A stretch of 64,000 nt of DNA from an uncultured Methylomirabilota bacterium (GCA_963705305.1 OY970067.1:4640001-4704000); one strand, 5' to 3'. Positions 1 through 64,000 are shown, counted from the first letter of the stretch. Notes: generated by a model from the letters alone, not told the origin. Numbers and translations are program-made.

Positions 1-1509
1 GCTGAGGTTGTCCGAGTATTTGTAGGACAGGTCGCCGGCGACGTAGCGTGAAAACTCTCGAATGGGTTTATTGTAGGGACCCGCGTTCGTCGCGCCGATC
101 CTCGCCAGATCGACCTCCAGGCCTGCCTCGAGGTCCTTGTCGAGCTTGTGCGTCAGGCGGAAGAACAAATCTTGACCCGCCGTGCCTTCAAAGGTGGAGA
201 TCACCTGACCGTACCGCTCGTACCCGTCGCGCCAGACACTGTGTGTGAAGTTGATATCCGAGGTGCTGCTGGCCTCGAACCGGAAGGTCGTGTCCGGGGA
301 CAGGAACAGGTTCGGCAGGTAGAGTCCGACTGTCGCGACAGGCTTGATGGGGATAATGGGCGAGCCGCAGCAGGTGTCGTCCCATCCGCCATCGATGTAG
401 ATCTCGGCGTCCCGGGTGAGGGGTAGGTATTTCCCGATATCGGCCAACCGGATGGCGGCGTCCAGCTCGAACCGGTTGTCCGATTGAAATTTGGGCTCTA
501 TGCCCGTGTGATTGCCTTCAAACCACATCCTGGGATAATCGTACCACGCCGGCCCGGGATACCCAGTTCCATCGAAGATGATCGTCCGCGCCAACCCGAC
601 CTCCAGCCACTGGAGGGGGACCAGATCCACCCGCCCGCCCGTGATCTTGCTGCGGGGGTAGAATTCCCGCTCGCTCTCCAGCTGGCCGAGAAACAACTGG
701 GCCTTGAGGGGTCCCAGCTCGCGGAATACCCAGGGCAGCGTGAGCTGGTTGGCAGTCTGGAGGCGCACCATGTCCAGGCCCAGGGCATTGTTCGAGAGGA
801 GCATCGAGCCGTGGTACGCGGGGCCCCACCACATGGACTCGCGCCCCACGACAAGCTCGACCGGACCGCCGCGGGCCTTGGCGTACCCTTCGATCAGCTG
901 GCCGCGGTCGGTGTCCCGCCCGATCTGGTACTCCGGCTGGGCGTACGCCGCGAACACGCCGCCCGCCTCCAGCCAGGCGTCACCGGTGACCCGCCCATTC
1001 AGCCCCTTATCCAGCCGCTCCCCGTTGCTATTCGCCAAATTGGTCGCTGCATTGCTGGCATAGGCACCGCGGATCTGAAGGTGGTTCAGGGGGTTGATCT
1101 CGAACAATCGCGGCGCCTTCCCGTTGATCCCGTAGCCAGTCAGGCCTAGCGCTTTGAGCTCCGGCGAGAATTCGTTCATCAGGTCCAGCAGGATTTCCTG
1201 GAGGTCGTACCGGTGGTCGAACTCCGATACCTGATTGTTCTGGATCCGCTGGACGACATCCGCAATGATCAGGGCCATCTCCCGCCTGGACATCGGCTTG
1301 ATATTCAGGACGACCGGGCCGGTGATCCCGGATAGAACCAGCTTGTGCAAGGCATCGTATGTCCAGTCCCAGTTCTCCGCGAAGCCCGTCCACGGGGTGA
1401 GCGGGACATCGCGGATGCTCACGTTGGCGGCCTCTGCCGCGGCGGCGGCCAGCAGCAGGCACGCCGATACGACGGCGGCGGCACCACGCACGAGCCGGGG
1501 CACGGGCAT
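1..1509 (-). CDS. wzi: Capsule assembly Wzi family outer-membrane protein (3' end runs off the window)
   Basis: Not in the ORF track because there is no stop in the window. Translated by hand from ATG at 1509: signal peptide MPVPRLVRGAAAVVSACLLLAAAAAEA, then the Wzi-like motif VVGRESMWWGPAYHGSMLLSNNA; the frame is open to base 1. Lies next to the polysaccharide export gene. Confidence 0.8.
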   Translation of the reverse strand, partial: MPVPRLVRGAAAVVSACLLLAAAAAEAANVSIRDVPLTPWTGFAENWDWTYDALHKLVLSGITGPVVLNIKPMSRREMALIIADVVQRIQNNQVSEFDHRYDLQEILLDLMNEFSPELKALGLTGYGINGKAPRLFEINPLNHLQIRGAYASNAATNLANSNGERLDKGLNGRVTGDAWLEAGGVFAAYAQPEYQIGRDTDRGQLIEGYAKARGGPVELVVGRESMWWGPAYHGSMLLSNNALGLDMVRLQTANQLTLPWVFRELGPLKAQLFLGQLESEREFYPRSKITGGRVDLVPLQWLEVGLARTIIFDGTGYPGPAWYDYPRMWFEGNHTGIEPKFQSDNRFELDAAIRLADIGKYLPLTRDAEIYIDGGWDDTCCGSPIIPIKPVATVGLYLPNLFLSPDTTFRFEASSTSDINFTHSVWRDGYERYGQVISTFEGTAGQDLFFRLTHKLDKDLEAGLEVDLARIGATNAGPYNKPIREFSRYVAGDLSYKYSDNLS

Positions 1510-1698
1510 CCTGATTCTAGGCGCTGGTCCCAATCGATACCTCAGGTCGGAAGAGGATCTGAACAGCTGCACGCACAGGCTGCCGCAGGAATCCCGGCGG
1601 CCTTCCTGCGGCACTGCCTGAGTGGGACAGATCCGGCTCCTCTCGCGCCCCCGCCATGATTTCACTCACAGGGGCGGAAGGGGTCGGTGACAAGACGC

Positions 1699-4236
1699 TT
1701 ACCTCAGCAGTCCCGCAATTACACCGAATGGAATGGCGATGTTCCCGACGATGGTTGCCATGTCTTTCCACAAGGTGAACGGGCTGATCTTCGCCTCCGT
1801 GGAGAGCGGGACGATGATGGCGTCCCCGGCCTCGACCTTTCGCATCTTGACGAAGCTGGCGATGGCGGTTCCATCCGGCTGGAGGATGTACGACTGCTCG
1901 GCGTCCGCCTGGCGCGTGAATCCGCCTACCTTGCCGATGTAGTACTCGATGTTCTCGCCAGGCTTGTAGAAGATCGAGGTGCTGTTGCGCACCGCTCCGA
2001 TGACCAGGACGGACGACGGCTGGGGGGGGACAAGGAGCACATCCCCATTCTCAAGAGAGATGTCATTAGGTGTTCCCTTGAGCTGCTCGGGTTGCTCCAG
2101 GTGAATCGTGATCCGACCAACCGTGATGGCACTTGTGATCGACCTGACCAGCTCCTGCCGCTGCGCGGTGACCGCAGCCTGCGCACCGGCTGCCTCGGGG
2201 GTCCCGGCCTCCACCGCGCCCGCCGCCACCGCGGCCGATTCCGCGAGCACCGCCTGCGCCTGGGTTCGGGCGAATCGGTCCACCTGCTCCCGCTCTCTTT
2301 GCCGGAGGGCCTCGCGGGTGAACACGGCACCCTTCAGGAACGCATCAGGCAGGAAGCCGCCCGCGCGCTCGATCACGCTGCTCAAAAGCTCTCCCTTGGT
2401 GATCGAATACACTCCCGGGCGCCTCACCTCGCCGCTCAGTGTGACCGTCTCGGGACCCAGGACCTCTGACTTCACGCTGATCTTGTCCTGCGGCTCGAGG
2501 AGAATATCGTGGGTAGGATCGGGCTTCCCTCCTACGCCCCACAGCTCGTGCAGATTGACGGCAAGCACCTCCCGTGAGAAATCCGGACGAATCCGCACCA
2601 CCTCCACCCGGTTCTTGTACGCCTCGGGAAGGACCGTCTCCGGCTTGAGGAGATCGCTCAGTCGCATGCCGGGTTTCCACTCGTACTGGCCCGGCGTCCG
2701 CACGAACCCTTCCAACGTGACCACATTGCGCAGCAGATCCTGGGCCTGGAACACCGTGACCAGGTCGCCGTCCTGAAGCAATTCCGCCGAACCCGCCCCG
2801 ACGGCAGTGGCGAAGGGCACATCCAGAATTGTCTTGCCGGACGAGCCTTGCACTCGCTCCACCTGAATGCGATCGAGCTGCGCGGTTGGGAGGGGGCCGC
2901 CGGCCATGGCCAACAATGCGCCGACGGTGGTCCCCGGCCGCAGCTCATAGATCCCGGGCCGCTTGACCTCGCCGGCAATTCCCGCCACGGCTCCAATGGG
3001 GGGAACGAAAATTGTGTCCCCAGTCTGGAGCGTGGGACCGACGGTACGGATCCCCCGCAGGAGAAAGTCGTACAGGTCCACCTCTCCTACAACCTGGCCA
3101 TTCCGCGTCACCCGGATCGCCCGGAGGGTTCCCATCTTGGCCGGACCCCCCGCGGCAAAGAGGGCATCCAGCACCGTGGAGAACGGACTCACGTTGTACG
3201 TGCCTGGCCTGGCCACCTCGCCAATGACATACACCGCAATGGTCCGCAACTCCCCCAGCGCCAGTCGAATCTCAAAGCCCGAAAAATACCGGGCCATCTT
3301 GGTCCGCAGCACCTCCTGAGCCTGCGCCAGGGTGAGCCCGTTGACGGGCACCGAACCCACTCGCGGGACGAACACGGAACCGGTGCGATCCACCATCAGG
3401 GTGGTCGAATCGAAGAGCGCGGTGCCAGGGATGTTCCAGACATACAGAATCAGGCTGTCTCCCGGCCCCAGGCGGTAGTCCGAATTCACCGGGAGATTCG
3501 ACGCCGGAAGCAGCGTCGGCAACATGGCCCGGAAGCTTTCGTACCCGAACTGTGTGAGATCGCGGGAAACAGGAGGATTCCCCGGAGCCGCACGCCGGAC
3601 GCTCCCGGAAGGGGGGGGCGGCGGCGGCTGAAGGAAGGCCCGTTCCAGCGGGGATCGCGGAGCCGCCTGAGGGGCTAGGAGGGTCGACGTGTCGAAGATG
3701 AAGGCGGAAGAGGTCGTGGCCAGATTACCGTTTGCGTTCTTGATGGTCGCGACGATGATATTTTGCCCTTGCACGAGGACAGATTGAGATTGCGCTCCGG
3801 CCCCAAGGGTCACCCCTCCCGTCCGAGGAGACTGGGGATTCCACGTGGCCGAATTTGCAGAGACCTGGAATTCCTGCGTCCGATCCGTCCCATTGATGAG
3901 CACCTGGAGGGTGTGGAGATCCAGTTCGCCCCGGGGATCTTGGAAGTTGATCGTGACCGTCATATCCTGCCGTGTCACGATCGCGCCGTTGCGAGGCTCA
4001 ACGATTGTGATGTTGGGGAAGGCCCAGGGCTCCCGGATTGTCCGCGGCGCTACCTGCTGGGGGCCCGTCGTCGGTTCCGTAGTCGGCTCGGTAGTTGGTG
4101 TAAGAGCCGTCCCCCCCGACGGGATCTGGGCCATGACGGGGGCCGGAATGCCCATGAGGAGTGCCAGAAACCCCACCAGGAACGCGCGCGCTCGTCTCTG
4201 CCAGCCGGTACGCCCAGATTGCCAACGCCGCATCAT
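1699..4236 (-). CDS. Polysaccharide export protein, Wza/KpsD-like with multiple SLBB domains
   Basis: 845 aa with a signal peptide. Poly_export motif DYRLGPGDSL, repeated SLBB motifs (VIGEVARPGTY, IAGEVKRPGIY, LSGEVRRPGVY) and a C-terminal amphipathic helix. Confidence 0.88.
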   Translation of the reverse strand: MMRRWQSGRTGWQRRARAFLVGFLALLMGIPAPVMAQIPSGGTALTPTTEPTTEPTTGPQQVAPRTIREPWAFPNITIVEPRNGAIVTRQDMTVTINFQDPRGELDLHTLQVLINGTDRTQEFQVSANSATWNPQSPRTGGVTLGAGAQSQSVLVQGQNIIVATIKNANGNLATTSSAFIFDTSTLLAPQAAPRSPLERAFLQPPPPPPSGSVRRAAPGNPPVSRDLTQFGYESFRAMLPTLLPASNLPVNSDYRLGPGDSLILYVWNIPGTALFDSTTLMVDRTGSVFVPRVGSVPVNGLTLAQAQEVLRTKMARYFSGFEIRLALGELRTIAVYVIGEVARPGTYNVSPFSTVLDALFAAGGPAKMGTLRAIRVTRNGQVVGEVDLYDFLLRGIRTVGPTLQTGDTIFVPPIGAVAGIAGEVKRPGIYELRPGTTVGALLAMAGGPLPTAQLDRIQVERVQGSSGKTILDVPFATAVGAGSAELLQDGDLVTVFQAQDLLRNVVTLEGFVRTPGQYEWKPGMRLSDLLKPETVLPEAYKNRVEVVRIRPDFSREVLAVNLHELWGVGGKPDPTHDILLEPQDKISVKSEVLGPETVTLSGEVRRPGVYSITKGELLSSVIERAGGFLPDAFLKGAVFTREALRQREREQVDRFARTQAQAVLAESAAVAAGAVEAGTPEAAGAQAAVTAQRQELVRSITSAITVGRITIHLEQPEQLKGTPNDISLENGDVLLVPPQPSSVLVIGAVRNSTSIFYKPGENIEYYIGKVGGFTRQADAEQSYILQPDGTAIASFVKMRKVEAGDAIIVPLSTEAKISPFTLWKDMATIVGNIAIPFGVIAGLLR

Positions 4237-4457
4237 AGAACCCCTCGCTCGGTCGTCAAGCCACAGTGGCCCCAGAAACCCTCAGGAAATCTCGGCAGAC
4301 CAATCACACTGACGGAATGGGTAGCCCGCAATCTATCGAAATCATCACTCCGCGTCAATCATCACTTTCAAAACTTTCAAATGGGAGATATCAACGGAAC
4401 TTTCAGAACTGAGAAATCCGGATGGATTCTGTCGATAAGGCCGGCACGATCGATGAC

Positions 4458-5651
4458 TCAAAAGGTCTTGAGATGCGCGAGGAACGCATCGTAGTTTCGC
4501 CGCATTTCCCCCAGGCTGTCTCCCGCGAACTTCTCGATCAACGCCCGGGCCATCTCGAAGGCCACCACCGCCTCCCCCACCACCCCGGCGGCGGGGACCG
4601 CGGTGATGTCCGTCCGCTCTACGCCCGCCTTGCTGGCCTCCTTGGTGATCACATCCACCGACGCCAGCGGCTTGAGTTGGGTGGAAATAGGCTTCATGGC
4701 GGCTCGGACGACGATCGGCTGCCCGGTGGTCATTCCACCTTCCAGGCCCCCACCAAAGTTCGTCTGGCGGTGAAAGCCTTCGCGCCCACCGCCCGCCCCG
4801 GGCGCGGCGTAAAATATCTCATCCTGGACTTCCGAGCCGAATCGGCCCGCCGTTTCAAACCCCAGCCCGATCTCCACACCCTTGATCGCCTGGATGCTCA
4901 TCAAGGCCTGGGCCAGACGGCCGTCCAGGCGACGATCCCAATGCACATAGCTTCCCAGGCCCACCGGTGGATCCGTCACCAGGACCTCGAACACGCCCCC
5001 CAGTGAGGTCCCGCGGGCCCGGGCCTCGTCGATTTTGGCCATGATCTCCCGCGTGGCGACGGGATCGGCGCAACGAAGGGGAGACTCTTCGGCCTGCGAG
5101 CGGATGTCGGCCGCCGTGAGGCCCTCCGTCCCCGCCCGGATGCCTCCCATGGCCACCACATGGCTGATGACGTGCATCCCGAATTCCCGGAGGAGGCACT
5201 TGCAGACCGCCCCCACTGCCACTCGGGCGGCCGTCTCCCGCGCCGAGGCGCGCTCCAGGACATTGCGGAGGTCCCGATGGTCGTACTTGAGGCCGCCAGC
5301 CAGGTCCGCATGGCCGGGCCGAGGACGGGTCATGGGCGGCCGCTCGGCCGCTGCCTGGGCGGCCTCGGCCTCCGCCGCCATGGTGATCTTCCAATTCTCC
5401 CAGTCCCGGTTCTGGATCAGCAGGCTGATGGGACTCCCCAGCGTCTTACCGTGGCGGATGCCGCCCAGGATCTGCGCCACGTCCTTCTCGATCTTCATCC
5501 GGCCGCCCCGGCCGTACCCGCCCATGCGTCGCGTCAAATCCAGGTTGATATCGGCCGCCTCCACCGGGACGTTCGAGGGCATCCCTTCCAGAATCGCCAC
5601 CAGGGCCGGGCCGTGGGACTCCCCTGCCGTCAGATACCGGAGCATCTGCAT
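4458..5651 (-). CDS. aroC: Chorismate synthase
   Basis: Motifs LTAGESHG, RPGHAD, ERASARETA, MKPIST. Confidence 0.97.
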   Translation of the reverse strand: MQMLRYLTAGESHGPALVAILEGMPSNVPVEAADINLDLTRRMGGYGRGGRMKIEKDVAQILGGIRHGKTLGSPISLLIQNRDWENWKITMAAEAEAAQAAAERPPMTRPRPGHADLAGGLKYDHRDLRNVLERASARETAARVAVGAVCKCLLREFGMHVISHVVAMGGIRAGTEGLTAADIRSQAEESPLRCADPVATREIMAKIDEARARGTSLGGVFEVLVTDPPVGLGSYVHWDRRLDGRLAQALMSIQAIKGVEIGLGFETAGRFGSEVQDEIFYAAPGAGGGREGFHRQTNFGGGLEGGMTTGQPIVVRAAMKPISTQLKPLASVDVITKEASKAGVERTDITAVPAAGVVGEAVVAFEMARALIEKFAGDSLGEMRRNYDAFLAHLKTF

Positions 5652-5765
5652 TCCCTCGCTCGCGAGCCCTCTATAGGCCGCGTTTCGTCCTCTCCAAGGA
5701 CCCCTGCGTCACGCCAGCATGCGCAAGAATGCCAGATCATACCGCGGCAGCCTGCCTCCCAGAAA

Positions 5766-5798
5766 GGGAAAACGCACCCTGGCGGGTGCGTTTTTCCC
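5766..5798 (-). terminator. Intrinsic terminator after pilQ
   Basis: On the minus strand: GGGAAAAACGCACCC-GCCA-GGGTGCGTTTTCCC followed by TTTCT, about 30 nt after the pilQ stop. Confidence 0.65.
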
Positions 5799-5826
5799 TC
5801 AGTGAAGCCCTGGTTTTCCCCGGTGG

Positions 5827-8385
5827 TCAGCTCAGCTTTGTCTCTTCCAGAATCGTCGGCGTGAGGAAGATCAGCAGCTCGATCTTGTCGTTGGGGCCGA
5901 GCGTCGTGCTCTTGAAGAGGGACCCCAGTATGGGCACATTGCTCAGCCATGGGACCCGGGACTCCGTCCAGCTGTCGTCGGTTTGCAGGAGGCCGCCGAT
6001 GACAACCGTGGCGCCGTTGGACACCAGGACGTTGGTTGTGGCCTTCCGGGTGTTGATCGGAAAGACGAAGCCGCCCGAGTAGGTGACTTCGGTGCCCGGG
6101 AAGGAGCGCTCCGCCTCCACCTTCATGGAGATCCGGCGGTCGTTGGTGATGTGCGGCGTGACCTTCAGCCGGATAAAGGCGTCCTGGAATGCTACCACCG
6201 TCCGGCCGGAGCTGTCGATCGTGGTATACGGCACCTGCTGCCCCTGTTTGACCTCGGCCTCCTGGTTGTCCAGCGTGGTCACCTTAGGGGCCGACAGCGT
6301 GCGGACCTTGCCCTCGCTCTCCCCGGCCGAGATCCGGGCCATCAGCGCCAGATTGTTATTGAACAAATTCCCGGCGATGATCCCCAAGCCGGCCGTGGGC
6401 GACGAGGCAGGCATCGAGATGGCCAAGGGGATGTCCGCGATGGTGGCCGGGGCTGTCATCGTCGTGCCGACCGAGGACGTAAAGATGCTGATGGGCTGCG
6501 CCTGGAGGGCGGACAGCGTCGTGGTTCCCGAAGCTCCCCATTCGATGCCCAGGCTCTGGCTGAAGTTCCAGGTCGCCTCCACCAGCCGCGCCTCGATGAG
6601 GACCTGCGGTGTCGGCTGGTCCAGCTCGTGGAGAAGGTTCTTCATTTTCCCGATCGTCCCGGCCGTTTCCTGAATGATCAGCTTGTTCGTCCGGTCGTCC
6701 ACCACGATGCTCGTGTCGGCCCGCCCGGGGGTCTTGAGAAGGCTCAGGTTCTTGACTACATCCGCGGCCTTGGCATAATTTACCGCGATCACCGCGGTCT
6801 GAAGAGGCTCCAGTTGGACTTGGGCCTTGCTTTGCGCCTCCTGCGCCTTGACGGCGGCAAGGCGGGCGTCCTCCTCCCGCTTGCGGGCGTCTTCCCTGGC
6901 CTGCTGCTCAGCAGCCAACTTGGCCTGGGAGGCCACCCGGATGATGTTCCCGTCTTCCTCATACCCCAAACCGTTGATCTTCAGGATGACATCCAGAGCC
7001 TGCCGCCAGTCCACATTGACCAGGCGCACTGTCACTTTGCCCTTGACATCATCTCCAGCCACGACGTTCTTCTCGCTTACTTCCGCAATGATGCGCAGGA
7101 GGTTGTTGATGTCCGCATCCTTGAAATCCATGGAGATGCGCCGGATCTCACCCCGCCCGGATTGGGTTGCCGCCGGTGCGGCGGCTTGCGCCGGGGGCGC
7201 CAGGGCCGGAGCCTGCTGGGCGGCCGCGCTGATCGCCGGCGATACCGGAGCGGTCGACGGCGCAACGGGCACATTGGCTTCGGCGGGAACCGGAGGAGCG
7301 GCAGCCGGAGGGGTTGCCGCTGGAGGTGCAGGCGCATTGACCTCGGCACTTGCCGTCGGCGCGGCAACGGGAGCCTTGGCTTCGGCGGGGGCCGGCGCCT
7401 GGGTCAGCAAGTTCACCGTAATGGCCGATGCGGTTTGCTGTACTTCGTACTTGACCGGCCCCTCGCGCAGGTCCGCCAGTACCCGCACGATCGGCTCCGG
7501 CGCTGTCTGAACCTGCGAGGCCTCCAGCCGATTCACGGGCGAGGCGACCTGGCGCAGATCCAGCGTCCGGGCCGCCGCCGGCTCCAGGGCGGCGCCGATC
7601 ACCTCCACCAACAGGCTCGGCGGGCTCAGGGTCTCGGAGACCCGATAGGTCACCTGACCGCTCGTCCCGATGACGATGCGCTGTCGTCCGCGAATGCTCT
7701 GCATGTCGATGCGAGTGACCTTCGCGGAGACGGCTGCCGCAGGTCCCGCGGCCGCCGGGATGGCAGCCGCTCCCGCCGGGGCGGGGGCACTTGGCGCCGC
7801 TCCCCCAAGCTCCACCCGGAGCTGATTCTCGGCCGACTTGACCTCGTACGTCAGGGGCTTTTCGAGGTCCAGCACGATCCGGACGACCTTGAGGGGTTGT
7901 TCCCGGTACTGCGAAGCGCGCACCGCCTTGACCAGCGGGGGTCGCGCGGAAACCGGCTGGGGAATGGCATTAACGGCATTCGGGATGTCCAGGACGAGCC
8001 GCGGAGGATCAGGCAGGGTGAAGGATTCGTACGTCGCAATCGGCCCGTCAGCACTCACCAGGACGGCGAGGGCCCCCGGCGCGGTCTCTTGGACCTCAAC
8101 CCCCGTGACCTCGATCGGGCCGCGGACAGGCTGCGGTTCCGGCGCAGGCGCAGGCAGGGCCGGTGCGGCGACCGCCGCCGCGGGAGGTGACGGGGCTTCG
8201 GGGGCAGGGGGCGCCGGGCTGACCTGCGGAGGCTCAGGGGCGGGCGCCGGGGCGGGGGCGGCTGCCACCGGGGGGGGCGGCGGTTGGACTGCCGCCATTT
8301 CGGTGGCGCAGGCTCCCAGCAAGAGTGCCGCTGCAACCAGCACGGGGCCACGCCAGAAAAGACCAGCGGACAACCGCGCGTCCAT
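5827..8385 (-). CDS. pilQ: Type IV pilus secretin PilQ with AMIN domains
   Basis: Lipobox LLGAC, AMIN repeats (PPRLVLDIP), ISMDFKDADINNLLRII, secretin core PQVLIEARLVE...ELLIFLTPTI. Confidence 0.95.
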   Translation of the reverse strand: MDARLSAGLFWRGPVLVAAALLLGACATEMAAVQPPPPPVAAAPAPAPAPEPPQVSPAPPAPEAPSPPAAAVAAPALPAPAPEPQPVRGPIEVTGVEVQETAPGALAVLVSADGPIATYESFTLPDPPRLVLDIPNAVNAIPQPVSARPPLVKAVRASQYREQPLKVVRIVLDLEKPLTYEVKSAENQLRVELGGAAPSAPAPAGAAAIPAAAGPAAAVSAKVTRIDMQSIRGRQRIVIGTSGQVTYRVSETLSPPSLLVEVIGAALEPAAARTLDLRQVASPVNRLEASQVQTAPEPIVRVLADLREGPVKYEVQQTASAITVNLLTQAPAPAEAKAPVAAPTASAEVNAPAPPAATPPAAAPPVPAEANVPVAPSTAPVSPAISAAAQQAPALAPPAQAAAPAATQSGRGEIRRISMDFKDADINNLLRIIAEVSEKNVVAGDDVKGKVTVRLVNVDWRQALDVILKINGLGYEEDGNIIRVASQAKLAAEQQAREDARKREEDARLAAVKAQEAQSKAQVQLEPLQTAVIAVNYAKAADVVKNLSLLKTPGRADTSIVVDDRTNKLIIQETAGTIGKMKNLLHELDQPTPQVLIEARLVEATWNFSQSLGIEWGASGTTTLSALQAQPISIFTSSVGTTMTAPATIADIPLAISMPASSPTAGLGIIAGNLFNNNLALMARISAGESEGKVRTLSAPKVTTLDNQEAEVKQGQQVPYTTIDSSGRTVVAFQDAFIRLKVTPHITNDRRISMKVEAERSFPGTEVTYSGGFVFPINTRKATTNVLVSNGATVVIGGLLQTDDSWTESRVPWLSNVPILGSLFKSTTLGPNDKIELLIFLTPTILEETKLS

Positions 8386-8388
8386 GCG

Positions 8389-8904
8389 CTATTCCTCCTT
8401 CCTGAGCCGGAGTTCGACCAGGCGGGCCTGTGCTTTAGGCAAAAACGTCTCAGGTTTCACTTCGAAAGTGACAGCATCCGGCGTGATCTTGGTGACCCGA
8501 GCATCCTCGCCGATCACGTCGTTGACCCGCAAAACATAGCCCGCGCCATTTGATGCTTCGACCAGCGCGTAAAACCCCTGGCGTCCCCAAATAATACCGG
8601 CCAGCTTCAGTTCGTCCACATCCAGGGCCGCCAGCCCCGTCTTGGGCCGCGCCTTCGGACCGGCCTCCTTCGGCTTGATCAACGGCTGGAATGGATCGCG
8701 GCGATTGCCGGCGTCGTAGACGAACTCCTTGACCGGCGCGGCCGACGCGGCCGAGGGCGCGGCGGACTTCGCGGCCTCGGGATGACGAGGACGAGCAGGG
8801 GCCACACCGGTGGGAGATCCCCCCCCTGAGCATCCGCTCAGCTCCAAGACCGCCAGCATGGCGAGGACGCCGAGGAGACCCAGGCTACTTCTTCTCGGGG
8901 GCAC
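8389..8904 (-). CDS. pilP: Type IV pilus assembly lipoprotein PilP
   Basis: Lipobox LSGC, RRDPF motif, ELKLAGIIW; lies between pilO and pilQ. GTG start at 8904 is inferred. Confidence 0.85.
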   Translation of the reverse strand: MPPRRSSLGLLGVLAMLAVLELSGCSGGGSPTGVAPARPRHPEAAKSAAPSAASAAPVKEFVYDAGNRRDPFQPLIKPKEAGPKARPKTGLAALDVDELKLAGIIWGRQGFYALVEASNGAGYVLRVNDVIGEDARVTKITPDAVTFEVKPETFLPKAQARLVELRLRKEE

Positions 8905-9493
8905 CGGCGGACCCTCCCTTTTCGAGGAATGTATATGTGGTCGCCTTGAGGTCGGCGACAATCGTCTTCCCATTTACCAGTTGGCCGGCCGGCAGGGGAG
9001 CCACCTTGATATCGGTGACGTTGACGATTCGCTCCAGCTTGCTGACACGATCCAGGAAGGCCCCCAGGGCGTGAAACCCCCCTTGCACCCGGATGTCAAT
9101 GGGGACCTCCGCATAGAAGCCTTTGCGCGCCGGCGTGCCCGGTCGGAAGAGGAGAAACTCCAGGCCGCTCTCCTGCCCCAGGGTGTTCACCTTCGTCAGC
9201 AGGGATGGGATGTCCTTTTCCTCAGGCAGCTTGACCAGGGCGACATCCAGATTCTCCTGAAGGCTTTTGAGCTCGGCCTCCAGCTTGGTCCGATTGGCCG
9301 CGACCGCCTGCTTCTGGCTGAGGTCGGCTTGCAGTTTCTGCAGCTGAAACTCGAGCTTTCCCATCTCGTCCCACAAGGGAAAGATGAGGAAGTAGGCATA
9401 GGCTGCAATGATGCCGATGACTGTCACGCAGGCCAGCATGTACAGCTGCTTTTTGGGAACGTTGGCGAAATAGCTGCGCACGTCCAGGGCCAT
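8885..9493 (-). CDS. pilO: Type IV pilus assembly protein PilO
   Basis: TM segment plus coiled coil, LPEEKDIPSLL, FYAEVPIDI, SKLERIVNV. Confidence 0.92.
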   Translation of the reverse strand: MALDVRSYFANVPKKQLYMLACVTVIGIIAAYAYFLIFPLWDEMGKLEFQLQKLQADLSQKQAVAANRTKLEAELKSLQENLDVALVKLPEEKDIPSLLTKVNTLGQESGLEFLLFRPGTPARKGFYAEVPIDIRVQGGFHALGAFLDRVSKLERIVNVTDIKVAPLPAGQLVNGKTIVADLKATTYTFLEKGGSAGAPEKK

Positions 9494-9507
9494 GCATGCC
9501 TCCCAGG

Positions 9508-10059
9508 CTAGCCCTTCTTCTCCTTGACTTCCATCGTGATGCTGAACCGCTCAACCGGCACCTGCTGGACCGCAGTCTTTTCGGAGATCACCAGATCGAC
9601 GTTCGAAAGGACGGTGTCCTCCCTGCTCAGATTGGTCATGAAATTGGCGACGCCGAAGTTGGAGAACGCGATGCCGGAGAGGTCCATCCGCTTCCCGGTT
9701 CGACTCAAACTGGTCAGCCAGACTTCGTTGGGAAGTGCCTTGCTCACCCCGTCCAGCAGCCGCACCGGGCCCTCCTGGGCCGCCACCAGCTTATCGATGA
9801 TGTTGATCTTCTCCTCCAGGAGCTTCTTGTCCTCCCGGAAGTGCTCCACCTGCTTGGCCAGCTCGTCGAAGCGCTTCAATTGCGTCTGTGTCTGCTGGAT
9901 CTTGGCATGAAGATCCCCCAGGGTCCCGCTCAACCAATACCACCCATAGCCCATCGCCAGGATGACGACCACGGCGCCGACCCCGATCAGCACCGACGTG
10001 CCCTTGACCGGGGTCCTCCGCCTCCGTTCCTCACGCGGGAGAAGATTGATCTTGATCAT
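9508..10059 (-). CDS. pilN: Type IV pilus assembly protein PilN
   Basis: N-terminal IKINLLP PilM-binding motif, TM segment, LPNEVWLTSL. Confidence 0.93.
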   Translation of the reverse strand: MIKINLLPREERRRRTPVKGTSVLIGVGAVVVILAMGYGWYWLSGTLGDLHAKIQQTQTQLKRFDELAKQVEHFREDKKLLEEKINIIDKLVAAQEGPVRLLDGVSKALPNEVWLTSLSRTGKRMDLSGIAFSNFGVANFMTNLSREDTVLSNVDLVISEKTAVQQVPVERFSITMEVKEKKG

Positions 10060-10060
10060 G

Positions 10061-11122
10061 TCACTTGTCCCCCGCCTGCCGCAGGGCCAATCCTACGCTC
10101 ACGGCCAGCTGCGGAGCGATGATCTCCAGATATTCCGGATCGAATTTCTTGGGATCGGCTTTGATCTTCCGGAGGGGATTCGATACCTCAAATGGCATCT
10201 CGAGGTTCTCTGACAGGTATTCCACAAGGCCGGGGAGCCTGGCGGAGCCGCCGCTCAGGATGACCCGGTGAATCGTATCGCTGTGCGATGAGGAGCGGAA
10301 GAAATCAAAGGAGCGCCGGATCTCCCCCGCAACCTCGGCATTCACCATATCGATCGCCGGCTGCGCGTCGGCAAACGTGCGGCCCTCTACCTCCCCCCCC
10401 AGCTTCAGCGTTTCGGCCTGCTCGTAGCTCAGGCCGAGCATTTTCTGAATGGACTCGGTATAGCGGTTCCCTCCCAGCGGGGAATCCCGGGTGAACTCCG
10501 ACAGCCCCCCCTGGAGAATGTTGATGTTCATCACGGCCGCGCCCAGGTTCACCAGGCCGACAACCTGCTCGCGCTCCACCTCGTACGCGAGCTCGAAGGC
10601 GTTTTCCAGGGCAAAGGCATCCACGTCCACCACCACGGCGTTGAGGCCCGCGGTCGAAATGATGGACAAGTAGTCGTTGATGATGTCCTTCTTCACGGCC
10701 ACCAAGAGCACGTCCAGATCGTTGGCATTCGGGTCCGTGCTCTCCAACACCTGGAAGTCCAAATTGACATCCTCAATGGCGTATGGAACGTACTGCTCGG
10801 CCTCCCAGGGAATGGCATCCTCCAGTTCCTGGGGCTTCATTTTGGCCACTTTGATCTTCTTCACGATCACCGAGTGACCCGAGACGGCGACGACCACATC
10901 TTTCGTCTTGATCTGATTCTCGGTGAAAATCTGCTGGATGGCCGAGATCACCGTACCGGAGTCCATGATGACCCCATCCACGATGGTCTCCGGATGGAGG
11001 GAAGAGACGCCCAGGCGCACCAGCTCGCATCCACCTCGGGTCCGTTTCAGCTGAACGGCCTTGACGGAGCTGGCACCTATGTCCAGCCCAACCGCCTCCC
11101 TCTTCCGACTCATGGTAAACAT
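10061..11122 (-). CDS. pilM: Type IV pilus assembly protein PilM
   Basis: Actin/FtsA-like fold: VGLDIGASSVK, ILSGGSARLPG, AVSVGLALR. Confidence 0.95.
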   Translation of the reverse strand: MFTMSRKREAVGLDIGASSVKAVQLKRTRGGCELVRLGVSSLHPETIVDGVIMDSGTVISAIQQIFTENQIKTKDVVVAVSGHSVIVKKIKVAKMKPQELEDAIPWEAEQYVPYAIEDVNLDFQVLESTDPNANDLDVLLVAVKKDIINDYLSIISTAGLNAVVVDVDAFALENAFELAYEVEREQVVGLVNLGAAVMNINILQGGLSEFTRDSPLGGNRYTESIQKMLGLSYEQAETLKLGGEVEGRTFADAQPAIDMVNAEVAGEIRRSFDFFRSSSHSDTIHRVILSGGSARLPGLVEYLSENLEMPFEVSNPLRKIKADPKKFDPEYLEIIAPQLAVSVGLALRQAGDK

Positions 11123-11178
11123 CTTGGAATCCTTTGCTGAGAAGAAGTTAGGCTTGTTGGCTTATTTTTATACACTGG

Positions 11179-11207
11179 CTTTTAGCCACAACATATTGAT
11201 TTGTCAA
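11179..11207 (-). promoter_or_regulatory. Putative sigma70 promoter of pilMNOPQ
   Basis: On the minus strand: TTGACA-17 nt-TAAAAG in AT-rich DNA upstream of pilM. The -10 is overlapped by the inverted repeat TGGCT-TTT-AGCCA (11176-11188). Confidence 0.5.
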
Positions 11208-12067
11208 GAACAAAATGAATTTTCCATTAGGTGTCACCGACCACCACAAGGATTTGCGATGGTACTCGACCCTTATGCTACATATGGTTGTGGCTGATCA
11301 ATGATTGATCTCGGCTCTTCGCCAGGAATCGGCGCTTCGTCAATCGGTTCTGCTGTTGAGTAGTCACATCTCGAGTTCCGTTCGAACCGCTGGTCGATTG
11401 CGTTACCGGGCCGCCTACATGTGATCGGCGCGCCTCGGTCCGGTATCGGGATTGAGTTGGCACACAAAGCGGGCAAGGAAGACGCACCCGATGTCGATAA
11501 GAGCAATACCCATGCCAACATACGAAGGACGCCTCTTTCTCAGTTGAAAACGCTCAGAGAGCGGCTGTTGAATAGAACAGCTTGCAGATCCCGCCATCCC
11601 GCGAGGGGGCGACTTCCGGCACTTCAGGCGCCTGCAGAGGCCGTGTCCCCTTTCTCCTTCGGCCGCCTTTTCGCTCTTTGCCGCTCATACGGGCCCCATG
11701 GAAAGATAGAGAAGCTGATTGGTCGATGCTGCGTCCAGGGCGCCTCGGGCCCCCGCCTCTTTCTTGGTTTCAATTAGCGAGATGTCCAAAGAGATCCTTA
11801 TCTACTCGAAATCATACGGTGGAAACAGGAGGGCTGGATTGATTAGCGGAAAATTGATCGGCAGGAGAGATATGTTCCCAACGGTCCTTCATGGCCGCCT
11901 GCGAGAGACCACACCAGGCTATCCGTCACTCCGAGAGAGGCTGTCAGTGTGTCAGAATTTGACGAGTGATGGCTGACGTATCGCCAGACATCAAACGAGG
12001 CACGGTGCCGGAATCCGAGCGGATCAATTCTGGCCTCCTCGACCCGATCACCCAAAGGCAGCTCATC

Positions 12068-13351
12068 TTAGGGAACGACTTCGTGCCAGCTTCCTCGCAC
12101 GATGTTGTATCTGGCGAAGGTGCACACGTGCTGCCGGAACATGGCCTCGTCGAAGTGGAACTGGGAGCCATCCTCCGCGTAGAGAGTGCGCCCCACCACC
12201 GATCCGTAGATCTGGGCCTTCTCCCCCAGCCAGATGTCCGTGTTCTTGCCGTACAGACTGCCAAAGAGGAGAAGGTTGTTCCCAGCAACGAATCTTGCGC
12301 TCGAACTCGTCCAATCTCCGGCGCTCATCGTCACGATCCGCAATTGTGTTCCGGGGTGTCCTCCCACCGTCACGCGATCCCCGATGGTTGTATTCCCCTT
12401 CACGTAGATCGTCACGGGACCCTCGCCGACCGCCAAGGTCGACTCCTTTTCGAAATTCAACGTGTTCACATAGACTGTCACCGGCCCGCTGTCGATCTTC
12501 AGAACGCCGTCTTCCCCCACCGACAGGGTATCGAAGGAGTAGGTGCCCGCGCTCAGGGTATATGACTTGTCCTCGGGCACGCTAAGATCTCCCGTGTGCG
12601 CGGGCGGGCTCGGAATCACATCCGGAAACTGCTCGCCGATGTCATCCGGACCTTCGGCGACGTCGGAGGCTTGGCTCCCTGTGATGCGAGCGCCCACCCC
12701 CTTGAGGATATCGTCGCCGGCCTGGACGTTACCCTTGACGCTGGCATTCCAGCCAAGCTTCACATCGCCGTTCCCGCCGAGTCCGCCGTTCTCGCCGCTC
12801 TTTGACGCGCCGGGGTACGCTTCCACGCTGGAGTCGAAGCTGTCCGTCCCGCTGCCGGCATCGAGCCAGAGCTCGCTGTCGGTCCGGTCGCGGTCGAAGA
12901 CCTTCCTGTGACCTGAAACGATTTGGTTTGGAATGGTGGCGAAGGCCGCCCACCGGAACGGATAGGAGAGCTGATCCAGCCGCACCCGAACCTGGGCCTG
13001 GGTCTGGCCTCCCCGGACCAGCAACGTGCCCGTGGAGACGACATTGCGCGCACTCGTCGAGCCGCAGCCAGCGGAGGCGTCAGCCGTCACTTGGTAGCTG
13101 CCGCCCCCCAAGGCAGCCGTGAGTGTGCCGCTGTATGTTGGATTGCTGTTCAGCACGGCGATGGCCCGATGGATTCCGGCATTCGCCAGGTAAAACGCCT
13201 GCGTGCCAGCCCGCTCGTTGAGAGCGATCTGGCCCTCCGTCGAGGAGATGGTGAGAAACGTCGTGCCAGCCAAGAGCAGGGCCGCCATGACCAGCATGAC
13301 GATGACAAGCGCGGCCCCCCGAGGGGGGCTACTGGTTCCGGAGACACACAT
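12068..13351 (-). CDS. PilX-like minor pilin with a large C-terminal beta-rich domain
   Basis: Prepilin-like RGAALVIVMLVM without Glu5 (typical of PilX) and QAFYLANAGI. Start at 13351 is inferred; it overlaps the upstream pilin stop. Confidence 0.75.
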   Translation of the reverse strand: MCVSGTSSPPRGAALVIVMLVMAALLLAGTTFLTISSTEGQIALNERAGTQAFYLANAGIHRAIAVLNSNPTYSGTLTAALGGGSYQVTADASAGCGSTSARNVVSTGTLLVRGGQTQAQVRVRLDQLSYPFRWAAFATIPNQIVSGHRKVFDRDRTDSELWLDAGSGTDSFDSSVEAYPGASKSGENGGLGGNGDVKLGWNASVKGNVQAGDDILKGVGARITGSQASDVAEGPDDIGEQFPDVIPSPPAHTGDLSVPEDKSYTLSAGTYSFDTLSVGEDGVLKIDSGPVTVYVNTLNFEKESTLAVGEGPVTIYVKGNTTIGDRVTVGGHPGTQLRIVTMSAGDWTSSSARFVAGNNLLLFGSLYGKNTDIWLGEKAQIYGSVVGRTLYAEDGSQFHFDEAMFRQHVCTFARYNIVRGSWHEVVP

Positions 13352-14045
13352 CGGCAGTGAGGGTGTAGAATTCCGGGGCCAGGCCGGGCCGGGCATCCCG
13401 GGTCCTGAGGGTGATCGCGATCCGACGAACCTGGCGCAACTCCCAGGATGTCAATTGGGCGATGGCCCGCGGCAAGTGCTCCCGGGCCGGCGGACACGCA
13501 TTGGTCGACAGGGTGACCGGCGTGAGGATGTTGTTCGAGACGTCGTAGTAGGTGAAGGTCAACAGATCCACGGACTCGGCCAGAGGCTGGGCCCCGGCAC
13601 CGGCGGCAAAGGCCTTGTCGGTCGGGTTCCAATTCTCCTGCTTCCTGCGGAGCGTCGTCTGGCTGAGATCGTACGTGATCTGGACGCTCTTCTCGACGGC
13701 CGGATTCGCGTGGCGGTCGCTGTCGTAGGCGATGAAGGATAGGCAATCGACCATCGCGGACCGCAGGGCGCCCCGTGGATGGATGGCCACGTGCGACAGG
13801 GCATCCTCCGGATCGTAGCCGGCCATGCGGATTTCCCGCACCATCCGCCCCAGGCCGATGCGCGCATTCTGCTGCAGATCGGCCTTCAGCTCTCCCCGAA
13901 TCATGGTGCTGTGCATGGTCGTATAGAGCCCATAGACCCCGGTGATCACGAGGGAGAAGAGGGCGGCGCTGATGAGCGTCTCCAGCAGGGAGAAGCCCCG
14001 CGCCGTTTGCCGGCAGATCCACCCGTCAGTCCGTCCGGGCCACAT
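13329..14045 (-). CDS. PilW-like minor pilin
   Basis: Class III signal RGFSLLETLI; QQNARIGLGRMVREIRMAGY. Confidence 0.8.
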   Translation of the reverse strand: MWPGRTDGWICRQTARGFSLLETLISAALFSLVITGVYGLYTTMHSTMIRGELKADLQQNARIGLGRMVREIRMAGYDPEDALSHVAIHPRGALRSAMVDCLSFIAYDSDRHANPAVEKSVQITYDLSQTTLRRKQENWNPTDKAFAAGAGAQPLAESVDLLTFTYYDVSNNILTPVTLSTNACPPAREHLPRAIAQLTSWELRQVRRIAITLRTRDARPGLAPEFYTLTADVCLRNQ

Positions 14046-14556
14046 GCGTCACCAGGCTCACTGAGCGCGAGCTCGATCGGTCCCACCTGACCGTCACCGT
14101 CAACCGCCGGAGATCTGTCGGGCAGGGCGTCGCCGTATTCGTCGTGCCGTCGGCATTGACGCATACGACGGCGATGCTGCCGCTTCCGTTCGGCAGGCCT
14201 TGCCCGGGGCTCTGGGCCGCAGTCCCCGATAGATCGCACGCCCATTTCATCTTGGCGTAATCCGGATGGGACGGATCCACCGTCACGGGACAGCCATTGC
14301 CCGGGGCAATCGCGGTCGTCGTGAAGCTGTCGTACCGAGAGATCAGCGTGTCAAACGGCTCGGTCCGGATCACATCGAGCATCGCCTGGGCTAAAGCGGT
14401 TGCCTTCGTCGTGTGTCCACCGCTGACAATGGATCGGAGGGCGGAGGGGAACATCCCGGCCACCCCCAAGAGCGCAAATGCCAGGATCGTGACCGCGAAG
14501 AGCAGCTCGACCAGCGTAAGGCCGGCGGCCAGAGGCCGAGACGCGGGAGGTGCCAT
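14026..14556 (-). CDS. PilV-like minor pilin
   Basis: Class III signal AGLTLVELLFAV, C-terminal LRRLTVTVRW. ATG overlaps the fimT-like stop (TGATG). Confidence 0.78.
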   Translation of the reverse strand: MAPPASRPLAAGLTLVELLFAVTILAFALLGVAGMFPSALRSIVSGGHTTKATALAQAMLDVIRTEPFDTLISRYDSFTTTAIAPGNGCPVTVDPSHPDYAKMKWACDLSGTAAQSPGQGLPNGSGSIAVVCVNADGTTNTATPCPTDLRRLTVTVRWDRSSSRSVSLVTHVARTD

Positions 14557-15065
14557 CAGCACGAGCCCTCGCAAATCCGAACTCGACCGGTGGAGGCCAC
14601 CACAACCTTGTATTGGCCGAGTAGGTTCCTGAGAGTAAACGTACACATCGGGCTTCCCGTACCGTCGGCCTGGAAAACCGGAGTGTTGTTGGCCGTCAGG
14701 GTGACATTCTCCGGAAGCTGGGTCGCCGCCCCGGTCAGGCTCACCCAGCGAGGGGACGAGATCGTCCCCTCGTCCCGCTCGACACTGTAGGTCCCGGCCG
14801 GAACGGGGATTGCACACCGCGTCACGCACACCCGGAATCGCTTCCGGGTGCCGACTGCCTGTTGGCGTGCCAGCCGCAGGTCCCCCGCCAGCTGCCAGGC
14901 GGCGCCGCGGACGCGGGAGCGCAGGACCACCGGGCTCATGCCCGGGATCGCAATGGCCGCCAAAATCATGACCGTCACGAGCAGGGTGATCAGCTCGACC
15001 ACGGTGACACCGCGGCACCGGCTCGTGTACGGCACCCGCTTCTGCACAGATCTCGCTCTGCTCAT
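14556..15065 (-). CDS. FimT/GspH-like minor pilin
   Basis: Class III signal RGVTVVELI, AWQLAGDLRLARQQAV, C-terminal STGRVRI. Confidence 0.8.
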   Translation of the reverse strand: MSRARSVQKRVPYTSRCRGVTVVELITLLVTVMILAAIAIPGMSPVVLRSRVRGAAWQLAGDLRLARQQAVGTRKRFRVCVTRCAIPVPAGTYSVERDEGTISSPRWVSLTGAATQLPENVTLTANNTPVFQADGTGSPMCTFTLRNLLGQYKVVVASTGRVRICEGSC

Positions 15066-15397
15066 GCGCCCGGAATGGATTCACGCGAGGACAGGATCGG
15101 TGTCCCGATGGAACGAGAACACCAGGAAGCGCACCGTGGGGAATGTCGGCGACAGCGGCGTCCGCCCCGGCCAGCCTGCAGTGTTGACCGCATGCTGGCC
15201 AGCCGGGGGTACGGTCGCAACCGGCCGGCGCATCGAAATCGGGGAGGCCTGCAACTCGAAGACTGTCTGCGTCAGGAGCGGCAGTCCCCGATGCGATCCA
15301 GGGAAGCGTGCGTCAGTCGCACATGATCGATGCGAAGCTGCCTCGAGACGTTTCAGATGGCTCACCCCGGTCCCCGGGGTGAGCCATCACCGCACGG

Positions 15398-16198
15398 CTA
15401 CTGGAGGGCTGACCGCAGCTCGGAAACGAATCGCCCCACCTCGGCCGCAAGGTGGGGAGAAGCCCCCGACGCCTCGATCCGGGCCACAACGGCGGAACCG
15501 ACGATCACCGCGTCAGCCAATGCGGCCACTGCCGCGGCCTGGTCCGGCCGGGAGATCCCGAAGCCGACGGCCACCGGCAGCGCCGATGCCGCCCGGACCC
15601 GGGCGATTCCCGCCGCCAAGTCTTCCGGCAGGCTGTCCCGGACCCCGGTCACTCCGCGGAGGGAAACATAGTATATATACCCGCGGCTCCAGGTTTTGAT
15701 CAAGGAGATTCGCCGCTCGGGACTGGTCGGGGCCACCAGCAGGACCGGATCGATCCCGGCCCGGTCCAGGGCAGGGAGGAAATCTCCCATCTCTTCGGGA
15801 GGGCAGTCGGACAGGATCAAGCCGTCCAACCCCGCGTCGCGCGCTGCCTGCGGAAAGCGGTCCAGACCGAATCGATGGATGGGGTTCAGGTAGCTCATGA
15901 GGACCAGGGGCACCTCGGAACGCCGGCGGATGGCTGCCACGCATTCGAGGATGCGAGGCAGCGTCGTCCCGGCCGAGAGGGCTCGCTGATACGCCCGCTG
16001 GTTCACCACGCCGTCCGCCAGCGGATCGGAGAAGGGGACACCGATTTCCACCACGTCCGCCCCTCGCGCCGCGAATTCCTGCACCAGGGCGGCCGTGACC
16101 TCCAGCGAGGGGTCGCCCGCGGCCAGAAACGGAATCAGTCCCTTTCGCCCTTGGGCCCGCAGGGCGGCGAAGGCACGGTCGATCCGGTTCTGACTCAC
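15398..16198 (-). CDS. trpA: Tryptophan synthase alpha chain
   Basis: [32 protein letters not shown] start overlaps the trpB stop (GTGA). Confidence 0.96.
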
Positions 16199-17436
16199 GC
16201 GCCACCTCCCGGGCCCAGACCCAGGGCCTCCGCCGCCACCTCCACATCCTTGTCGCCCCGGCCGGAGAGGTTCAAAATCACCAGGCGGTCCTCCCCCAGC
16301 GCCGACGCCATCTGCCGGAGGTAGGCGACGGCATGGGCCGACTCCAGTGCCGGGATGATCCCCTCCGTCTCGCACAGCAGCCGGAATCCGTCCAGCGCCT
16401 CGGCATCCGTAACGGCGGCATACTCGATACGCCCTCGGTCGTGGTAGAAGGCGTGCTCCGGACCGACCCCCGAATAGTCCAGACCGGCGGAGATGGAATG
16501 GGTTACGCGAATCTGCCCGTCCGCGTCCTGGAGCACGTAGCTGCGGGTGCCGTGCAGGACGCCCACGGTCCGCTCGGCGAATCGCGCCGCGTGCCGTCCG
16601 GAGGCGATTCCCAGCCCCCCGGCCTCCACGCCGATCATCCGAACGTCCGCGTCGTCCAAGAACGCATGGAACAGGCCCAAGGAGTTGCTGCCGCCGCCCA
16701 CGCAGGCGACCAGGCAGTCCGGCATCCGGCCTTCCGCCTCGAGGATCTGGCGGCGGGCCTCCTGGCCGATGACGGCCTGGAAGTCCCGAACCATGCGGGG
16801 GTACGGGTCCGCTCCCAACACCGAACCCAGGACGTAATGGGTGGTGTCCACGTGGGTGACCCAGTCCCGCATGGCCTCGTTGATGGCATCCTTGAGGGTC
16901 CGGCTGCCCGAGTCCACCGGGCTCACCTTGGCGCCCAGTAGGCGCATGCGCACCACGTTGAGGGCCTGGCGCCGCATGTCCTCGGTGCCCATGTAGACCT
17001 CGCACGCGAGCCCGCAGAGGGCGGCCACCGTAGCGGTGGCGACCCCATGCTGCCCCGCCCCGGTCTCGGCGATGACCCGCCGCTTGCCCATGCGGCGAGC
17101 CAACAAGATCTGCCCGACGGTGTTGTTGATCTTATGCGCCCCCGTATGGCAGAGGTCTTCCCGCTTGAGGTAGATGCGCGGGCCCCCCAGCCGCTGGCTG
17201 AGCCGGCGCGCATGGTACAGCGGGGTGGGACGCCCGACATACTGGCGCAGCGTCTCGGCCACCTCTTCCCGGAACGCCGGATCCTGCCTAGCCGCGTCAT
17301 ACTGCTCAGCCAGCTCCTCCAGGGCCGCCATGAGCGTCTCGGGAACGTACCGGCCTCCGAAGGGCCCGAAGTGCCCCAGGCCATCCGGCACCTGGCACAG
17401 ACACTGCTCACCGGTGTGCGTCTGCGGACCGGACAT
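16195..17436 (-). CDS. trpB: Tryptophan synthase beta chain
   Basis: [16 protein letters not shown] (PLP lysine), [17 protein letters not shown]. Start taken at ATG 17436. Confidence 0.97.
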
Positions 17437-18031
17437 TGGCAATGAACTCCCTCACTTTCTGGTGATCCTTGCGCCCCGGGCTGTGCTCCACCCCGCTGCT
17501 GACATCCACCCCGTAGGGACAGACCAGGCGCACCGCCTCGCCCACGGTTTCGGGAGTCAGCCCGCCGGCAAGAATGATGGGGGTCGGCCCCTTGGCTTGC
17601 CGGGCCAGCTCCCATGAGATCGTCACTCCCGTCCCCCCCCAGCGTCCTTCCACGAACGCATCCAGCAGGAAGGCGTCGGCCGGGTAGGATCGCAGCGGCG
17701 CCAGGCTCTCCTCGCCGCGCACCCGGAGGGCCCTGATGACCTTCAGGGGCAGCGCCCGGCTAAAGGCCTCGGGCTCATCCCCGTGAAGCTGCACCGCCTG
17801 GAGGCGACACTGTCCGGAGATCGCCAGCACCTCCTCCAGCGGCTGGTTCGCGAATACACCCACCGCGGCTACGAAAGGGGGAAGACGACGCGTGATCTCG
17901 GCCGCCAGGGCGGCCGGAACCTGCCGCGGCGTGCCGGGGACGAACACGAATCCCAGCGCGTCGGCGCCGGCCGCGACGGCGGCCGCCGCATCCTGCTCCG
18001 AGGTGATCCCGCAGATCTTGACCCGCGTCAT
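17408..18031 (-). CDS. trpF: Phosphoribosylanthranilate isomerase
   Basis: [34 protein letters not shown]. Confidence 0.95.
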
Positions 18032-18834
18032 GCCGTTCCCATCAACAGCCGGAGGGCCTGGCCCACGTCCCAGTGGCGGAGCAGCCCCTCCCCCACCAGC
18101 ACGGCGTCCACGCCGGCGGCGGCCAACCGCGCCGCGTCGCCCGGCTCCGCGATCCCGCTCTCGCTGACGCAGATCACGTCCGGGGGGAGCGACGGCAGCA
18201 GCCCGAATGTGGTCTCCAGCGAGACCGTGAAGGTCGTGAGGTCCCGATTGTTGATGCCAATCAGTCCTGCCCTGCTGTGCAGCGCCGTCTCCACCTCTTC
18301 CCCGGTGTGCACCTCCACCAGGGCCGCCAGACCCAGCTCGCCGGCCAGGCCGAGGAGATCCGAAAGCAGCCCGGGCGACAGCGCGGCCACGATCAAGAGG
18401 ACGGCATCCGCGCCCGCCTCCCGGGCCTCCCAAACCTGGTAGGCGTCCAAGTGAAAATCCTTGCGGAGGATCGGCAGCGGCACGGCGCTGCGGACCGCGG
18501 TCAGATGCGCCAGGCTCCCCTGGAAGAACGGCGCGTCGGTCAGGACCGAGATCGCGTGGGCGCCGGCCTCCGCGTAGCGCTGCGCCAGGGCCGGGGGCGA
18601 GAAGTCGGCCCGGATCACCCCCTTGGAGGGCGAGGCCTTTTTGATCTCGGCGATGATCCGCATCGGCCCCGCGCGCCGCCCCTCCCTGCCTGCCGGTCGC
18701 CGCACCCCTCCCAGGAAATCGCGGGGCGGTCGCCGATCGCGACAGCGCGCGCGGAGCTCGGCCAGGGGGAGGCGGGCGCGCCGGTCTGCCATATCCGCCC
18801 GGGTCCGCCACAGGATCTCCTCCAGGATGCTCAT
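18028..18834 (-). CDS. trpC: Indole-3-glycerol phosphate synthase
   Basis: IAEIKKASPSKG, LRKDF, GINNRDL, SESGI. Confidence 0.96.
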   Translation of the reverse strand: MSILEEILWRTRADMADRRARLPLAELRARCRDRRPPRDFLGGVRRPAGREGRRAGPMRIIAEIKKASPSKGVIRADFSPPALAQRYAEAGAHAISVLTDAPFFQGSLAHLTAVRSAVPLPILRKDFHLDAYQVWEAREAGADAVLLIVAALSPGLLSDLLGLAGELGLAALVEVHTGEEVETALHSRAGLIGINNRDLTTFTVSLETTFGLLPSLPPDVICVSESGIAEPGDAARLAAAGVDAVLVGEGLLRHWDVGQALRLLMGTA

Positions 18835-18855
18835 CGTCCCTCTGGGCGCTCGCGC

Positions 18856-19899
18856 TTATCCCTGGCAGAACTCGACCAGCCGCGCCAGCTTCTCTCGCGC
18901 CGCCCCCCCGTCGATGGACTGTCCTGCCAGCACGATTCCCTCGGCGATGTCCTTGGCCCGGCCGCCGGCCGCGATGGCCGCCCCGGCGTTCAGGAGCACG
19001 ATGTCCCGCTTGGCGCCCCGCTCCCCGTCCAGGATTTTTCGAATGATCTCCGCATTGTCGGCGGCACTCCCGCCTCGCAGATCGGCCAGGCTCGCCCGCG
19101 GCAGGCCGAAGTCCTCGGGGCGGACGGTGTACGCATGGATGCGGCTTTCCCGGACCTCCGCCACGCGGCTCGGTCCGGTCGTCGAGAGCTCGTCCAGTCC
19201 ATCCTCGCCGTGGACCACGAAGGCGCGCACCGTCCCCAGCTCCTTGAGGACGAGGGCCATGGACTCGGTGAGCCGGCCGTCGTACACGCCGATCACCTGC
19301 GCCGACGCCTTGGCGGGATTGGTCAGGGGCCCCAGGATGTTGAACACCGTGCGGATGCGGATTTCCCGTCGGGCCAGCATGACGAACTTCATGGCTTTGT
19401 GCAGGAGGGGGGCAAAACAGAATCCGATCCCGACCTCGTCGATGCACCGGCCCACCTGCTCGGGCGGCAGGTCCAAGCGCACCCCCAGCGCCTCCACTAC
19501 GTCCGCGCTGCCGCACAGGCTGCTGACCGAGCGGTTGCCGTGCTTGGCCACGGGGATGCCGGCCCCGGCCACGACGAACGCCGTGGCTGTGGAGACGTTG
19601 AAGGTCCCCGTGGCGTCACCCCCGGTGCCGCAGGTGTCCACCAGCATTTCCCGGCCCGTATCGGAGAGGGATGTCTGGACGCGGCCGCGGGTCCTCACGG
19701 CGGAAACCTTCTCCCGCATCACCCGCGCGAAGCCGATCAGCTCCTCCACCGTCTCGCCCTTCATTCGGAGCGCGGTCAGGAACGCGGCGATCTGCGCGTC
19801 GGTGGCCTGCCCGGACATGATGGCATCCATCACGCTGAAAGCCTCATCCCGGGTCAGGTCCTGGCGGTCCACCACCTTGTGAATTGCCTCGACGATCAT
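18856..19899 (-). CDS. trpD: Anthranilate phosphoribosyltransferase
   Basis: [26 protein letters not shown]. Confidence 0.96.
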
Positions 19900-20486
19900 G
19901 GGGTCCCCTCCCCTTCCGGCATGGGTCGGCTCAGGAAGTTTCGCAGCAGCGTCTTCCCCACCTGCGTGAGGATCGATTCGGGATGGAACTGCACCCCCTC
20001 GACCGGGTACCGCCTGTGCCGCACGCCCATGATCTCCCCCTCGGCTGTCTCCGCCGAGATCTCCAGGCACTCGGGCAGGCTCTCCCGCTCGATCAGCAGC
20101 GAGTGATAGCGCGTCGCCTCGAAGGGATTCGGCAGGCCGGCGAAGAGGCTCTGCCCATCGTGCCGGATGGGGGAGGTTTTCCCGTGCATCAGGCGGGCGG
20201 CGCGGACGATCCGGCCGCCGTAGGCGGCCCCGATACACTGGTGTCCCAGGCAGACACCCAAAAGCGGGATGTTGGCACCGAAGGCTTGGATCAGGTCGCA
20301 GCAGACCCCGGCCTCGTTGGGGGTGCAGGGGCCGGGGGACAGGACAATCCGCTCGGGTCGCAGGGCCCGGACGTCCTCCACGGTGAGCCGGTCGTTCCGA
20401 TGAACCTCGACGACCGCCCCCAGCTCCCGCAGATACTGAACCAGGTTGTACGTGAACGAATCGTAGTTGTCGATCATCAGGATCAT
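19896..20486 (-). CDS. trpG: Anthranilate synthase component II (glutamine amidotransferase)
   Basis: [29 protein letters not shown]. Confidence 0.95.
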
Positions 20487-20549
20487 GGCTGTAACCCGTC
20501 CGCCGCTTCGGGAGTCCCTGGCCGCCCCGCGCACGGTCGTTGAATCTTT

Positions 20550-20621
20550 CGCCCTTTGCCTCCCGCCCTCCGCTCCGTTCGCCAATCGCTGACCGCTGAC
20601 GGCTGATTGCTGACCGCTGCT
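20550..20621. repeat. Degenerate 7-bp tandem repeats between trpE and trpG
   Basis: cgccctt-tgcctcc-cgccctc-cgctccg (20550-20577) and cgctgac-cgctgac-ggctgat-tgctgac-cgctgct (20587-20621). Confidence 0.7.
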
Positions 20622-20628
20622 CTCTCCC

Positions 20629-22116
20629 TCAGTCCAGGCCGGCCTCCGCCAGCTCGATGGCCCGCAGCATCGCGCCCGCCTTGTTCATGGTTTCTTGGTA
20701 TTCCCGCTCCGGCTCCGAGTCCGCCACGATCCCGGCCCCCACCTGGATGGTGGCCACCCCCCGGTGGAAGAGCACCGTCCGGATGGTGATGCAGGTATCC
20801 AGGTTTCCGGAGAAGCTCACGTACCCCACGGCGCCGGCATAGGGGCCCCGGCGGGACGGCTCCAACTCCTCGAGGATTTCCATGGCCCGAACTTTGGGCG
20901 CCCCGGTGACCGTCCCCGCGGGGAAACAGGCCCGCAGGACATCCAGCGCATCGTGTCCCGTCTCGAGGTGGCCGCGTACGTGCGAGACGATATGCATCAC
21001 GTGCGAGTACCGCTCGATGGTCATGAGGTCCACCACCTCGACGCTGCCCGCCTTTGCGATCTTCCCCACATCGTTCCGCCCCAGATCCACCAGCATGATG
21101 TGCTCCGCCCGCTCCTTGGGGTCCGCCAAAAGATCCTCGGCGAGCCGGCGATCCTCCGCCTCCGTTGCGCCGCGCGGCCGCGTCCCGGCGATGGGACGGA
21201 GGTCGATCCGCTTGCCCTCCAGCCTGACCAGCATCTCCGGCGAGCTGCCGGCGATCCTGAGATCTCCCAGGCGGAGGTAGAACATGTAGGGCGACGGGTT
21301 CACCACCCGCAGGGCCCGGTAGACGTCGAAGGGATCCGCTCCCGTACGAACCGTGAGGCGTTGGGACAGGACCGCTTGGATAATGTCTCCGGCCTCCACG
21401 TAGGCCTTGGTCCGCTTCACCGCCCGGCAGAAGCCCTCCCGCGTGAACGTGGAGTCGGGTTCCCCCGCCACCCGCTTCCAGCCCTGCCCCAGGGGGGCCC
21501 CGACTGGCCGTCGCAGGGCGGCGATGATGGCATCGATCTTCCGCTGCGACTCCCGGTAGGTTCGCTCGACCCCTTCCGGGCTGCGGTCCTGGATGAAGGC
21601 GTTGGAGACGACGGTGATCCGGTGGGTGACATTGTCGAAGATCAGCAGGGTGTCCGTCAGCAGAAACAGCGCGTCGGGCAGCTCCAGGTCGTCGCGGGCC
21701 GAGCTGGGCAGCCGCTCCAGATGACGGACGGTGTCGTATCCCAGGAAGCCCACCAGCCCGCCGGTAAAGCGCGGAAGGCCCGGGACCGCGACCGCCCGAT
21801 ATCCCTCCAGCAGGCGGGCCAGGGCCGCGAACGGGTCATGGACATCGGAGAGAATCTCGCATCCCCCGTCCCGCAGCAGCTCGATCCGCTCCCCTTTGGC
21901 GCGGAGGACCACACTGGGGTTGCTCCCCAGAAAGCTGTAGCGGCCCCACTGCTCGCCCCCTTCCACACTCTCCAAGAGGAAAGCGTAGTTGCCGCTGTCG
22001 ATCTTGCGGAATGCGGACACCGGCGTTTCCATGTCCGCCAGGATTTGGCGGGTCACGGGGATGAGGTTGCCCTCCTGCGCCAGCTCTCGGAAACGGTCCA
22101 GGTCTGGAATGTACAC
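20629..22116 (-). CDS. trpE: Anthranilate synthase component I
   Basis: [52 protein letters not shown] start after the RBS GAGG. Confidence 0.95.
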
Positions 22117-22169
22117 GGCGCCACCTCGCAACGGGTAGGTCCCCGGCAGCCCCGCGGGGTGTGGCGGGG

Positions 22170-22199
22170 ACGCTAGCACGGGGAGACATACAGGGTCAA
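22170..22199 (-). promoter_or_regulatory. Putative sigma70 promoter of the trp operon
   Basis: TTGACC-18 nt-TAGCGT with an extended TG. Confidence 0.45.
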
Positions 22200-22317
22200 G
22201 CGGACGTTGACAGAGCAGGAGACTACGCGCCGGCGGTCACCAGCGATGCGAGAGGATCAATCCCGGGCAAGCATGCAGGGTGCGAATCATGGCGCTCAAC
22301 GGCCGATCCGGGAAGAC

Positions 22318-22647
22318 CTACGACAGGTGTTGATCGATCTTCCCCTTGATGGTGCTCTTCGGGTGGGCCCCGACGATCTGGTCGACGCGGACCCCGTCCC
22401 ACAGGAAGAGCAGCGTCGGAATGCTCCGGATGCCAAACCGCGCCGCGGTCTGGCGGTTCTCGTCCACGTTCAGCTTGCCGACGGCCAGGCGGCCCTTGTA
22501 CTCGCCGGCCAGCTCTTCCAGGACGGGCGCGACCATGCGGCACGGACCGCACCATTCCGCCCAGAAATCGACCAGGACCAGAGGTTGGACCTTCACCTGG
22601 GCTTCGAAATTCGCATCGGTGAGCGTCAGAATATCCTCGTGTGCCAT
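22318..22647 (-). CDS. trxA: Thioredoxin
   Basis: VDFWAEWCGPC, GIRSIPTL. Confidence 0.96.
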   Translation of the reverse strand: MAHEDILTLTDANFEAQVKVQPLVLVDFWAEWCGPCRMVAPVLEELAGEYKGRLAVGKLNVDENRQTAARFGIRSIPTLLFLWDGVRVDQIVGAHPKSTIKGKIDQHLS

Positions 22648-22688
22648 GCGTCCCTCGGGGTTGGAAGAGAGGTGAAATGTTCGGAAGG

Positions 22689-22717
22689 AGTGTAAGAATT
22701 TCGCCATGACCTGTCAA
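22689..22717 (-). promoter_or_regulatory. Putative sigma70 promoter of trxA
   Basis: TTGACA-17 nt-TACACT. Confidence 0.6.
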
Positions 22718-22916
22718 GCGCTTTGTGGCCACCCGCGGCCGCGCTTTGGCTGCAGCATCCCCATGGAGCCGCGATATGCAAGTCCGGCTTCTCCAATTCT
22801 TGGCACGGTGTGCGTCCGGCCGGGGCCAACTGAAGGATTGCTGAACGGGGAAGGCTCGTATATGATCGGCTCAGATCTTTGCCCGCCAGCCTGGCATTTG
22901 GGGGTGGATACCCGTC

Positions 22917-23150
22917 ATGACGCTTGACGGTGCGGCCCAGCGCGAATGGATGCGACAGTGGAAAGAGGCGGGGCCCGCCCTGGCCGCCCAGCGGCGCAGG
23001 GAGCTCGCGCATCTCAGCGATGAGCGTGCCCTGGCCGCCAGCGAGGCCCTCCTCTCGCTCGCCACCCTGTCGCCCTCCAGCCCAGGGCGCCGCCGCTGGT
23101 CCGGCCTCGTCGACCAGCAGGCCCTCTTCCACCGGCGCGCCCCCTCATGA
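22917..23150 (+). CDS. Small hypothetical protein, putative antitoxin-like partner
   Basis: 77-aa helical ORF whose stop overlaps the start of the nucleotidyltransferase (ATGA). Confidence 0.65.
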   Translation: MTLDGAAQREWMRQWKEAGPALAAQRRRELAHLSDERALAASEALLSLATLSPSSPGRRRWSGLVDQQALFHRRAPS

Positions 23151-23713
23151 ATCCCATCTTTGCCGCCGCCCTGGAGGTTCAGACCTTCTGCCAAAGCCGG
23201 GGGTTTCGCTTCTGCTTCATTGGCGGCCTGGCTCTCCAGCGCTGGGGAGAGCCCCGCCTCACGCAGGACGTGGATCTCACAGTCCTCAGCGGCTTCGGGC
23301 GGGAGGCCGAGTTCGCGGAGGACTTTCTGTCGACGTTTGCGTCCCGCATTCCGGACGCCCGCGAGTTTGCCCTGCGGCATCGTGTCCTGCTCTTGCTGAG
23401 CCAGGGCGGGATCCCGCTCGACATTGCCCTGGGGGCCATGCCGTTCGAGGAACGAGCCGTGGCTCGCGCCTCGCCTTTCGCCGTGGCGGACGGCGTTGCG
23501 CTGATAACCTGTAGTGCCGAGGACCTTGTCGTGTTCAAAGCCTTCGCGGGTCGTGCACAAGATTGGATCGACATCGAAGGCATCGTCCTCCGTCAGTCCC
23601 GATCGCTCAAACGAGAACTCATCTGGCAGGAGCTGATTCCCCTTCTGGAGCTCAAGGAGGACCAGCAGACGGGCCCGCGGCTCCAGAGCCTCCTCGACCG
23701 CCCCGGCGGCTGA
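23147..23713 (+). CDS. Pol-beta-superfamily nucleotidyltransferase (AbiEii/DUF6036-like)
   Basis: FIGGLALQRWGEPRLTQDVD (GG...DxD), EDLVVFKAFAGRAQDWIDI. Confidence 0.8.
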   Translation: MNPIFAAALEVQTFCQSRGFRFCFIGGLALQRWGEPRLTQDVDLTVLSGFGREAEFAEDFLSTFASRIPDAREFALRHRVLLLLSQGGIPLDIALGAMPFEERAVARASPFAVADGVALITCSAEDLVVFKAFAGRAQDWIDIEGIVLRQSRSLKRELIWQELIPLLELKEDQQTGPRLQSLLDRPGG

Positions 23714-23770
23714 GTTCCGCCGCGAGATTCCCTCGATCGATTTCCCGAGGGCGGCGTCTTGCCTCTTTCC

Positions 23771-24712
23771 TCATGCACGCAGTCCTCCCTTCTCCGGGGG
23801 GACATGGACCCTGGGGACCTCGGCGAAGTCCGCCATGCCATCCGCCATGTACAGGTAGGTGGTGTCCGCGGCATTGGAGAACGCCGCGTGGTTCCCCCGA
23901 GGGTCCATGGCGAGGATGCTCACCCGGCCGAAGTAGGGGTCCTCCAGTTGCTCGAGGTCCCGCAGGGCCTGCGTCCCGGCCTCGACCAGCGACCGTCCCA
24001 TGCGCAGGGACATGACCACGCTGTGGCCCGTGCAGCAGCGGATGACCATTTCCCCCCGCCCCGTGCATGCGGCCGCCCCGAACCGGTTATCGGCATAGTT
24101 GCCCGCGCCGATCACCGGCGAATCGCCCAGGCGTCCGGGATACTTCCAGGCCCAGCCGCTGGTGCTGACCCCCACCGCCAGGTTCCCCTGCGCGTCCTGC
24201 GCAATGACATTCACCGTCTCATTCGGCCGCTCGGGGTCGGCTGCCAGCTTCGCCAGCCGGCGCATCTGCGCGAGATAAGCCGTCCGCTCTCCGTACACCG
24301 AGGGCAGCGTCCGGTCGAAGAGCTCCCGCCACATGCGTTCCGCCTCGGGCGTCAAGAGGTCTTTCTCCGGAAACCCCATCTCCCGGGCGAAGCGCTCGGC
24401 GCCACCGCCGGCCAGCATCACGTGGGGAAGCTCCTCCATGACCCGGCGCGCCAGGGTGATGGCGTGCTCGACACGCCTGACGGCACCCACCGCGCCCGCC
24501 CGCAGGCTCCGCCCATCCATCAGGCTGGCGTCCAGCTCCACCTCGCCCAGCAGGTTGGGAAGGCCCGAATAGCCGACCGTGTGATCCTCGGGGTTGCTTT
24601 CCACCGGCCGGATGCCGGCCTCCACGGCGTCCACGGCCGAGCCGCCGGCCCTCAGAACCCGCATCGCGTCGGCGATGCCCACCCGTCCATTAGCGCTGGC
24701 AATGACAATCAT
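23771..24712 (-). CDS. Ntn-hydrolase: glycosylasparaginase / isoaspartyl peptidase family
   Basis: ELDASLMDG, TVNVIAQDAQGNLAVGVSTSG, PGRLGDSPVIGAG, CTGRGE. Confidence 0.9.
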   Translation of the reverse strand: MIVIASANGRVGIADAMRVLRAGGSAVDAVEAGIRPVESNPEDHTVGYSGLPNLLGEVELDASLMDGRSLRAGAVGAVRRVEHAITLARRVMEELPHVMLAGGGAERFAREMGFPEKDLLTPEAERMWRELFDRTLPSVYGERTAYLAQMRRLAKLAADPERPNETVNVIAQDAQGNLAVGVSTSGWAWKYPGRLGDSPVIGAGNYADNRFGAAACTGRGEMVIRCCTGHSVVMSLRMGRSLVEAGTQALRDLEQLEDPYFGRVSILAMDPRGNHAAFSNAADTTYLYMADGMADFAEVPRVHVPPEKGGLRA

Positions 24713-24845
24713 CCCTACTCTCCCACGTGTCGGCTTCGGACGAAGCCCTGTTCCTCGGAATCAAGCCATGGCAAACGCAGGCACGCTAGCGAAATGCCCG
24801 AGCGTTGTCAACTCCACCCGACCTCTTTGGACCTCTTTGGGCCGA

Positions 24846-24874
24846 TTGACCCGACGGAGCCACCGTGTTACGCT
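24846..24874 (+). promoter_or_regulatory. Putative sigma70 promoter of the rnc-like gene (possibly leaderless)
   Basis: TTGACC-17 nt-TACGCT with an extended TG; the ATG follows 8 nt later with no SD. Confidence 0.5.
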
Positions 24875-24882
24875 CTGTTGCC

Positions 24883-25623
24883 ATGGAAGGACAGCCGCCA
24901 CTGGCGCCCCCCGACACGCTGCAGGCCGTCCAGGAGGCCATAGGATACCGCTTTCGGGATCCCGCGCTGCTCGCCACGGCCCTTCCCCGGCCGGGCGCCC
25001 CTCTCGCCCCCTCCGCAGCCAGAGCGCGTCATCGGCTCCAGTTCCTGGGGGACGCCGCCTGGAACTTCTCGATCACCCGAACCATGTTGCGGACGCGGCC
25101 GCTCACCGAGGTGGGAATGCTCACCCGCCTGCGGGCCGGATGGTCCAGCAGTGCCGGCCTGGCCGATCTGGCCAAGCGGCTCAAGCTGCCGCTGGGTGAG
25201 AACATAACCGGGAGCCCTCCCAGCAACCGGGTCTGGGCGGAGGCGCTGGAAGCGGTACTGGGTGCCGTGGTGGAAGACGGAGGGGCCGAGGCCATCCAGG
25301 CGCTGGCCGAGCGGGTGCTGGCGGAGGCGGGCGAGGCCACCCCGCCATCCTTGGACGCCAAATCCGCCCTCCAGATCCTCTGCCAGACCAGGTACGGCGG
25401 CCTCCCCACGTACCGACTGCTGGCCAAGACCGGACCAGCCCACCACCCTCGGTTTTGCGTGGGGGTAATCGTCCCCGGGCCGGACGGGTTTCGGGTGGAG
25501 GGTGAAGCTGAGAGCCGGCAGACTGCCGAACAGGCAGCCGCCCGCCTGGCCCTTGAGCGGGTTGGGGAATGGCCCGTTACGAGCCTACCAGATATCGTGC
25601 TAGACACCTCCCGGCGGCCCTAA
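24883..25623 (+). CDS. rnc: Ribonuclease III-like protein with degenerate catalytic signature and a dsRBD
   Basis: IGYRFRDPALLATAL, HRLQFLGDA, AEALEAVLGA, dsRBD (DAKSALQ...GPAHHPRF...AEQAAARLAL). rnc-smc-ftsY synteny. Confidence 0.8.
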   Translation: MEGQPPLAPPDTLQAVQEAIGYRFRDPALLATALPRPGAPLAPSAARARHRLQFLGDAAWNFSITRTMLRTRPLTEVGMLTRLRAGWSSSAGLADLAKRLKLPLGENITGSPPSNRVWAEALEAVLGAVVEDGGAEAIQALAERVLAEAGEATPPSLDAKSALQILCQTRYGGLPTYRLLAKTGPAHHPRFCVGVIVPGPDGFRVEGEAESRQTAEQAAARLALERVGEWPVTSLPDIVLDTSRRP

Positions 25624-25640
25624 AGCTAGTATTTTCGGTC

Positions 25641-25670
25641 TTGACACGCCATTCTCCCTCGTGATAGCGT
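25641..25670 (+). promoter_or_regulatory. Putative sigma70 promoter of smc
   Basis: TTGACA-18 nt-TAGCGT with an extended TG. Confidence 0.5.
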
Positions 25671-25736
25671 TCCACGAATGTAAACTGTGACCTGCTAATC
25701 CGGCGCTCCCTTTGCTTTGAGGGCGGATAGAGACAT

Positions 25737-28700
25737 ATGCATCTGACGAAAATCTCCCTATTTGGTTTCAAATCTTTTGCAGACAAGGTCGAGCTCTCGT
25801 TCGAGCCGGGGACCACCATGATCGTCGGTCCGAACGGCTGTGGGAAGAGCAACGTCTCCGACTCGATCCGCTGGGCACTGGGTGAACAGAGCGCCAAGCT
25901 CCTGCGCGGCGACCGGATGGACGACCTCATCTTTGCCGGCAACAACCGGCGCAAGCCCCTGGGCCTGGCGGAGGTATCCCTCACCTTCACCCGGAACCAC
26001 GGCACGCTGGCAACCGAGTACGAAGAGGTGAACGTCACCCGCCGCCTCTACCGGTCTGGCGAGAGCGAATACCTGCTGAACAAGGTCCCTTGCCGGTTGC
26101 GGGACATCATCGACATGTTCATCGACACCGGGCTGACCGGCGAGCCGTATGCCCTCATCGAACAGGGGAGCATCGGCAGCGTGGTGAATGCCCGGCCCGC
26201 CGACCGCCGCATCCTCATCGAGGAAGCCGCCGGCATCATGAAGTACAAGACCAAGAAGCGCGCCGCGGTCAGCAAGCTGGAGGCAACGGAACAGAACCTC
26301 TTGCGAATTCGCGACGTGATCGCCGAGGTCGAGCGGCAGCGGAACTCCCTGAAGCGTCAGGCCAACAAGGCCGAGCGGTACCGGCAGCTGGACCAGCGGG
26401 CCACCGAGCTCAAACTCTTTCTCAAGTTCCGGGAACACTCCGCCTTGTGGGACGAGCTGCAGGCGGTGCTGGCCTGCCTGGGCCCGCTCCAGCAAGAATT
26501 GGCCGGCCTGCGGGCCGGCATCGCAGCGACCGAGGCGTCTCTGGAGGAGCACCGGCTCCGCGCCCTGACCGAGGAGCAGGCCGTCGCCTCGGCGCAGGAA
26601 GAGCTGTACGCCGTCCGGAACCAGATCGATCGAGAGGAGGCGGAGCTTCGCAACATCGCGGCCCAAATCGAGGCGGCAGGTCTCCGGCAGGCCGAAAACG
26701 AGTCAGCCCTGGCGACACTCGGCGAGACCATCCGGCACCTGCTGGGGGCCCTGGACGCCGGGGACATCCAGGTCGCCGCCGAGGAGCGGGAGGTGGCGGC
26801 CCTGGCGGGCACGGTCGAGGAGGTGGGAGGATCCTTGCGGGAGGCGGAATCACGCCTGGCCGCCGCGGCCGCCGATTTGGAGCGCCGCCGCCAGGAGGCG
26901 GCCCATCATGCCGGCCAGCTGACATTGAAACGGAGCGAGCTGGCGACCCTCCAAGAGCGCAGCCGGCAGATGGCCGCGCAGGCCGACCGGATCCGCCACC
27001 AGCAGGCCGAGGCGGTCAGCCAGCGGGAGGGCGCCGAGGCGTCGACCACCGCGGACGAGGCCCGCCGGTTGGAGGCCATGCAGCGGCGCAACCTGACCCA
27101 CTCCCAGCGCGAGGTGGCCGAGCGCGAGGCGGAGGGCGCCCGGCAAGCCCGCCGTCGGCTGGAGGCGGAGATGGCGGGCCTGACCGTGGATGTCGAGCGC
27201 CAGCGCGGCCGGCTCGGCTCGCTCCACGAGCTCCAGCTGCAATTCGCCGACTTTTCCGAAGGCAACAAGCTGCTGCTGCAGGCTGGCCGGGATCGCCGGC
27301 TGTTCGGCATCCTCGGCCCCGTGGCCGAAGTCGTGGAGGCCGCTCCCCGGTTCGAGAAGGCATTGGAGGCAATCCTGGGCGCTCACCTCCAGGGAGTCCG
27401 GGCGCGGACCTGGGGAGAGGCCCAGGAGGCGCTGGCCCATCTGTTCCGCTCGGGAGAGGGGCGGGCAACCCTCCTCGGTCCCGTGCCCACCCACGAGGGC
27501 GCCTGGGGCCGACGGCTTCGCGGGGAGATCGCCGCCCAGATCGCCGATCTGCCGAAAGAACTCTTGGCGCACGTGGAAGGGGCGGCCCTGGACCTGGTCC
27601 GCATCCATGAAGGCGCGGACGCGTGGATCCTCAATCTCCTGGCGGATGCCGTGATTGTGAGCGATTTGGACGCGGCGCTCAACATCGCCCGCGAGCTGCC
27701 CGGCCCCTTCACCGTGGCGACGCTCGCCGGCGAAGTCCTCAGCCACCGGGGGACCCTGGTCGGCGGCACGCCCGCTCCCCAGGGACTGCTGGGGCAGCGC
27801 CGCGAGCTCCGCGAGCTGGAGGAAGCGCTGGCGATCAGCGAAGTCGGCCTGGCCGGCCTGCGGGAGGCCCTGGCCATCGTCAACCAGGACGTCCTGGCTG
27901 CAGAGCGCGCGGTCGAGGCGGCGGCACTGGCCGAGCGCCAGGCGGAGCTGGACCTGCTGGCCATCGAGAAGGATCTGGCCGCCAAGCGGGCGGAGGAGGT
28001 CCGCCTGAGCCAGCAACTCGAGCTCTTCGGCATCGAGCTGCAGAGCATGGAGGCCGACCTGGCGAGAATCCAGACGGATGTGGCAGAGCTCCGCGAGGCG
28101 GTCTCGACCGGCGAGGCATGCGCCGTGGAACTCGGCCAGGCGATCGCCATCCAGGAGGCCGAGGTCGCGGGCCTACGGGATCGCCGGGAGTCCCTGGCCG
28201 CCCAGCTGGGAGAGCAGCGTGTCACGCTGGCCTCCCGGATCGCACGCCGGGACGAGACCGTGCGGAATCTTGCGCGCATGCGGCAGGAGCTCCAGGCGGC
28301 TGAAGACCAGACCGCCCACTTGACCCAGGAAGCGGCCGAATTGGTGGCCCGGCGCGGCAGCCTCGAGGCCGCCGACGCCCGGATTCGGGAGAGTCTTGTC
28401 TCGCGGCGGCGCGAGGAGGAGGCGCGCGGTGCCGGGTTGATCCGGGCTCAGGAATCCAGAGCGGCCCTCCAGGAGGCCATCCGCCAATTCGAGGACACCC
28501 TGCGAACCAGCCGGCAATCGGAGAGCCAGGTTCACGACGAGATTGCCGGGCGAGAGGCCCGCCGGGGCGAACTGAAAACCGCCATGACACACCTGGAGCA
28601 GGATCTGCTGGAGGACCACACCGTGGGCCTGGCGGAGCTCCGCGAGCGATTCGGCGCCGTGACCCGGACGGACGAAGAGGCCCGGGGTGAGCTGGAGGAG

Positions 28701-29339
28701 CTCCGGATCAAGCTGGCGGAGCTGGGCCCTGCCAACCTGGGCGCCCTGGAGGAATACGAGGCCCTGTGCCAGCGCCACACCTTCCTCACCTCGCAGGCGG
28801 AGGATCTCACGAAATCGGTAGCCTCTCTGCGCCAGGCCATCGCCGAGATCAACAAGACGATCCAGACGCTCTTCGCCGAGACCCTCGCGGCGGTCAACGA
28901 GCAGTTCGATCTGTTCTGGCAGCGCCTCTTCGGCGGGGGGAGCGCACAGCTCCGCCTGGTCGAGCCGGCCGAGGGGGAGGAAGAGGAGGAGCCCGGGGTG
29001 GAGATGCTGGTGCGCGTCCCGGGCAAGCGGGCCACGGTCCTCTCTCTGCTGTCCGGGGGAGAGCGCGCCCTGGCGGCCCTGTCCCTCCTCCTGGCTCTGT
29101 TCGCGGTGCGCCCCAGTCCGTTCTGTGTGCTGGACGAGGTGGATGCCCCACTGGATGAAGCCAACGTGGATCGCCTGGTCGCAGTGATCAAGGAGATGGC
29201 GGCCAAGACGCAGTTCATCGTCATCACCCACAACCGGCGGACCATGGAAGCGGCCGACATCATCTATGGGGTCACCATGGAAGAAGAGGGGGCGTCCAAG
29301 GTGATCTCGGTCCGTCTGCAGACTGCTGCAGCCGCCTAA
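25737..29339 (+). CDS. smc: Chromosome segregation protein SMC
   Basis: GFKSF, Walker A GPNGCGKSN, coiled coils with a hinge, LSGGE, Walker B VLDEVDAPLD; 1200 aa. Confidence 0.97.
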   Translation: MHLTKISLFGFKSFADKVELSFEPGTTMIVGPNGCGKSNVSDSIRWALGEQSAKLLRGDRMDDLIFAGNNRRKPLGLAEVSLTFTRNHGTLATEYEEVNVTRRLYRSGESEYLLNKVPCRLRDIIDMFIDTGLTGEPYALIEQGSIGSVVNARPADRRILIEEAAGIMKYKTKKRAAVSKLEATEQNLLRIRDVIAEVERQRNSLKRQANKAERYRQLDQRATELKLFLKFREHSALWDELQAVLACLGPLQQELAGLRAGIAATEASLEEHRLRALTEEQAVASAQEELYAVRNQIDREEAELRNIAAQIEAAGLRQAENESALATLGETIRHLLGALDAGDIQVAAEEREVAALAGTVEEVGGSLREAESRLAAAAADLERRRQEAAHHAGQLTLKRSELATLQERSRQMAAQADRIRHQQAEAVSQREGAEASTTADEARRLEAMQRRNLTHSQREVAEREAEGARQARRRLEAEMAGLTVDVERQRGRLGSLHELQLQFADFSEGNKLLLQAGRDRRLFGILGPVAEVVEAAPRFEKALEAILGAHLQGVRARTWGEAQEALAHLFRSGEGRATLLGPVPTHEGAWGRRLRGEIAAQIADLPKELLAHVEGAALDLVRIHEGADAWILNLLADAVIVSDLDAALNIARELPGPFTVATLAGEVLSHRGTLVGGTPAPQGLLGQRRELRELEEALAISEVGLAGLREALAIVNQDVLAAERAVEAAALAERQAELDLLAIEKDLAAKRAEEVRLSQQLELFGIELQSMEADLARIQTDVAELREAVSTGEACAVELGQAIAIQEAEVAGLRDRRESLAAQLGEQRVTLASRIARRDETVRNLARMRQELQAAEDQTAHLTQEAAELVARRGSLEAADARIRESLVSRRREEEARGAGLIRAQESRAALQEAIRQFEDTLRTSRQSESQVHDEIAGREARRGELKTAMTHLEQDLLEDHTVGLAELRERFGAVTRTDEEARGELEELRIKLAELGPANLGALEEYEALCQRHTFLTSQAEDLTKSVASLRQAIAEINKTIQTLFAETLAAVNEQFDLFWQRLFGGGSAQLRLVEPAEGEEEEEPGVEMLVRVPGKRATVLSLLSGGERALAALSLLLALFAVRPSPFCVLDEVDAPLDEANVDRLVAVIKEMAAKTQFIVITHNRRTMEAADIIYGVTMEEEGASKVISVRLQTAAAA

Positions 29340-29393
29340 ACCGGATGACGGGCGGCGCCATGCCGGACGCCGCGCAACCCTCGGGAAGTTCAG

Positions 29394-29759
29394 ATGCCCA
29401 CAGCCGATCTCTCCGCTCTTCTGGCCGATCTGCTGGCTCGCGTGCCGGAGTCTCGCACCGCGGCCATTGTGGATGCCAACGGATCCGTCCTGTCCCAGGC
29501 CACCCGCGAGGGCGCTCCCATGCCGGAGGACTCCGGCGCGGGCTGGCGCGCCCTGTTCGCCGCGGCGCTGGCCGCCGCCGACCGGATGGGGCAGGCTCCG
29601 CTTTCCGAGGTCGTCGTGGAAACCGCTGGGGCCACCCTGGCAATGCTCCTCCTGAAGGACACCTGCTGTCTCTGCCTCCTCACGGGCCCGGGGGCGATCC
29701 CGGGCCGCGGCCTCTTCGAGGCGCGCAAGTCGGCTGCGGCCCTGCTGGACGCGCTTTGA
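29394..29759 (+). CDS. Roadblock/LC7 (MglB-like) domain protein
   Basis: 121 aa with a roadblock pattern: LLARVPESRTAAIVDANGSVL...GQAPLSEVVVETAGATLAM...GRGLFEARKSA. Stop overlaps the ftsY start. Confidence 0.78.
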   Translation: MPTADLSALLADLLARVPESRTAAIVDANGSVLSQATREGAPMPEDSGAGWRALFAAALAAADRMGQAPLSEVVVETAGATLAMLLLKDTCCLCLLTGPGAIPGRGLFEARKSAAALLDAL

Positions 29760-30688
29760 TGTCCGCGGAGACTTCGTCGGGCGGGTTTTTCGCCCGGCTG
29801 CGCGACGGACTGCGAAAAACCCGCGAGAACCTGCATAGCCATCTCCAGGCCGTCTTCACGGGCGCTCCGCTGGACGAGGCCCGTCTGGAGGCCCTGGAGG
29901 AGGCGCTTCTGGCTTCCGACCTGGGCCCCGCCGTCACGACGGCCATCATGCAGTCCGCCCGGACGGATTTCCGGCGCCAGGGCGCCACCACCCCGGAGGC
30001 CATGCAGGCGTTGCTGGCCGGCCGGATCGCCGACCTGTTGGCCGTGGAGGCCGCCGCCCCGTCCTATCCGTCGGCGGGACCCCGTGTGGCGCTTTTCGTC
30101 GGCACCAACGGGTCGGGGAAGACCACGACCATTGCCAAGCTCGCCAAGCGGCACCGGGATGCGGGCGACAGCGTGCTCTTGGCCGCCGCGGACACCTTCC
30201 GGGCGGCTGCCATCGAGCAGCTCCAGATCTGGGGAAAGCGCATCGGCGCCGAGGTGATCGCCCACCAGCCCGGGGCCGATCCGGCGGCCGTCGTCTTCGA
30301 TGCGTGCAAGGCGGCTGCCACCCGCGGCGTGGCGTGCCTTCTCATCGACACGGCGGGCCGGCTCCACACCAAGCGCAATCTCATGGAGGAGCTGAAGAAG
30401 ATTCGCCGTGTGATCGCCCGGGAGATTCCCGGGGCGCCCCACGAGACGCTCCTCGTCCTGGACGCCACCACCGGCCTGAACGCGCTGGCGCAGGCACGGG
30501 AGTTCCATCAGGCGGTCACGCTGACCGGCCTGATCGTTACCAAGCTCGACGGGACAGCCAAGGGGGGGTCCGTGGTGGCCATCGCGCAGGAGCTCCGGCT
30601 CCCCGTCCGGTATGTCGGGGTGGGCGAGGCCCCCGAAGACCTGCAGCCTTTCGAAGCCCGCGCCTTCGCCAGCGCCCTGCTCGCTTGA
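29759..30688 (+). CDS. ftsY: SRP receptor FtsY (NG domain only)
   Basis: GFFARLRDGLRKTR, GTNGSGKTT, DTFRAAA, DTAGR, TKLDGTAKGG. ATG is in a TGATG overlap. Confidence 0.96.
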   Translation: MSAETSSGGFFARLRDGLRKTRENLHSHLQAVFTGAPLDEARLEALEEALLASDLGPAVTTAIMQSARTDFRRQGATTPEAMQALLAGRIADLLAVEAAAPSYPSAGPRVALFVGTNGSGKTTTIAKLAKRHRDAGDSVLLAAADTFRAAAIEQLQIWGKRIGAEVIAHQPGADPAAVVFDACKAAATRGVACLLIDTAGRLHTKRNLMEELKKIRRVIAREIPGAPHETLLVLDATTGLNALAQAREFHQAVTLTGLIVTKLDGTAKGGSVVAIAQELRLPVRYVGVGEAPEDLQPFEARAFASALLA

Positions 30689-30795
30689 GCCTCCCACAGG
30701 TGGAGAGGGGCGAACGGGGACACATCCGGGCGCCCAGCCCCTTTCAGAAAGGTGCAACCCGCCGCTTGGCGGCTGGAATCCTGCCGGCTTTCACC

Positions 30796-30824
30796 TTGAC
30801 ACCTATCCAGCACAATGTTAGCCT
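30796..30824 (+). promoter_or_regulatory. Putative sigma70 promoter of the rib operon
   Basis: TTGACA-17 nt-TAGCCT with an extended TG. Confidence 0.55.
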
Positions 30825-30874
30825 TCCCGCGGAAGTCGTTGTTTGACGCTAGGTTGCGCGATATGATGGACACA

Positions 30875-31990
30875 ATGGAAAGCGACCGTGCCTACATGCG
30901 GCGGGCGCTGGAGGTGGCGGCCTCTGCCCGCGGCCGCACCAGCCCCAACCCGATGGTGGGAGCGGTCGTGGTGAAAGATGGCAAAGTGGTCGGCGAGGGC
31001 TTCCATGCCTTCGCCGGCTCCGACCATGCCGAGTGGGTGGCACTGCAGGATGCGCAGACGGAGGCCGCCGGGGCGACCCTGTACGTCAGCCTCGAGCCGT
31101 GCTGCCACTTCGGCCGCACCCCGCCCTGTGTGGAGCGGATCATCGCTGCCGGCATCCGCCGTGTGGTGGCTCCGTGCGAGGATCCCAATCCGGCCGTCAG
31201 CGGCAAGGGATTCGCCGCCCTGCGCGAAGCCGGAATCGCAGTGGAGGTCGGCCTACTGGCCGAGGAGGCCGCCCGGCTCAACGAGGCGTTTTTCACGTTC
31301 GTCCGCACGGGTCGGCCCTTTGTCATCCTGAAGGCCGCCGCCAGCCTGGACGGCAAGATCGCCACACGGACGGGCGAATCCCGGTGGATCACCGGGGAGG
31401 CCGCGCGGCAGCGCGTCCACCAGCTGCGGAACGAGGTGGATGCGGTGATCGTGGGGATCGGGACCGTGCTCCGCGACGACCCCTCGCTCACCACGCGGCT
31501 GGGCAGCATGGACCAGCGGGACCCGGCTCGGGTCATCGTGGACAATCTGGCCCGCCTGCCTTTGCGCGCCAAGGTGATCAATCGCGCTTCGACCGCCCCG
31601 ACCTACGTGGCGGTCGCCGCGACGGCCCCGCGGGCGCGGCTCGAGGCGCTGGAACGGGAAGGCGTCCAGGTGATCGTCGTGGAGGGCAGCCCCCGCCGGG
31701 TTTCCCTGGGGCCTCTGATGGACGCCCTCGGAAAACTCGGCTTCCTGTCGGTGATGATCGAAGGGGGGGCCGAGATCAACGCATCGGCCCTGCGCGAAGG
31801 CATCGTGGACAAGGTGCTCGTCTTCCTGGCTCCCATGTTGATCGGCGGAAAGTCCACGCCCACCGCGGTCGGGGGCGAAGGCATCGAGACCCTCAGTCAG
31901 GCGGCGCGCCTTCGCGATGTGCGGATCGAGCGCTTCGACGACGACATCATGATTGAGGGCTACATCCATAGGCTGGACGTGTCGGCCTAG
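30875..31990 (+). CDS. ribD: Bifunctional riboflavin biosynthesis deaminase/reductase
   Basis: TSPNPMVGA, HAE, LEPCCHFGRTPPC, SLDGKIA, IEGG. Start is ambiguous (30863, 30866 or 30875). Confidence 0.95.
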   Translation: MESDRAYMRRALEVAASARGRTSPNPMVGAVVVKDGKVVGEGFHAFAGSDHAEWVALQDAQTEAAGATLYVSLEPCCHFGRTPPCVERIIAAGIRRVVAPCEDPNPAVSGKGFAALREAGIAVEVGLLAEEAARLNEAFFTFVRTGRPFVILKAAASLDGKIATRTGESRWITGEAARQRVHQLRNEVDAVIVGIGTVLRDDPSLTTRLGSMDQRDPARVIVDNLARLPLRAKVINRASTAPTYVAVAATAPRARLEALEREGVQVIVVEGSPRRVSLGPLMDALGKLGFLSVMIEGGAEINASALREGIVDKVLVFLAPMLIGGKSTPTAVGGEGIETLSQAARLRDVRIERFDDDIMIEGYIHRLDVSA

Positions 31991-32006
31991 GCCCCTGGCG
32001 CCGCCC

Positions 32007-32657
32007 ATGTTCACCGGGATCATCGAGGCCATCGGCACCGTGAAGACCGTCACCCGCTTGACCGGTGGCGGACGGGTCCAGATCGCGGCGGCCGCCATCG
32101 TCCCAGGCGCGCACGCCGGGGACAGCATCGCCGTGGACGGCGCCTGCCTCACCGTCACCGCACTCGCCGACACGACGTTCGCCTGCGACCTGTCTGCCGA
32201 GACGCTCCAGCGAACGACGCTGGGCGATCTGCATGCGGGGTCGCGGGTGAACCTGGAGCGTCCGCTGCAGCTGGGAGACCGGCTGGGAGGCCACCTCGTC
32301 ACCGGCCATGTGGACGCCGTTGGCCGCATTGCGGGCCGGACGCCCCAGGGAGAAGGCGAGTTCATCCGCATCCGCTTTCCCCGCGAGCTCGCCCCCCTGC
32401 TGGTCCTGAAGGGGTCCGTCGCCATCGACGGGATCAGTCTGACGGTGGCGGAACTGGCGACGGAGACGCTCGGCGTGGCCTGCATTCCGTTTACGGCCAC
32501 CCACACCACCCTAGGGGAGAAGCGCGTCGGCGATCCGGTCAATCTGGAGGCCGATCTCATTGGAAAGTATATCGTCAGGATCCTGGCCGAGCGCGGGAGC
32601 ATTCCGCCAGAGGGAGGACTGACCGTGGCGATGCTGAAGGAAAACGGATTCGCATGA
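32007..32657 (+). CDS. ribE: Riboflavin synthase alpha chain
   Basis: [35 protein letters not shown]. Confidence 0.95.
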
Positions 32658-34072
32658 GCGCCCGAGGACGCCGCACCCGCCCGCTGAACGTGCCGACAGC
32701 CCATGACCCCGCTCGGGCCGTCACCCGGCGTGGGCCCGCTGGTGCCGGCCGCGGCGCCCGTGACAAGGCGGCTCCCCGGACGGCAGGGCCGGTGCGCTTC
32801 GCCCGGATCGAGGAGGCCATCAGGGACATCCGCCTCGGGAGGATGATCATCGTCGTCGACGATGAGGACCGGGAGAACGAGGGGGATCTCACCCTGGCGG
32901 CGGAGAAGGTCACGCCGGCGGCGATCAATTTCATGGCGGCCCACGGCCGCGGGCTCGTCTGCATGCCGATCATCGGGGAGCGGCTCGACCAACTCCAGAT
33001 CCCCGCCATGGTGCTGGAGAACACGTCCCCCTTCGAGACGGCCTTCGCCGTCTCGGTCGAGGCCAAGCACAAGATCAGCACGGGCATCTCCGCCCACGAC
33101 CGGGCCGCCACCGTCAAGACGATCTTGGATCCGAATACCCGGCCGGAAGATCTCTGCCGACCGGGCCACATGTTCCCCCTGCGCGCCAGGGAGGGGGGGG
33201 TCCTCACGCGTGCCGGCCAGACCGAGGCCGCTGTGGATCTGGCCCGCCTGGCCGGCCTCTACCCGGCCGGCGTCATCTGCGAGATCATGAATCCCGACGG
33301 CAGCATGGCCCGCGTCCCCGAGCTGTCTCGCTTCGCCCGCCACTACCGGCTGAAGATGATCACCATCAAGGACCTTATCGACTACCGGATGCGGCGCGAA
33401 AAGTTTGTCAGCCGGGTGGCCAGCACCACGCTTCCGACACGCCACGGCCGGTTCCAGGCAGTCCTCTACCACAGCCAGGTGGACCAGAAACATCACCTGG
33501 CCCTGGTGCAGGGAGACATCCGCACTCCGGAGCCTGTTCTGGTCCGGGTCCACTCCGAATGCCTGACCGGAGACGCGCTCGGCTCGCTCCGCTGCGATTG
33601 TGGAGCCCAGCTGGACCGGGCGCTGGAGCTGATCGCCCGCGAGGGGCGGGGCGTGCTGCTCTACATCCGCCAGGAGGGGCGCGGGATCGGCCTGGCCAAC
33701 AAGCTCCGGGCCTACGAGCTGCAGGATCAAGGCTTCGACACGGTCGAAGCCAACGAGCGGCTCGGCTTCAAACCGGATCTCCGGGATTACGGGGTCGGCG
33801 CCCAGATTCTGGTCGATCTCGGTGTCTCGAAGCTGCGCCTCATGACGAACAACCCGCGGAAGATCGTCGGTTTGGAGGGCTACGGCCTGCAGGTGGCAGA
33901 GCGTGTCCCACTGCTCACCCGTCCGACCGCAGCCAATCTCAGCTATTTGCAGACCAAACGCGAAAAGCTGGGACACCTCATCCTGCCGCTGGCGGCCCCC
34001 CGCCGCCGGGCCCGGCAGGGCGGTGACGGGACCTCAGGGGCGGCCCCGGTCTCCGGCAGGCCCAAGCGCTGA
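32654..34072 (+). CDS. ribBA: Bifunctional DHBP synthase / GTP cyclohydrolase II
   Basis: [40 protein letters not shown]. Confidence 0.96.
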
Positions 34073-34108
34073 AGGCCTTCGGCCCCGTCTGGCGGAAGGA
34101 GAGGTGAC

Positions 34109-34588
34109 ATGGTGCGCATCTGGGAAGGACGGCTGGAAGCCCAGGGATTCCGCTTCGGCATCGTGGTCAGCCGGTTCAACGATTTCATTACCGCCCGCCT
34201 GCTGGATGGGGCCCTCGACGCGCTGCGCCGACACGGCGCGGACGAGGACCGGATCCTCGTGGTCAAGGTGCCGGGATCGTTCGAGATCCCGCAAATGGCC
34301 AAGCGCCTGGCCGACTCGGGGCAGCATGATGCCATCATCTGCCTGGGCGCGGTGATCCGGGGGGCCACCCCGCATTTCGAGTACATCGCCAGCGAGGTGG
34401 CCAAAGGCGTGGCGGCCGCCGCCATGGGGACCGGCGTCCCCATGGCGTTCGGCGTGTTGACCACGGACTCCATCGAGCAGGCCGTGGAGCGGGCGGGGAC
34501 CAAGTCGGGCAACAAGGGATTCGACGCCGCCTGTTCTGCCATCGAGATGGCCAATCTGGCACGGCACCTCGCAGGGGAGCGGCCGTAA
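34109..34588 (+). CDS. ribH: Lumazine synthase
   Basis: [27 protein letters not shown]. Confidence 0.96.
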
Positions 34589-34620
34589 GACGACCGCGCC
34601 CGGCGACCTGCGGGTGAGGC

Positions 34621-35058
34621 ATGGGAGTCCACATGGGAAAGCGGCGCAAGGCGCGCGAGCTGGCCTTGATGGTCCTGTACGAGATGGAGTTTCGGCGCGG
34701 TGACGTCGAAATGGTCCTGCGGGACTTTTGGCGCGACCATCCCGTTTCTGATGACGTCCAGGCCTTCAGCGAGAGCCTGGTACGCGGCGCCTCGCAGTCT
34801 GCCGCCGAGATCGACGAGCTCATCCAGCGCAACGCCGCCCACTGGAGCGTGTCCCGCATCGCCCCGGTGGAACGGAACATTTTGCGCATGGCCGCCTACG
34901 AACTCCTCTACCGCGACGACATTCCCGAGCGGGTGGCCATCAACGAGGCGATTGAGCTGGCCAAGCTGTACGGCAGCGAAGAGTCGGGCGCCTTCGTCAA
35001 CGGGATCCTGGACCAGATCCGACTCCGGCTGCATCCCTCCCAACAGACGTCCGTCTGA
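34621..35058 (+). CDS. nusB: Transcription antitermination factor NusB
   Basis: [35 protein letters not shown]. Confidence 0.95.
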
Positions 35059-35059
35059 G

Positions 35060-35536
35060 ATGGAAACTCGCGAGGTCAGCGAACCGCTCGAAGACATTCC
35101 CGCCGACGCCCTGGTCTTCTTCTCCCTCCAAGACGAGCCGGCCCCGCGCGGACGCCTGGGCTACGCGGACTGGATCCTGTGCGGCGCCCTGTCCCGGCTC
35201 CGGGCCCGGGGGAAATACCTGGGAGAGCGCGACTCCTGCGCGCTCTTGTATCCGGACAAGAAGATGCGGGCGGAGCGCGTCCTGGTCATCGGACTGGGAT
35301 CCCGAGCAGAGCTGAACCTGACCGCGTTCTACCGGCTGTCGTATCAGACTGCGCAGACGATTCTCAATCTCCACTGCACTGCCGTGGGACTCGAGCTGCC
35401 CTTCCGCGCGTTTCCCCAGCTTCCCCCGGATCGCCTCCAGCGGAGCTTCCTGGAGGGCTTTCTGGCGGAGTTGGCGCGCGGTCGGCCCCACGCCTCCTTC
35501 ACGATCTCCCTCCTTCCACCGGATCGCACCGGCTGA
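35060..35536 (+). CDS. Stand-alone M17 aminopeptidase N-terminal (macro-like) domain protein
   Basis: ADALVFF...ADWILCGALSRL...GKYLGE...AERVLVIGLG resembles the PepA N-domain; no catalytic domain follows. Confidence 0.7.
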   Translation: METREVSEPLEDIPADALVFFSLQDEPAPRGRLGYADWILCGALSRLRARGKYLGERDSCALLYPDKKMRAERVLVIGLGSRAELNLTAFYRLSYQTAQTILNLHCTAVGLELPFRAFPQLPPDRLQRSFLEGFLAELARGRPHASFTISLLPPDRTG

Positions 35537-35802
35537 TCGCCGGGTTGCCCCCCGGCCGTCGCGACGCCACGGGGGTCCTGCGTCCGGTGAGCAGTGGCCC
35601 GCTCCCGCTACCCTCGCCGCGCCACTCCGCAGGGCGCGCGGCTCGCCGCGGCTGGGGTTGGAGTGTTACCCATGCTTCAGGTTGCACGGCGGGCAGCCGA
35701 GAGTCCTGGGGGGAGGCAGAAGAGGGAAAGGGAGGGTAGAGGCGTCAGCGGGCCGCACGGGACAGGACGCCGTTGCACCCTGTTCCCTGCAGCCCGCTGA
35801 AT

Positions 35803-37041
35803 TCACCCTTCCAGGCGTCTGAAAACGAGGCTGGCGTTGGTCCCCCCGAACCCGAAGGAATTGGTCAGCGCCGTCCGCAGGGCAGCCGGCCGCGCCGTGT
35901 TCGGAACATAATCCAGGTCGCATTCGGGGTCGGGCGTTTCGTAGTTGATGGTGGGGGGAAGGATCCCGTGCTGGATCGCCAGCACGGTGATGATCGACTC
36001 GACTCCCCCGGCCGCACCCAGCAGGTGGCCGGTCATGGATTTGGTGGAGCTGATCGCCAGCGAGCGGGCGTGATCGCCGAACAGGGTCTTGATCGCCTGG
36101 CTTTCGCTGGCATCCCCGGCCGGGGTGGACGTCCCATGGGCATTGATGTACTCCACGTCCGTGGGAGACACCCGGGCGTCCTGGAGGGCCAGCCGCATCG
36201 CGCGCACCGCCCCCTCGCCGGCGGGGGCAGGCAGGGCCACGTGATACGCGTCGGCGGACATGCCGTAGCCGATGAGCTCCGCGTAAATCTTCGCCCCTCG
36301 CCGGCGGGCATGCTCCAGCGACTCCAGGACCATGATGCCCGCCCCTTCACTCATCACGAAGCCGTCGCGATCCTTGTCGAACGGGCGGCTGGCCCGGGTC
36401 GGCTCCGCATTGCGCGTGGACAGGGCCCGCATGGCCGAGAATCCCCCGATGGTGAGGGGGGTGATGACCGCTTCGGTGCCGCCGGTGAGCATGACCTCGA
36501 CATCGCCGCGCTGGATAGCGCGGAGAGAATCCCCGATGGCGTGGTTCCCCGTTGCGCACGCGGTGGACACGCAGGAATTTGGCCCCTTGATGCCGAACCG
36601 CATGGAGATCTGCCCTGCGGCTAGGTTGGTAATAATGGAGGGAATGAAAAACGCGCTGATCCGCCCCGGTCCACGCTCCAGCAGGGTTCGGTGAGAATCC
36701 TCCAGGGCCGGAATACCCCCCATCCCGGTCCCCACCAGGACACCGATTCGCTCGCGGTTCTCGTCCGTCACCGCCAGCTTGGCGTCATCGTAGGCCATCT
36801 GCGCCGCGGCGATGGCAAACCAGATGAACATATCCATCTTGCGGACGTCCTTCTTTTCGATCCACTGCAGCGGATCGAATCCTCGGACCTCCCCCGCAAT
36901 CTGGGTATCGTGCCTACTCGCATCAAACCGGGTGATGGGCCCTATTCCGGAAACCCCGTGGGTGATGTTCTCCCAGAACTGAGGGATCCCGATCCCATTG
37001 GGGGCAACCACGCCCACTCCGGTGACGACGACCCGTTGCAT
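35803..37041 (-). CDS. fabF: 3-oxoacyl-ACP synthase II
   Basis: RVVVTG, TACATGNH, INAHGTST, KSMTGHLLGAAG, NSFGFGGTN. Confidence 0.96.
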   Translation of the reverse strand: MQRVVVTGVGVVAPNGIGIPQFWENITHGVSGIGPITRFDASRHDTQIAGEVRGFDPLQWIEKKDVRKMDMFIWFAIAAAQMAYDDAKLAVTDENRERIGVLVGTGMGGIPALEDSHRTLLERGPGRISAFFIPSIITNLAAGQISMRFGIKGPNSCVSTACATGNHAIGDSLRAIQRGDVEVMLTGGTEAVITPLTIGGFSAMRALSTRNAEPTRASRPFDKDRDGFVMSEGAGIMVLESLEHARRRGAKIYAELIGYGMSADAYHVALPAPAGEGAVRAMRLALQDARVSPTDVEYINAHGTSTPAGDASESQAIKTLFGDHARSLAISSTKSMTGHLLGAAGGVESIITVLAIQHGILPPTINYETPDPECDLDYVPNTARPAALRTALTNSFGFGGTNASLVFRRLEG

Positions 37042-37130
37042 GATACCGCTCCCGTCTTCACGCGGTCCGGGCGGTCCCGGGCCGCCCCCTTCGGACAACG
37101 TCCGCACCGACCGCCGGTGCCTGCTTGTCG

Positions 37131-37373
37131 TTAACTCTTCTTGTGCTCTTGAATGTACGTGGAGGCGTCCTTGACGGTCACAATCTTCTCGGCGTCCTCA
37201 TCCGGGATCTCGATCCCGAACTCCTCCTCCAGCGCCATCACCAGCTCCACCGTATCCAGGGAGTCGGCCCCCAGATCGTCGATGAACTTGGCGTCCGGAG
37301 TCACCTCGGCCTCGTCGACACCCAGCTGGTCCACGATGATCTTCTTGACCTTCTCTTCGACATCCGCGCTCAC
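37131..37373 (-). CDS. acpP: Acyl carrier protein
   Basis: [23 protein letters not shown] start after AAGGAGG. Confidence 0.97.
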
Positions 37374-37405
37374 GACTGCCTCCTTCCCTCTATTGGGATG
37401 ACCCG

Positions 37406-38152
37406 TTACGAGGACCACATGCCTCCATTCACGTGAATCACCTGCCCCGTGATATACCCCGCCCCATCCGACGCCAGGAAGCCCACCGCGCTCGCCACGT
37501 CCTCGGGGGTCCCGAACCGATCCAGCGGAATCTGCGCCCGCATTGATTGCCGGACGGTGTCCGGAAGGGCGGCCGTCATCTCGGTTTCGATGAACCCGGG
37601 GGCCACGGCGTTCACGGTAATGCCCCGGGCGGCCACCTCACGGGCCAACGCCTTGGTCAGCCCGATGATCCCCGCCTTGGAGGCCACGTAGTTTGCCTGG
37701 CCGACGTTTCCCATGCACCCCACGACCGAGCTGATGTTGATGATCCGTCCGCCCTGCTTGTGCTTCAGCATGGGACGCAGCGCGGCCCGCGAGCAGTAGA
37801 AGGCCCCGTCCAGGTTGACGGCCAGCACCTGATCCCACTCCTCGTCCTTCATGCGGAGAATCAGCCCGTCGCGGGTGATGCCCGCGTTGTTGACCAGAAT
37901 ATCAATCCGGCCGAACCGCCCCACCGCCGCCTCGACCATGGCGGCAACCTGGGCGGCATCGGTGACGTTCACCCCATGTGCCATGGCGGCTCGCCCCGCC
38001 GCTTCCAGCTCCTTCGTCGTCGCCTCCGCCGTCTCCCGGCTGACATCGGCGATGACCACGCTGGCGCCGTCGGCGGCTAACCGGCGGGCAATGGACCTCC
38101 CGATGCCGCGAGCGCCGCCCGTGATGATGGCCACCTTTCCCGCAAGACTCAT
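37406..38152 (-). CDS. fabG: 3-oxoacyl-ACP reductase
   Basis: [28 protein letters not shown]. Confidence 0.95.
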
Positions 38153-38183
38153 CCCTGGTCTCCCCCCGGCTGTGTCTGGCGCA

Positions 38184-39104
38184 CTACTGGAGGGCCGCCA
38201 GCGTCGCCTCGAGGGACGCCCGGCCCTCGACGTTGAGGAGTTGCACGTCCGGTGCAATTCGTCGGATCAGACCGGAGAGCACCCGGCCCGGCCCCACCTC
38301 GATGCAGGTCGTCACTTCCTCCTTGACCAGGCGCAGGACCACGTCCTCCCAGCGCACGGGAGCCGTGACCTGCCGGACAAGGATCTCCACCACCCGGCCG
38401 GCCTCCATGAGCGGCTCGGCGTCCACGTTGGTCACCCACGGGACGCGCAAATCCGAGATCCGCACGGACTGCAGCACGGCTTCCAAGCGCCGCGCCGCCG
38501 GTTCCAGCAGCGCCGAGTGGAATGGCGCACTGACGGGCAAGAGCACCGCCCGCCTCGCCCCCCTGCCCTTGGCGATCTCCACCGCGCGTGAGACGGCTGC
38601 CGCGGCGCCGGCGATGACCGTCTGCCCGGGCCCGTTCAGGTTGGCCACCTGCACCGGGCCGACCGCCCGGGCCGCCGCGCACGCCTCTCCGACCGCCTCC
38701 CGATCCAGCCCCAGGATGGCCGCCATGGCGCCGGCACCGGCCGGCACCGCCTCCTGCATAAACTGCCCGCGCAGGCGGACCACCCGCACGGCATCCACGA
38801 ACGAAACGGCCCCCGCGGCCACCAGGGCCGAGTATTCCCCCAGGGAATGGCCGGCCACATAGGCGCAGGCAACCCCCGCCGCCGTCAGGGCGTCCAGCGC
38901 CACGACGCTCGCCGCCAGGATGGCCGGCTGTGTATTGGCGGTGAGGGTGAGATCCGCCTCGGGCCCTTCAAAACAGAGGCGGCGCAGATCGAAGCCGAGC
39001 GCGCTGCTGGCCTCCTCCCACCGCGGGGAGGACTCCCCCAACTCGCGCCCCATGCCCACCGACTGGGATCCCTGACCCGGGAAGACGAACGCGATCTTGG
39101 CCAT
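38184..39104 (-). CDS. fabD: Malonyl-CoA:ACP transacylase
   Basis: FPGQGSQ, GHSLGEY, VSAPFHS. Confidence 0.96.
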   Translation of the reverse strand: MAKIAFVFPGQGSQSVGMGRELGESSPRWEEASSALGFDLRRLCFEGPEADLTLTANTQPAILAASVVALDALTAAGVACAYVAGHSLGEYSALVAAGAVSFVDAVRVVRLRGQFMQEAVPAGAGAMAAILGLDREAVGEACAAARAVGPVQVANLNGPGQTVIAGAAAAVSRAVEIAKGRGARRAVLLPVSAPFHSALLEPAARRLEAVLQSVRISDLRVPWVTNVDAEPLMEAGRVVEILVRQVTAPVRWEDVVLRLVKEEVTTCIEVGPGRVLSGLIRRIAPDVQLLNVEGRASLEATLAALQ

Positions 39105-39164
39105 GGCGTAACCTAGAACCGCGAATCGACGGCCCACCGCCGGCCAGCGGAAGCCACGGTTGGG

Positions 39165-39206
39165 CGGTTGTTCATTGTCGGTTATCCGTTTTCCATTTCC
39201 CGTTGC
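39165..39206. repeat. Degenerate 7-bp tandem repeats between fabH and fabD
   Basis: cggttgt-tcattgt-cggttat-ccgtttt-ccatttc-ccgttgc. Confidence 0.6.
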
Positions 39207-39215
39207 CGACGGGAC

Positions 39216-40199
39216 TCACCAGCGGATCAAAGCGGAGGCCCAGGTCAGGCCGCCCCCGAACGCACACAGGAGCAGCAGATCTCCATCCCGCACCCGCCCG
39301 GCCTGCACGGCTTCGTCCAGCGCCAGTGGAATGGACGCGGCCGAGGTGTTCCCGTACTTCTGGATATTCACGCAGACCTTCTTTTCGGGCACGCCCAACC
39401 GCTGCCCCAGCGCATTGATGATGCGGAGGTTGGCCTGATGGGTGATGAGGAGATTGACATCGCCGATCTCAAGCCCGTTGTGCTTCAGCGCCACCATGGC
39501 CGCATCCTCCATGGCGCGAACCGCCAGCTTGAAGACCTCGTTGCCGTTGCTCATCCGGATCTTGCCCAGGTCTTGATCCAGGGCTTCCTGGGAGAGCGGG
39601 TGGCGCGATCCTCCGCCCGGCAGGATGAGGGCCGGCCCCTTCGATCCGTCGGAGAACAGGTGCGCGGACAGGAGGCCGCGGTCCCCTTCGTCGGCGCGGA
39701 GCACGACGGCCCCGGCCCCGTCGCCGAACAGCACGCAGGTGTTGCGATCCTGCCAGTTGACGACCTTGCTCAAGCTCTCGGCGCCCACCAGCAGCACCGT
39801 GCGCATGGTTCCAGACCGCAGCAGGCCGTCGGCCACTGCCAGGCCGTAGATGAATCCGGAGCAGGCCGCCGAGAGATCCATGGCCCCGGCCCGGCGCGCC
39901 CCCAGCCGTTCCTGGAGGACGCAGGCCGTGGACGGAAAGAACATATCCGGCGTGATAGTGGCCACCACGATCATGTCCACGTCTACGGGGTCGACCCTGG
40001 CCGCCGCCAGGGCCCGGACGGCCGCTTGGTAGGCCAGGTCGGATGTCGCCTCCTCTTCGGCTGCAATCCGGCGCTCGGAGATCCCCGTGCGCGTGCGGAT
40101 CCACTCGTCACTGGTCTCCACCAGTTTTTCCAGGTCGGCGTTCGTGAGCACCCGCGCCGGGGCGTACGAACCGGTCCCCAGTATCCGTGCAATCGCCAT
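39216..40199 (-). CDS. fabH: 3-oxoacyl-ACP synthase III
   Basis: AACSGF, LFGDGAGA, HQANLRI, YGNTSAAS. Confidence 0.96.
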   Translation of the reverse strand: MAIARILGTGSYAPARVLTNADLEKLVETSDEWIRTRTGISERRIAAEEEATSDLAYQAAVRALAAARVDPVDVDMIVVATITPDMFFPSTACVLQERLGARRAGAMDLSAACSGFIYGLAVADGLLRSGTMRTVLLVGAESLSKVVNWQDRNTCVLFGDGAGAVVLRADEGDRGLLSAHLFSDGSKGPALILPGGGSRHPLSQEALDQDLGKIRMSNGNEVFKLAVRAMEDAAMVALKHNGLEIGDVNLLITHQANLRIINALGQRLGVPEKKVCVNIQKYGNTSAASIPLALDEAVQAGRVRDGDLLLLCAFGGGLTWASALIRW

Positions 40200-40247
40200 C
40201 AGAGCGTCCCGGCCTCCCGCGGCGACCCCCATCCCGAGCGGAGGGGC

Positions 40248-41258
40248 TTAGCCAACCGCGACTCCCTCGCGAATGTGGGCCATCACCTTGTTGCTCACAC
40301 ACTCACCGGCCACCCGGATGGCATTCTTGATGGCCTTGGCTGTGGAGCCCCCGTGGCTGATGATGCAGACCCCGCTGACACCCAGCAAGGGCGCACCCCC
40401 CGTCTCTGACGAATCGATGCGCCGCTTGAACCGACGGAAGCCGGGACGCAGCAACAACGATCCTGCCCGGCCGCGCAGATCCCGGCGGCACTCCTCGCGG
40501 AGCAGATGGAACATGGTCTCCACCAGCCCTTCCGAGATCTTCAGGGCGACGTTTCCGATGAAGCCGTCGCACACGATCACATCGGAGCTGCCGTTGAAGA
40601 CGTCCCGCCCCTCCACGTTGCCGATGAAATTCAGGGACGCCTCCTCTTCCAGTTCCTTGAAGGCCTCCCGGGTCAGGTCGTTGCCCTTGCTCTCCTCTTC
40701 GCCGATGCTGAGGAGTCCCACCCGCGGGCGAGGGAGCCCCAGAATATCTCGGGCGTACACATTCCCCATGATGGCAAACTGCACCAGGTGCCGGGGCTTG
40801 CAATCGACATTGGCCCCCGCATCCAGGAGGACGGCTTTGCCCGTCAGGGTGGGGACCACAACCGCAATGGCCGGCCGCTCCACTCCCGGCAGCGGGCCCA
40901 AGACCAGGAGCGCGGTCGCCATCACGGCGCCGGTGTTCCCGGCGCTGACGAATGCGTCGGCCTCACCGCGCTTGAGCAGGTCCAACCCGATCCGGATGGA
41001 CGACCGCCGCTTCCGCCGGAGCGCGACGGTGGGATTCTCCCCCATCTCCACGGCTTCGGGGGCGTGCAGAACGGTCAAGGGAAGCCCGCGCACGTCGTGG
41101 CGGGCCATCTCCTGCCGAAGGGCCTGTTCCTCCCCGACCAGAAAGATGGGATCCCCGTACTCCCGGGCGGCCATCACGGCCCCTTCGACGTTGACCTCCG
41201 GCCCGCGATCGCCGCCCATGGCGTCCAGGGTGATTCGCACTCTGTCGCTAAGTAACAT
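40248..41258 (-). CDS. plsX: Phosphate acyltransferase PlsX
   Basis: LDAMGGD, SAGNTGA, LDAGANVD, DGFIGNVALK. Start is ambiguous. Confidence 0.95.
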   Translation of the reverse strand: MLLSDRVRITLDAMGGDRGPEVNVEGAVMAAREYGDPIFLVGEEQALRQEMARHDVRGLPLTVLHAPEAVEMGENPTVALRRKRRSSIRIGLDLLKRGEADAFVSAGNTGAVMATALLVLGPLPGVERPAIAVVVPTLTGKAVLLDAGANVDCKPRHLVQFAIMGNVYARDILGLPRPRVGLLSIGEEESKGNDLTREAFKELEEEASLNFIGNVEGRDVFNGSSDVIVCDGFIGNVALKISEGLVETMFHLLREECRRDLRGRAGSLLLRPGFRRFKRRIDSSETGGAPLLGVSGVCIISHGGSTAKAIKNAIRVAGECVSNKVMAHIREGVAVG

Positions 41259-41283
41259 ACGACTGGAATCCCCCGGGGAGTTC

Positions 41284-41466
41284 CTATTCTTCCGTTCGCT
41301 GAACCACCTGTCGGCCTCGGTAGTAGCCACAACTCCGACAGGCGCGATGGGGGAGGGTCAGGGCCTGGCAGCGAGGGCAGCGGGAGAGACCCTTGGCCTG
41401 CAAGCCGTCATGGGCCCGCCGCTTGCTGGTTCGAGCATTACTGTGCCGTCGCTTTGGGAGCGGCAT
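41284..41466 (-). CDS. rpmF: 50S ribosomal protein L32
   Basis: PKRRHSNAR, CPRC...PHRACRSCGYY. Confidence 0.95.
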   Translation of the reverse strand: MPLPKRRHSNARTSKRRAHDGLQAKGLSRCPRCQALTLPHRACRSCGYYRGRQVVQRTEE

Positions 41467-41542
41467 CGCTTTTCCTTTCTCACCTTCGTGCGTCGTTCAG
41501 GGAACGGATAGTTTCGGCGGAAGCCGGCCGGTGACCGGGAGC

Positions 41543-42055
41543 TTATAACAGCTTTTTCAAGATCTGCAGCCGCGGATCCGTAGCCGTCTCCCGGCAGCCG
41601 CACACCCCGTGGTTCAGGTTCGCGCCGCACTGCGGGCACAGCCCACGACACTCCTCCCGGCAGAGGGGTTGCAGAGGCAGGCTGAGCAAGAGATTCTCAC
41701 GCAGGAGGCGGTCGGTGTTGATCCTCCCCTCCTCCAGGTAGGTCACATCCAACTCATCCCCGGGAACCTCGTGCTCCTCCTCTGGCTGCCCTTGGGGGGC
41801 CAACTCGCAAAAAAGATCGAAGCGGTCCTGGGCCTGATAGTGAAACAGCTCGAGGCATCGGCTGCACACGAGGTCCAGTCCACCGGAAAACGAGCCCCTG
41901 AGCAATACCCCGCGCCCGGAGCGTCCGATATGAAGATCGGCCCTGACGACCGCGGGACCTTCCCACACCCCCGTCGATTCGCCCAGGTCCAGCGTCTCGT
42001 CCGGCAAGGCAACGTCCAGGCCTTCCGGAGGAATCTGCGATACTTCAATCAACAT
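41543..42055 (-). CDS. yceD: DUF177/YceD family protein
   Basis: CSRCL and LCREECRGLCPQCGANLN...DPRL; upstream of rpmF. Confidence 0.9.
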   Translation of the reverse strand: MLIEVSQIPPEGLDVALPDETLDLGESTGVWEGPAVVRADLHIGRSGRGVLLRGSFSGGLDLVCSRCLELFHYQAQDRFDLFCELAPQGQPEEEHEVPGDELDVTYLEEGRINTDRLLRENLLLSLPLQPLCREECRGLCPQCGANLNHGVCGCRETATDPRLQILKKLL

Positions 42056-42084
42056 GTCGCCAAAGTCCGCTAAAAAGCGGGCGT

Positions 42085-42113
42085 AGTATACTGGTGCCCC
42101 CCAAGAGTGTCAA
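42085..42113 (-). promoter_or_regulatory. Sigma70 promoter of the yceD-rpmF-plsX-fab operon
   Basis: TTGACA-17 nt-TATACT, close to consensus. Confidence 0.7.
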
Positions 42114-42218
42114 GGGAAAAGCCCCGCGCCCAGGCTGGGGAACCGCCCGAAAAAATCAAACGATACAAGGACTTGCGCCGGATGCGGCCGGGGCGGAGCC
42201 GCTGGTAGGTACCGCCGC

Positions 42219-42656
42219 TTATCCCCGGCTCACCCGGTCATAACTGCAATGGTCCAGGGCCGAAAAGAAATACGGAATCTCGTACGCCGCCGATTCCGGA
42301 GAATCGGATCCATGAACCGCGTTCTGTTCCATATTCGTCGCCAGGTCTCTCCGGATCGTCTCCTCCTCAGCCTTGGCCGGGTCGGTTGCCCCCATGAGCT
42401 GACGGGCCCTGGCGATGGCGCCCGATCCCTCCAGGATCATTGCCACCACCGGCCCCGACGACATGAATTGGGTCAGGCTGGGGAAGAAAGGGCGCTCCCG
42501 GTGGACCTGATAGAAGCCCTCCGCCTCTCGCCGGCTCAGCTGGGTCATCCGGAGTGCGCGAAGCGTGAGTCCGGCGGCCTCAAACCGGCGGATGATCTCG
42601 CCGGTGTATCCTCGGCGCACGGCATCCGGCTTCACCATCACCAACGTCCGCTCCAT
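42219..42656 (-). CDS. ndk: Nucleoside diphosphate kinase
   Basis: MERTLVMVKPDAV, NAVHGSDS. Confidence 0.96.
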   Translation of the reverse strand: MERTLVMVKPDAVRRGYTGEIIRRFEAAGLTLRALRMTQLSRREAEGFYQVHRERPFFPSLTQFMSSGPVVAMILEGSGAIARARQLMGATDPAKAEEETIRRDLATNMEQNAVHGSDSPESAAYEIPYFFSALDHCSYDRVSRG

Positions 42657-42761
42657 GGCTCTCTTCTCACCCTCCCCGATCGCACGCTCTGCGCTGGCTG
42701 GCCGCACCTGCCCCGCCCAGATCCCAGCCTGCGGGAGAACCGAGCCTCCCGGGCGAAGACG

Positions 42762-43712
42762 TCAACGACGCTTTCTCTTGGAGATGGATCGGCCCCGGAC
42801 GGACGCTGTCTTCCGCGGGGCAGTCGGACGCCCGACGGATCGCTTCGGGAGGATCCGGGCCACTGCCTGACCCATATCCGCCGGACTTTTCACGACGGTG
42901 ATGCCAGCCTTCCGCAGGGCCGCCATCTTCTCCGCGGCGGTTCCGGTGCCTCCCGAGATGATCGCCCCAGCATGCCCCATCCGCCGACCGGGAGGCGCGG
43001 TCTGCCCGCAGATGAAGCCGACGACGGGCTTGCTGACGTGCCCTCGAACAAAGGCCGCGGCCTCTTCCTCTGCGGTGCCGCCGATCTCACCGATCATCAG
43101 GATCGCGTCCGTTTCCGCATCAGCCTCGAAAAGCTCCAGGGCATCCACGAAGCTCGTGCCGATGATGGGATCCCCCCCGATGCCAATGCAGGTCGACTGT
43201 CCGATCGCTCGGATGGTCAGCTGTCCCACTGCCTCATAGGTCAGCGTGCCGCTCCGCGAGATGACCCCGACCCTCCCTGGGAGATGGATGTGACCCGGCA
43301 TGATGCCGACCTTGGCTTTTCCGGGCGAGATGATCCCGGGGCAGTTGGGGCCGATGAGCCGTGTCTGGCGGCCCTGCAGGGCCCGCCGCACCCGAACCAT
43401 GTCGAGGGTGGGAACGCCCTCGGTGATGCAGACGACGACCTGAATGCCCGCATCCGCCGCCTCCAGAATGGCGTCGGCGGCCTGCGCGGGCGGCACGAAG
43501 ATCAGAGAGGTATTGGCCCCTTCCTGGGTCACGGCCTGCGTCACGGAATCGAAGACCGGGATGCCTTCGTGCAGGATGCCCCCCTTTCCCGGGGTCACTC
43601 CGGCCACAAACCGCGTCCCGTATTCCCGGCACGCCAGGGCATGAAACGTGCCCTCGCGCCCGGTGAGACCCTGAACCACCACCCGGCTGTGCCTGTCTAC
43701 CAGGATGCTCAT
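42762..43712 (-). CDS. sucD: Succinyl-CoA synthetase alpha subunit
   Basis: [31 protein letters not shown]. Confidence 0.96.
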
Positions 43713-43742
43713 GGGGACTCCTTCCCGGCGCGGGTCCGCGTC

Positions 43743-44906
43743 TCAGGCCGCGCGCGCGGCCCGGACGGCCTTCCTGGCCCCATCCTTCATGTCGCGCGCC
43801 GGAATGAAGTTCAATCCGGATTCGGCCAGCATGCGCTGGCCAAGCTCCACGTTGGTTCCCTCCATCCTGATCACGATCGGCAGGCCGACGCCGAGCGACT
43901 TGACTGCCCGGATGACTCCTTCCGCCAGCCGGTCGCAGCGGAGGATGCCGCCAAAGATATTGATCAGGACCGCCCGGACATTCGGATCGGAGATCAGGAT
44001 GCGAAAGGCGTTCTCGATCTGCTCGGCGCTGGCGCCGCCGCCCACGTCGAGGAAATTCGCCGGCTGGCCCCCCGCCAGCTTGATGATGTCCATGGTGGCC
44101 ATGGCCAGACCGGCGCCATTCACCATGCATCCCACGTTGCCATCCAGCTTGATGTAGTTCAGGTTGAAGCGCGAGGCATCCACCTCCAGCGGGGACTCCT
44201 CGGCGGGATCGCGCAAGGCCTGCACCTCGGGATGGCGGGCAAGCGCATTGTCGTCAAAGTTCATCTTGGCATCCAGGGCCAAAAGGCGGCCGTCCTCCGT
44301 CACCACCAAGGGGTTGATCTCGGCCAGCGAGGCATCCTTGGCCTCGAAGGCCCGGTAGAGCCGGCGGACAAAATCGCCGAATCCCTTCAGCAGTTCCCCT
44401 TTGAGCCCCAAGCCGAACCCCAACTTCCGCGGGTGAAAGCCGGTGACGCCCGTCGCGGGATCCACGTGCACCTTCACGATGGCCTCCGGACGGGTCCGCG
44501 CCACCTCTTCGATGTCCATCCCGCCGGCGCTCGAGGCCATGATGACGGGCAGGCCGGCCCTGCGGTCGATCACGATTCCCAGATAGAGCTCCCGGCTGAT
44601 GGCCATCCCCTCTTCCACCAGCACGCGTGTGACCCGCTGCCCTTCCGGCCCGGTCTGGTGGGTGCGGAGCATCATGCCCAGGATCTGCGAGGCCGCCTGC
44701 TCGGCTTCCTCCGGACTCTTGGCGACCTTGATGCCGCCCCCCTTGCCCCGTCCGCCGGCGTGGATCTGCGCCTTCACCGCAACCGTCCCGCCCAGCTCCC
44801 GAGCGATGGCGCCGGCGTCGGTCGCCGTCCCGGCCACCCGTCCCCGCGGCACCGGAACCCCGAACTCCGCCAGGATGGCCTTGGCCTGATACTCATGGAT
44901 CTTCAT
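43743..44906 (-). CDS. sucC: Succinyl-CoA synthetase beta subunit
   Basis: MKIHEYQAK, KAQIHAGGRGKGGG, NGAGLAMATMD, NIFGGI. Confidence 0.96.
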   Translation of the reverse strand: MKIHEYQAKAILAEFGVPVPRGRVAGTATDAGAIARELGGTVAVKAQIHAGGRGKGGGIKVAKSPEEAEQAASQILGMMLRTHQTGPEGQRVTRVLVEEGMAISRELYLGIVIDRRAGLPVIMASSAGGMDIEEVARTRPEAIVKVHVDPATGVTGFHPRKLGFGLGLKGELLKGFGDFVRRLYRAFEAKDASLAEINPLVVTEDGRLLALDAKMNFDDNALARHPEVQALRDPAEESPLEVDASRFNLNYIKLDGNVGCMVNGAGLAMATMDIIKLAGGQPANFLDVGGGASAEQIENAFRILISDPNVRAVLINIFGGILRCDRLAEGVIRAVKSLGVGLPIVIRMEGTNVELGQRMLAESGLNFIPARDMKDGARKAVRAARAA

Positions 44907-45009
44907 AGTCGCTCCGCAATGGTCCCGCCCACCGTGCAGCCCGCCGGCCACAGCCGGCCGGCGCCGCGCTTCGCCCGGGAACGGGATCCGCTGGTCCGCC
45001 TGCTCCTGA

Positions 45010-45315
45010 CTAGGAAGGCCGCCTGGACCGGAGAGGAGGCGCGCTGCAGGGCTTGACGGCGGCCTTGGCCTCCGCCTCCCGCAGGGTGTCTTCCAGGGTT
45101 TGTTTTTCCTGAAGCAACTGCCCTACCTGCTGCTTCAGCGCATCCACATCGGCCTTGAGACCGGTCACCTGTCCTCTCAGACTGACATTCTCCTGCTGAA
45201 GACTTGCCACCAGGGCCTGGAGCTGGCGGTTCTCCTCCTTGATCGCCTGACCGCAACCGGCCAGGAGGATGGCCAGCAGCGCCACGAGGCCGACGGATCC
45301 GTACCTCAGTCGCAT
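45010..45315 (-). CDS. Hypothetical coiled-coil lipoprotein
   Basis: Lipobox LLAGC after a signal peptide, then a heptad coiled coil. Purine-rich RBS upstream. Confidence 0.65.
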   Translation of the reverse strand: MRLRYGSVGLVALLAILLAGCGQAIKEENRQLQALVASLQQENVSLRGQVTGLKADVDALKQQVGQLLQEKQTLEDTLREAEAKAAVKPCSAPPLRSRRPS

Positions 45316-45416
45316 TCCCCTTCACCTTCCCGTCGGCGAGTCTTCAGCCCGTGAGAATTCCCCCCACGGCCGCCGCCGGCATCTGCGCCTCCCGACGCCG
45401 CGTGCAGCACCGCCGG

Positions 45417-47631
<2,215 letters not shown>

Positions 47632-47919
47632 GCCTACCCCCCTGTCGGTTCCGGAGCGGTTCGCGAATCGCCCAACGTCCTCGGGACCCGTGAATCCCCC
47701 CATGTCCGGCGGGAACCCGCCCAAGGCTGGCGGGAGACCAGTACTGGCCTGTCCGGGATGGGGATGCGATCGGCGGCCGTTCTCGGCGGCCGCGAGTCGT
47801 CCGTCGCAGACCCGCCGGAGTCGGCCTGCGCGATTCTGGTAACACAGGGGTGGAGGGGTGTCAAGGAAGAATCCCCGCCTCCCCCCTCCGCGGACGCACA
47901 GCGGCCCTCGCGCCGCAAA

Positions 47920-49563
47920 TCACGATCCGCCCAGGATCCGGTCGGCCACCTGCATCGCCCCTTCCGCGATGGCGGACAGCAGCCGGCCTGGCCCCCACCA
48001 CTCCCCCACGGTCAACAGGCCGCGTGGTGCACAGGCCGGCGGTGCCCCCGCTCGCCTCCCCAGCCATTCCGGCACAGTCCCGGCATATCGCACCGCCGCC
48101 GTGGGGCGCCCCCACAGCTCGGCCAGGCGCCCGGGGTCGAGCGTGCGCGGGAAGCCGGCCGATTGTTCGATCCCGGGGATGATCTGGTCGACGGCCGCCA
48201 GCAGCGCTCCGCCCCCCCGAGCCGCCGGTCCCCCGGAAGACGCCGGCACATAGCGCCCCGCGCTGAGACAGATGGAGTCGGCCGGGAACCCCTCCTCTGG
48301 GGCCTGAGCGACATGGACGAAGACCAGGTTTTCCTCCCGCGCCGGCCGGTCCGGATCGGGGACCACCACGCAATGGGCGCGGAGCTCGGAGGGGCAAAGG
48401 GACGCCGGGAAGACGGCGGCCACTCCTTCTGCCACGTGGGTGACCTGCCGGGCGCTGTCACCCCCTCGAGGACGTCGGAGCCATCGGGCCGTTGGCGGGA
48501 GCAGCCACTCCGCCAGCACGGCGGGGGGCACATCCGAGACGACCCAGCGGGCCTGAACGGTCTCCTGCTGAGCGGTCACCACCCCGAGGACCCGTCCCCG
48601 CCTCACCAGGCATCCGGCGATTTCGGCTCCCAGCCGAAGCTGGCCCCCGTCCCGCTCGAACTGCCGCAGCAGCGAGTCCATCAGCGTCTCCACGCCTCCG
48701 CGAATGGTGGCCCCGCGGCGACGCACATCCTCCAGCGCGACGGCGGCTTCCAGGGTCGAACACTCCTCGGTCGTTCGAAGCAGGAGATACCAGAGGACCG
48801 CTTCCAGCACCTGCCGGCTTGCCGGACCCAGTGCGATCTCGTCGAGGGTCGCGCGGAAGGGGGTCGCCATGGCCCGCCCCACCATTCTCCACGCCGAGGC
48901 CTGCGCCCCCACCATTTTTCCCAGCCGCGACCGCAGCCACCACCGCAGGCGCGTCGGCCACTGCTCGGGGGGCAGCGATGGAGCAACGCCGAGGATCCGC
49001 TCGCGGCTCGCCAGCTGCTCGTCCAGCCTGGCCAGCAAGGCTCGCCAACCGGCCTCATCTTCCGGGAACTCCCGCCGGATCTCCCGCCACCATCGGTCCG
49101 AATCCTGCCAAAAGCTGATCCGGTGACGCCGCAGGGCGACCTGGAGGGCGGGCTCCGTTTCCACCGTGGGGAGCGCGAGCCCCAGCCGCTGGCAGAGGAG
49201 GGTCGCCGGGCCGCTCGGCCCCAGGCCCGTCAGAAAGCTGGTCCCGGGCTCAAACCGGCATCCATCCAGCGACAGGACCCGGCTGGCGCCGCCCGCCTCG
49301 GGAGATCGGTCGAAGACGACCACGGACCGGCCCGCGCGGGCCAGGAGACAGGCAGCCATGATGCCGCCCATTCCGGCACCCACGACCGCAACGTCCCACT
49401 CCGAAGGCGTGAGCGATCCGGGGCCCGGGGAGACGGGCAGCGCGCCGGCGTCCGGCGCGGGAGCTGCGGACACTCCACCGGCCGGCATCCCGTGGGCGCC
49501 GGGTGGCGGGGGGGAAGAAGGGGAGCTCTTCCGCTTATGGCGAGATCGCTTCGCGGCAGTCAC
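47920..49563 (-). CDS. FAD-dependent oxidoreductase, phytoene desaturase-like
   Basis: DVAVVGAGMGG Rossmann motif, GGVETLMDSL, C-terminal RGLLTVGEWWGPG. Start is uncertain. Confidence 0.75.
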   Translation of the reverse strand: MTAAKRSRHKRKSSPSSPPPPGAHGMPAGGVSAAPAPDAGALPVSPGPGSLTPSEWDVAVVGAGMGGIMAACLLARAGRSVVVFDRSPEAGGASRVLSLDGCRFEPGTSFLTGLGPSGPATLLCQRLGLALPTVETEPALQVALRRHRISFWQDSDRWWREIRREFPEDEAGWRALLARLDEQLASRERILGVAPSLPPEQWPTRLRWWLRSRLGKMVGAQASAWRMVGRAMATPFRATLDEIALGPASRQVLEAVLWYLLLRTTEECSTLEAAVALEDVRRRGATIRGGVETLMDSLLRQFERDGGQLRLGAEIAGCLVRRGRVLGVVTAQQETVQARWVVSDVPPAVLAEWLLPPTARWLRRPRGGDSARQVTHVAEGVAAVFPASLCPSELRAHCVVVPDPDRPAREENLVFVHVAQAPEEGFPADSICLSAGRYVPASSGGPAARGGGALLAAVDQIIPGIEQSAGFPRTLDPGRLAELWGRPTAAVRYAGTVPEWLGRRAGAPPACAPRGLLTVGEWWGPGRLLSAIAEGAMQVADRILGGS

Positions 49564-49580
49564 AATAGTCGTCTGGGGGC

Positions 49581-50899
49581 TCAGCCCCGGCCGCGGACCG
49601 ATAGCCGGATCGGGGTTCCGCGGAATCCATAGGCCTCACGGAGACAGTTTTCCAAATACCGCATGTAGGAGAAGTGCAGCCTCGCCGATGCGGTAGTAAA
49701 GCACAGGAAGGTGGGCGGCCGGACCCCCACCTGCGTGGCGTAGCGCACACGAACCGGGCGCCCCCGCTCCGCCGGAGGCGGCCGCCGCGAGACCGCCGCC
49801 TGGATGGTGGCGTTCAGCTCGGGCGTCGGTATCCTCCGCTCCCGTTCCGCCGCCGCCGCATCGATCATGCGAAACAGAGAACGTCACGCGAAGGCCCGTC
49901 AATGCCGAAATGAATGCCACCGGCGCGTAGTCAAGATATTTGAATCGCTCTTGCATATCAAGGCGGAACTTCTCCATGGCGTCCGGCTCGCGGGTCCGAC
50001 GGTCCCATTTGTTCACGGCCAGGATGCAGGCGCACCCGGCCTCGTGCGTTTCGCCGGCAATCTTCGTATCCTGCGCCGTCACGCCCTCGATCCCATCCAG
50101 GAGGATCACCGACACGTCCGCCCGCCGCACGGCCGCCAGGGCGCGCGAGACGCTGTAGCGCTCCACCGAGCGTCCCAGAACGTCCCTTGGCGCGGATGCC
50201 GGCCGTGTCCACCAGCACATACTCCCGGCCGCCGAGGCTGAACCGGGTGTCCACCGCGTCGCGCGTCGTTCCCGGCTCAGGACTCACCACGACCCGGTCG
50301 GTCCCCAGGATGCGATTCACCAGGGAGGACTTCCCGACGTTGGGCCGGCCGACCACGGCGACCGTCACGGGCCGGCCCTCGTCCGCCGCGGCCGCGGCCG
50401 CCGGGAAGAGGGCCGCCACGACATCCAGGAGCTCCCCGATGCCCCGGCCCTGCTCTGCGGAGATCGGGTAGGTGGCGTCGAATCCGAGGCGGGCGAACTC
50501 CGCCGCCAGCGGCTCCTGGCCCAAAGCATCCACCTTGTTCACCACCAGGAAGATGGGCCGCGGGGTCCCCCGTCGCAGCAGACGGGCGACCTCGATGTCC
50601 GTGGGGGTCAGGCCGTCTTTCGCGTCCACCAGCAGGATGATGGCGTCCGCCTCGGCCACCGCCTGCTCGGCCTGGGCGCGGATCTGGACCGCGATCCCCG
50701 AGCCGGCGGGCTCGAAGCCGCCCGTGTCCACCACGGTGAATTGCTGCCCCCGCCAGTCGAATGCACCGTAGAGGCGATCCCTGGTTACGCCAGGCTGGTC
50801 GTCCACGATCGCGCGCCGCCCCCGGAGCAGGCGATTGAAGAGGGTGGATTTCCCGACATTGGGCCGGCCCACGATGGCAAGAACCGGTGGCTGCGGCAC
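49581..50899 (-). CDS. der: Ribosome biogenesis GTPase Der (EngA), split by two +1 frameshifts (probable sequencing errors)
   Basis: Two G domains (GRPNVGKS twice, DTGG/DTAG, NKVD/NKWD) and the KH tail (PPTF...YLENCLREAYGFRGTPIR) lie in three frames. Removing one base at 50179-80 and one at 49880-81 gives a 438-aa ORF. Confidence 0.93.
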
Positions 50900-50974
50900 G
50901 TACTCGTCCCTCCGGCCAGACGTGTCCCCAGGAGCCGATGCGGTACCAACCAGCCGACTCTCGGCTCTCCTCGG

Positions 50975-51406
50975 CTAGGGCTTCGCGGCCTTGGCGCGTC
51001 GCGAGGCGCGCCGGGCCACGCGGATCCCCACCTTCACACCGTGCCGCAATGCTTTGGCCTCGATGGTTGCGCGCTTGGCGACGGCCCGCCCCCTCGCCAT
51101 CGCCGACGGCGCCAGGCCGTCCGGCCCCTGCAGGCGCTCCTTCAGCCGGCCCAGGATGTTCCCGCCGTATTCCGCTGCGCGGCCGAGCCCCTCCAGGGCG
51201 ACCCGGGCCGCCGCCTGAACCGCCTCCACCTCGTGCTCCATCTCTTCCAGCACGCGCTTCAGTCCGGCCTGGACTTCCCCGCTGGCGCGATCGACCCTCC
51301 CGCGGAGAAGCAGGAGCTCCCCCTCCAGGCGGAGAAGGTGCCCCTCGTACTCCCGCAGCCTCCCCATCATCTGCCGTCGGAATCCGCGCGTTTCTGAGGT
51401 CGTCAT
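50975..51406 (-). CDS. Hypothetical helical/coiled-coil protein
   Basis: ATG after the RBS GAGGAG; amphipathic helices with a basic C-terminus. Confidence 0.6.
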   Translation of the reverse strand: MTTSETRGFRRQMMGRLREYEGHLLRLEGELLLLRGRVDRASGEVQAGLKRVLEEMEHEVEAVQAAARVALEGLGRAAEYGGNILGRLKERLQGPDGLAPSAMARGRAVAKRATIEAKALRHGVKVGIRVARRASRRAKAAKP

Positions 51407-51722
51407 GGCTCCTCCTCTTCCCCTTGCCGCCGTCTGGGGCAGCGCCGGGGTCGGATGCATCCGCTTTCCGGTGCGTTCATCGACGATCAGCCAATGATGA
51501 CAACGGATCGGGCCGGCCCGCCACCCCCGCGCCGCGACCCGCCTCTCACACCACCCGGCGGGGCCGCCTCGCGGAGGTGCCTAACGTAATATTCCGCATG
51601 TGGCCGGGCCCCTGTCAAGGAGTTTTCCCTTGATGTGCCCAGGAGGAACGTGGCGGCAGGGCTCGCGCGCCGCCCGCCCGGGCTCCGTCGCCAGTCCCCC
51701 GTCCCGGCACGTCCCGATAGGC

Positions 51723-51752
51723 TTGACGCTCCCGCACCGCGGGTGCTAGCCT
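51723..51752 (+). promoter_or_regulatory. Putative sigma70 promoter of ybaK (possibly leaderless)
   Basis: TTGACG-18 nt-TAGCCT with an extended TG; the ATG follows 9 nt later. The spacer contains the inverted repeat GCACC-GCG-GGTGC. Confidence 0.45.
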
Positions 51753-51761
51753 GCAACCAGC

Positions 51762-52253
51762 ATGAAGACGCGCGCCATGCAGATCCTGGATCGTGCCGGC
51801 CTTCGATACGAGGTCCGGGAATTCCAGGAAGAGGAGCTCGGGGCGGAAGAGGTTGCCCAGAAGCTCCAGCTCCCCCTGGCTCGAGTCTGCAAAACCCTGG
51901 TTGTTCAGGGGGACCGCACGGGCGTGCTCCTGGCCTGCCTGCCCGGCAGCCGAACGCTGTCCCTGAAAGCCCTGGCCGCAGCGTCCGGCAACAAACAGGT
52001 GGCATTGGTGGACCGGGCGGACATTCATCGCCTCACCGGCTACATCCGGGGGGGCGTCTCCCCCCTGGGAGGCAAGCGGACGTACCCGGTCTTCCTGGAT
52101 CAGCGGGCATTGGCCGAACCCCTGGTGAGCATCAGCGCAGGCATGCGCGGCATGCAGATCTTGCTGGCACCGAAAGACTTGGTGCTGGCCGCGTCCGCGA
52201 CGGTGGCGAATATCGGGCAGAACCGTGCCGCTGCCGACGGTGAGAATCGCTGA
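51762..52253 (+). CDS. ybaK: Cys-tRNA(Pro) deacylase YbaK
   Basis: KTRAMQILD, KTLVV, TGYIRGGVSPLG, SAGMRG. Confidence 0.92.
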   Translation: MKTRAMQILDRAGLRYEVREFQEEELGAEEVAQKLQLPLARVCKTLVVQGDRTGVLLACLPGSRTLSLKALAAASGNKQVALVDRADIHRLTGYIRGGVSPLGGKRTYPVFLDQRALAEPLVSISAGMRGMQILLAPKDLVLAASATVANIGQNRAAADGENR

Positions 52254-52289
52254 ATGCGCCGGCCGCGGATCGGCTGACGAGGGCGACCC

Positions 52290-52889
52290 GTGGGAGACGA
52301 GCGAAGCCTGATCGAGGCGTCGAAGCGGGGGGACACCGACGCCCTGGAAGAACTGGCTCGGACGCACCAGGGGCGCGTGTACGCCTTCGCCATGCGCATG
52401 TGCCGCAATGTTGAGGACGCGAAAGACATTTTGCAGGAGACGTTCTTGGGAATGGTTCGGTCTGTCCGCGACTTCCGGGAAGAGAGCAAATTCACCACCT
52501 GGCTGTACCGGATCGCCGCGAATGCCTGCATGAAGAAGCGGCGACGGGGCGTGTTCGAGCCCGAGCCGGATCAGGAGCTGTCCCTGGACGACCTGATGCC
52601 GTGCCCCGGCCAGGATGGGCGAAAGCCGGAGATCCCGGACTGGTCCGAGGATGCCGAGCAGGCCCTCTTGCGGGGAGAGCTGTCCGACCGGGTGGAGGCG
52701 GCCATCGATCGTTTGCCCCACGAGTACAAGATCGTGCTGGTCCTGCGGGACGTGGAGGGCTTCTCGGCGCAGGAGACGGCGGAAATGCTGAACCTTTCGG
52801 TCCCGGCGGTGAAATCCCGCTTGCACCGCGCCCGCGTCTTCGTCCGCCGGGAGCTGGAGGGGTATTTCCGCGATCGGAAAGAGACCTAA
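52290..52889 (+). CDS. ECF sigma-70 factor
   Basis: DAKDILQETF, SKFTTWLYRIAANAC, region 4 LRDVEGFS...AVKSRLHRAR. Confidence 0.93.
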   Translation: MGDERSLIEASKRGDTDALEELARTHQGRVYAFAMRMCRNVEDAKDILQETFLGMVRSVRDFREESKFTTWLYRIAANACMKKRRRGVFEPEPDQELSLDDLMPCPGQDGRKPEIPDWSEDAEQALLRGELSDRVEAAIDRLPHEYKIVLVLRDVEGFSAQETAEMLNLSVPAVKSRLHRARVFVRRELEGYFRDRKET

Positions 52890-53195
52890 CGGGCTGCTGA
52901 AAAAGGCCCACCTGCCGAGTACCCATCTGATGGGTGCCCATCCTTCGGATGGGTACCCCGCCCGCTCGGGTACTCGTTGCGGCGCACAGGAAGTACGCCT
53001 TGACCCGCCTGTGGCGGGTGCCCCGCCCCGGGTACCCATCCCGCAGGATGGGTGACGCCGCCTTGCCGTTCGACAGGCCCTTCGACAAGCTCAGGGCGGT
53101 GAGCACAGTCGAACCGCTCACGGTCCCGAGCGAAGTCGAGGGACATCTGGACCTTTTTGAGCAGCCTGGGCGAAAACGGGCTCTTCAACATCCTC
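52890..53195. mobile_element. Non-autonomous MITE-like element (306 bp) with CTAA flanks and nested hairpins
   Basis: CTAA direct repeats at 52886-89 and 53196-99. Inverted repeat ggctgctgaaaaaggcccac (52892-911) / ctggacctttttgagcagcc (53147-166), 17/20 match. No transposase ORF. Confidence 0.7.
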
Positions 53196-53329
53196 CTAAC
53201 CGGAGACGCCGGCTGCTCGGCTTTGCGGATATTTGATTGCGGCGGTGAATCCATCCGGCGCATTCTGGATCGAAGAGAATATTGGACAAGCCCGTGCACC
53301 CCAAATCCAGCCGGGGCCCGGAAGGGACC

Positions 53330-53572
53330 ATGACCTGCCGGGAGCTGTTCGAGCGTCTCTCCGAATACTTGGACGGAGAGTTGTCCCAGGATCTCTGTCA
53401 AGAGATCCGGCGCCACCTGGATGGATGCGACCCATGCGTCAACTTTGTCCAGACCCTTCGCACGACCGCGGACCTGTGCCGGCGGCTACCATCCCGCCAG
53501 ATCCCCCCCGAAGTGGCGGCAGACCTGCGAGCCTTCCTCCGAGCCCACGTGCACCCATCGAATAAGGGTTGA
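53330..53572 (+). CDS. Zinc-binding anti-sigma factor (zf-HC2/ZAS)
   Basis: MTCRELFERLSEYLDGEL...HLDGCDPC (HxxxCxxC); soluble, 80 aa. Confidence 0.88.
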   Translation: MTCRELFERLSEYLDGELSQDLCQEIRRHLDGCDPCVNFVQTLRTTADLCRRLPSRQIPPEVAADLRAFLRAHVHPSNKG

Positions 53573-53772
53573 AAGCATCTTCTTTCTTCCGCGAGCCCGC
53601 CGGCTTTTCCACCCCACCCCTTGCGCCTCCCTGGTCCGGCCTCCTAATATGGAGTCCCTACGTCGACCTCGTCCGAAGTCAACACTCTGACCCAATTTTC
53701 TGAATCGTTTTTGGCCTTCCTGGATCGTACGAGAGAGTACAGCGGACCTCGTCTCAGGACGCGGAGGGTGCG

Positions 53773-55152
53773 ATGAAACGGTGGCGACTTGCACGGCAGA
53801 GCTGGCTGATCCTTCCCCTGCTGCTTGCGGCCACATGGGGAGGCGGGGGTGCGGCCTGGGGCGCGACCCCGCCCATCGAGGAGCTTACCCTCGTCGAGGC
53901 CGTCAAGACTGCCCTGGAGAAAAATCCGGCTCTTCGCGCCGCCACGCACCAAGCGGAGGCGGCGGCGGCCGGGGTGGACCAGGCGCGGGCCGGCTTTTTC
54001 CCACGGGTGGATTTTTCCGAGGGCTTCACACAGAGCGACAATCCCGTCTACGCCTTCGGCAGCCTGCTGAACCAGGGGCGCTTCACGCAGGCCGATTTCG
54101 CAGTGGACACGCTCAACCATCCCGACGCCATCAGCAACTGGCGGACGAACATCGGCGGGAGCCTTCCGCTGTTCATGGGAGGTCGGACCCTTCTGGGATA
54201 CCAGCAGGCGCAACTGGGATCCCAGGCCGCGGAGCAGGGGCGGGCCCGGGTGGAACAGACGGTCATCTTCGGAGTGGTCCGAGCCTATTACGCCGTGCTG
54301 CTCAGCCAGGACGCTCAGGCGACGGTCGAATCCTCCTTGCGGACGGCCGAAGCGACCTTGGCGGCCGCCGAGGCGCGGTATGAAACGGGCCTGGTCGTGG
54401 CATCGGACGCCCTGGCGGCCCGCGTGCGTGTAGCCCGGCTGCGGGAGGAGGCCATCGCCGCCGAGAACCAGGTGCGCCTCGCATACGCCGCCTTGAACGA
54501 GGCCATGGGGGTCAGGCTGGAGGCGCCCCACCGGGTCACCGGGCACCTCGAGCTTCCTCCCGTCCAATATTCTACCCTGGACAGGCTGGACGCCGTGGCG
54601 TTGAACCGCCGGCCGGACTACCTGCAGGCCACTTTCGAGGAGCAGCGGACGGAAAAGGAGGTGTGGCGGGCCAAAGGCGCGTTGCTGCCGACCCTGAATC
54701 TGGTGGGGAACTACGAGATCAACAACCACTACTTGGCCTCCGACGGGCAGGACAGCTGGAGTGTCGGCGTGCTCCTGAACCTGAATCTGTTTAACGGCGG
54801 CGCCGATCACGCCCGGCTAGTTGAAGCCGAGGCGAACTACCGGCGGGCGGTCGCCTTGCGCGAACAGCTCGCCAACGCCATCGGTCTGGAGGTCCGCGAA
54901 GCGTTCCTAACCCTCCAGACGGCCCGTCAACGCATCGGGGTGGCGCAGGAGGCCGCGCGGCAGGCGGAGGAGAGTCTGCGCATCGTCAAGGACCGGTACG
55001 AGGCCGGCCTCACCACCATCGTGGAGCTGCTGGACAGCGAGACCGCCCTGACCGCCGCCCGCACCAACGTGACGCGGACCCTCTACGACGCCACCGTCAA
55101 TCAAGCGAGGCTGCAACTCAGCCTCGGAATGCTCGACCCTGCGAGGTTTTGA
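53773..55152 (+). CDS. TolC family outer membrane efflux protein
   Basis: Signal peptide, LTLVEAVKTALEKNP, two OEP repeats (RYETGLV, RYEAGLTTIVELLD). Confidence 0.93.
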   Translation: MKRWRLARQSWLILPLLLAATWGGGGAAWGATPPIEELTLVEAVKTALEKNPALRAATHQAEAAAAGVDQARAGFFPRVDFSEGFTQSDNPVYAFGSLLNQGRFTQADFAVDTLNHPDAISNWRTNIGGSLPLFMGGRTLLGYQQAQLGSQAAEQGRARVEQTVIFGVVRAYYAVLLSQDAQATVESSLRTAEATLAAAEARYETGLVVASDALAARVRVARLREEAIAAENQVRLAYAALNEAMGVRLEAPHRVTGHLELPPVQYSTLDRLDAVALNRRPDYLQATFEEQRTEKEVWRAKGALLPTLNLVGNYEINNHYLASDGQDSWSVGVLLNLNLFNGGADHARLVEAEANYRRAVALREQLANAIGLEVREAFLTLQTARQRIGVAQEAARQAEESLRIVKDRYEAGLTTIVELLDSETALTAARTNVTRTLYDATVNQARLQLSLGMLDPARF

Positions 55153-55155
55153 GCC

Positions 55156-56361
55156 ATGCTGAGTCTGCGACGTACGCTCCTGTACGCCCTTCTGCTCCTG
55201 CCGCTGGCGGCGTGCGGGAAGGAACCGGCACGGCCGGAAAAGACCGCGGCTCCCCCCGTGGTTCGGGATGTCACGCTGGGCACGGCAACTCTCGGCGAGG
55301 TTGCGGAAACGGCCGAGGTCGTGGGCACGGTGAAGTCGCGGACGGTCACCACGGTCTCCAGCAAGATCCTGGGCCGAATCCTGCGTCTCACCGTGCGTGA
55401 AGGCAGCCTGGTCCAGTCGGGGCAGACGCTGGCGGAGCTTGACGACCAGGATATCCTGGCTCAGGTCCACCGCGCCGAGGCGGGGCTGGCCGAGGCGGAA
55501 AGCGGCGTGGCGGAGGTCGATCAGGCCATTGCGGCGGCGGTCGCAGCCCAGGCGGCGGCGGACGCGGAGCGTGATCTCGCCACGACGACCCTTTCGCGCT
55601 ACCAACGCCTGCTGGACCGCAAATCCGTGGCGCCCCAGGAGTACGATCAGGTGGCTGCGCGGCACAAGGCCGCCGTGGCCGAGGCGGAGCGCGCCGCGGC
55701 CGAACGGCAGGCGGTGGAGGCCAAGCGACGACAGGTCCTGGCCCGGATCGAGTCGGCCCGCGCCGAGGTCGCCGGCGCACGCGTCCTGCTGAGCTACGCC
55801 ACGATTGCCTCCCCCCTGGCCGGCGTGGTGACGGTCAAGCACGCGGACGTGGGCGGCATGGCGACCCCCGGCGCCCCTCTTTTGACCATCGAAGACAACC
55901 GGCACTATTGGCTGGAGATTGCGGTCCCGGACGCGCAAGCGGCCACCCTCCGTCCCCGGCAGAGCCTGCAGGCGACCGTGGAGTCGGTGGGCCTGTCCCT
56001 GGCGGCGCCGGTGAGCGAGATCCTCCCCGCCGCCGACCCGTCCACGCGGACCACGCTGGTCCGCCTCGACCTCCCTCCCCAGCCTCGGCTCCGCTCGGGC
56101 CTCTTCGGCCGCGCCTGGATCCCAGTGGGCCGAAGGCAGGCCGTCCAGGTGCCCGCCAGCGCACTCGTCGAGCGGGGCCAGCTGCAAGGGGTCTACGTGG
56201 TGGGATCGGACGGGACCGCGCGCTTCCGCCTGATCTGGACCGGCCAGACGCGTCCGGAGGGCGTCGAGGTGCTCTCCGGTCTCGTCGGCGGCGAGCGGAT
56301 TGTCGTCTCCGGCACGGCCCGGGTGACCGACGGGGCCCGGATCGAGCCTGCCAAACCCTAG
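55156..56361 (+). CDS. RND efflux periplasmic adaptor (MFP)
   Basis: Lipobox LAAC, VSSKILGRI, IASPLAGVV, ADPSTRT, VEVLSGL. Confidence 0.93.
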   Translation: MLSLRRTLLYALLLLPLAACGKEPARPEKTAAPPVVRDVTLGTATLGEVAETAEVVGTVKSRTVTTVSSKILGRILRLTVREGSLVQSGQTLAELDDQDILAQVHRAEAGLAEAESGVAEVDQAIAAAVAAQAAADAERDLATTTLSRYQRLLDRKSVAPQEYDQVAARHKAAVAEAERAAAERQAVEAKRRQVLARIESARAEVAGARVLLSYATIASPLAGVVTVKHADVGGMATPGAPLLTIEDNRHYWLEIAVPDAQAATLRPRQSLQATVESVGLSLAAPVSEILPAADPSTRTTLVRLDLPPQPRLRSGLFGRAWIPVGRRQAVQVPASALVERGQLQGVYVVGSDGTARFRLIWTGQTRPEGVEVLSGLVGGERIVVSGTARVTDGARIEPAKP

Positions 56362-56450
56362 AAACGCGCCGACGCCCCGACCCGTCGCACGACGGCGATG
56401 GCCGGGGCGGTCGTTGAGCGTACACCCGAAACCGAGGGGAACCGACCGGC

Positions 56451-59400
56451 ATGTCGCACCCAGAAACCACCGCCCCCCCGCCGGCCCGCCATGAGATCCC
56501 GTTGGGTCTGGCGGGGCGCTTGGCCCGCGCCTTCATCAACTCGCCCCTGACACCGCTGATCGTCGTGGCGTCGATCCTGCTGGGCCTCTTCGCCATCATC
56601 GCCACTCCCCGGGAAGAGGATCCGCAGATCGTCGTCCCCATGATGGATGTCTTCGTCCAGTTTCCGGGCGCCAGCGCCAAGGAGGTCGAAGAGCGGATCA
56701 GCATCCCCATGGAAAAGCTCCTCATGAACATCCCGGGGGTGAAATACGTCTACTCGACCAGCAGCCCCGGGCTGAGCTTCGTCGTCGTGCGCTTCGAGGT
56801 CGGGGAGGATCAGGAGCGGAGCATCGTCAAGGTCTACAATAAGCTCTACTCCAATTTCGACCTGATCCCTCCGGGGGCCTCCAAGCCGCTCATCAAGCCG
56901 CGTTCGATCGACGATGTGCCGATCCTCGCGCTCACCTTGTGGAGCGACCAGGTCGACGGGTACACCCTGCGACGCGTCGCGGCCCAGCTCGAAGGCCAGA
57001 TCAAGGACATCCCGGACGTCTCCGAGACCCACCTGATCGGGGGCGAGCCGCGCCAGCTCCGCGTCCTCCTGGATCCCACCAGCTTGGCGGCCCGGCACCT
57101 CTCTCCTGAGGCCGTGGCCGGAGCCCTCGTGGCCGCCAACCAGGCGGTCCAGGTCGGCAGCTACGACATGCAGAACCGGCAGGTCCTGGTGGACGCGTCC
57201 CGCTTCCTCGATCGCCCGGAGGAGATCGGCCGCCTGGTCGTCGGAGCCGACGGAGGACGTCCGGTCTATCTCCAGGATGTCGCCCGCATCCTGGACGGCC
57301 CGGCGGAAGCACAGCACTATGTCTTCTTCGGTGTCGGCCAGGCCGCGGCCGCCAAGGGGATCGGCCGCGACATGCCCGCCGGACAGGACTACCCGGCCGT
57401 CACCCTTTCCATCGCCAAGCGCCGGGGTACCAACGCCGTCGTCATCGCCGAGAATGTCCTGCACAAGGTGGAGGCGCTGAAGGGCGTCCTCATCCCCGAC
57501 AACGTCCACGTGACCGTCACCCGGGACTACGGCGAGACCGCCAACGAGAAGGCCAACGAGCTGTTCCAGCACCTGCTGCTGGCCACGGTATCGGTCACCC
57601 TGCTCATCGCCGTCTTCCTGGGGTGGCGGTCGGCCGTGGTGGTGCTCCTGGCGGTGCCGGTCACGCTGGCGCTCACGCTGTTCCTGTACTACATCTACGG
57701 CTATACCTTGAACCGCGTGACCCTCTTTGCCCTCGTCTTCTCCATCGCCATCCTGGTGGACGACGCCATCGTGGTGGTGGAGAACATCACCCGCCACTTC
57801 CATCTGCCCGAGAACCGCGGTCGGTCCCTGCTGGCGGTCGCCGTAGAGGCCGTGGCCGAGGTCGGGAACCCCACCGTGCTGGCCACCTGGGCGGTGATCG
57901 CGGCGATCCTGCCCATGGCCTTCGTGGGCGGCCTCATGGGCCCCTACATGCGCCCCATCCCGGTGGGGGCCTCGGTGGCGATGCTCTTCTCCCTCTTCAT
58001 CGCCTTCATCATCTCCCCCTGGGCGGCCTACCGCGTGCTGCGGGGGGAAAAGACTGCTCCGCACGGGGAGCACTACGAGGACTGGACCACGCGGTTGTAC
58101 CGGCGGATCATGACTCCCCTCATCCGCTCCACCTGGAAGCGCTGGGTGTTCCTGACCGGTGTGCTGGTGCTGCTCCTGGCGGCCGTCTCCATGCTCTACT
58201 TCAAGCTCGTGTACGTGAAGATGCTTCCCTTCGACAACAAGAGCGAGTTCGAGGTCATCGTGAACATGCCGGAGGGCACCTCGCTCGAGCAGACGGCGCA
58301 CGTGACCCGCGAGATCGGACAGTACCTGGCCACGGTCCCGGAGGTCACGGACTACGAGATGTACGTGGGGACGGCGGCTCCCTACAACTTCAACGGACTC
58401 GTCCGGCACTACTTCCTTCGCCAGAACCCCTACCAGGCCGGCCTGCAGGTCAACCTGCTGCCGAAGGGCCGGCGGTCCGCCCAGAGCCACGACATCGCCA
58501 AGCGGGTCCGGCCGAAGCTGGATGCCATCGCGGCCCCCTACGGCGCGCGCATCCAGGTCGCCGAGGTTCCCCCCGGTCCCCCCGTCCTCCAGACGCTGGT
58601 GGCGGAGGTGTACGGGCCGGAGTACGCGGACCAGGTGGCCATCGCCCAAAAGATCAAGGCGCTCTTCGCCAAAACGCCCGGCGTGGTGGACGTCGACTGG
58701 TACGTCGCGGATCCGCATCCCCAGGTCCGCTTCCTGGTCGACCGCGAGAAAGCCGCGCTGAGCGGGGTCACGCCCGAGGCGGTGGTCCGGACGCTCCAGC
58801 TGGCGGTAGGAGGTATGGAGGTCGGACTGCTCCACCTCCCTCGCGAGAAGGAGGACGTCAGCCTGCTGGTTCGGCTCCCGCGCGCCAACCGGTCGGGCGT
58901 CACGCCGCTCACCGACCTGAAGGTCACGGGCGCCAACGGCCGCCTGGTCTCCTTGGGCGAGATTCTCCGCCCGGAACAGGACATGCAGGGGTATGATATA
59001 TACCGGAAGAACCTGATGCCGGTCGTGTATGTCACGGGGGATGTGGCGGGAGGCGAGGAAAGCCCGGTGTACGCCATTCTCAAGATGTACCGCCCCATCG
59101 CAGGGATGCAGGTCCCGGGCGGCGGCCATCTCCGGGAGAACCTGGCCGCCCTGCCGTCCACCACCCAGCAGTTCGCCATGAAGTGGGATGGGGAATGGCA
59201 GATCACCGCCGAGGTGTTCCGCGATCTGGGTCTGGCGTTCGCGGCAGCCCTGGTGCTCATCTACATCCTGGTGGTCGGCTGGTTCCGCAACTTCGTGACA
59301 CCCATCGCCATCATGGCCCCCATCCCCCTGACGCTGGTGGGCATCCTGCCGGCCCACGCCCTGCTGGGGGCCTTCTTCACCGCCACCTCGATGATCGGCT

Positions 59401-59732
59401 TCATCGCCGGCGCCGGCATTATCGTGAGGAACTCGATCATCCTGGTGGACTTCATCGAGCTGCGTCTGGCCCAGGGTATGCCGCTGGAAGAGGCCGTGGT
59501 GGATGCCGGCGCCGTGCGGTTCCGACCCATGCTGCTCACGGCGGCGGCCGTGGTGGTGGGGGTTTCCCCCATCCTGTTCGACCCCATCTTTCAGGGAATG
59601 GCCATCTCCCTCATGGCCGGCGAGGTGGCGTCCACACTGCTGAGTCGCATGGCCGTCCCGGTCCTCTACTACATGGAGCGGCGGCACCAAGCCGCGCCGA
59701 GCGCGGCGGGGCTCAAGGCCAACGGACAATGA
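56451..59732 (+). CDS. RND (AcrB family) efflux permease
   Basis: 1093 aa; [11 protein letters not shown]4 [34 protein letters not shown]. Confidence 0.95.
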
Positions 59733-59842
59733 AGACCCGGCAATGGCGCAGTGAAGATTGACCATCGAGTTTCGCTGGGATCGTCGTCTTGATTTCTTGG
59801 TTCGACCTTGTCGATTTTGCATTGCACGAAGAGGGGGACCAC

Positions 59843-59995
59843 ATGGATACTCTGGGAACACTCGCGCTGATCGTGGGAATCTGGCTGGGTCTCCAGTACC
59901 TGATGCGGAAGGCCGGCCTCCCCACCTGAGGGGTTAAGGGGTGCTCGTCGAGCACCGAGACGAAAGAGGCGCCCCGGGACGAGACCAAGCCATGA
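59843..59995 (+). CDS. Putative small membrane selenoprotein (50 aa, in-frame TGA at 59927-59929, UxxxxC)
   Basis: RBS GAGGGGG, then ATG: MDTLGTLALIVGIWLGLQYLMRKAGLPT-TGA-GVKGCSSSTETKEAPRDETKP-TGA. The final stop overlaps the OsmC-like start (ATGA), and a SECIS-like hairpin follows the internal TGA. Confidence 0.68.
59930..59956 (+). promoter_or_regulatory. Candidate bacterial SECIS element
   Basis: 10 nt after the UGA: stem GGUGCUC (59940-46) / GAGCACC (59950-56) with apical loop GUC. There are 17 nt between the UGA and the loop G. Confidence 0.6.
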
Positions 59996-60462
59996 GCCCG
60001 TCGCCCGAGACGGATCAGCGGACCGTCCTGTCGCTGGAAGAGGGGTATCGGTTTCGGGTGCGGTTCGATCGGGAAGGGATTCCGGACCTGCTCACCGACG
60101 AATCGCCCCCGATTGGGGAAGACACGGGCCCCAGCCCTTCGCGCCTGCTGGCCGCCGCCATCGGCAACTGCCTGGCTGCCAGTCTCCTGTTCTGCCTGCG
60201 GAAGGCGCGCCTCGGCGTGGAGGGGCTGGAGGTCGAGGTTTTCACAACCTTCACCCGGAACCAGGCGGGTCGCTTGCGGATCGGAACGATCCAGGTCCGG
60301 TTGCACCCGAGCTGGACCGAGGAGACCGCCGCCAAGGCCCAGCGCTGCCTGGGGCTCTTTGAGGACTTCTGCCTGGTAACCGAGTCGGTCCGCCACGGGG
60401 TCCCTGTGGAAATCGCCGTGAGCGGAATCGCGATGCCGGAAGCGGATTCGGGAGGGACCTGA
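59992..60462 (+). CDS. OsmC/Ohr-like family protein
   Basis: DESPPIGEDTGPSPSRLLAAAIGNCLAASL...FEDFCLVTESV (two conserved Cys). Confidence 0.88.
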   Translation: MSPSPETDQRTVLSLEEGYRFRVRFDREGIPDLLTDESPPIGEDTGPSPSRLLAAAIGNCLAASLLFCLRKARLGVEGLEVEVFTTFTRNQAGRLRIGTIQVRLHPSWTEETAAKAQRCLGLFEDFCLVTESVRHGVPVEIAVSGIAMPEADSGGT

Positions 60463-60463
60463 G

Positions 60464-60661
60464 ATGACGCTCGAGCGCTGGATCCGTTTGATTGCAGGAA
60501 CGTTCATTCTGGTGAGCCTGGCTCTCAGCTGGCTCGTCAGCCCGTACTGGCTGCTCTTCACGGCCTTCGTGGGTCTCAACCTCTTCCAGTCGGCTCTCAC
60601 AGGCTGGTGCCTGATGGAGGATATCCTTCGCAAGGCGGGGGTCCGGGAGGGATGCGGGTGA
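60464..60661 (+). CDS. DUF2892 / YgaP-like small membrane protein
   Basis: ERWIRLIAG, FVGLNLFQSALTGWCLMEDIL. Confidence 0.88.
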   Translation: MTLERWIRLIAGTFILVSLALSWLVSPYWLLFTAFVGLNLFQSALTGWCLMEDILRKAGVREGCG

Positions 60662-61011
60662 TGGACGGTCCGCAGCCGGCCGACCCGTCGCTCCTGAGCC
60701 TGACCGCCGCCTGGCAGGCGCTCCGGCCCCTCCTGGCCCAAGAGCAGTGCCGGACCTGCGAGTGCCTGCAGGGGGCTGTCACGGAGCTCTGGCTGACGCT
60801 GGAGGATCTCCCGGTATCTGTCGACCGACCGGGGTTGCTCCGGTCCGTCGAGGGCGCCCTGCTGCGAGACGCCCCCCACTCCTGTCTCGGCTGCAACCCC
60901 TGCCAGCCGGGGAATATCCTGGCGGCTTTCTACCGCGCCCGGCAGGCCGCCACACACATGGGCGGCTGTGCTTCCAACTCATCCTGTTCGTCAGAGAAGT
61001 GTACCCTCTAG
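60661..61011 (+). CDS. Cys-rich hypothetical protein
   Basis: TGATG coupling to the upstream gene; CRTCEC and HSCLGCNPC motifs and a Cys-rich tail. Confidence 0.72.
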   Translation: MDGPQPADPSLLSLTAAWQALRPLLAQEQCRTCECLQGAVTELWLTLEDLPVSVDRPGLLRSVEGALLRDAPHSCLGCNPCQPGNILAAFYRARQAATHMGGCASNSSCSSEKCTL

Positions 61012-61020
61012 GAGAGGCCA

Positions 61021-61866
61021 ATGCCGACTACACTTACCATCATCACCGAGAACACGGTCCTGGGGAAGGGAGATGCCCTGTACGGCCAGCACGGCTTCTC
61101 GCTCTTCTTGGAGCGACCGGAGACGCGGATCCTCTTCGACACCGGCCCGGCGGGAATCGCCACCCTCCACAACGCCCCCCGACTGGGCATCGACCTCCGG
61201 AGTACGGATGCGATTGTCCTGAGCCACGGCCACCAGGACCATACCGGTGGTCTGCTGGGCGTCCTCCAGACCATCGGTAAACCGATCCGGGTGTACGCCC
61301 ACCCAGGCATCTTCGCCGACCGCTACGGAAAGCGTGCCAACGGCCGGGTCGTGCACGCCGGCATGCCCTACAAGCGCGAGGTGCTGGAGGGGTTCGGGGC
61401 ACAGTTCGATCTCTCCGCCGATTTCCGGGAGATCGCCCCCGGCATCTACCTCAGCGGCGAGGTTCCGCGTAGCTCCCCGTTCGAGACCGGTGACGCGGAG
61501 CTGTACGTCAAGCGGGAAGGCCAGCTGGTCCGCGATCCCATCGCCGACGACCAGTCCTTGGCGCTCGAGACGACGGAAGGTCTGGCTCTGATCCTGGGTT
61601 GCTGTCATGCCGGCCTCATCAACACCCTCCACCTCTTCCAAGCCAAGCTGCCGGGTCGGCGGATTCATACCGTGATCGGAGGCACCCATCTCGGTTTTGC
61701 GCCGCCCGAGCAGCTGCGCCAAACGATCGACGCTCTGAAGGCGGCGGGCGTTGCCCGGTTGAGTCTCTCGCACTGCACGGGGCTTCCTGCCGGGGCGGCG
61801 TTGGCGCGGGAACTGGGCGACGCGGTGGCTTTTTGCAACGTGGGCTACACGCTGACCCTCGCCTAG
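61021..61866 (+). CDS. MBL-fold metallo-hydrolase (COG1237-like)
   Basis: QHGFSL, LFDTG, SHGHQDHTGG, GCCHAG, IGGTHL, HCTG. Confidence 0.88.
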   Translation: MPTTLTIITENTVLGKGDALYGQHGFSLFLERPETRILFDTGPAGIATLHNAPRLGIDLRSTDAIVLSHGHQDHTGGLLGVLQTIGKPIRVYAHPGIFADRYGKRANGRVVHAGMPYKREVLEGFGAQFDLSADFREIAPGIYLSGEVPRSSPFETGDAELYVKREGQLVRDPIADDQSLALETTEGLALILGCCHAGLINTLHLFQAKLPGRRIHTVIGGTHLGFAPPEQLRQTIDALKAAGVARLSLSHCTGLPAGAALARELGDAVAFCNVGYTLTLA

Positions 61867-62067
61867 CACTGCGCCTGGCAGGGCGTTGCGACGCTTCCCG
61901 CTCGCCTGCGCGCCCCGCGGCATGAGGAACACCGACCTTGGGCCGAAGCTGCCCATGGCCGGCCCGCCCCTGCGGGCAGATTCCTCGCGCGCCCCCTACA
62001 AACCCGGCAGTCTCTCTACGATTCACTGCGGAGATCGCCCGGCCGATCCCCTCCGACTGGGCAGCCG

Positions 62068-62096
62068 TTGACAAAGAGCGACGGGAGAGATATAGA
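62068..62096 (+). promoter_or_regulatory. Putative sigma70 promoter
   Basis: TTGACA-17 nt-TATAGA, about 285 nt upstream of the next ATG. Confidence 0.5.
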
Positions 62097-62380
62097 GCTC
62101 CGCAGAGCGTGCTCCCCCCGACCCATCCGCGGCGGTCTGCGCATGTTCCGGCGCGGCCTTCCGCGATGACCAAACATGTTCAGACAGATCAGCTCTCCCT
62201 CCGGGGAAACCATGGATATCCATGTAGAATCGAATAGTTACCGGCCGTTTGAACCTGACGGCGAGAGGTTTCTCAAGCCCAGGGGGATCCGGATGTACCG
62301 GATCCGGCGTGGACCGCGACCTCCCGCGCTGGAAACCTGAGGTCGCCGGGGAAGGATGCCGCTCGGAAGGAGGGGCTGCC

Positions 62381-62845
62381 ATGGGTGAGACAATCCAGGT
62401 GGTGGACTACTTCTACACAGAGGCTCCGGACAAGCCGGGGGAGGGCAGCAAGCTCCTGACACAGCTCAAGGACGCGGGGGTCAATCTACTGGCATTTTCG
62501 GGCTTCCCGAAAGGCCGCCGGACCCAGCTGGACTTCATTCCAACCGATGTGGCCGCCTTCAAAGCCGCCGCCAAGAAGGGGAAGCGGAAGATGGTCGGCC
62601 CCAAGAAGGGCTTCCTGATCCGGGGCGACGACCGCGTTGGAGCCCTGGCGGATCTGCTGGCCAAGCTCGCCGAGGCCAAGATCAACATCACCGCCACCGA
62701 CGCCATCGCCGCCGGGGGCGGTCGGTATGCCGCCCTCCTCTGGGTGAAGTCCCGCAACGTCAAGCGAGCGGCCAAGATCCTGGGCGCAGCGGCGCCGGCG
62801 ACCGCGGCACCCGCGGCGCCGACCCGCGAGTGGCCAAAGCCCTGA
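62381..62845 (+). CDS. Tandem ACT-domain protein
   Basis: RBS AGGAGG; PDKPGEG...AGVNLLAF and DDRVGALADLLAKLAEAKINI. Confidence 0.75.
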   Translation: MGETIQVVDYFYTEAPDKPGEGSKLLTQLKDAGVNLLAFSGFPKGRRTQLDFIPTDVAAFKAAAKKGKRKMVGPKKGFLIRGDDRVGALADLLAKLAEAKINITATDAIAAGGGRYAALLWVKSRNVKRAAKILGAAAPATAAPAAPTREWPKP

Positions 62846-62983
62846 TCGCGTTCATCCGTGGACCCTGGTCCCTCCGAGCGCCCATGGCCCACGGTCCCGA
62901 AGTCGGCCGCGGTTTGAGGAACCGCGGGCGGCCGGACGTCCCGTCCGGGGTTCGGCCGCCCGCGGTCTCCGGACGTGCTGCCG

Positions 62984-63409
62984 TCATGCTGTCTCCGAAC
63001 AGCCCTCCTTCCACCGCGCCAGTTTCTCGCGGAGGCGCTGCTCCTGCCTGTCCCGATCCACGATGAACCGATCGTGCGCCCCCTCCGCCACCTTGTCCAA
63101 TTGGTCGTGCACCTCGAAGGTGAAGCGGAGGAGGCGACGGTCAATCTCTATAAGCGCGCACCGGGCAGTGACCGTCATGCCGACCGGTGTCGCCGCCAGG
63201 TGCCGGATATCCACCCGGGTGCCGACGGTATCCTGATCCTCTCTGAGAAACGGGCGCACACCCTCCAGCGCGCAGATCTCGACGAAGCGCACCAACTCCG
63301 GCGTAGACAATACCCCTAGTCCCTGAGCCGCCAAGTGCTTCGCCGCCTGCGCCTCGGTCACCACCATGCCTTTGTCATACGTTGCTCCGACTTCCAGATG
63401 CTCCGCCAT
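62984..63409 (-). CDS. Hot-dog thioesterase (FlK-like)
   Basis: VLSTPELVRFVE, TVGTRVDIRHLAATPVG, GAHDRFIV. Confidence 0.88.
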   Translation of the reverse strand: MAEHLEVGATYDKGMVVTEAQAAKHLAAQGLGVLSTPELVRFVEICALEGVRPFLREDQDTVGTRVDIRHLAATPVGMTVTARCALIEIDRRLLRFTFEVHDQLDKVAEGAHDRFIVDRDRQEQRLREKLARWKEGCSETA

Positions 63410-63730
63410 GCTCGATTCGCCCTCCTCGTTCGGACCGTCGCGGCATCCCGCCTGCCGGTGTCGGTCTGTTTTTGGCCTTCGGCTGAGTGCCGCTCACACG
63501 CACGACCGCCGGACTCCGGCGGCGCATCCCTGTGTCGGGGGGCCGCATCCGCCGGCCCGGCACCGGTATCGTACCACAACACCGGCACACTTTTCGCGTC
63601 CCGGCTGAATTGCCTTGTTCTCCATGACTTCATACCGTACATTGCATGAGGAGCGAGTCGTGGAAATGCCGGCATCCTCGCGGCAAGGCTGGGCTGCAGG
63701 CGCTTCCCGCCGGAGCGAGTCATACTTCAC

Positions 63731-64000
63731 ATGCGTCTCTTCCTCTTCGACATCGACGGAACGCTCATGTTTGCCCATGGCGCCGGACACATCTCGCTCG
63801 TCCAGGCCATGGAAGCCACTTTTGGCACCGCGGGGCGGCACGCCGACTACGATTGGCGCGGCCGGACCGATCCGCAGATCGTCTGTGACATCCTGCGAGC
63901 GGCTGGAATCCCCCAGGAGGTCATCCAGGCCCGCCTGGAGTCGTGCTTTGCCCGCTACGTTCGCCGCCTCGAAGCCGTGATTGCCGACGGCCATCCCGTC
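63731..64000 (+). CDS. HAD family hydrolase (runs off the window end)
   Basis: Not in the ORF track. MRLFLFDIDGTLMFAHGAG...GRTDPQI; open to base 64000. Confidence 0.85.
   Translation, partial: MRLFLFDIDGTLMFAHGAGHISLVQAMEATFGTAGRHADYDWRGRTDPQIVCDILRAAGIPQEVIQARLESCFARYVRRLEAVIADGHPV

What the first reader, a model, noticed from the sequence alone, without database searches (positions are those of the whole stretch)
59831..59995. Hidden small membrane selenoprotein: UGA read-through with a SECIS-like hairpin
Seen: a strong SD (GAGGGGG) and ATG at 59843 open a hydrophobic 28-codon ORF that reaches TGA at 59927. Reading through gives PT-U-GVKGC (UxxxxC) and 21 more codons. The read-through stop overlaps the OsmC-like start (ccATGAgc), like the tight coupling elsewhere in this operon. 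A 7-bp perfect stem with a GUC loop starts 10 nt after the TGA. Established: bacterial SECIS elements lie just 3' of the Sec UGA and carry an apical-loop G, often GU, that SelB reads. Inference: this is a 50-aa single-pass redox selenoprotein that standard ORF callers miss, and I cannot assign it to a named selenoprotein family.
Basis: partly seen in the sequence, partly recalled or inferred. Interest (0 to 1): 0.88.

Follow-up and report, generated by a model that had tools for sequence, protein, structure and literature searches.

The report
Unlisted tiny membrane selenoprotein gene
The apparent stop codon inside this tiny membrane-protein gene is very probably read as selenocysteine, giving a 50-residue protein of a family that databases cut short at 28-31 residues and that catalogues of selenoproteins do not list.

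Summary
The selenoprotein reading is strongly supported.

- **Sec machinery:** the genome has tRNA-Sec, selA, selB and a Sec-type selD.
- **Conserved TGA:** the gene recurs in 15 of 20 other genomes of the same genus and in 58 metagenome contigs. That gives 67 distinct DNA versions, and the TGA is kept in 67 of 67. The real stop downstream varies (TGA 37, TAG 21, TAA 9).
- **Translation past the TGA:** coding-type third-position variation continues in frame, the spacer is 12 or 15 nt, and in 30 of 67 versions the read-through stop overlaps the next gene's start.
- **Hairpin:** it has a 12-nt core invariant in 67 of 67 and compensatory changes at its two basal pairs. Its architecture matches six recognised selenoprotein genes of the same genome.
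- **No known family:** there is no Pfam or NCBIfam hit and no cysteine homologue. Databases hold it as 28-31-aa 'hypothetical proteins'.
- **Function (inferred):** a selenol at the cytoplasmic membrane face, in a stress operon with an RND pump, OsmC, DUF2892 and an MBL hydrolase.

Selenium incorporation itself is untested.

The parts
59831..59837 (+). Shine-Dalgarno-like GAGGGGG, 5 nt before the start codon
   Evidence: Read. Relatives carry GGAG or AGGAG at a similar distance from a start codon 28 or 31 codons before the TGA.
59843..59995 (+). Whole read-through gene: 50 codons with TGA at codon 29 read as Sec, plus the stop at 59993-59995
   Evidence: Translated. Orthologues occur in 15 of 20 other genomes of the genus and in 58 metagenome loci, all with one in-frame TGA.
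59846..59911 (+). Codons 2-23: the single transmembrane helix, ending in the R22-K23 anchor
   Evidence: AlphaFold2 model: helix 2-23, pLDDT 86-91. Kyte-Doolittle means of 1.5-2.0 over residues 1-21.
59927..59929 (+). In-frame TGA, proposed selenocysteine codon (U29)
   Evidence: TGA in 67 of 67 distinct relatives, while the downstream stop varies: TGA 37, TAG 21, TAA 9.
59930..59939 (+). 10-nt spacer between UGA and hairpin (codons G30, V31, K32 and the first base of G33)
   Evidence: The distance from TGA to the Cys codon is 12 nt (21 versions) or 15 nt (46 versions), always a multiple of three. Codon-position entropy is 0.21/0.16/0.85, like the upstream coding part at 0.40/0.14/0.80.
59940..59956 (+). 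SECIS-like hairpin: 7-bp stem with a GUC triloop. It also encodes part of G33 and C34-S35-S36-S37-T38
   Evidence: The 12-nt core is invariant in 67 of 67. Pair 7 is G-C in 31, C-G in 5 and unpaired in 7; pair 6 is G-C in 42 and U-A in 1; pair 5 is U-A in 41 and U-G in 2. Overall 97.7% of cells are paired, and 0 of 500 shuffles reach the covariation score. The architecture matches six selenoprotein genes of the same genome.
59957..59992 (+). Hydrophilic, variable tail (codons 39-50), predicted disordered
   Evidence: pLDDT 47-60. The tail after the TGA is 20 or 21 codons long in 61 of 67 versions. Codon-position entropy is 0.98/0.67/1.16 and 0.86/0.49/0.93.
59992..60462 (+). OsmC-like protein gene; its ATG overlaps the read-through stop (ATGA)
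   Evidence: PF02566, 58.4 bits. Present downstream in 24 of 68 loci that have room for it. ATGA overlap in 26 of 67 versions and GTGA in 4 of 67.
60464..60661 (+). DUF2892 / YgaP-like_TM two-helix membrane protein gene
   Evidence: PF11127, 48 bits. Present in 52 of 61 loci with at least 800 nt downstream.
60661..61011 (+). Cys-rich 116-aa protein gene of no Pfam family
   Evidence: No PDB relative. Present in 26 of 46 loci with at least 1400 nt downstream.
61021..61866 (+). MBL-fold metallo-hydrolase gene, the most faithful neighbour
   Evidence: PF00753, 46.6 bits. Nearest solved structures are uncharacterised proteins 2p4z and 3h3e. Present in 44 of 46 loci with at least 1400 nt downstream.
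53773..59732 (+). Tripartite RND efflux genes directly upstream: outer-membrane factor 53773-55152, adaptor 55156-56361, permease 56451-59732
   Evidence: PF02321, 212.6 bits. TIGR01730, 182 bits, and PF00873, 545 bits. The RND permease lies upstream in 49 of 58 loci with at least 500 nt upstream.
52290..53572 (+). ECF sigma factor (52290-52889) and short zinc-finger anti-sigma factor (53282-53572) ahead of the operon
   Evidence: Sigma70_r2 and r4_2 domains. zf-HC2, 42.2 bits, with an H-x3-C-x2-C motif visible in the sequence. In locus L030 a zf-HC2 gene lies directly upstream of the small gene.

Best explanation
This is a real gene for a 50-residue single-pass membrane selenoprotein.

**Shown by comparison of sequences.** Ribosomes start at ATG 59843 and translate a transmembrane helix (residues 2-23). 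At UGA 59927 they do not stop. The hairpin that begins 10 nt downstream (7-bp stem, GUC loop) acts as the bacterial SECIS: it recruits SelB carrying Sec-tRNA(Sec), so selenocysteine is inserted at position 29. Translation then continues for 21 codons to a stop that overlaps the start of the next gene.

**Inferred.**
- The acidic N-terminus faces outward and the R22-K23 pair sits inside. This places the conserved ...RKAG(L/V)PT-U-G... segment, and so the selenol, at the cytoplasmic face of the membrane.
- There it serves as a reactive selenol, either redox-active or binding electrophiles or soft metals. It may pair with Cys34.
- It works within a stress operon headed by an ECF sigma factor and a zinc-finger anti-sigma factor. 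The operon also encodes an RND efflux pump, an OsmC-type peroxidase, a DUF2892 membrane protein and an MBL-fold hydrolase.

The Cys-Ser-Ser-Ser-Thr stretch after the Sec is dictated by the RNA hairpin, so it need not matter for the protein's chemistry.
For: **Sec machinery in the genome**
- tRNA-Sec scores 77 bits against a cut-off of 47, and ARAGORN calls it SeC with anticodon tca.
- selB 313 bits, selA 577 bits, and selD 342 bits with its own in-frame TGA.
- selA was found in 53 of 61 genomes of the order.

**The TGA is conserved**
- 17 matches in 16 of 21 genomes of the genus, each with one TGA.
- 58 of 58 metagenome loci. They were fetched with a peptide pattern that ends before the stop, so the sample is unbiased for stop codon and hairpin.
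- Over 67 distinct DNA versions: TGA 67 of 67, against TGA 37, TAG 21, TAA 9 at the real stop.

**Translation continues past the TGA**
- Gly30 is kept through synonymous codons: GGC 41, GGG 19, GGA 6, AGC 1.
- Codon-position entropy in the spacer is 0.21/0.16/0.85, against 0.40/0.14/0.80 upstream.
- The distance from the TGA to the Cys codon is only ever 12 or 15 nt.
- The read-through stop overlaps the next start as ATGA in 26 and GTGA in 4 of 67. This holds with three different next genes: OsmC-like, DUF2892 and the Cys-rich gene.

**The hairpin is constrained as RNA**
- The 12-nt core is invariant in 67 of 67, while conserved codons upstream vary synonymously: Arg 3 codons, Gly 4, Thr 3.
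- There are compensatory G-C to C-G changes (5) and one G-C to U-A, plus U-A to U-G (2). 97.7% of cells pair, and 0 of 500 shuffles reach the covariation score.

**Same architecture as recognised selenoprotein genes of this genome**
- selD: spacer 12, loop GGC.
- Two peroxiredoxins: spacer 10, 7 bp, loops GGUC and GGC.
- GrdB-like (TIGR01918, 400 bits): spacer 11, loop GGG.
- PrdB-like: spacer 11, loop GUG.
- CTP-synthase-C-related (NF004836, 320 bits): spacer 13, loop GGU.

**Other support**
- The hairpin 14-mer is unique in the genome. It is not terminator-like and matches no Rfam family.
- Topology: helix 2-23, then a disordered tail.
- Context.
Against: - No selenium incorporation, peptide or ribosome-footprint data exist. 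No RNA run was available.
- No Cys-containing homologue was found, although this is the usual hallmark of selenoprotein families. [quoted passage not shown]
- Thermodynamic folding of the window sequence alone neither returns the hairpin as the minimum-energy structure nor gives a significant z-score.
- The top four stem pairs and the loop never vary, so they say nothing about pairing.
- The hairpin pattern can also follow an ordinary stop: one such case lies upstream of secY.
- Two of the 24 library hits read W at the Sec position. In one the residue is followed at once by CSSST, with no spacer. Their DNA could not be seen.
- The conserved end of the tail (..EKKP/S) may partly reflect the ribosome-binding site of the next gene.
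- All statements on function rest on gene neighbourhood and topology only.
Confidence: 0.82

Rival explanations
1. The gene encodes only a 28-residue membrane peptide that ends at the TGA. The conserved hairpin would then be a different RNA or DNA element, for example an mRNA-stability signal, a translational-coupling signal, or a regulator-binding site for the downstream genes.
For: - Gene callers end the protein there: 21 of 24 library hits stop exactly at ...PT.
- No Cys homologue exists.
- A similar hairpin follows an ordinary stop upstream of secY.
- The frame +1 after the TGA is also mostly open, with stops in only 1 of 15 loci, so openness alone proves little.
Against: - TGA is kept in 67 of 67 versions while the next stop uses all three stop codons.
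- Third-position variation continues in frame after the TGA, and Gly30 is kept by three synonymous codons.
- The spacer changes only by whole codons.
- The read-through stop overlaps the next gene's start in 30 of 67 versions, with three different next genes.
- No T-run follows the hairpin, and the terminator scan does not call it.
- The hairpin's spacing, stem length and loop match six selenoprotein genes of the same genome.
Confidence: 0.08
2. The UGA is read through, but the main purpose is regulatory. Sec insertion, and therefore selenium supply, decides whether ribosomes reach the ATGA overlap and carry on into the downstream gene. The extended peptide itself would matter little.
For: - The read-through stop overlaps the next start as ATGA or GTGA in 30 of 67 versions.
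- The tail after the hairpin is variable and predicted disordered.
- The residues C-S-S-S-T are dictated by the RNA.
Against: - 37 of 67 versions have no such overlap, and 4 loci sit in an unrelated context with no operon partner, yet they keep the TGA and the hairpin.
- The residues flanking the Sec (RKAG-x-x-T-U-G) are the most conserved part of the protein. This points to a function of the Sec residue itself.
Confidence: 0.06
3. The UGA is decoded by something other than Sec-tRNA, such as near-cognate read-through inserting Trp, Cys or Arg.
For: Two library proteins show W at this position. That may simply reflect a gene caller using a code that reads TGA as Trp; this is my inference and their DNA was not seen.
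Against: - The genome decodes UGA as Sec in at least six recognised selenoprotein families, using the same type of hairpin.
- An ordinary sense codon would be expected to replace the TGA at least sometimes among 67 versions. None does.
Confidence: 0.03

Closest known systems
Bacterial SelB/SECIS-dependent selenoprotein genes, such as this genome's own Sec-peroxiredoxins, SelD, GrdB-like and CTP-synthase-C-related selenoproteins
   Same: An in-frame UGA is followed after 10-13 nt by a 5-7-bp G+C-rich stem whose 3-4-nt loop starts with G. The same Sec machinery is used.
   Different: The protein belongs to none of those families and matches no NCBIfam or Pfam model. It is not among the 119 families of Table 1 in the 2026 review PMC13188914, whose section 7 I read in parts 1-2. 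It has no Cys homologues, is only 50 residues long, and is a single-pass membrane protein.
YgaP-like_TM / DUF2892 (Pfam PF11127), including the copy two genes downstream (60464-60661)
   Same: Both are small membrane proteins in the same operon. There is a local resemblance between the end of the helix and the juxtamembrane segment: W-x-L-x3-(I/L)-(L/M)-R-K-(A/L)-G-(V/L). BLASTP gives 5 of 13 identities, E 0.065. hhalign aligns 16 columns, E 0.0026. Earlier notes of this scan report DUF2892 proteins with Sec in other genomes (unchecked leads).
   Different: The hhalign probability is only 11.6% and there is no Pfam hit. This protein has one helix, not two. The position aligned to the DUF2892 Cys is Leu here, and the Sec lies 14 residues further on, outside the membrane.
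AcrZ, the 49-residue partner of the AcrB RND pump in E. coli (recalled, not from a call)
   Same: Similar size and layout, with an N-terminal transmembrane helix and a short cytoplasmic tail. Here the gene follows an RND permease gene in 49 of 58 loci.
   Different: No Pfam family matched at E <= 1. The gene persists without an RND neighbour in 9 of 58 loci. AcrZ has no Sec or Cys chemistry (recalled). Binding was not tested.
Eukaryotic single-pass membrane selenoproteins SELENOK and SELENOS (recalled)
   Same: A small protein with one transmembrane helix near the N-terminus and a Sec in a disordered cytosolic tail.
   Different: No sequence relation was found. In the eukaryotic proteins the SECIS lies in the 3' UTR and the Sec is near the C-terminus (recalled). 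This is an analogy of layout only.

Membership tests
Bacterial selenoprotein gene (UGA recoded by SelB and SECIS) | The in-frame UGA is conserved among orthologues | tested here: met
   TGA in 67 of 67 distinct versions from 73 loci. The true stop varies: TGA 37, TAG 21, TAA 9.
Bacterial selenoprotein gene (UGA recoded by SelB and SECIS) | A stem-loop immediately 3' of the UGA with a G in the apical loop | tested here: met
   A 7-bp stem with a GUC loop lies 10 or 13 nt after the UGA. Its core is invariant and its basal pairs covary. It matches six selenoprotein genes of the same genome. bSECISearch was not available.
Bacterial selenoprotein gene (UGA recoded by SelB and SECIS) | selA, selB, selD and tRNA-Sec are present in the genome | tested here: met
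   All four score over their curated cut-offs.
Bacterial selenoprotein gene (UGA recoded by SelB and SECIS) | Coding conservation continues downstream of the UGA in the same frame | tested here: met
   Codon-position entropy of 0.21/0.16/0.85 in the spacer. Gly30 is kept by synonymous codons. Indels are whole codons. The stop overlaps the next start in 30 of 67 versions.
Bacterial selenoprotein gene (UGA recoded by SelB and SECIS) | Homologues with Cys aligned to the Sec | tested here: not met
   None was found in four searches:
- the word-based search;
- the profile search of 1.84 billion representatives, which gave 24 hits: 21 cut at the TGA, 2 with W, 1 unrelated;
- 251 genomes of the phylum, where the one extra hit was an antisense artefact;
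- a pattern scan that required Cys, whose only hit was spurious.
Bacterial selenoprotein gene (UGA recoded by SelB and SECIS) | Selenium is physically present in the protein | not testable with these tools
   Needs 75Se labelling or mass spectrometry.
YgaP-like_TM / DUF2892 (PF11127) | Match to the Pfam model over its gathering score | tested here: not met
   0 families at E <= 1. hhalign against the neighbours' DUF2892 alignment gives probability 11.6% over 16 columns.
YgaP-like_TM / DUF2892 (PF11127) | Two transmembrane helices, with the conserved Cys in the second | tested here: not met
   One helix, residues 2-23. Leu stands at the column aligned to the Cys.
AcrZ-like small partner of an RND pump | Sequence match to the family model | tested here: not met
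   No Pfam family at E <= 1. That Pfam holds an AcrZ model is recalled, not checked.
AcrZ-like small partner of an RND pump | Physical binding to the RND permease | not testable with these tools
   The permease has 1093 residues, which exceeds the size limit of the complex tool. Only gene adjacency was seen, in 49 of 58 loci.

The most novel reading that the evidence does not exclude
This may be the founding member of a selenoprotein family that has no cysteine-containing relatives at all, so every Sec/Cys-homology method is blind to it. On this reading it is a roughly 50-residue single-pass membrane protein whose selenol sits at the cytoplasmic membrane face. It would work as a Sec-bearing subunit or redox relay of a thiol-stress module made of an RND pump, OsmC, DUF2892 and an MBL hydrolase. 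That would make it a bacterial counterpart, in layout, of eukaryotic SELENOK and SELENOS.
Probability: 0.3. Interest if true: 0.8.

Novelty: new variant of a known kind. Interest (0 to 1): 0.64.

Why it matters
Selenoprotein discovery in bacteria relies on finding Cys homologues. The deep-Sep paper (passages read) says its method may miss families without them, and that all known selenoproteins now seem to have them. This family would be a counter-example.

The family is confined to one genus as far as searched: 16 of 21 genomes of the genus, and none of the 230 other genomes of the phylum. It is invisible to gene callers and is stored in databases as 28-31-residue 'hypothetical proteins'.

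It would also add a layout missing from Table 1 of the 2026 review: a single-pass membrane micro-protein. The sigma/anti-sigma and efflux context also gives a concrete setting for testing what a membrane-anchored selenol does in bacteria. Finally, annotation pipelines could be corrected for this genus.

Tried and rejected
- **Cys homologues.** The word-based protein search found nothing. The genome-contig scan used a pattern that required Cys and returned one locus in a Mesorhizobium MAG. That hit lies in another frame of a larger gene and is spurious. The one extra-genus hit in the phylum search (G071) is an antisense, low-complexity frame inside a larger gene.
- **Metagenome scan.** The first attempt failed because the alignment was too diverse. 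I repeated it with six sequences.
- **Sec-type FdhA as a SECIS control.** This genome has none with a TGA.
- **RNA families and terminators.** There was no Rfam match in 59700-60100 at E <= 1. The hairpin is not terminator-like; one weak terminator-like site at 59802-59814 is within what shuffles give.
- **Expression.** No RNA holder was listed, and the six DNA runs held only small shares of the sequence. I did not lay reads.
- **Binding of the small protein to the DUF2892 neighbour.** Nothing was sent, so the question stays open.
- **Function from structure.** The nearest solved relatives of the MBL neighbour are uncharacterised structural-genomics proteins. The Cys-rich neighbour has no PDB relative.
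- **Origin by duplication of the second DUF2892 helix.** The signal is suggestive but too weak to claim.
- **Literature.** No paper holds both 'selenocysteine' and 'DUF2892'. No paper holds five of the six terms selenoprotein, small protein, transmembrane helix, bacteria, UGA, RND. The Haft preprint (passages) and the 2026 review (section 7, parts 1-2) list nothing like this. Supplements were not opened.

Full report
**Observation.**
- GAGGGGG lies at 59831-59837 and the ATG at 59843.
- A hydrophobic 28-codon frame ends at TGA 59927-59929.
- Reading TGA as U gives a 50-residue product with ...RKAGLPT-U-GVKGCSSST... and a hydrophilic tail.
- Its stop (59993-59995) overlaps the ATG (59992) of the OsmC-like gene.
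- A perfect 7-bp stem with a GTC loop occupies 59940-59956, 10 nt after the TGA.
- A plain fold of 59921-59990 did not return that hairpin as the minimum-energy structure, and its energy was unremarkable (z = -1.29). Thermodynamics alone therefore proves nothing here.

**Can this organism make selenoproteins?** Yes. The single-contig genome of 5.65 Mb carries all four components over their curated cut-offs:
- tRNA-Sec: 77 bits against a cut-off of 47, called SeC (tca) by ARAGORN.
- selB, 313 bits, and selA, 577 bits.
- selD, 342 bits, itself with one in-frame TGA.

selA was found in 53 of 61 genomes of the order, and in 25 of 25 of the high-quality ones. That tally includes G055, which the tool flags as unpublished.

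**Is the TGA conserved and read through?**
- A six-frame search that reads through stops found the gene in same-genus genomes, each time with one TGA inside the match and the alignment running past it.
- With a profile, 16 of 21 genomes of the genus (G000 included) have it. That is 17 matches, all with one TGA; one genome has two copies.
- The 40 other genomes of the order gave nothing better than E 0.1 (this tally includes G028, flagged unpublished).
- Among 251 genomes of the phylum, the only extra hit was an antisense artefact.
- A metagenome scan used a peptide pattern that ends four codons before the TGA, so it is blind to the stop and the hairpin. It gave 58 loci, and all 58 have TGA at that codon.

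Together with the 15 genus loci that I extracted whole, this makes 73 loci and 67 distinct DNA versions:
- TGA is present in 67 of 67, while the stop that ends the read-through frame is TGA in 37, TAG in 21 and TAA in 9.
- The distance from the TGA to the Cys codon is 12 nt (21 versions) or 15 nt (46 versions).
- The tail after the TGA is 20 or 21 codons long in 61 of 67.

**Coding signature after the TGA.**
- Among 39 distinct versions of one length class, mean entropy by codon position in the five codons after the TGA is 0.21/0.16/0.85. In the 20 codons before it the values are 0.40/0.14/0.80.
- Gly30 is kept by GGC (41), GGG (19) and GGA (6), with one AGC.
- After the hairpin the periodicity is weaker but has the same sense: 0.98/0.67/1.16 and 0.86/0.49/0.93.
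- The read-through stop overlaps the next gene's start as ATGA in 26 and as GTGA in 4 of 67 versions. The next gene is the OsmC-like gene in most, DUF2892 in two, and the Cys-rich gene in one.
- A mere count of stops in the three frames does not discriminate. The +1 frame is also mostly open, with stops in 0, 1 and 5 of 15 loci for frames 0, +1 and +2.

**The hairpin.**
- Its 12-nt core, which spans the Cys and three Ser codons, is identical in 67 of 67 versions. Equally conserved residues upstream use 3-4 synonymous codons each. The constraint is therefore on the nucleotides.
- On 43 distinct 30-mers, 97.7% of cells pair:

| Pair | Counts |
|---|---|
| Basal pair (7) | G-C 31, C-G 5, unpaired 7 |
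| Pair 6 | G-C 42, U-A 1 |
| Pair 5 | U-A 41, U-G 2 |
| Remaining four pairs | never vary |

- 0 of 500 shuffles reach the covariation score, and all slid registers pair at 25-45%.
- The 14-mer occurs once in the genome.
- Across the genome, 95 of 129,559 TGA trinucleotides carry such a hairpin: a perfect 7-bp stem, a 3-4-nt loop starting with G, and a 9-13-nt spacer.
- Besides this gene, five of those 95 hits lie in selenoprotein genes that I checked (selD, with a 5-bp stem, falls outside this scan):

| Gene | Evidence | Spacer (nt) | Loop |
|---|---|---|---|
| Peroxiredoxin (FTFVU) | PF00578, 130 bits, 1 TGA | 10 | GGUC |
| Peroxiredoxin (GUPHC) | PF00578, 91 bits, 1 TGA | 10 | GGC |
| GrdB-family protein | TIGR01918, 400 bits | 11 | GGG |
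| PrdB-like protein | TIGR04483, 170 bits, under its cut-off of 300 | 11 | GUG |
| CTP-synthase-C-related (seleno)protein | NF004836, 320 bits | 13 | GGU |

- selD has a 5-bp stem with a GGC loop after 12 nt.
- The small gene fits this set: 7 bp, GUC loop, spacer 10 nt here and 13 nt in most relatives.
- One hit of the scan is a false positive, a hairpin after an ordinary stop upstream of secY. The pattern alone is therefore not proof.

**What the protein is.**
- No Pfam or NCBIfam family matches at E <= 1.
- A profile search of 1.84 billion representatives gave 24 hits:
  - 21 are cut exactly at the residue before the TGA.
  - 2 read W there (P0003, P0007); their DNA was not seen.
  - 1 is an unrelated repeat protein.
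- None has Cys at that position. Where sources name these clusters, it is 'hypothetical protein', and once 'YkgB'.
- The AlphaFold2 model shows a helix at residues 2-23 (pLDDT 86-91) and an unstructured remainder. Hydropathy agrees.
- An acidic N-terminus and R22-K23 after the helix suggest an N-out, C-in orientation. This is my inference from the positive-inside rule.
- Invariant residues are W14, R22, A24, G25, T28, U29, G30 and C34-T38. C34-T38 cannot be separated from the RNA constraint.

**Context.**

| Neighbour | Found in |
|---|---|
| MBL-fold hydrolase downstream | 44 of 46 loci with enough sequence |
| DUF2892 gene | 52 of 61 |
| RND permease directly upstream | 49 of 58 |
| Cys-rich gene | 26 of 46 |
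| OsmC-like gene | 24 of 68 |

- In the window the operon is preceded by an ECF sigma factor (52290-52889).
- A 96-residue zf-HC2 anti-sigma factor with an H-x3-C-x2-C motif lies at 53282-53572. In locus L030 such an anti-sigma gene sits directly before the small gene.
- Four loci (L080-L083) carry the gene in an unrelated context and still keep the TGA and the hairpin.

**Mechanism.**
- Shown by comparison: UGA 59927 is decoded rather than used as a stop, and the hairpin is an RNA element of the same class as this genome's SECIS elements.
- Inferred: SelB and Sec-tRNA(Sec) insert Sec.
- Inferred: the selenol sits at the cytoplasmic membrane face.
- Inferred: it acts as a reactive selenol in a thiol, peroxide or electrophile stress response together with its neighbours.
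- Whether it partners the RND pump (an AcrZ-like layout), the DUF2892 protein or the MBL hydrolase is open.
- A local likeness to the second helix of DUF2892 exists but is weak: BLASTP E 0.065 and hhalign probability 11.6%.

**Comparison with what is known.**
- Table 1 of the 2026 review PMC13188914 (section 7, parts 1-2 read) lists 119 families and subfamilies, and none has this layout.
- The Haft preprint (passages) and the deep-Sep paper (passages) do not describe it either. The deep-Sep paper says all known selenoproteins seem to have Cys homologues, and that its method may miss families without them.
- Full-text searches for selenocysteine with DUF2892, and for a six-term description, found no paper.
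- Earlier notes of this scan report DUF2892 proteins with Sec at their conserved Cys in other genomes. Those are unchecked leads, and their Sec position differs from this one.

**Verdict.** I put about 0.8 on Sec read-through producing a 50-residue membrane selenoprotein. The main rival, a 28-residue peptide plus an unrelated hairpin, is about 0.08. The gene is a new selenoprotein family with unusual features: tiny, single-pass, without Cys relatives, and restricted to one genus. The recoding mechanism itself is the known one. Function remains inferred.

Noticed in passing
G000 genome outside the window: C1:1797213 (+), C1:1005485 (-), C1:138108 (+), C1:3560605 (+; L121), C1:5539271 (+; L122), C1:5459733 (+; L123): Six other genes with an in-frame TGA plus hairpin. 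Four match recognised selenoprotein families over their cut-offs or at the known Sec site: selD, two AhpC/TSA peroxiredoxins, and a GrdB-family protein and a CTP-synthase-C-related protein. The sixth is PrdB-like and scores under its cut-off. The genome has no Sec-type FdhA.
   Followed up: partly
G000:C1:4832119 (-), locus L124: A 7-bp hairpin with a GGUC loop lies 10 nt after an ordinary TGA stop, just upstream of secY. It looks like a SECIS but the TGA is probably not recoded. This is a caution for pattern-only scans.
   Followed up: partly
L080-L083 (metagenome loci): Four loci carry the small gene without the RND, DUF2892 or MBL neighbours, next to what looks like a thiamine-pyrophosphate enzyme. 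The TGA, the hairpin and the in-frame tail are all kept.
   Followed up: partly
P0003 and P0007 (library proteins): Two relatives are stored with W at the Sec position. In P0003 the W is followed at once by CSSST, with no spacer. P0007 has a degenerate hairpin region. Either a gene caller read TGA as Trp, or these are decayed copies.
   Followed up: no
window 60464-60661 and 59882-59926: The tail of the DUF2892 protein (..WCLMEDILRKAGV..) resembles the end of the small protein's helix (..IWLGLQYLMRKAGL..). This could reflect a partial duplication, but the statistics are weak.
   Followed up: partly
window 46207-49632 (+): A 1141-residue open frame with no Pfam family at E <= 0.001.
   Followed up: no
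G020:C3:236296-236451 and G020:C1:451290-451445: One genome of the genus carries two copies of the small gene, both with the TGA.
   Followed up: no
window 60661-61011 (+): A Cys-rich 116-residue protein with CxxCxC and CxxCxxC motifs and a Cys-rich C-terminus. It has only a weak, sub-threshold likeness to the N-terminal part of MtrA (28 bits against a cut-off of 568) and no PDB relative.
   Followed up: partly
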